Assembly (NCBI GenBank): GCA_964645535.1 | Contig: CAZYCQ010000019.1 | Location: 9,056 to 33,055 of the forward strand | Reading direction: 5' to 3' | Length of the DNA stretch: 24,000 nucleotides | DNA from: an uncultured archaeon | GTDB lineage: Archaea > Asgardarchaeota > Heimdallarchaeia > Heimdallarchaeales > Kariarchaeaceae | Shown here: one piece after another, positions 1 through 24,000 of the stretch | Layout: each line of letters starts with the position of its first letter | Position numbering within the stretch: the stretch's first letter is position 1 | Position numbers and translations under genes: made by a program | Notes under the pieces: model-generated | The model's database searches: none | What the model saw: only the letters and a program-made list of their open reading frames with translations | Told to the model about the DNA's origin: nothing

Positions 1-38
1 TGAATGGGGAATCGTTTTTATAGGGTAGGTTTTCGGTA

Positions 39-46
39 TTATATAA
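39..46 (+). promoter_or_regulatory. TATA-box-like element upstream of ppdK
   Basis: The sequence ttatataa lies in the non-coding leader. Its centre is about 28 nt upstream of the ATG at 72, which is the spacing expected for an archaeal TATA box with a near-leaderless mRNA. Confidence 0.35.
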
Positions 47-56
47 CCATAAAATA

Positions 57-2897
57 ATGGTTGGGATACCAATGAAACGCGTCTTCCTTTTTGGAGAAAT
101 TGAACCTGATAAGGCACTGCTTGGCGGCAAAGGTGCGTCACTTGCAACCATGACCCGTTTGGGTCTGCCGGTTCCACCGGGATTCACCATTACCGCACCA
201 ACCTGCATGGAATATCTCCGCAACAACAACACCTTTCCAGAAGGACTTTGGAATGAAGTTCTGGAAGCCATGAAACAAGTCGAGAAAAAGATGGATCGTA
301 AATTCGGTGACTTGGAGTTTCCATTACTTGTTTCTGTCAGATCTGGTGCCAAAATAAGCATGCCTGGAATGATGGATACTGTCCTTAACGTAGGTCTTAC
401 CCAAGAAATGTTGGAACCATTCGGCAAACGAATTGGCAATCCAAAATTTGTCAAGGACAGCTTTCGTAGACTTATTTTCATGTTTGCTGATGTGGTTTGC
501 GGCTTGGATACGGAACCCTTTTCGGAAATACTGGATCGCGAGAAAAAAGAAACAGGTGCCGAATATGACTATCAACTCACAGAAAAAAGTCTGGATAGGG
601 TCATTGAACGGTATCTCGAACTGTTCAAAGAGAAATTCGGTGAACCCTTTCCGTCTGATCCGTACCGTCAGCTAGAACTGGCCATCCACGCTGTTTTCAA
701 ATCATGGAATAACAAACGTGCCATCAACTACCGAAAATTCGAGGGTATTCCTGATGATATAGGTACCGCAGTTAATGTTCAAAGCATGGCATTTGGAAAT
801 CTAGATGAACGGAGCGGAACTGGCGTTCTATTCACACGAAATCCCGCTTCCGGAGTGGATGAGATCTATGGTGAATTTCTGCTTCAGGCTCAAGGAGAGG
901 ATGTGGTGGCAGGAATCAGGACTCCTTTTCCCATCAGTAAACTCAAGGAACTCATGCCCGAAATTTATGAGCAGTTGCAAACCTATGCAAAAACCCTTGA
1001 ACGGCACTATCGGGATATGCAGGACATTGAATTCACCATCGAAAGCGGGAAGCTCTTTATCCTCCAAACTCGTGCAGGAAAGAGAACAGGCACTGCTTCT
1101 GCCAAAATTGCTGTGGATCTTGTCAATGAAGGTCTGATTGCAAGGGAAGAAGCTGTAATGAGGGTTTCGCCAAGGGATGTTGAATCCAGTATGTTCCCAA
1201 GCGTTGTCTGGGAAAACCCCAAAAAACATCTATATTATGATATTCCCGATTTTGATGAGCAGATTCACAAGAAACCCCTCACCGAGGTCATCAAGGATGC
1301 TCCGACCAAAAAGGCAACCGTCATCGGTTCTGGATTGCCTGCTGGTCCCGGTGCCGCGGCTGGTCATATCGTCTTTGATTCGGACTTGGCTGAGGAAATT
1401 GTGAAAGGAGAAACCCAACCTTCGTTTGAGGTCAAGGTCTGGAGAGAAACTGGTGGCAAGAAGGTTCCTAGCCTAATTCTCGTCAAAAAAGAAACATCTC
1501 CTGAGGACTTCCATGGAATGGTAGCTTCAGCAGGCATCATCACAATGACCGGGGGATTGACTTCCCATGCCGCCTTGGTCGGAAGGCAGATCGGCAAACG
1601 TGTAATTGTCGGAGCCAGCAATTCAGGCATCGACCTGCTCGGCAAGAAACTACGAACAAAGTCTGGACTAGTACTCAATGAAGGTGACATCGTTTCGATG
1701 GAAGTCTTTGACAAAGCCGAAATCTTCAGGGAAAAGCTGCCGATCTATACCCCCACCGAACTCCCCCAAGAAATTCTGACAGTCCTTGAATGGGCTGATG
1801 AATTTGCAAAAATCAAGGTGCGGGCAAACGCTGACAAGGAAAAGGATGCACTGACTGCCAAAGAATTCAATGCTCAGGGTATCGGTCTGGCAAGAACAGA
1901 ACACCAATTCTTCGATGCATTGGATCTTGTCCAAGAGATGATCCTTTCAGAAACAAAGGAAGAACGGCTTGAAGCTCTCAATAAGATGATCGGACTTCAG
2001 AGGGAAGACTTCACCAAATTGTTCCGCGTACTTCATGGACTGCCTGTCACCATCAGGTTGCTTGACCCTCCCCTCCATGAATTCCTGCCAAAAGAATTGG
2101 AGATCAGGGAACGGATTTGGCAACAGATCCTCAACCCTGAACAATCGGCCAGAAACATCAAAATCCTCCGAAAGGTTCTCTACTACCAAGAGGCAAATCC
2201 AATGCTTGGTCTGCGAGGATGTAGACTGGGATTGCTCTTCCCCGAAATAACCGAAATGCAGACACGAGCTATTATCGAAGCTGCATTGCAGGTCAAAAAG
2301 GAGGGAATCGAAGTCCATCCCGAAATCATGATCCCATTGGTCGGCTTCAAGGAAGAATTCCTCCTCTCACGAGAGATTGTCGACCGTACGGCTGAAAAAG
2401 TATTCCAGGAATGGAATGACCGTATCGAATACAAGGTGGGAACAATGATCGAAATCCCAAGGGCTGCCTTGACCGCTGATGAAATTGCGGAAGGGAAATT
2501 AGGAGCTGACTTCTTCTCATTCGGAACCAACGACCTTCATCAGATGACTCTCGGTTTTTCAAGAGATGATGTCGGAAAATTCCTCCCCTTCTACCTAGAA
2601 GAAGGCATCATCAAGAAGGATCCGTTCCAGACCATTGATGTCCATGGAGTCGGCAAGCTTATGGACATGTGTGTCTCCCTCGGACGAGGCAGTTCCCAAA
2701 AAGCTGGAAAGTATCTGAAAGTTGGAATCTGTGGAGAACAGGGAGGCGACCCCGATTCCATCGATTTCTGCTATAGGATTGGCCTAGATTATGTATCCTG
2801 TTCCCCATACCGGGTTCCCGTAGCTCGTTTGGCTGCTGCTCAAGCAACACTGAGAAATCCTGAACCTGATGCAAAATTCGGTAAGAAAACTGATTGA
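57..2897 (+). CDS. ppdK: Pyruvate, phosphate dikinase
   Basis: 946-aa ORF. It has the N-terminal ATP-grasp motif LLGGKGASLATM, the phosphohistidine swivel motif GGLTSHAALVGR, and the C-terminal PEP/pyruvate barrel motifs GLARTEHQF, FFSFGTNDL and CGEQGGDP. The true start may be the ATG at 72 (MKRVFLFG...). Confidence 0.95.
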   Translation: MVGIPMKRVFLFGEIEPDKALLGGKGASLATMTRLGLPVPPGFTITAPTCMEYLRNNNTFPEGLWNEVLEAMKQVEKKMDRKFGDLEFPLLVSVRSGAKISMPGMMDTVLNVGLTQEMLEPFGKRIGNPKFVKDSFRRLIFMFADVVCGLDTEPFSEILDREKKETGAEYDYQLTEKSLDRVIERYLELFKEKFGEPFPSDPYRQLELAIHAVFKSWNNKRAINYRKFEGIPDDIGTAVNVQSMAFGNLDERSGTGVLFTRNPASGVDEIYGEFLLQAQGEDVVAGIRTPFPISKLKELMPEIYEQLQTYAKTLERHYRDMQDIEFTIESGKLFILQTRAGKRTGTASAKIAVDLVNEGLIAREEAVMRVSPRDVESSMFPSVVWENPKKHLYYDIPDFDEQIHKKPLTEVIKDAPTKKATVIGSGLPAGPGAAAGHIVFDSDLAEEIVKGETQPSFEVKVWRETGGKKVPSLILVKKETSPEDFHGMVASAGIITMTGGLTSHAALVGRQIGKRVIVGASNSGIDLLGKKLRTKSGLVLNEGDIVSMEVFDKAEIFREKLPIYTPTELPQEILTVLEWADEFAKIKVRANADKEKDALTAKEFNAQGIGLARTEHQFFDALDLVQEMILSETKEERLEALNKMIGLQREDFTKLFRVLHGLPVTIRLLDPPLHEFLPKELEIRERIWQQILNPEQSARNIKILRKVLYYQEANPMLGLRGCRLGLLFPEITEMQTRAIIEAALQVKKEGIEVHPEIMIPLVGFKEEFLLSREIVDRTAEKVFQEWNDRIEYKVGTMIEIPRAALTADEIAEGKLGADFFSFGTNDLHQMTLGFSRDDVGKFLPFYLEEGIIKKDPFQTIDVHGVGKLMDMCVSLGRGSSQKAGKYLKVGICGEQGGDPDSIDFCYRIGLDYVSCSPYRVPVARLAAAQATLRNPEPDAKFGKKTD

Positions 2898-3007
2898 GAA
2901 TATTCCGTCAAAATTCCTATATGATTTGAATTCAATTCCTGCTCATTTTCTGTGGCTTCCCTCTATTAATTGGAATAGATTTATCTAATGGACATTTTAA
3001 TCAACAT

Positions 3008-4591
3008 ATGGTCATTCTGACCAATGTCAAGCTCTTCAATCCTGAAACCCTCCAGTTCGAACAATGGAAGGAAATCTCCATTGAGGATGGCTTGATCAAG
3101 TCAATGCGGCAGGAAATGACGGAAAATGACACGAATGCCATTGATTGCAAGGGTTTGTTCGTTCTTCCAGGTCTCATTGATGCCCACATCCATTTCTTCC
3201 AAAGTGGAGGGCTATACACCCGACCGGATGTCATTGACCTTCGAAATCTCAAAACCTATCAGGATGAACAACGTTGGATACGTGACAACCTCGACGATAC
3301 CTTCAAAAGGTACTTGGCTTCCGGTGTGACTGCCGTGGTGGATTGCGGTGGCCCCTTCTGGAACTTTGAGGTACGTGACACATCCATGCAGACCAATGCC
3401 CCTCTGACCGCCGTCACAGGGCCACTCATCTCAACAGTCAGCAGAGACCAGCTGGATCTGGGAGACCCCCCCATCATTCAAACAGAAACCCCTGAAGAGG
3501 CTATCGATCTTGTTACACGGATTGCATCGCATATTCCCGTATTCATCAAGATCTGGTTCATCTATAGACCCGAAAAATTTGATGAGGATGCCGATATTGT
3601 CAAGACAACCATCCAAGAGGCACATCGTCTCGGGATCAGGGTCGCTGTCCATGCAACCGAACTGCAAACCGCAAAGGTCGCTGTCAGGCAGGGGGCAGAC
3701 ATCCTTGTCCATAGTGTATTTGATACACTGGTTGACGATGAATTCATCGAAATGATGGTCAAAAACAAGGTCATCTACATCCCTACCCTCATTGTCCGCA
3801 CCGGCTACCGGGATGTCCTCTCCAAGACTCCCATGATCTCCCTGTTCGAGGAAAGATGGGGAAATCCAGATGTCATCTCCTCTTGGTTTGACATGTTTGA
3901 CCAAGATGCAGTCGAAAGAGCACCGATCTCCTCCATAGGTCAACAAAACCTTGAAAGACTTGCCCAAGCAGGCGCCATTATTGCAACCGGCACCGATGCA
4001 GGAAATATAGGAACTTTGCATGGTCCATCCATCCACCGGGAAATGGAAGAGATGGTGAGAGCAGGAATGACCCCTGCCCAAGTCCTGCAAGCAACAACCC
4101 TCAATGCCGCTAAGGTATTTGGAGACCCCTCCCTCGGGAAAATCATCCCCGGATCTCCTGCAAATCTCCTTATTCTCTCAAGAAATCCGTTGAACGACAT
4201 ATCCGCTACCACTTCCATCAAATACGTCATCTCAAAGGGAACACTTTACAGACCTGAACAGTTGATCCATCCAAATGTTCCAGAATGGGTAATAGACCAG
4301 TTCTACATCGCAATAAATTCTCCGGGACTGGTAGATCTCAAGGATGTTCTCCACCCTGAGATTACCCTATACAAAATGAATTCCGACAAAATTCTTGCCC
4401 AAGGGTCTTCTGAAGTTTCGGACGTCCTGCATGATATTTTCGGCAAGAACGGAAGAGTCACCCTCCATTCACGGATTCCCCTGAAAAACATGATCATGGA
4501 CAAGGTATATCCCATCACCAACCCCATGACCCCCATGAGCATCTATTATGAGATAAGGCTACTCAGAATCAGCGCCATTTGGATACAATAA
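3008..4591 (+). CDS. Metal-dependent amidohydrolase family protein with an uncharacterised C-terminal extension of about 100 aa
   Basis: 527-aa ORF. It has the N-terminal metal-binding signature LPGLIDAHIHF, followed by VAVHATE and ATGTDAGN motifs typical of the amidohydrolase TIM barrel. A TATA-like gatttatcta at 2978-2987 is centred about 27 nt upstream of the ATG, which suggests a leaderless mRNA. Confidence 0.8.
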   Translation: MVILTNVKLFNPETLQFEQWKEISIEDGLIKSMRQEMTENDTNAIDCKGLFVLPGLIDAHIHFFQSGGLYTRPDVIDLRNLKTYQDEQRWIRDNLDDTFKRYLASGVTAVVDCGGPFWNFEVRDTSMQTNAPLTAVTGPLISTVSRDQLDLGDPPIIQTETPEEAIDLVTRIASHIPVFIKIWFIYRPEKFDEDADIVKTTIQEAHRLGIRVAVHATELQTAKVAVRQGADILVHSVFDTLVDDEFIEMMVKNKVIYIPTLIVRTGYRDVLSKTPMISLFEERWGNPDVISSWFDMFDQDAVERAPISSIGQQNLERLAQAGAIIATGTDAGNIGTLHGPSIHREMEEMVRAGMTPAQVLQATTLNAAKVFGDPSLGKIIPGSPANLLILSRNPLNDISATTSIKYVISKGTLYRPEQLIHPNVPEWVIDQFYIAINSPGLVDLKDVLHPEITLYKMNSDKILAQGSSEVSDVLHDIFGKNGRVTLHSRIPLKNMIMDKVYPITNPMTPMSIYYEIRLLRISAIWIQ

Positions 4592-4594
4592 ATC

Positions 4595-5290
4595 CTATTC
4601 CTCCCTTTCCAACTCTTCCTCTTCCAGTTTCTCCGAAACCGGTCCGAAAAGATCTGCTTCAAGCATGTCCGAGCTTTCCTCAATCCCATTCTCCTCACTG
4701 CTGGATGTCATCCCTTCTGAATGGATCGTTGAGGTCATCAGGTTCCTGACCATGTCATATTCTGGTTCGCTCGATTCAAACAATGCAAATCCTTCCAAAC
4801 GATCCGGCGTAAGAAATGAGTTGAAGGAATTGACCACCTTCTCACTGGGAAGCTCCAACGCAAATCCTATGGTTTCACTCAGGACATTCCGACAGGCTGT
4901 GAACAGGGGAACCAATCCCTCATCCTTAGATCCCAGCACCATGATGTTGACCTTCCCGTCCAATGCAAGATCATACACCTCCAGCAGGAAACTCAACTCA
5001 AAAAAAGTCTTGGGAAATACCTTCACCGAAAATCCTGCCCGTTGAATCACGTCAAGCTCCGCTGCCTTCATCTGACGAGGGGAAATTATCAATGCCACCT
5101 TGACCTGACCCATCTCCGAAAATTTCTGACGTAGACTGTCCAAGACATTCAGGTTGACCTGACCCTTCTCTTCCAGAACCCCCAAATCTAGTACAATCCC
5201 GATACGGGGTTTGCGGGTCAACATCCCCAAAAGATCAGTCAGGTATTCTGTCACTGGGTCGGCCTCATATCCCTTTCCTCTCCTGAGCAC
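4595..5290 (-). CDS. Hypothetical protein, NYN/LabA-like (PIN-fold) layout with an acidic C-terminal tail
   Basis: 231-aa ORF with a GTG start; an alternative ATG lies at 5224. The pattern RIGIVLDLG ... VKVALIISP ... AGFSVKVFP ... DLALDGKVNIMVLGSKDEGLVPLF follows the strand/helix order of LabA/NYN domains. The C-terminus is Glu/Asp/Ser-rich (EKLEEEELEREE). The call is by eye only. Confidence 0.5.
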   Translation of the reverse strand: MLRRGKGYEADPVTEYLTDLLGMLTRKPRIGIVLDLGVLEEKGQVNLNVLDSLRQKFSEMGQVKVALIISPRQMKAAELDVIQRAGFSVKVFPKTFFELSFLLEVYDLALDGKVNIMVLGSKDEGLVPLFTACRNVLSETIGFALELPSEKVVNSFNSFLTPDRLEGFALFESSEPEYDMVRNLMTSTIHSEGMTSSSEENGIEESSDMLEADLFGPVSEKLEEEELEREE

Positions 5291-5441
5291 TTAATCTTTT
5301 TGAACAAAAAGCAGAAAATCAGAACATCCTGCGAGTGCCTAGAAACAGAAATACAGGCATCATCCTTTTTGTAGTGAGAATTTAGATTCAGTCGACCGCA
5401 AATCGAAAATTTAATCTACTGAAAATGTCCTTCCATTTCCT

Positions 5442-5924
5442 GTGAATGAACCCGCTCCACTCCGCAACCCCCCACAAACAGGTCCCATCGGAAGAACCGG
5501 AAGGGCTGTCATGGGCATCCTTTTCCTTGCAATAACTCTCAGGGTGTTCCTTGTGAGCACCAGGGACTTCCTGGCCGATGCCCTCGCCTCTGCTGTCGCT
5601 TTCCTCGGGATTTTCATCGTCTACTACGCCCTGCATAGGCTGATTGAATCCGGACGGGTCACTCTGAACGGCTTTTCCGCCGCAGTTCTGGCAAACGGAA
5701 TTGTGGGATCGACAATGGGACTTGGCTATTTCCTTCAAAATCTTCCTCTCTTCATCGGATCAACCCTTTACATCGGCATCACCCTTCTCATTTCCAGCTA
5801 CAGAAAATATCCCGGATGCGAAGTCATGTCACTCCCCGCCCTCCTGACAAGAAAGCATACCTCCCTGCCATGCCTCGTCTTTTCCCAAATCGACAAATGG
5901 GAAAATGCGCATAGCAACGACTAA
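5442..5924 (+). CDS. Integral membrane protein (about 4 TM segments) with a conserved-looking Cys pair near the C-terminus
   Basis: 160-aa ORF with a GTG start; the likely ATG start is at 5511 (MGILFLAITL...). It has several hydrophobic stretches. The C-terminal segment YPGCEVMSLPALLTRKHTSLPCLVF contains the Cys pair. I recognise no family. Confidence 0.6.
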   Translation: MNEPAPLRNPPQTGPIGRTGRAVMGILFLAITLRVFLVSTRDFLADALASAVAFLGIFIVYYALHRLIESGRVTLNGFSAAVLANGIVGSTMGLGYFLQNLPLFIGSTLYIGITLLISSYRKYPGCEVMSLPALLTRKHTSLPCLVFSQIDKWENAHSND

Positions 5925-6013
5925 ACGAAAATTACTATCATCCATTTCATGAAACAAAAATACTCAAACAAACTGTTCCGTTTTCTCAGTTAGATGGATT
6001 TGTGTTATTCATT

Positions 6014-6526
6014 TCAAATGTCATTAAGATCAAAAAACAATGTTACATATTTTTTTGTTTGATCACATTTTTCAAAACCAAACTTCTCATAATATTTAAT
6101 TAATTTATGATTCGGTTCCCCATTTTTATGTCGTACTTGAACAACAACAATTCGACATCCTATTTTCTCTTTCTCCTCATTTGCCAATTTTATTATGTGA
6201 CCAATTAGCATTTTTGCAACTTTCTTTTGTTTTGCCTCTTCTGAATCATTGACTGCAATTTTACCAAGTAAGACCGCAGGAATTTTGAATTTCTTGGCGA
6301 AAATATCAATTTTGAATGCATTCATGCTTGCAGTTGCAAATCCTAAAACATCTGTGCCATCAACATATTCATATACCACTGAAAAATTTTTTTTCATATT
6401 GTTCCAAGCTTCATTTCTATACCATTGATTAAAATCATCATCACGGCTAAAAATTCCTTTTTTAGGAAATCCCTGCATTTTCCTGATCAAAATTATCCCC
6501 TTCAGTCTGAAATTATCTCCTGCCAA
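6014..6526 (-). CDS. GNAT-family N-acetyltransferase, TacT/AtaT-like (putative toxin)
   Basis: 170-aa ORF from TTG 6526; an alternative ATG at 6478 gives 154 aa. It has the GNAT core pattern VLGFATASMNAF ... IPAVLLGKIAVND ... CRIVVVQV ... LIKYYEKFGFE. It is small and is the last gene of an overlapping operon, as in GNAT toxin modules. Confidence 0.65.
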   Translation of the reverse strand: MAGDNFRLKGIILIRKMQGFPKKGIFSRDDDFNQWYRNEAWNNMKKNFSVVYEYVDGTDVLGFATASMNAFKIDIFAKKFKIPAVLLGKIAVNDSEEAKQKKVAKMLIGHIIKLANEEKEKIGCRIVVVQVRHKNGEPNHKLIKYYEKFGFEKCDQTKKYVTLFFDLNDI

Positions 6527-6927
6527 AATTTTATTCTCCGTTTCTTCATCTCCGGATCTGGATTTTCTAGCTTTCTGAGAAATTCTTCTGCCTTTTTGCC
6601 TTTCACTTCAAGATTGTCATCATCTTCTGACCATGCAAATATCTCCATGTGATCCTCATTTGAAGTATCAGAATGCAAAAAAGCTAATGCAGCTGGCATA
6701 TTGGACTTTGACCGAACCTCACTTGAAGCAACTCTTTTTTCTAAAATTGATTGAATGATGGACGGATAATCTTTGAAATTTTCATTATCTTTACTCTTGC
6801 TCCTTCTGGTGAGGGGAAATTGAAATGAATCAGCGTATAGATTTCCTGTACCTGATGTAGTGTAGACAGTATCCAAATTAATCATTTGAAACTCCTCCCA
6901 ATCTACTTTGAATGATTTGTCTTGCAA
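6502..6927 (-). CDS. Hypothetical protein (candidate antitoxin/partner of the GNAT)
   Basis: 141-aa ORF from TTG 6927. The more likely start is ATG 6885 (MINLDTV..., 127 aa), which is embedded in the last codons of the upstream gene (aATGATTAA). The stop at 6502 overlaps or abuts the GNAT start. I recognise no domain. Confidence 0.55.
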   Translation of the reverse strand: MQDKSFKVDWEEFQMINLDTVYTTSGTGNLYADSFQFPLTRRSKSKDNENFKDYPSIIQSILEKRVASSEVRSKSNMPAALAFLHSDTSNEDHMEIFAWSEDDDNLEVKGKKAEEFLRKLENPDPEMKKRRIKFWQEIISD

Positions 6928-7354
6928 GAACTGATGATTTCATAACTTTGTTCAGCGTTGACATAAAACGACCAAGACCAAATTCATCCGCGTAGACATG
7001 TGAAACGATGCTATATCTATTATCTCCTTTCTCTCCTGTAAAATGGAGAAACAATTTCGGTTCTCGAGGAGTGACCCACATAAAAATTTCAGCCAATAGC
7101 TCTTGCTGTTTAGACTTTGACATTGATAGGTATACCTTCTCATGTTCACTGGATAATTGCACATTGCTGACAATATCTATCCTATGAGGAAAAGACTGGA
7201 TGATCAATATTAGTAAATTCGTAATTGGATCCCTAAATGACAAGGCAAATTGAATTTCATCTGTAATGTCTTTTTCTTCTTGCCATACATACCCCTCCAA
7301 ATCCAAAAATGCCTTGACCTGATTCTTTGCATCCTTTATATTCATTCCCTTCAA
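6878..7354 (-). CDS. Hypothetical protein, possibly YbjN/DUF2299-like (tentative)
   Basis: 158-aa ORF from TTG 7354; an ATG lies at 7345. A minus-strand TATA-like element (plus-strand 7371-7384, aaaatattttaatt) is centred about 27-32 nt upstream. The alternating alpha/beta pattern and the length resemble small archaeal chaperone-like proteins. That resemblance is by eye only. Confidence 0.55.
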   Translation of the reverse strand: MKGMNIKDAKNQVKAFLDLEGYVWQEEKDITDEIQFALSFRDPITNLLILIIQSFPHRIDIVSNVQLSSEHEKVYLSMSKSKQQELLAEIFMWVTPREPKLFLHFTGEKGDNRYSIVSHVYADEFGLGRFMSTLNKVMKSSVLARQIIQSRLGGVSND

Positions 7355-7619
7355 AAACTCTTAACACCAGAAAATATTTTAATTGTACTATTTCAACGTA
7401 ATTAAAAAGTACTATATGAAAAATTGGGTAATTTCAACAATGGACAAAAAAGATACCGACAACCAAGCATTCCTTACAATTTTGAACCTTTGAGTCTGAT
7501 ATCCATCTGCTGGTTCAAACCAAAACCCATGAAAAAAATTCGAGGAAATTATGCCTTTTAAATGGAAAATAGTTGTGTTTCACCTATGCCAAGTTCAAAA
7601 ACCACAATAATTAAGATAC

Positions 7620-7813
7620 AAGGACAGGTCGTCCGAAACTCGATTGGAACCCTTAAGGAAAGTGGACTCGTGAAAGGATCGAGCTGATCTGCTCCTGATC
7701 AAAGGCATCTTCTGACAGGATTTGTCCCCCTCATTCGGAAGGCAGGAGCGGTCTCAACGGGATGCGCCAAACTCGACGCCCTTCGCGTGGTGTTCAAGAA
7801 CAATGCATACTGA
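7620..7813 (+). other. GC-rich patch: gene relic (ORF with one in-frame TGA) or structured ncRNA, unresolved
   Basis: The GC content is locally much higher than the AT-rich surroundings. Long ORFs run on both strands (7722.. plus, 7699..7947 minus). Plus frame 2 is open from ATG 7562 to TGA 7811 except for a single TGA at 7685-7687, and that frame is G-rich at first codon positions. Confidence 0.25.
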
Positions 7814-8462
7814 CAAAGCAGTTGCCAAAACAAAGGAAATTTCTCAAACCTTAAGCAATTCTGTTGAACCCTCGGACATGCCGTTCTCTCTAAATGGAAC
7901 GACAAGACGGAAATGCCTGCTTTATATGGTCTCTTCCTTCGAAACACAAGATATCGACATTACTGGTAAAATTCAGTTGAATAAACTGACAAGGAATAGT
8001 TTATTGAAATCTGGATTGTATACTGAAGAATCTCTTAAGGGACTCAAATCAATCTCTGTTGAACAGATCATACATCGAAGGATGAGTGTCCTGTACCAAT
8101 CAACAAACGGCTTAACCTTAGATCAGTTCGTCAATGATGCAAAATTTCAGATATTCTTCGGCACAAAGGATCGGGAAAGGATGAGTAAATTCTTTGAAAT
8201 AATTGGTCGTACCAAACCTGATCAGATTGCCAAAATTGGGGATCTCTCTACCCTTATCAATATGAAACCAAACGAGGTCATGGCCTTCAAGCCCGCATCC
8301 TTTTCCACAAAGGAAGCTGAACTGCTGCAAGGATTCTTTGCACAATTCTTTGAAAGGGAAATCGGTCCGATGCTCTACCTTAAAGGATCCCATACATTAC
8401 CTCTTTACCGCTTTAATTTCCCAAAATACTGGATTCACATCAGAAACCGATCCCATACTTGA
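7722..8462 (+). CDS. Hypothetical protein (ORFan), first gene of a two-gene cassette
   Basis: 246-aa ORF from TTG 7722. Its 5' part overlaps the GC-rich patch, so the true start is probably an internal ATG (7803, 7878 or 7926). The stop overlaps the next ORF's TTG (cTTGA). I recognise no domain. Confidence 0.55.
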   Translation: MSPSFGRQERSQRDAPNSTPFAWCSRTMHTDKAVAKTKEISQTLSNSVEPSDMPFSLNGTTRRKCLLYMVSSFETQDIDITGKIQLNKLTRNSLLKSGLYTEESLKGLKSISVEQIIHRRMSVLYQSTNGLTLDQFVNDAKFQIFFGTKDRERMSKFFEIIGRTKPDQIAKIGDLSTLINMKPNEVMAFKPASFSTKEAELLQGFFAQFFEREIGPMLYLKGSHTLPLYRFNFPKYWIHIRNRSHT

Positions 8463-9925
8463 TTCATTCCAATTCACCTTTACCCAGCAGAATGAACAAC
8501 CTACTGAAGAGATATTCCGAAAAATTCGGTAGCACCCTTTCAACTCCAATTGAAAAAATAATTCAGACCGCCTATGGTACCGCATTGGCACAAATAATCC
8601 ATAACTGCATGAAAATCGATCCTCTTTCTTATGGAAGCGATGTGATGGTTGTTATCTTGAAAAAGCCATTCCGAACTGGTTCAACCGAGAAAATTATCAA
8701 TGGCATTTTCCTTGATATTCAACGTCCATATAGTGAAACAGGTATTTATAAGGCCAACATGTTTGATTTTTCAACAAAATGGGTCTCGAACGACATAGGG
8801 AATTCAAATGCACAAACAAACTGGCTGAAAGCGCTTGAAAATTTGGACGAAATGTTTCAGGATAATATAGGGAAACTGGCAAAAACGTACAATGAAATGG
8901 TCTATTTCTCTGACAAGAAAGCCAGAATTGGTGCATTCATAAATCCGATCTGGGATATGCTGGACGAGCCATCCAAAACTGAGGTAATGAGAATTGCGAA
9001 GGAACATGCCGATGAAGTCTCAAATCAGTTGAAAAACGGATGCCTTCCAAATCCGGACAGTTGGCCATGCAACATCGCATATACTGGTTATCATCTCTCT
9101 GTCGGAAATTGGGACAAGAAAATAAGATCTGGAAACGAGCTCCCATCCAATTTCAGATTTGAGGTCAAGGAAGAAAATGTCATGCTTTGGTACCTTGATT
9201 ATATCATGCATAATCCAAACAGGCAAGTGGATCTCAATATAGTGAACAGTCCAGAAAATGTCCAATTGGTCAAAATCTTGACGTTGAACCCCAACAGGGA
9301 TAGAACCTTCAAGCTGAGCGAAGTGATTGTCTATCACAGGCAGGACAAATATACGCAAGCAATTAAACAACTGATCTACGAAAACCAGGAAGGCATTGCA
9401 CGATTCTTGGGCATCTTGGAACAAAAGGCAAGAACTGTGAATGCGGATGCAGTCAAAATATTTGAAAGGGCATTCAGCAATTTAAAGTATTATTCAAAAC
9501 CTACTTTTTTCCCTTTTAGTGACGCAGAAGGACTGTTGCCAAAACACATGGCATCCCATGTAATCCCACCAAATGCTGTCAAAACACCTTCTGGAAATTA
9601 TGTCTTCTTTGAAGGAATAAGTGAAAACCATGCATACATCCCTTCAATCATCGACCAAGAGGAATATGACAGAATTCTTCAAATCTTGCAGATTGAGGAT
9701 GCCGCCGAAATATACAAGAACCTCAAAAGACAGCTTACAAACACCTATAATGATATTGATTCTTTCGTACAAAAAATGACACAACATACAAAGCAGAACT
9801 TTATTGACTTCATCGATGATCAGGTGGATAAGTTCATTGAAGAGTTCAACAATGTCAAAGGAGGCATTTCAACCATGCTCAAAAACATGAGAAGGTTGAT
9901 CACAAATATTATGGAAAAGTTGTAA
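8459..9925 (+). CDS. Hypothetical protein (ORFan), helical/coiled-coil-like C-terminus
   Basis: 488-aa ORF from TTG 8459; an alternative ATG lies at 8492 (MNNLLKRYSEKFG...). There is no Walker, HEPN, RT or recombinase motif that I can see. The C-terminal roughly 90 aa are heptad-like (EEYDRILQILQIEDAAEIYKNLKRQL...). Confidence 0.7.
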   Translation: MIHSNSPLPSRMNNLLKRYSEKFGSTLSTPIEKIIQTAYGTALAQIIHNCMKIDPLSYGSDVMVVILKKPFRTGSTEKIINGIFLDIQRPYSETGIYKANMFDFSTKWVSNDIGNSNAQTNWLKALENLDEMFQDNIGKLAKTYNEMVYFSDKKARIGAFINPIWDMLDEPSKTEVMRIAKEHADEVSNQLKNGCLPNPDSWPCNIAYTGYHLSVGNWDKKIRSGNELPSNFRFEVKEENVMLWYLDYIMHNPNRQVDLNIVNSPENVQLVKILTLNPNRDRTFKLSEVIVYHRQDKYTQAIKQLIYENQEGIARFLGILEQKARTVNADAVKIFERAFSNLKYYSKPTFFPFSDAEGLLPKHMASHVIPPNAVKTPSGNYVFFEGISENHAYIPSIIDQEEYDRILQILQIEDAAEIYKNLKRQLTNTYNDIDSFVQKMTQHTKQNFIDFIDDQVDKFIEEFNNVKGGISTMLKNMRRLITNIMEKL

Positions 9926-10029
9926 ATATCATATTCTGACAAAAGAGGTAATAAATTTTCAAATCACCAAGTTAATTGACAGTAAAATCTACAGATTCAA
10001 AGTTTTCAATGGACCTCTCAAAGAAAAAA

Positions 10030-10103
10030 TGATCCGGGAGGGATTCGAACCCACGATCACGTGCACCCCAAGCACGCATGTTACCAAGCTACACTACCGG
10101 ATC
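10030..10103 (-). tRNA. tRNA-Pro (anticodon GGG)
   Basis: The reverse complement folds as a cloverleaf. The acceptor stem GATCCGG/CCGGATC is a perfect 7 bp. The D-arm is GTGT-AGCTTGGTA-ACAT. The anticodon arm is CGTGC-TTGGGGT-GCACG, giving anticodon GGG with G37. The T-arm is GTGGG-TTCGAAT-CCCTC with one U-U mismatch. The discriminator is A, no CCA is encoded, and T6 follows on the minus strand (10024-10029). Confidence 0.9.
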
Positions 10104-10548
10104 TTTAGGATTCACCACATATGGTTCAATCCTGATTTTCTTTGGAAGCTTTTTCTTTTAATGTTTTTTCATGGTTACGTGTTTGATTTTGTTTTTGTGA
10201 AATGTTGAAAATTTAGGTTATTTTGTTTTGTCGTTTGTTTATGGAAATTTTGGTTGATTTGAGTTAATGTTTTGCAAATGAACTTAATTAATCCGAAAGG
10301 CATTGAAGTATTATTTTTTAATTATTTAGTTGATAAATTGATCGAGTTTTTTTTTGGTCATCTTCAATTTCCTCAGTTAAATTTGTATCAGGCAAGGGGT
10401 TGCTTGTACCAACCAATCTTAGTCCTAGGCTCAAGGTTTGATTTCTTGCATTTCCTTTTTCCCTGGTTCATTTTTTTATTGTTGGAAGCTTAAAAAAAAG
10501 GATTAGTTTGATTATAAATCGATCTCATTGGTTTGCAGATTTAGCAAA

Positions 10549-10773
10549 TTATTGAAGTTTTTGGTTATTTTCCTTTTGATATGGGATCATAAGGGGTAAT
10601 GCAGCTGACAGAAGAATGGCCATATATATGATGATTTGATACTGAAATTCCATATCTGGGATCTTCAAAAGCATAATCAAACTGATTGACACTATTATTA
10701 GGGCAATAGTATCGGCCAATATTCTTTTGTTTGACCATAATTTATTTTTGTCTGGTTTGTTATGTGTCCGCAT
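10549..10773 (-). CDS. Small membrane protein (two predicted TM helices)
   Basis: The track ORF 10549..10887 overlaps the upstream ORF. The internal ATG at 10773 lies 7 nt after the upstream TGATGA double stop and gives 74 aa (MRTHNKPDKNKLWSNKRILADTIALIIVSISLIMLL...IIIYMAILLSAALPLMI). Confidence 0.45.
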   Translation of the reverse strand: MRTHNKPDKNKLWSNKRILADTIALIIVSISLIMLLKIPDMEFQYQIIIYMAILLSAALPLMIPYQKENNQKLQ

Positions 10774-10780
10774 GTTCTCA

Positions 10781-11800
10781 TCACTCAAGTGGAACCAATT
10801 GATCATTGATATTAATCTCCATAAATTTTGGGAAAAAGAATGCTCCGAGTGCAACCTCTGATATAGCAACACCAACAAGTCCAACAAGATTTAATGAAGC
10901 AATGAACATATATGGTTTAGGCAAGACAAGAATTACATTGTATTTTCCGTAATCGATGTAAGGATAAAAATGAAAATTGGGAGCAGATCCTGCATGTAAT
11001 CCAATTGCCATAAGATGATCACTTCGAGTTAATACCCCTGCAAGTAATTGCGCCAAAAATGCAGCTAATTCCGCACGGACTGCTTTTACAAGTCCCAATA
11101 ACCCTTTAAATGCATCATGGGTGAGATCAACGACCGTGAAAGCCTTGGATTGCATATCCTTCAGAACAAGGATCTGACCATTCTCTTTAACCAATTGGAA
11201 AACACGGGATTGGTGCTTTTGACTCAGCATGAGCCATTGAAAGAAACGTTGGACAAGATTTCCGCAGGGCATATGTCTGCCGAATACCTCTTGCTTTCGA
11301 AGGGTATTGATCCAAGTGATCCGATAGCTTTCTATCGCAAATTCATGAAAGCTGAGATTCCTTTGGATTTCTGTCTGCATTCGCTTGAGTTGCATGGTCT
11401 TCCTGTCTACGTATTCAAACCGTTGAAAGTCTCGGATCCCGGTTTCCTTTTCAGGCTCTTGCATCCTCAAATCAGTCGTGTTCTTTCTGAAATTGATGCT
11501 ACGGTCACATATCCCGAGTTGCTTGCGGCTCTTGTCGACAATCTTGGCATCTCTGAAGGCACGGCAATTCTCCGCATTCATTCCCTTTTCCGGAAGGGTA
11601 TTGTGAAAGAAGCAGTTGATTGATTTCCGTAGTTGATCCTGTAATTTTGCGGTGGTGGCAGGGGCTGAAAATGTTCCGCTTTGGATGAAAAAAGTCAATG
11701 GATTGATGGGCACATCCGAAGCACTTATTAGCTTTTGTGGAGTATATTGAATTGCAGCTACTCGATATTTTTTTGGGTAGCTGCCTCCCTCCCCCCACAT
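10781..11800 (-). CDS. Hypothetical protein with a hydrophobic C-terminus, or a chimera of a real short gene (10781..11098/11011) with an antisense shadow
   Basis: 339-aa ORF from ATG 11800, with a TATA-like ctaataat about 25 nt upstream on the minus strand. The C-terminal third looks genuinely coding and membrane-like. The central 170 codons exactly mirror a plus-strand ORF and show an abrupt Lys-codon switch (see findings). Confidence 0.4.
   Translation of the reverse strand: MWGEGGSYPKKYRVAAIQYTPQKLISASDVPINPLTFFIQSGTFSAPATTAKLQDQLRKSINCFFHNTLPEKGMNAENCRAFRDAKIVDKSRKQLGICDRSINFRKNTTDLRMQEPEKETGIRDFQRFEYVDRKTMQLKRMQTEIQRNLSFHEFAIESYRITWINTLRKQEVFGRHMPCGNLVQRFFQWLMLSQKHQSRVFQLVKENGQILVLKDMQSKAFTVVDLTHDAFKGLLGLVKAVRAELAAFLAQLLAGVLTRSDHLMAIGLHAGSAPNFHFYPYIDYGKYNVILVLPKPYMFIASLNLVGLVGVAISEVALGAFFFPKFMEININDQLVPLE
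11117..11623 (+). CDS. Hypothetical protein with a C-terminal winged-helix-like segment (competes with the 339-aa minus ORF)
   Basis: 168-aa ORF. Codon usage is like the flanking housekeeping genes (CTT/TTG Leu, mixed AAA/AAG Lys, about 30% G at codon position 1 by my hand count). The C-terminal TYPELLAALVDNLGISEGTAILRIHSLFRKGIV resembles a wHTH. A T7-containing hairpin follows downstream at 11754-11784. Confidence 0.4.
   Translation: MGEINDRESLGLHILQNKDLTILFNQLENTGLVLLTQHEPLKETLDKISAGHMSAEYLLLSKGIDPSDPIAFYRKFMKAEIPLDFCLHSLELHGLPVYVFKPLKVSDPGFLFRLLHPQISRVLSEIDATVTYPELLAALVDNLGISEGTAILRIHSLFRKGIVKEAVD
11754..11784 (+). terminator. Perfect 8-bp inverted repeat with a T7 run in the loop (possible terminator of the 11117..11623 gene)
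   Basis: The arms are gcagctac (11754-11761) and gtagctgc (11777-11784). T7 lies at 11768-11774, and a second T7 run lies at 11811-11817. Confidence 0.3.
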
Positions 11801-11856
11801 GTATTTGTCATTTTTTTGTCAGATTATTAGGTCTGAAGTCCTTTTCATAGTGAATG

Positions 11857-11864
11857 TATAAATA
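11857..11864 (+). promoter_or_regulatory. TATA box upstream of the 11888 gene
   Basis: The sequence tataaata is centred about 27 nt upstream of the first possible start (TTG 11888). An in-frame TAG lies at 11882. This implies a leaderless or near-leaderless transcript. Confidence 0.45.
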
Positions 11865-11887
11865 GCGAAATTGCGGAAATCTAGGTA

Positions 11888-12349
11888 TTGACCTATTATA
11901 AGCAGCTCAAATGTGATCCGAAGGTTTCTGGAATTTCATTGCAACGGCTGATCTCCCCAAAGGAGCTGAGAGTGATTGAGGAACTTGCCATTGAGCTGAG
12001 ATTGTCTGGAGTCAATCTTTTGCTTGACAAACCTGCATTGGTGGAGTTGGCGGGAATTGATCGCATTTCCATCATTGATGATGTTATTTCGCTGATGATC
12101 TGGCGACCTGAAGACATCTACGGTCATATCATTGGCATGAAGCTTGTGGTTCCCAATGAGGATTTGGTTCCGGATCTTTTTTCGCAGCTCCGCTATTTAG
12201 AACGGCAGGTTGTCTTTCTTTCGGAGCCGGTTCGAAAGAACCTGCTGTTGAGTAGGCGTGAACTTCCTGAAACCGGTGAATACATTCTGGAAACGCACAA
12301 GATGCATTACATTCTCAAATTCCGGATCGGGAGATTGCAGGATCGTTGA
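11888..12349 (+). CDS. Hypothetical protein
   Basis: 153-aa ORF with a TTG start; the next candidate is GTG at 11972. The composition is protein-like and I recognise no motif. The stop abuts the uppS stop (convergent, 0 nt gap). Confidence 0.6.
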   Translation: MTYYKQLKCDPKVSGISLQRLISPKELRVIEELAIELRLSGVNLLLDKPALVELAGIDRISIIDDVISLMIWRPEDIYGHIIGMKLVVPNEDLVPDLFSQLRYLERQVVFLSEPVRKNLLLSRRELPETGEYILETHKMHYILKFRIGRLQDR

Positions 12350-13126
12350 TCATTTTCCGAATCTTCTGTGCCTGAGCTGATAGGATCTGATTGCCCTGAG
12401 AAAATCGATTTCCCGGAACAGTGGCCAATAGACGTCTGTGAAGTACAGTTCGGAGTAGACCCCTTGCCAAAGGAGAAATCCTGAAAGCCTTACTTCTCCT
12501 GAGGTTCTGATGATCAGGTCTGGATCCGGCAATCCTGTGGTATAGAGATGGGAGGCAATCAATTCCTCATCGATGTCATTGATGTCGAGTTTTCCTTCCT
12601 TGACATGTTTTGCGATCTTCCGGACCGCGTGGACGATTTCCTTCCTGCCGCCGTAAGCAACACAGATGTTGAGAATATAGTTATGGTAGTCCTGTGTTGC
12701 CTCTTCAGTTTTCCTGAACTCCTCTTGGAGGGTTTCTGGCAACATTCCTATCTCTCCGGAAAAGCGAACCTGAATCCCTCTTTCATGGACTCGTCTGTCT
12801 TCTCGTATCTTGATGGCATTTTCCTTGGCAAGTCGGAAGATTACTTCCTTCTCTTCATCGGATCTTTGAAAATTTTCTGTTGAAAAAATCCAGACGGAGA
12901 TGGCTTTGATGTCGAGATCCCACGCCCATTCAAGCACCTCCTCCAATTTGTTTGCCCCCATTTTGTACCCCCTTTCCTTTGAGATCCCCAATCTGTTGGC
13001 GCCCCTTCGGTTTCCATCTAGGATAAGGCCTACATGCTGGGGCATTCTTCCTGCCTTTACCTTGCGTTTCAGATTCCGTTTGTAGAGGGAGTACACAAGG
13101 TTATAGGGGGAAAATCTCTCCTTCAC
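12350..13126 (-). CDS. uppS: Undecaprenyl/di-trans,poly-cis-polyprenyl diphosphate synthase (cis-prenyltransferase)
   Basis: 258-aa ORF with a GTG start. It has the hallmark motifs PQHVGLILDGNRRGA (DGNRR), WIFSTENFQR, YGGRKEI and IRTSGEVRLSGFLLWQ. Confidence 0.9.
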   Translation of the reverse strand: MKERFSPYNLVYSLYKRNLKRKVKAGRMPQHVGLILDGNRRGANRLGISKERGYKMGANKLEEVLEWAWDLDIKAISVWIFSTENFQRSDEEKEVIFRLAKENAIKIREDRRVHERGIQVRFSGEIGMLPETLQEEFRKTEEATQDYHNYILNICVAYGGRKEIVHAVRKIAKHVKEGKLDINDIDEELIASHLYTTGLPDPDLIIRTSGEVRLSGFLLWQGVYSELYFTDVYWPLFREIDFLRAIRSYQLRHRRFGK

Positions 13127-13201
13127 TACTGCTATTGAATTTTACTCCTATAAAACAGTCATCAAACATTCCGAAAAGTTTGAAAAAACGTTGAACGTTG
13201 T

Positions 13202-13963
13202 TCAGCTGAACATGTCCTCTGAGTTCCAGATCCGTTGAAACTCCGCAAAGGCAAGGTCAATGTTCTGATGCGTTTCCGAAGAGATCACCGGAAACTCATT
13301 GAGCTGTTCATTTTCAATTACCAATTGTGCGATCCGTTTGGAGAGTTCCGCATTGAGGAGGTTTTTTTCCATTCTCAGATCCTCCATAAGAAATTCGGGA
13401 TTGTCTACCCATTCCTGCATGCGGTTCAGCCTTGCCTCTTGGAGGAGGTCGCCTTTGGAGATTGCAAATGCCATTCCTGTTTTGAGCCGGTAGCTGATGG
13501 ACACTCCAAAGAGGAGGATGGAGATGAAGCTTGAAGCCGTATTGCAGAGGATGGGGTCTATCAGGAATGCTCCTGCGACGATATTTTCATGGGCAAGGGC
13601 TGAAATAATAAGTGGTCCGCTTCCCCTGAAGGCAAACGCTTCCATCTGCCCTGGGAGATCCACCAGCACATAGTCGGCTCCAAAATTCTTCAGTTCCTCG
13701 ATGACGTCATCGATGTTCAGCGCAACTTGATCCATGGCTGCAATGATTGCCCCATTTGGACCCAATTCAAATCTGTCCACTATTTCCTCATATGATACAT
13801 AATCCCTGATGTCTATGGTTGGCGCATAGGGGAGACGAACAACGGCTGGATCCAGATTGAGGGTGATGACGTCAAGCTCGACTCTGTTCATCCAGTCATA
13901 AAGGGTGGCGGTGGCATGTGATTTTCCGGATCCCGCAGGACCGAGGAAATATCCGATGTTCAT
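13202..13963 (-). CDS. GPN-loop GTPase (archaeal ATP/GTP-binding protein, PF03029-type)
   Basis: 253-aa ORF with an ATG start. It has the P-loop GPAGSGKS, the diagnostic GPN motif in ELGPNGAII, and DLPGQME (switch II-like). Confidence 0.85.
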   Translation of the reverse strand: MNIGYFLGPAGSGKSHATATLYDWMNRVELDVITLNLDPAVVRLPYAPTIDIRDYVSYEEIVDRFELGPNGAIIAAMDQVALNIDDVIEELKNFGADYVLVDLPGQMEAFAFRGSGPLIISALAHENIVAGAFLIDPILCNTASSFISILLFGVSISYRLKTGMAFAISKGDLLQEARLNRMQEWVDNPEFLMEDLRMEKNLLNAELSKRIAQLVIENEQLNEFPVISSETHQNIDLAFAEFQRIWNSEDMFS

Positions 13964-14113
13964 ACCTCTTCTGCAATAAGGGGTTTAATAAGCTTCAAGG
14001 TGAGGTCTTAAATGAAACAATCGCCAAAGGGTTTCCAATATATTTTTATTAAAGGATGACTAAATACCATTAGAAGCAGTTTCTGTTGGAAATGAATTAC
14101 TGGGGATCTGACC

Positions 14114-14500
14114 ATGTTCGACTTCTCATTCGATGACAAAGCAAAAGATTTGGACGAAATCCTTCGAGAGATAGATGTAAACGTCAAGGAAATTGAGGCC
14201 GCAGCAATTGTGTCCATAGAAGGGCTTCCAATTGCCGCTCGTATGCCTCCTGAATACGAAGATGCAATCGTTGCCGCCATGACGGCAGCCATGCTGTCCT
14301 TGGGTGAAAAGATCAGCAACAATCTTAACCGAGGCGTGTTGCAGAAGATTTTTGTTGAGGGGAAGGATGGTCACGTCATTTCAGTTGCTGCTGGATCAAA
14401 TGCCGTGTTGACAGTATCGACCAATAAAGACGCAAAGCTTGGTCTGATCTTTCATGAAATGGAAATTGCAGCTAAAAAGATCGCGGAAATCCTTGGATGA
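14114..14500 (+). CDS. Roadblock/LC7 (MglB-like) domain protein
   Basis: 128-aa ORF. It has the pattern IEAAAIVSIEGLPIAARMP ... AAMTAAMLSLGEKI ... ILVEG-like core (IFVEGKDGHVISVAAG), typical of Roadblock/LC7. It is divergent from the GPN GTPase gene. Confidence 0.8.
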   Translation: MFDFSFDDKAKDLDEILREIDVNVKEIEAAAIVSIEGLPIAARMPPEYEDAIVAAMTAAMLSLGEKISNNLNRGVLQKIFVEGKDGHVISVAAGSNAVLTVSTNKDAKLGLIFHEMEIAAKKIAEILG

Positions 14501-14506
14501 CCTGAA

Positions 14507-14516
14507 TTTTTTTTTT
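14507..14516 (+). terminator. Oligo-T (T10) archaeal terminator after the Roadblock gene
   Basis: Ten consecutive T residues begin 7 nt after the TGA at 14498-14500. Confidence 0.5.
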
Positions 14517-14523
14517 GATTCAG

Positions 14524-14538
14524 TTGGATAATTTCCAA
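14524..14538. promoter_or_regulatory. Palindromic operator-like site, copy 1 (TTGGATA-A-TTTCCAA)
   Basis: This 15-nt near-palindrome has one arm mismatch. It has the same sequence family as the perfect palindrome at 14686-14700. Confidence 0.35.
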
Positions 14539-14685
14539 AGCCACCGTATTGATTCAATTCCATTAATCTCTATTTTCAGCTTTTCTATTTCCATTATCCT
14601 GTTAATTCCGGTCTGAAGTCGGAAAATGACCGTGTCCGTTCATTCCTTCTTTTATAAGGAATGTTTCCGCTTTATTTGAATTAAA

Positions 14686-14700
14686 TTGGAAAATTTCCAA
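14686..14700. promoter_or_regulatory. Palindromic operator-like site, copy 2 (TTGGAAA-A-TTTCCAA), at the predicted TSS of the glutamate synthase operon
   Basis: This is a perfect palindrome with 7-bp arms. It lies directly downstream of the TATA-like elements tttataag (14651-14658) and tttatttgaattaaa (14671-14685). Confidence 0.45.
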
Positions 14701-16380
14701 AAATATTGTTGTTTGGTGGTACCGCGTTTGATTTCGAATGGTTTTTTAAGGATGGGAATCCTCTTGTCAATATTGATTGGACAAAAGGTAGTTACTGAAC
14801 AGAAGGATTTTGTCTGCCTTTCGGAAAGACAGGAACCCATGGGGCAGAGTTGGGAAAAGCACACTCGGTTCAAAATTAGAACTCAGCATGCACCTCCCCG
14901 CCGCCCGAAACCCTTTCCGTTCTACCCAAAAGTCGGAAAAGTTGGCTTATTCAAGACCTTGGTGAAGGAAACCCTTTCATACAACTTCAAGTTACTGAAG
15001 AGGGAGTATCGATCTGCATTGCTGAGCAGACCATGTATCTACGGTGTTTTCAGTGGACCTGTTGGAGGCTTTGCTCCTCGTAGGGAATTATGCACTGGCT
15101 GCCTCAGATGTGTTCAGGAATTTCCGGAATTCTGCACTGTCGAGAAAAATCCAGAATTCAATAAATTTGCAGATTCCTATTGGCAAGCAAAGGATTTGAC
15201 AAAGGAATCCACAAGCCCATACTTGTTGGTGATCAATGAAGCTGAAAATGGCAAGATTCCTGTAAAGGGGATGGGTTACAAAGGTTCGTTTGCGGATGAG
15301 GGTTGGGATACCATCTGGACTGACATGTCCGAGATTGTTCGACCCACTCGTGACGGAATCTATGGGCGAGAATATATTTCCACTGAAACAATGATTGGAG
15401 CTCGTTCCATAGTTCCTGACTTTGGAGCACTCATCCATCAACCTGTTGCACCTCACCTCAAATTGACGCTTCCCATTGTCTTTGATCATCTGCCTTCTCA
15501 GATCTCTAGCAAATTGGTGACGGAGTCAATTGCCAAGGCGTCTTCTGATGTTGGTACCTGTTTTATTGCCTCAAATGCACAGGTCAAGCATCTCAAAGAG
15601 GAATTCAAAAGCCGCCAAATAATCCATGCAGAGAAATTTGCAGATTTGGAAAACATTGATGCAGATGCTATCGAGGTGGATCTCGGTTCGTTCCTTTCCC
15701 TGAATCCTTTTGAGGATGAAATAGCCTCGATCTACAGTGGGGAGTATTGGAAAGATGCAATGGAAATTGTCGCCAAAGTCAGATCCCTGACGCAAGGCAA
15801 GGTATTGATTGTCAAGCTTCCTCTTACGGAAACCTCTGGAATGAGGATTTCTGAGTTGCTTCAGCAGGTGGAAATTGAAGGTGTACATTTGTATGCTGAC
15901 TACCATGGCAGGACATTTGCCCAACAGTTTGAGTTTCCGGAATTCATCAAGGATTCCCTGCGAAGGGTTCATGAAACCCTCATTAAGGACGGAATAAGAG
16001 ACAGGATCACCATCATTGCAAGTGGTGGGATCATTTTGGCTGAACATGTCCCCAAAGCAATGATCTGTGGGGCAGATGTTGTCGCAATTAACACGACTGT
16101 TCTTGTTGCCTTGCAGATGAAGTTTAAGGGGGAGTGCCGAACACCGGACAGTGCAATCCACATTGATGGGTTCAATACCCAATGGGGACGTCAACGTCTT
16201 GTCAATCTACTTGCAGCTTGGCATTATCAACTTCTGGAAGTACTTAGCGCCATGGGTATGAGGGATGTGCGCAGGTTGAGAGGCGATGTCGGTCGAGCCA
16301 TATTCAAGGAGGAAATCGAAAAGGAAGCCTTCGGAGAAATTCGTGGCTTTGCAGAAAATGGAGGAGGTGTATCATATTGA
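14686..16380 (+). CDS. Glutamate-synthase-related Fe-S / TIM-barrel protein (divergent paralog of the FMN subunit)
   Basis: 564-aa ORF from TTG, which lies inside the operator. The likely start is ATG 14752 or 14839. It has a Cys cluster C-x19-CTGCLRC-x8-C. The barrel end IIASGGIILAEHVPKAMICGADVVAINT ... RLVNLLAAWHYQLLEVLSAMGMRDVRRLRG parallels the next ORF. It lacks that ORF's GGMSFGS and QGAKPG motifs. Confidence 0.7.
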   Translation: MENFQKYCCLVVPRLISNGFLRMGILLSILIGQKVVTEQKDFVCLSERQEPMGQSWEKHTRFKIRTQHAPPRRPKPFPFYPKVGKVGLFKTLVKETLSYNFKLLKREYRSALLSRPCIYGVFSGPVGGFAPRRELCTGCLRCVQEFPEFCTVEKNPEFNKFADSYWQAKDLTKESTSPYLLVINEAENGKIPVKGMGYKGSFADEGWDTIWTDMSEIVRPTRDGIYGREYISTETMIGARSIVPDFGALIHQPVAPHLKLTLPIVFDHLPSQISSKLVTESIAKASSDVGTCFIASNAQVKHLKEEFKSRQIIHAEKFADLENIDADAIEVDLGSFLSLNPFEDEIASIYSGEYWKDAMEIVAKVRSLTQGKVLIVKLPLTETSGMRISELLQQVEIEGVHLYADYHGRTFAQQFEFPEFIKDSLRRVHETLIKDGIRDRITIIASGGIILAEHVPKAMICGADVVAINTTVLVALQMKFKGECRTPDSAIHIDGFNTQWGRQRLVNLLAAWHYQLLEVLSAMGMRDVRRLRGDVGRAIFKEEIEKEAFGEIRGFAENGGGVSY

Positions 16381-17684
16381 TTACATCTGGATTGCAATTG
16401 CGTGTCCAAAAGCACAGTTCCCATATCAACAAGGGGATTTCCAAACTGGCAGAACTGAAGGTATCACCCCCTGCTGCAATGGGGAATTACCGATGGACTA
16501 CTGATCTCATCATTTCAACCTATTATCAGGCATTGACTGGAGATATCCCCACAGGAATCAATTACAGAACCGGTGCAAGTAACGGTGGATTTGACTTGCT
16601 CCACTTTGACTTTGAAGAAAAAACCTTTGATCAGTCAACCATAGATGAAAACGAATTTGACCTATCACTGGATTTGAATAAACGGGGAACGGGACGGTCA
16701 ATCCGGATTTCACAGCCCACATATGGTGGCGGCATGTCGTTTGGTTCCATAAGTCTAAATTTCATGTTGGCAAGGGCCATTGCCGCCAAAAGATTGAATA
16801 CATTTACCTGTACTGGTGAAGGTGGCTATCCTGAAGAATTATTGCCTTACAAGGATCATGTCATTACACAGGTAGCCACAGGTCTTTTCGGTGTCAGGGA
16901 AGAAACCATCCAGCATGCTCCGATTGTTGAATTCAAATATGCACAGGGTGCAAAACCTGGGCTAGGTGGTCATCTTCTTGCCGACAAGGTCACCGCCCAA
17001 GTGGCAAAAATGCGAGATTCAATGGCTTTTTCATCATTGTTTTCTCCTTCTCCGTTTCATTCTGTCTATTCGGTGGAGGATCACAAGAAGCATGTGGATT
17101 GGATCAAAATAACCAATCCTTCCGCCTTGGTTTCTGTCAAGGTTTCAACACCAAAGGATGTGGAAATGGTGGCCATTGGGAGCTATTTTGCAGGTGCCAA
17201 CATCATTCATATCGATGGGGCTTATGGAGGTACTGGTGCAGCTCCAGAAATCGCAAAGAAAAACATTGCAATGCCAATAGAATATGCCATTCCCAAGGTT
17301 CACAAATACCTTGAACAAGAAGGTGTTCGGGATGAGGTGACCCTGATTGCAAGTGGGGGGATTAGGACGGCGTATGATGTGGCAAAGGCGATCGCATTGG
17401 GTGCTGATGGAGTTGTGATCGGTACGGCTGAAAACATTGCAATTGGGTGTACCCATTGCGGAAATTGTGAAAGAGGAAGAGGTTGCCAAATCGGCATTGC
17501 AAGTGCAGATCCTGAACTCAGCCTTTATCGTCCCGTCGATTGGGCTGCTGAAAGGATTGTCAATCTATATACGGCTTGGAAAAAGCAATATCGAATGATC
17601 TTGGCAGGTTTGGGTCTACGAAGCATTTCTGAATTGAGAGGTAGGACTGACTTGCTGTACTATGGAGGTAATGGACATGCATAA
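16377..17684 (+). CDS. gltB: Glutamate synthase FMN-binding (central, GltB domain 2) subunit, archaeal type
   Basis: 435-aa ORF. The TTG overlaps the upstream stop; an alternative ATG lies at 16479. Its motifs are GGGMSFGSIS, TGEGGYPEE, FKYAQGAKPGLGGHL, FSPSPFHSVYSVEDH, IHIDGAYGGTGAAP, IASGGIRTAYDVAKAIALGADGV and GCTHCGNCERGRGCQIGIAS. Confidence 0.9.
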   Translation: MITSGLQLRVQKHSSHINKGISKLAELKVSPPAAMGNYRWTTDLIISTYYQALTGDIPTGINYRTGASNGGFDLLHFDFEEKTFDQSTIDENEFDLSLDLNKRGTGRSIRISQPTYGGGMSFGSISLNFMLARAIAAKRLNTFTCTGEGGYPEELLPYKDHVITQVATGLFGVREETIQHAPIVEFKYAQGAKPGLGGHLLADKVTAQVAKMRDSMAFSSLFSPSPFHSVYSVEDHKKHVDWIKITNPSALVSVKVSTPKDVEMVAIGSYFAGANIIHIDGAYGGTGAAPEIAKKNIAMPIEYAIPKVHKYLEQEGVRDEVTLIASGGIRTAYDVAKAIALGADGVVIGTAENIAIGCTHCGNCERGRGCQIGIASADPELSLYRPVDWAAERIVNLYTAWKKQYRMILAGLGLRSISELRGRTDLLYYGGNGHA

Positions 17685-20184
17685 AATTATTGAAAGTCGA
17701 AAAGAATTAGTCAAGGGAATGTCAATTCCCAACTGTTCAACCGAAGGTGAAGGTGGGTGTGGTGTTGTTGGTTTTGCCAGCTCTTCACAGGTCGGTGGAC
17801 GTCATCTCCTTGCGGCTCTGAGGCAAATGACCAATCGAGGCAATGGTAAGGGAGGTGGGATCGCGGCTGTCGGACTTGATCCTGACTTCTTCGGAATTGA
17901 CCAAAATGTTCTGGATTCCCATTACCTAATCGCAGTTGCCTATTTGGATGAAAACATCCGCAATGAGCTTGAACAAGAATTCATCTTCAGCAAATTTGAT
18001 GTTGCAAAATCAGGGAAACTTGAGGTACATGCAACCCCCTCGGAATTAGGTCTTGAGGTCATTCCTCCTACTGTCCATTACTATTTCTGCATCCCGAGGA
18101 AAGATCGATTGGATGAATTTGCAAAGGCACACGGACTGGAAACATTTTCTCCCGTAGAGATATCCGATGAATATGTCTATCAGAACTCATTCCTTCTCAA
18201 CAAGAAGTACTATTCCTCTCTTGGGGAGAAAAAGGCCTTTGTCCTGTCACATGGAAAGAACTTGATTGTCTTGAAAATTGTAGGGTATGCTAACCAAGTG
18301 ATTGAATATTATCAACTTGAAGACTTCAAGGCTCACATTTGGATCGGTCATCACCGGTATCCCACAAAGGGAACTGTCTGGCATCCTGGTGGTGCACATC
18401 CCTTCATTGGATTGAATGAGGCTCTGGTTCATAATGGTGACTTTGCAAATTATCATGCGGTCGCAGAGTACCTTGCTCAACGGAATATCTATCCACTTTT
18501 CCTTACAGATACGGAGGTGGCGGCACTCCAGTTCGACCTCTATTCACGAGTGTATAAATATCCCATAGAGGCTGTAATTGAGGCATTGGCACCTACAACT
18601 GAGAGAGACTTCATCCTTTTGCCGGATGAAAAAAGGGATCTTTATTACAAGATTCAATATAACCACCTTCACGGCTCTCCTGATGGACCGTGGTTTTTCA
18701 TTGTTGCCCAGAATTCTCCATATCTTGATACAATGAATCTTATAGGTATTACCGATACTTCCATGCTGCGACCGCAAGTATTCGCCCTTCAAGAAGGGGA
18801 GGAAACAATCGGCTTGATTGCTTCAGAAAGGCAGGCTATAGATGCTATTCTTCGATCCCTTTCCCAAGAGAATCCTGCATTTGGTTCGAAAGCGGATATC
18901 TATTGGAATGCCAGAGGTGGAAGCCACACCGATGGAGGTGCCTTCATCTTCTCGGTTGACAAGAAAACCAAGGAAATGATTTGCACGAACAAATTCGGTC
19001 AAGTTGTGCAAGTTCCATCCAAGAAAGATGATTATGAACTTGTAAATGCTGTGAAACGGTTTATTCCCCAGAAAGACTATTCCCTTCTCGAACAAGCTTT
19101 GGATAACGCGGAATCTCTCCAAGGTCTCATTGACTCCTTACTTGAAATTGCAAATGAAAACAATCTGGTCGATGTCTATCGTTCCCTCTCTTTCCTTATG
19201 GACATCTGGCATGTTCTTCCCTATTCAAAGAATGGCCGGTTGAGAGGTAACCTAGAAGATGCACTGAATCATGTCCTGAGAATGGTTCCAATGATTGATT
19301 CGGAAGTTTCAAGTGTCTGGAAACGAATGGGCTATGAGACCCGTGAAAGAATACGTAAACCAAAGGATGGTGAACATATTTTGGTTTTGGATGCTTCTAG
19401 ATTTCCCCCTGAAGGGGATGATGCTGCTGCAATGAGCATAGTTGAAGCATTTCAATTAGGATGGAACCATGTGGTCACCTTTGACTGGCGAGGTCAAAGA
19501 TTCTGCGGAAGTGGACTGGGACCCAATTCAGACGGTTTCAGGATTGATGTATATGGCAATCCTGGCGATTATCTGGGATCCGGGCTTGATGGCGCAGAAA
19601 TCTATGTCCACACATCAGCTCAGGATCAAGTTGGTCAGATCATGAGGAGAGGAAAGCTGGTCATTTTCGGTGATGTAGGTCAAACATTCATGTATGGTGC
19701 AAAAGGCGGTGAGGCATTCGTACTTGGCAATGCAGCTGGTCGTCCATTGATCAATGCAGGAGGTCGTCCCAGAGTCGTCATCAATGGAACTTGTCTTGAC
19801 TATCTTGCGGAATCCTTCATGGCTGGCGATCCATTGAATGGAGGAGGCTTCGTGATTGTCAACGGTGTAAAATTCGATAATTTTGGCAATCTCGTTAATT
19901 TGGAAACTCCCTATCCTGGAGGGAATCTCTTTTCATTGGCTTCTGGAGGGGCAATTTACATTAGGGATCCTTATCGATTGGTTGGTGAGGATCAATTGAA
20001 TGGCGGTAAATTTTCCTCGCTTTCAGAAAAAGATGTTTCACTGATTTACCATTATCTATGTGAGAACAGAAAACTCTTCCATTTCTTCCCTGTCAGCCAG
20101 CAGGAGTTGACAAAACTCTCTGAAGGGAATCCTGAAGTATCCTATCGAAAAGTAGTCCCAGTCAAACTGAAAGAACTTTCTTAA
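17662..20184 (+). CDS. Glutamate synthase fusion subunit: class-II (Ntn) glutamine amidotransferase domain plus C-terminal GXGXG (GltB domain 3) beta-helix
   Basis: 840-aa ORF with alternative ATGs at 17671 and 17677. The N-terminal GGCGVVGF carries the putative catalytic Cys after a leader of about 32 aa, followed by HHRYPTKG and HNGDFANY. The C-terminal FCGSGLGPNSDGFRIDVYGNPGDYLGSGLDGAEIYVHTSAQDQVGQIMRRGKLVIFGDVGQTFMYGAKGGEAFVLGNAAGRP matches the GXGXG repeat domain. Confidence 0.88.
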   Translation: MEVMDMHKIIESRKELVKGMSIPNCSTEGEGGCGVVGFASSSQVGGRHLLAALRQMTNRGNGKGGGIAAVGLDPDFFGIDQNVLDSHYLIAVAYLDENIRNELEQEFIFSKFDVAKSGKLEVHATPSELGLEVIPPTVHYYFCIPRKDRLDEFAKAHGLETFSPVEISDEYVYQNSFLLNKKYYSSLGEKKAFVLSHGKNLIVLKIVGYANQVIEYYQLEDFKAHIWIGHHRYPTKGTVWHPGGAHPFIGLNEALVHNGDFANYHAVAEYLAQRNIYPLFLTDTEVAALQFDLYSRVYKYPIEAVIEALAPTTERDFILLPDEKRDLYYKIQYNHLHGSPDGPWFFIVAQNSPYLDTMNLIGITDTSMLRPQVFALQEGEETIGLIASERQAIDAILRSLSQENPAFGSKADIYWNARGGSHTDGGAFIFSVDKKTKEMICTNKFGQVVQVPSKKDDYELVNAVKRFIPQKDYSLLEQALDNAESLQGLIDSLLEIANENNLVDVYRSLSFLMDIWHVLPYSKNGRLRGNLEDALNHVLRMVPMIDSEVSSVWKRMGYETRERIRKPKDGEHILVLDASRFPPEGDDAAAMSIVEAFQLGWNHVVTFDWRGQRFCGSGLGPNSDGFRIDVYGNPGDYLGSGLDGAEIYVHTSAQDQVGQIMRRGKLVIFGDVGQTFMYGAKGGEAFVLGNAAGRPLINAGGRPRVVINGTCLDYLAESFMAGDPLNGGGFVIVNGVKFDNFGNLVNLETPYPGGNLFSLASGGAIYIRDPYRLVGEDQLNGGKFSSLSEKDVSLIYHYLCENRKLFHFFPVSQQELTKLSEGNPEVSYRKVVPVKLKELS

Positions 20185-21026
20185 TCTTCCAACATATTCG
20201 CTTCAGGTTCAAAACCTTCTGCAAAAACGGGTTTTATCTCCGAAACTTTGATGTCTGGATATTTGTCTAAAATAGCTTGTCTCCATTCCTCCGCCACATT
20301 TTCAACCTCCTGTTTCCCCATTGTGGTCGAGTAGACATGCAAAGCGAGCCAATAGGTTTTATCTTTCTTTGGGTGGCTCTTGAAGTAACATTCTGGATAT
20401 TTTTTGACAAGGGATCTTGTAATTTTTGAAATTTTTGATTCTCCGATCCCATATGCATTGAATCCGAATTCATGTAGTTCTGCCTTTCCAAATTGTTTGA
20501 CAAGCAATGGTATTATTTCCCAATCCAGAATTGATTTCATTTCTCTTGGAACTCCTGGAAGGGAGAACCAAAGCATGTTGTCCACTTGTGTCATTACTCC
20601 CGGTGCTACCCCTTCCCGATTTCGAAGGGGCTTACTTCCTTTTGGCAATTTTGCCATTTTTAACCGTGTGTCGGAAATTTCGGTGGTTCCCAACCGTTCA
20701 GCAATGAATTGAAGCGCTTGTTGGTTCAACTCAAGAGGGATCCCCAAATGTCTGGCAATAGCCTCAAGTTGAATGTCATCATGTGTCGGACCCAAACCGC
20801 CCATTATGAAAAGAATTGGAGGACGTCTCTTTCTTATCTCCTTCAAAGTCTGATCTATATCTTCAAAATAATCCCCTATGGTCGTTATTCGTTTGACCCT
20901 GTATCCCAATTTTGTCATTTTCAAGCCGATATATGAGGCATTCGTATTGACTGTCCTACCAATGAGGAGCTCGTTTCCGAGACAAAGCATTTCCACGTCT
21001 GGGAGGCTCACGATGTTCTTGAGCAC
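20181..21026 (-). CDS. CinA-like / MoCF-biosynthesis (MoaB/MogA-fold, COG1058) domain protein
   Basis: 281-aa ORF from GTG. The likely ATG start is at 20990 (MLCLGNELLIGRTVNTNASYIG...), which is the canonical CinA N-terminus. GGLGPTHDD is the MoCF-domain signature. Its stop shares the tetranucleotide TTAA with the convergent glt gene. Confidence 0.8.
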   Translation of the reverse strand: MLKNIVSLPDVEMLCLGNELLIGRTVNTNASYIGLKMTKLGYRVKRITTIGDYFEDIDQTLKEIRKRRPPILFIMGGLGPTHDDIQLEAIARHLGIPLELNQQALQFIAERLGTTEISDTRLKMAKLPKGSKPLRNREGVAPGVMTQVDNMLWFSLPGVPREMKSILDWEIIPLLVKQFGKAELHEFGFNAYGIGESKISKITRSLVKKYPECYFKSHPKKDKTYWLALHVYSTTMGKQEVENVAEEWRQAILDKYPDIKVSEIKPVFAEGFEPEANMLED

Positions 21027-21034
21027 TCTATGAT

Positions 21035-21685
21035 TTAAGATTGTTTACCTTCCGAATGTTCAATTTTTCTCACTTCTTCAATTTCTTTCGTCCTATAGCG
21101 TGCAAGAATCCTGTTGATGAGGGACGTGGTTGACAATCCCTCAACATCTGATTTTAACCGTTGAATGGCAATGTTTTTCATACCTCTTCCTTCCAATTGC
21201 TTCTGCAGTTTTTCAATATCGTAATGTTGATCTGCTCCAATGGCAATGACATCCGGTTTTATCCACTCAATGGTTTTGAGATGGTCTTCCTTGTTTCCAA
21301 GCACGGCAATATCAACAGGTTTCAGGTTTTCAACAATTATACGTCTGTCTTCCTCATGGTTGATGGGAGCTCTTTTCCATCTTTTTGCCGTTTCATCCCT
21401 TGCAATCACAACCACAAGCAAGTCTCCCAATGACTTTGCTTCATTCAATGTCTCTATATGTCCGCGATGAATGAGATCATAAACTCCTCCCGTAAAAATT
21501 ACTTTGAATTGTTTTCTTCCATCTGGTGTCAAGTAAAGTCCATTTGCTCCTTGACCGACCCATCCCTTCTCCATCAACTTTTTGATAATTTCCTTTTCTG
21601 CTTCGGTTTCAATGATGCTTTCCTCGAAAGGGCGACCCCTGAGGGTTTCCAAATAAATTTTCTTTAGAAGGTCTGTGTAATTCAC
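21035..21685 (-). CDS. ribL: FAD synthase (CTP-dependent FMN adenylyl/cytidylyltransferase, RibL type) with an N-terminal wHTH-like extension
   Basis: 216-aa ORF with a GTG start. It has the nucleotidyltransferase core VIFTGGVYDLIHRGHIETLNEAKSLGDLLVVVIARDETA ... LKPVDIAVLG ... PDVIAIGADQHYD. About 60 aa of extra N-terminal sequence is present (IIKKLMEKGWV). Confidence 0.75.
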   Translation of the reverse strand: MNYTDLLKKIYLETLRGRPFEESIIETEAEKEIIKKLMEKGWVGQGANGLYLTPDGRKQFKVIFTGGVYDLIHRGHIETLNEAKSLGDLLVVVIARDETAKRWKRAPINHEEDRRIIVENLKPVDIAVLGNKEDHLKTIEWIKPDVIAIGADQHYDIEKLQKQLEGRGMKNIAIQRLKSDVEGLSTTSLINRILARYRTKEIEEVRKIEHSEGKQS

Positions 21686-21876
21686 GTTAATTCCCTTTGA
21701 TTATGTTTTACACTGTTTCTCTTTATTTGAACATATGCATCCATCTTCCAACCAATATACAAAGGTAACCAACTTTCTGTGAATCTTCAGGCAGAACAAT
21801 CATTCAACATAAATGAACATAAATTCAAGTGGAGGTTTAAATTTGAAGAAATCCGAACTATTTTGAGAGTGGAAAC

Positions 21877-23199
21877 TTGCCTGTGATCAACTTCAAATCA
21901 CCCAAAAGACTGCCTCCCTTGTTGTCAGAGGCCTGTCAAATCCATTTGAGGTGTATCATGAAGGCAATCAATGATGTCCATCCGAGACGGCGGTTTTTCA
22001 ATCTGGATGATGAACCCTTCCAATATCCCAAGCAAGTGATGATCGCGATAGGCAAAAATGCACTGGAAATGGCTCTGAGTTGCAATGAGAAATCAAAAAC
22101 TGGTTTCCAGAAAGTATATGTGTTGCAAGTGGCTGGTTATTACGCAGAAGATAGTCTCAAGTTAATGCCTGCTGACTGGTTTTTTGTGGAAACTTCACAT
22201 CCTCTTCCAGACAAACAAACATTCGAAGCTTCAAAGCATGTGCTCGATTATCTCCAGTCACTTGATGAAGATACTGCGGTTCATTTCTGTGTGAGTGGAG
22301 GCGCTTCATCGAGCTTTGCCCTTCCCGAAATCGGTCTCACAGAAAGACTCTACAATGATATCGTAAAACAAGCAATGAATTCCGGATTTGACATTTACCA
22401 GCTAAACTACATTAGGGCTCTTATAGATCAGACAAAAGGTGGAAAGACTGGTGCTTTGATCCCAAACAACATAATCCATACTTGGGTGGTATCCGACATT
22501 ATTGATGATAATCCGGCATATGTAGGATCTGGACCTACTGTGACAGGCATGAGAAGAGACCCAGAAATGGAGGACTGGCTCCAGAAAATCCTTGCTGATT
22601 TGGGTGCTGATGTCCGCTTCGAATACCTCCTCGAATTGTTTGGTGTAGCACAAGATGACAGACGCAATCATACTCCTCATCTTGTGACGACACGGAAAGA
22701 TTTCGCAAAAGCATTACAGGAGAGGCTGACCAAGTCCGGATTTTCCAATGAGATCGTCTCCATTGATCTTCAAGGATCCGTTCATACCTGTGCAATTGAG
22801 ATAATGAAGAAAATTGCAAAAACAGCATCCACCGCCACAGAAGAATTGCGTCATACACTTATTTGGATGGGAGAACCCACAATAGAACTAACAGAGGAGG
22901 CTTCAAAAGGAAAGGGCGGGCGAATATCCGCCTTATCGATCCTTATGGCTGAACATTTGAAAAATCACCCCAACATTCTCTTTCTAGGATTGGCGACAGA
23001 TGGAAAGGATGGACAATCTCCTGATGCAGGATATGTTGTTTCTGCTGAAACATGGGATCATTTGCGACCCCTTGGTGGGCCATATTCCATTCTGAAAAAA
23101 GGAAATTCAGGAATGGCTCTATCTTCACTTGGATATGGAATCAGCCTTTCACACACCCAAATCAATTTACTGGATCTTTTCCTTGTCATTTTTATCTAG
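21877..23199 (+). CDS. Glycerate 2-kinase / hydroxypyruvate reductase family protein (DUF4147 + MOFRL)
   Basis: 440-aa ORF from TTG; GTG 21883 is also possible. A TATA-like tttaaattt lies at 21836-21844. Its motifs are VSGGASS, VSDIIDDNPAYVGSGPT, GEPTIELT..KGKGGR and GLATDGKDGQSPDAGYVV, which are typical of the MOFRL family. Confidence 0.85.
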   Translation: MPVINFKSPKRLPPLLSEACQIHLRCIMKAINDVHPRRRFFNLDDEPFQYPKQVMIAIGKNALEMALSCNEKSKTGFQKVYVLQVAGYYAEDSLKLMPADWFFVETSHPLPDKQTFEASKHVLDYLQSLDEDTAVHFCVSGGASSSFALPEIGLTERLYNDIVKQAMNSGFDIYQLNYIRALIDQTKGGKTGALIPNNIIHTWVVSDIIDDNPAYVGSGPTVTGMRRDPEMEDWLQKILADLGADVRFEYLLELFGVAQDDRRNHTPHLVTTRKDFAKALQERLTKSGFSNEIVSIDLQGSVHTCAIEIMKKIAKTASTATEELRHTLIWMGEPTIELTEEASKGKGGRISALSILMAEHLKNHPNILFLGLATDGKDGQSPDAGYVVSAETWDHLRPLGGPYSILKKGNSGMALSSLGYGISLSHTQINLLDLFLVIFI

Positions 23200-23271
23200 A
23201 AAATAGCTTAGATTTAAGAAAAACATTCTTATTAGATCGAAATGCCTACCTAATAGGGAAAGACAGTTAAA

Positions 23272-24000
23272 ATGAAAAAAACACTATTCCTCCTTTGTAT
23301 CTGGGTCATTTCTTCCATCTATCTCCCTTCCCATTTGGCAATGACGACCCAATCTCTAGCATCTTCCAATCCTCAAACGGATCTCCAAGTGAATTCAACC
23401 GATGTCATTCCCTTTGTCAATGCATCTTCCCCTACTGTTGAAAGAGGTAATTCCATCTCAATCTTGATTGGCATTATAAGCAAGGAAAATACCTCTGCAT
23501 ATGTGGCAGGTATTCCTTTCAGTCTTTCCCTTTATGATGTGGAACGGAACCTGACTCGATCTTTACTAAATGACACTACCATTGATGATGTCTATAATTA
23601 TACTCTTGAAACATATTTTACTCCAACTCCTTTGGCAAGTGGTACCTACATTGCAAATGTCACATTCCAATTTGTGGATGCCCTGATAGTTGCCAATACA
23701 ACTTTTCAGGTAATCCTTGATCCTGATGCAAGAGTCATTTTTCAACCAAGCCATTCCATGGTGGATTTCATTACTGTAGGGGATAATCTTACAATTGACC
23801 TGAAAATAGAGAATGTTGGTGCATCAAATGCCTTCAATATTTCTGTTAGCTTGCAATCGATTGATGAACCTGTTGGGTTAATTGCTCCGCAATTTCCATT
23901 GAAGATACCTTTGGTTCCACCTGAGGGAATTATTGTGTTCAATTTCACCGTCTCTCCTCCTAGATTTGGCGTGGGGAAACTGTCTTTCCTGACATCCTTC
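23272..24000 (+). CDS. Secreted/surface protein, N-glycosylation-rich, CARDB/Ig-like repeats (partial, runs off the window)
   Basis: This ORF is not in the supplied track because it has no stop before the window end. My translation from ATG 23272 is open for 243 codons. It has a signal-peptide-like N-terminus (MKKTLFLLCIWVISSIYLPSHLA), 11 N-x-S/T sequons, and a DLKIENVGASNAFNISVSL segment like CARDB beta-sandwich domains. Confidence 0.75.
   Translation, partial: MKKTLFLLCIWVISSIYLPSHLAMTTQSLASSNPQTDLQVNSTDVIPFVNASSPTVERGNSISILIGIISKENTSAYVAGIPFSLSLYDVERNLTRSLLNDTTIDDVYNYTLETYFTPTPLASGTYIANVTFQFVDALIVANTTFQVILDPDARVIFQPSHSMVDFITVGDNLTIDLKIENVGASNAFNISVSLQSIDEPVGLIAPQFPLKIPLVPPEGIIVFNFTVSPPRFGVGKLSFLTSF

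Follow-up and report, generated by a model that had tools for sequence, protein, structure and literature searches.

A candidate non-canonical GNAT toxin–antitoxin-like operon with an optional chaperone-like gene in an archaeal chromosome

Three open reading frames lie head to tail on the minus strand of the 24,000-nt stretch of archaeal DNA analysed here (the window, whose positions supply all coordinates). Gene 1 (ORF1, or A) runs from 7354 or 7345 to 6878, gene 2 (ORF2, B or the partner) from 6885 to 6502, and gene 3 (ORF3, C or the GNAT) from 6478 to 6014. An initial annotation had described this layout behind one TATA-like element, and every coordinate was correct on rechecking. Gene 1 opens at either TTG 7354 (158 aa) or ATG 7345 (155 aa). 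The ATG of gene 2 at 6885 is embedded in aATGATTAA, which creates an 8-nt overlap with gene 1, and GGAGG lies 8 nt upstream of it. Translational coupling of this kind is consistent with the products of genes 1 and 2 forming a stoichiometric complex. Two starts had been put forward for the GNAT: TTG 6526, which overlaps ORF2 by 25 nt and is used in the NCBI annotation to give 170 aa, and ATG 6478, which leaves a 23-nt gap and yields 154 aa. Homologue alignment backs the ATG and leaves the TTG unsupported.

Signals for transcription could be read from the flanking sequence. A TATA-like promoter element, AATTAAAATATTTT (7371–7384, minus strand), precedes the first start codon by ~20 nt, and three related loci (L004, L006 and L008) carry a counterpart, TTAAAATAG, ~19–20 nt ahead of theirs. 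Because the box lies so close to the start codon, it implies a transcript that would be leaderless or carry only a short leader. At the other end, ~45–60 nt past the GNAT stop codon, the T-rich tract TGTTTGAGTATTTTTGTTT (5952–5970, minus strand) is a possible, weak candidate for an archaeal oligo-T terminator. Scanning the module for bacterial-type promoters and terminators yielded no terminator and a result no better than shuffles.

The module is AT-rich, as previously remarked, with 34% GC against 47% and 44% in its flanks (43–47% for the chromosome). It lies in a variable region adjoining tRNA-Pro and occupies a syntenic chromosomal position across related MAGs. We found no att-like direct repeats flanking the AT-rich patch. 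PADLOC recognised no known defence system in the module; genes 1 and 3 were unmatched and ORF2 drew a single marginal match (PDC-M38B, E 0.007). As a separate observation, the module has mobile or defence-type neighbours in other loci.

ORF3 contains the GNAT motifs quoted in the initial annotation and matches Pfam Acetyltransf_1 (E 7.6e-6; 26.6 bits against a cut-off of 20.7) as well as the acetyltransferase family phrog_1758 (E 6e-15). When the PDB was searched with a profile of the GNAT family (A6), the top 15 matches were all TacT/AtaT/KacT chains, with E values from 1.4e-13 to 4.9e-7, among them 5zgn (KacT) and 7f36 (TacT); no other chain matched significantly. Beyond the toxin chains, Naa50 followed at 5.8e-3 and RimI at 0.39. 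Reciprocally, an HMM built from GNATs adjoining annotated DUF1778 genes scored the window GNAT at 41.7 bits, while the rimI models fell far below their cut-offs on ORF3 (TIGR01575, 25.8 bits against 86.4; PRK09491, 12.6 against 173). These profile comparisons place ORF3 as a divergent member of the TacT/AtaT/KacT toxin superfamily and uphold its earlier assignment to the TacT/AtaT type rather than to RimI or Pat. Structure comparison was uninformative: an AF2 model of the GNAT (3-sequence alignment, pLDDT 60) could not tell toxin GNATs from other GNATs, and Foldseek returned generic GNATs at TM ~0.5, with TacT at rank 43.

TacT, AtaT and KacT are GNAT toxins that acetylate the amino group of charged tRNA. 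We located the candidate catalytic tyrosine of ORF3, Tyr130 (codon at 6089–6091, minus strand), by aligning the archaeal family with seven plasmid GNAT toxins. It is invariant in the family and aligns with position 140 of a TacT-like protein (L022) and with Y145 of KacT; the toxins carry their catalytic tyrosine in an FYxxxGF helix (TacT Y140, KacT Y145). The Y145F variant of KacT is inactive (PMC6698736). The acetyl-CoA (AcCoA) pyrophosphate-binding loop is far less conserved. Bacterial toxins read F/YxGKGLG and other archaeal family members YxGKxYG, whereas the window clade reads EEAKQKKVAK, within a degenerate segment (SEEAKQKKVAK, 6212–6244, minus strand) peculiar to this clade. Every glycine of F/YxGKGxG is replaced (three are lost) and 2 residues are inserted, and because of this glycine-free, lengthened loop the activity of the window-clade GNAT may be weakened or altered. 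The archaeal family as a whole also carries an insertion of 6–14 aa before the catalytic helix. Within the window clade the GNATs are 69–72% identical and keep the catalytic tyrosine together with the GCR and FFDL motifs.

The gene 2 product combines two very different parts. Its N-terminal region (residues 1–86; 6628–6885, minus strand) is rich in Ser, Thr, Asp and Glu, with 60% of residues disorder-promoting, and evolves quickly: at loci sharing ~70% identity in genes 1 and 3, ORF2 shares only 36–41%, and most of its divergence falls in this region. It holds no recognisable domain, matching no family in Pfam, NCBIfam, PHROGs or PADLOC, and we found no motif common to partner N-termini, including those of DUF2299-linked partners. 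The C-terminal module (residues 87–127, EDDDNLEVKGKKAEEFLRKLENPDPEMKKRRIKFWQEIISD; 6505–6627, minus strand, followed by the stop codon at 6502–6504) spans ~40 aa and is predicted to form a strand, a helix, a PDP linker and a second helix. The pattern [DE][FY]x[IV]xGxEAxxFxxxLENPDPxRxxxRxK is present in 10/10 partners of the window GNAT family. In the window clade, the last helix is shortened and altered.

The upstream partner had been described as lacking a recognisable ribbon–helix–helix (RHH) N-terminus, and profile searches bear this out. ORF2 has no DUF1778 or RHH match in Pfam (E ≤ 10), NCBIfam or PDB profiles. HMMER queries with the full protein, its C-terminal 47 aa, distant partners and a 10-sequence profile likewise failed to link ORF2 to DUF1778 in Pfam or the PDB, and its matches to protelomerase (E 0.0017), YscU and AvrBs1 were short chance matches. 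No autoregulatory DNA-binding domain was identified anywhere in the window module. A faint signal emerged when we compared the C-terminal module by hhalign with the C-terminal half of DUF1778, using small alignments of six DUF1778 proteins and a region picked post hoc (P 0.0088, probability 4.6%). This weak match to a post-hoc-chosen half covers 26 collinear columns, and 0/200 column shuffles reach its score; against full-length DUF1778 the partner gave P 0.05. In KacA, the C-terminus is arranged as betaB-alphaC-PPAP-alphaD and wraps KacT (PMC6698736). The partner's C-terminal module appears to resemble, weakly, this toxin-wrapping half of DUF1778. The idea of a novel antitoxin thus stands as far as the missing RHH and Pfam DUF1778 matches go, but the weak resemblance of the conserved tail to the part of DUF1778 that binds the toxin makes the partner seem less novel than suggested. 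By analogy, we propose that the module is the element that binds and neutralises the GNAT.

Two other placements of partner sequence were set aside. Aligning the L010 partner with helix 2 of the DUF1778 RHH (hhalign P 0.03) is at odds with the C-terminal alignment, and on its own neither placement reaches significance. That the conserved module is itself an RHH is unlikely, given its acidic to neutral character and a strand without the basic or polar residues that would read DNA. Partners from two loci devoid of gene 1 have compact, folded-looking N-terminal domains: that of L010, an 86-aa partner, is RHH-like by eye, and that of L018 is MJ0235-like.

Gene 1 (6878–7354, minus strand) encodes a DUF2299 protein. 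ORF1 matches Pfam PF10061 with E 8.5e-10 (39 bits against a cut-off of 22.8) over 131/138 profile positions, and its homologues in two other loci (L012 and L015) match the same family. The gene 1 family profile also matches PDB 3cxj (E 1.2e-4), the DUF2299 protein of Methanothermobacter thermautotrophicus. An AF2 model of ORF1 with moderate confidence (pLDDT 60) agrees with 3cxj by Foldseek (E 1.4e-8, TM 0.70), followed by ExsC, YbjN, AmyR, VecA, ShcF, SycH, CesT, SrcA and SicP. The model thus predicts the fold of class I type III secretion system (T3SS) chaperones and YbjN (alpha-beta-beta-beta-alpha-beta-beta-alpha). Together with the above-threshold Pfam match, it substantiates the initial guess of a YbjN/DUF2299-like protein. 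Gene 1 shares this fold with class I T3SS chaperones, YbjN/AmyR and 3cxj, and its Pfam family with 3cxj, but unlike the T3SS chaperones its setting includes no secretion system. Proteins of the class I T3SS chaperone/YbjN type are dimers that bind extended segments of partner proteins. On this analogy, we propose that the gene 1 product is a chaperone or adaptor for the gene 2 product, with residues 1–86 of ORF2 as the candidate binding segment. DUF2299 has no published function, and a full-text literature search returned no paper naming it.

How widely the arrangement recurs bears on whether the three genes belong together. In close relatives (~70% identity; 70–73% for ORF1) the three genes recur together, and genes 1 and 2 again overlap by 8 nt, as they also do in L015. 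At 34–35% GNAT identity, the order DUF2299–partner–GNAT reappears in one Hodarchaeota MAG and on another contig. Overall, the triad spans three deeply divergent lineages, Hodarchaeota included. The three-gene arrangement is more than chance, because it recurs with the same overlap in close relatives and in the same order in two distant lineages. Co-conservation elsewhere, which the initial annotation had made a touchstone of its proposal, accordingly extends to distant lineages, with gene 1 optional across the family. Across the GNAT family, the gene 1 position holds DUF2299 in three lineages and an unrelated protein in two, and is empty in two; the alternative first gene of L014 and L017 was considered as a DUF2299 relative and shows no relation. 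Since it is not universal in the family, gene 1 is not essential to the core pair. In every GNAT family member examined, a partner gene with the same C-terminal module lies directly upstream, whatever its N-terminus.

The family itself is rare. An exhaustive search of 1.84e9 representatives recovered only 90 relatives of the window GNAT; apart from the closest ~11, they score as TacT-type. Word-indexed protein searches returned only ~70%-identical relatives for the GNAT and ORF1 and only its own sequence for ORF2. With the patterns used, 185,579 species-representative genomes held no GNAT relatives, and two viral-contig scans gave no virus-borne copies. A metagenome scan added four more distant GNATs, and in the three of these loci inspected no partner ORF reaching 60 aa lay upstream.

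We lean slightly towards reading the locus as a non-canonical GNAT toxin–antitoxin-like three-gene operon, chromosomal and probably horizontally acquired, with an optional chaperone-like third component. The gene 3 product would be the effector and, judging by its family membership, would stop translation by acetylating the amino group of charged tRNA. The gene 2 product would be its cognate neutraliser, in which the RHH DNA-binding domain found at the N-terminus of DUF1778 antitoxins was either lost or never present. Its strand–helix–Pro-linker–helix module would wrap the GNAT and mask the AcCoA/tRNA site, as KacA, AtaR and TacA do. A dimer of the gene 1 product would hold the long, fast-evolving, low-complexity N-terminus of the gene 2 product and would stabilise or regulate the antitoxin, in parallel to SecB in bacterial toxin–antitoxin–chaperone (TAC) systems. 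A bolder version, that the module founds a new toxin–antitoxin–chaperone class of Asgard-type and related archaea in which DUF2299 takes the SecB role and holds the disordered N-terminus of an RHH-less antitoxin, is a tentative analogy that we rather doubt.

Comparison with characterised systems shows what is shared and what is not. Relative to TacAT, AtaRT and KacAT, the window GNAT shows detectable homology (E as low as 1e-13 by profile), is collinear over its full length and keeps the catalytic tyrosine, and a small partner gene likewise lies immediately upstream in the same operon. The predicted strand–helix–Pro-linker–helix pattern of the partner tail weakly resembles that of the segments with which KacA, TacA and AtaR wrap their toxins. 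The window module differs in that its partner lacks an RHH and a Pfam DUF1778 match, its partner and toxin genes are separated by the 23-nt gap rather than overlapping, a third gene stands upstream and the host is archaeal. Its GNAT differs in the AcCoA loop, which is YxGKxYG in the archaeal family and glycine-free in the window clade, and in the family's insertion before the catalytic helix. There is precedent for a swapped GNAT partner and for upstream ORFs with no DNA-binding domain: DUF4065 (Panacea/SocA-like)–GNAT pairs replace the DUF1778 antitoxin, and GNATs outside the 'true TA clade' have divergent short partner ORFs devoid of DNA-binding domains (Bikmetov et al. 2022, PMC9177977). 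The window partner, in contrast, is not a DUF4065 protein, nor is it a short orphan ORF: a conserved C-terminal module marks it as one of a recognisable family, whose members are accompanied by a third gene in several lineages.

TAC systems with a SecB-like chaperone, such as HigBA-SecB of Mycobacterium tuberculosis (PMC5105189, PMC6377645), are likewise operons of three genes, in which the antitoxin carries an added extension, disordered or prone to aggregation, and has its own peptide-binding chaperone, a combination that is predicted for the window operon. In both cases the chaperone, or candidate chaperone, is an optional addition to a classical toxin–antitoxin pair. The window operon includes no SecB-like gene, its third gene being a DUF2299 protein of the T3SS class I/YbjN fold. 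Whereas the chaperone addiction (ChAD) element of TAC antitoxins is C-terminal, the variable extension of ORF2 is N-terminal; ORF2 has no C-terminal ChAD extension, and its conserved module occupies the extreme C-terminus. The chaperone-like gene also comes first, the toxin would be a GNAT rather than HigB, MqsR or HicA, and the host is an archaeon.

To our knowledge, the characterised GNAT toxins acting on charged tRNA by acetylation all come from bacteria, and nearly all are paired with DUF1778 antitoxins. If our reading is right, the TacT-type superfamily extends to archaea, including a Hodarchaeota MAG, and an antitoxin reduced to its toxin-binding tail would point to a modular build of such proteins. 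Under the bolder version, DUF2299, which has a solved structure in 3cxj, would gain its first function, as a dedicated chaperone or adaptor, and the toxin–antitoxin–chaperone architecture would have been invented a second time, independently and with a different chaperone fold.

The locus can be read in other ways. Genes 2 and 3 may form an ordinary two-gene GNAT toxin–antitoxin pair, with gene 1 as a regulator or sensor, or as a direct neutraliser of the toxin, rather than a chaperone. Gene 1 could then be an ExsC-like partner-switching protein or the trigger-sensing component of an abortive-infection system. We consider this fairly unlikely, although several observations lend it weight. Some lineages of the family replace gene 1 or do without it, proteins of the T3SS-chaperone fold also act as regulators, and ExsC and YbjN/AmyR are among its top fold matches; an antitoxin role has been predicted for homologues of T3SS chaperones (PMC13092808), and TAC systems can serve in phage defence (bioRxiv 10.1101/2024.02.24.581848). 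Such a pair would also need some other regulatory input, because the window module has no DNA-binding domain. However, the overlap of genes 1 and 2 is kept across lineages, for which a stoichiometric complex is a better fit than a catalytic or sensing role, and partners are long and of low complexity exactly where gene 1 is present. The absence of significant PADLOC matches and of virus-borne copies weighs in the same direction.

It is less probable still that the GNAT is no toxin at all, and instead an acetyltransferase from the toxin lineage with a physiological substrate, be it a protein N-terminus, a lysine or a small molecule, for which genes 1 and 2 would supply regulatory or specificity subunits. 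The modified AcCoA loop and the 6–14-aa insertion of the archaeal family speak for such an enzyme, as does the good conservation of all three genes (~70% identity for genes 1 and 3), which keep a syntenic place on the chromosome in related MAGs. Yet the sequence relatives are exclusively toxin-type and the rimI model is far below its cut-off. The distribution is sparse and patchy (11 close cluster representatives among 1.84e9, and none in the species-representative genomes with the patterns used), and the module is AT-rich in a variable region. An obligatory small partner that is encoded upstream and ends in an antitoxin-like tail is, moreover, typical of toxin–antitoxin pairs.

The toxin–antitoxin-like operon that we favour could also have fallen silent in the window clade, as a decaying or domesticated remnant whose GNAT no longer binds AcCoA and which persists with no toxin activity. 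The three lost loop glycines, the 2 inserted residues and the shortened, altered last helix of the gene 2 product in the same clade are what such a remnant might look like, but we regard it as very unlikely. All three ORFs are intact in three lineages ~30% apart, and the GNAT motifs noted above are kept at 69–72% identity. The matched changes in the GNAT loop and the partner helix look like co-adaptation rather than decay. This combination of a glycine-free AcCoA loop and an altered last partner helix offers a natural case for the evolution of a toxin–antitoxin interface.

Three minus-strand ORFs are packed head to tail, exactly where the initial annotation had placed them. Gene 1 reads from TTG 7354 or ATG 7345 to 6878 (minus strand), and the ATG of gene 2 (6885 to 6502, minus strand), preceded 8 nt upstream by GGAGG, falls within its last codons (aATGATTAA). 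At every locus possessing a gene 1, genes 1 and 2 overlap, by 1-23 nt. For gene 3, which encodes the GNAT and ends at 6014 (minus strand), two starts had been proposed, TTG 6526 and ATG 6478. Because the first methionine in each of four aligned homologues coincides with ATG 6478, we assign the GNAT 154 aa, beginning 23 nt past the gene 2 stop. The same alignment does not support TTG 6526, the start in the public NCBI model (170 aa, overlapping gene 2; extra stretch 6479-6526, minus strand). The TATA-like element noted ahead of gene 1, AATTAAAATATTTT (7371-7384), is matched at three related loci by TTAAAATAG, ~19-20 nt ahead of the first start codon. These boxes are in keeping with an archaeal TATA box from which the operon is transcribed into an mRNA with a short leader or none.

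Sequence comparisons make it almost certain that the GNAT belongs to the TacT/AtaT/KacT toxin superfamily, as a divergent branch with an atypical cofactor loop. Taken alone, the protein is recognised by generic GNAT models only. Searched exhaustively by HMMER with a three-sequence GNAT profile (E <= 1e-3), 1.84 billion cluster representatives yielded just 90 relatives, 11 of them at E <= 1e-10. A profile of the window GNAT and its 12 closest hits (alignment A6; 25-69% identity), run against all PDB sequences, returned as its top 15 matches KacT, TacT-type and AtaT chains plus 9ilr (E 1.4e-13 to 4.9e-7); of these chains, 5zgn (KacT) and 7f36 (TacT) are identified in the database output. We take 5xun to be KacT, 7f37, 5fvj, 7ak7, 7ak8 and 6g96 to be TacT-type, and 6ajm, 6ajn, 6gtp-6gts and 7chd to be AtaT. 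The first GNAT below the toxin chains was Naa50 (5.8e-3), with RimI at 0.39. These toxin-only top matches, together with a rimI model score far under its cut-off (25.8 versus 86.4 bits), place the protein outside the housekeeping acetyltransferases and bear out the predicted kinship with TacT and AtaT rather than RimI.

A reciprocal HMM was built from seven plasmid GNATs, six of them with a gene annotated 'DUF1778 domain-containing protein' directly upstream. It gave 41.7 bits for the window GNAT and 45-180 bits for nearly all of the more distant relatives among the 90. The window GNAT aligns collinearly with plasmid GNAT toxins over its full length, and its Tyr130 is in register with the catalytic tyrosine of a TacT-like protein, L022 (position 140); the catalytic tyrosine of KacT is Y145 (PMC6698736). 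Members of the archaeal family have 6-14 aa inserted ahead of the catalytic helix and an AcCoA loop reading YxGKxYG, versus F/YxGKGxG in toxins. Within the window clade (the window locus and its close relatives) this loop becomes EEAKQKKVAK (6212-6244, minus strand), with no glycines and two extra residues. Still more distant metagenome GNATs (22-27% identity; L027 709-1290, L028 2932-3477, L030 1090-1587) retain a canonical GxGxG loop along with the motifs GCRL[IV]IV and FDL. At these three loci no partner ORF of 60 aa or longer lies upstream, and the GNATs could be solitary or have very small partners.

Gene 2 was recognised by none of the profile libraries searched. Across the window clade it is 36-41% identical, where genes 1 and 3 are ~70% identical, except in its last ~40 residues. 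For seven more distant relatives of the GNAT, the gene directly upstream on the contig ends in every case in this same module, [DE][FY]x[IV]xGxEAxxFxxxLENPDPxRxxxRxK..., attached to entirely different N-termini. Since the module stays constant while the N-termini differ, it is co-inherited with the GNAT and is likely the element that contacts it. With the module on the partner of every GNAT relative examined, the partner family is defined by a conserved C-terminus, not by its N-terminus. That gene 2 encodes the cognate binding partner or antitoxin of the GNAT is, in our judgement, probable.

HMMER matched gene 2 and its module to neither DUF1778 nor any antitoxin in the PDB, in keeping with the earlier remark that gene 2 lacks a recognisable RHH-like N-terminus. 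Against six DUF1778 proteins cut to their C-terminal half, hhalign aligned ten module sequences over 26 collinear columns (P 0.0088, HH probability 4.6%; small alignments, region picked post hoc). None of 200 column-shuffled controls for this post hoc region reached the observed 14.7 (null 7.6 +/- 1.6, maximum 13.6). The module is predicted to form a strand, a helix, a Pro-rich linker and a helix; in KacA the same succession of elements, betaB-alphaC-71PPAP74-alphaD, wraps KacT and covers its AcCoA site (PMC6698736). We regard the resemblance as suggestive, a lead and not proof. The last module helix is shorter and altered in the window clade (KFWQEI versus KTLxxAxxxYxK; 6505-6560, minus strand), the same clade that has the glycine-free GNAT loop. 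These paired changes could reflect co-adaptation of the toxin-antitoxin interface or loss of activity.

The YbjN/DUF2299 likeness suspected for gene 1 was confirmed by a Pfam DUF2299 match (39 bits, cut-off 22.8). The family profile relates gene 1 to 3cxj, the sole solved DUF2299 structure (E 1.2e-4), and an AF2 model of modest pLDDT (60) superposes on it (TM 0.70, E 1.4e-8). Further fold matches were ExsC, YbjN, AmyR, VecA, ShcF, SycH, CesT, SrcA and SicP, a set of class I type III secretion chaperones and YbjN-family proteins. Such proteins form dimers, to which extended polypeptide segments bind (PMC9503650; PMC5398634). The literature searched yielded no mention of DUF2299. A role as chaperone or adaptor for gene 2 is a plausible, tentative assignment.

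DUF2299 is the first gene in the window clade (three lineages at ~70%) and in two loci of distant GNAT relatives, L012 (a Candidatus Hodarchaeota MAG; GNAT 34% identical) and L015 (35%), so the triad does recur. Elsewhere its place is taken by an unrelated protein of 128-135 aa (L014 3544-3951; L017 1169-1555), alike at both loci and with no detectable relation to DUF2299, or is vacant (L010, partner 86 aa with an RHH-looking N-terminus; L018, partner 137 aa with a helical, weakly MJ0235-like N-terminus). Because gene 1 varies or is missing across the family, the core is the partner-GNAT pair, and DUF2299 is a recurrent optional accessory. Where it is present, the partner has a long (80-155 aa), fast-evolving N-terminus devoid of a recognisable domain. 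Partner N-termini are strongly basic (+10 to +12) at L014 and L017 and acidic or neutral at DUF2299-linked loci. No shared N-terminal motif was found among DUF2299-linked partners, a weak argument either way, because the chaperone-binding regions of type III effectors are, to our knowledge, not conserved in sequence either.

We infer a working scheme that joins a TacAT/AtaRT/KacAT pair to a third component resembling that of toxin-antitoxin-chaperone (TAC) systems. The GNAT would acetylate aminoacyl-tRNA and be toxic, and the C-terminal module of its partner would wrap and neutralise it. By analogy with SecB and the chaperone addiction element, ChAD (PMC5105189, PMC6377645), a DUF2299 dimer would hold the partner's N-terminal extension and control its stability or availability. 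Alternatively, gene 1 could have a regulatory or sensing role, or its product could itself neutralise the toxin (compare PMC13092808). The GNAT itself could be a non-toxic enzyme, as PMC9177977 explicitly permits for toxin-related GNATs without DUF1778 partners, and the module could be decaying in the window clade, as its glycine-free AcCoA loop would favour.

On every computable point our analysis supports the initial annotation's hedged interpretation of a GNAT toxin with a novel antitoxin and a possible chaperone. Unlike DUF1778 antitoxins, the partner has neither an RHH nor a Pfam DUF1778 match; unlike TAC systems, the module has no SecB and its partner protein no C-terminal ChAD. Partner swapping by GNAT toxins is already known, for example with DUF4065 (PMC9177977). 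Our literature search turned up neither a GNAT toxin module that includes a T3SS-chaperone/YbjN-fold component nor any such module from Asgard-type archaea.

The module lies in a variable region, and its 34% GC (upstream 47%, downstream 44%) agrees with the AT-rich island described initially. In the window, its flanks are chromosomal housekeeping genes (PPDK, amidohydrolase, undecaprenyl-diphosphate synthase, glutamate synthase); the related locus L004 has the same core genes on both sides, but the region between is filled differently. There, the triad begins, with its DUF2299 gene, 400 bp downstream of tRNA-Pro(GGG). In the window, two overlapping ORFs of 246 and 488 aa (7722-9925, plus strand), with no Pfam family and no relation to the triad, separate it from tRNA-Pro(GGG) (10030-10103, minus strand). 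This looks like a local insertion beside a tRNA; a search of the region for att-like repeats found none. With the same triad in different surroundings, we therefore consider it a stable unit in a variable, AT-rich patch.

The 488-aa protein has a weak PHROG match alone, of coiled-coil or tape-measure-like type. On the other side of the module lie a 231-aa protein with a marginal NYN (RNase-like) domain match and an acidic C-terminal tail (4595-5290, minus strand) and, between the amidohydrolase gene and the module, a hydrophobic 160-aa ORF of 53% GC (5442-5924, plus strand). The equivalent stretch of L004 holds other genes, one coding for a TPR protein and another for a chromate transporter. 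The genome may be Asgard-type: it encodes Roadblock/LC7 proteins and a small GTPase of the Arf/Ras type, with a faint match to L38e, near the module (window 14114-14500, plus strand; L003 11834-13156), and of the distant triads the nearest belongs to a Candidatus Hodarchaeota MAG. Distant copies of the module have neighbours of mobile or defence-like appearance: a Phage_int_SAM_1 fragment and adjoining ORF 1.6 kb downstream of the Hodarchaeota triad (L012 4087-4988), and DUF4145 and FRG-domain genes directly downstream at L017 (2626-4364).
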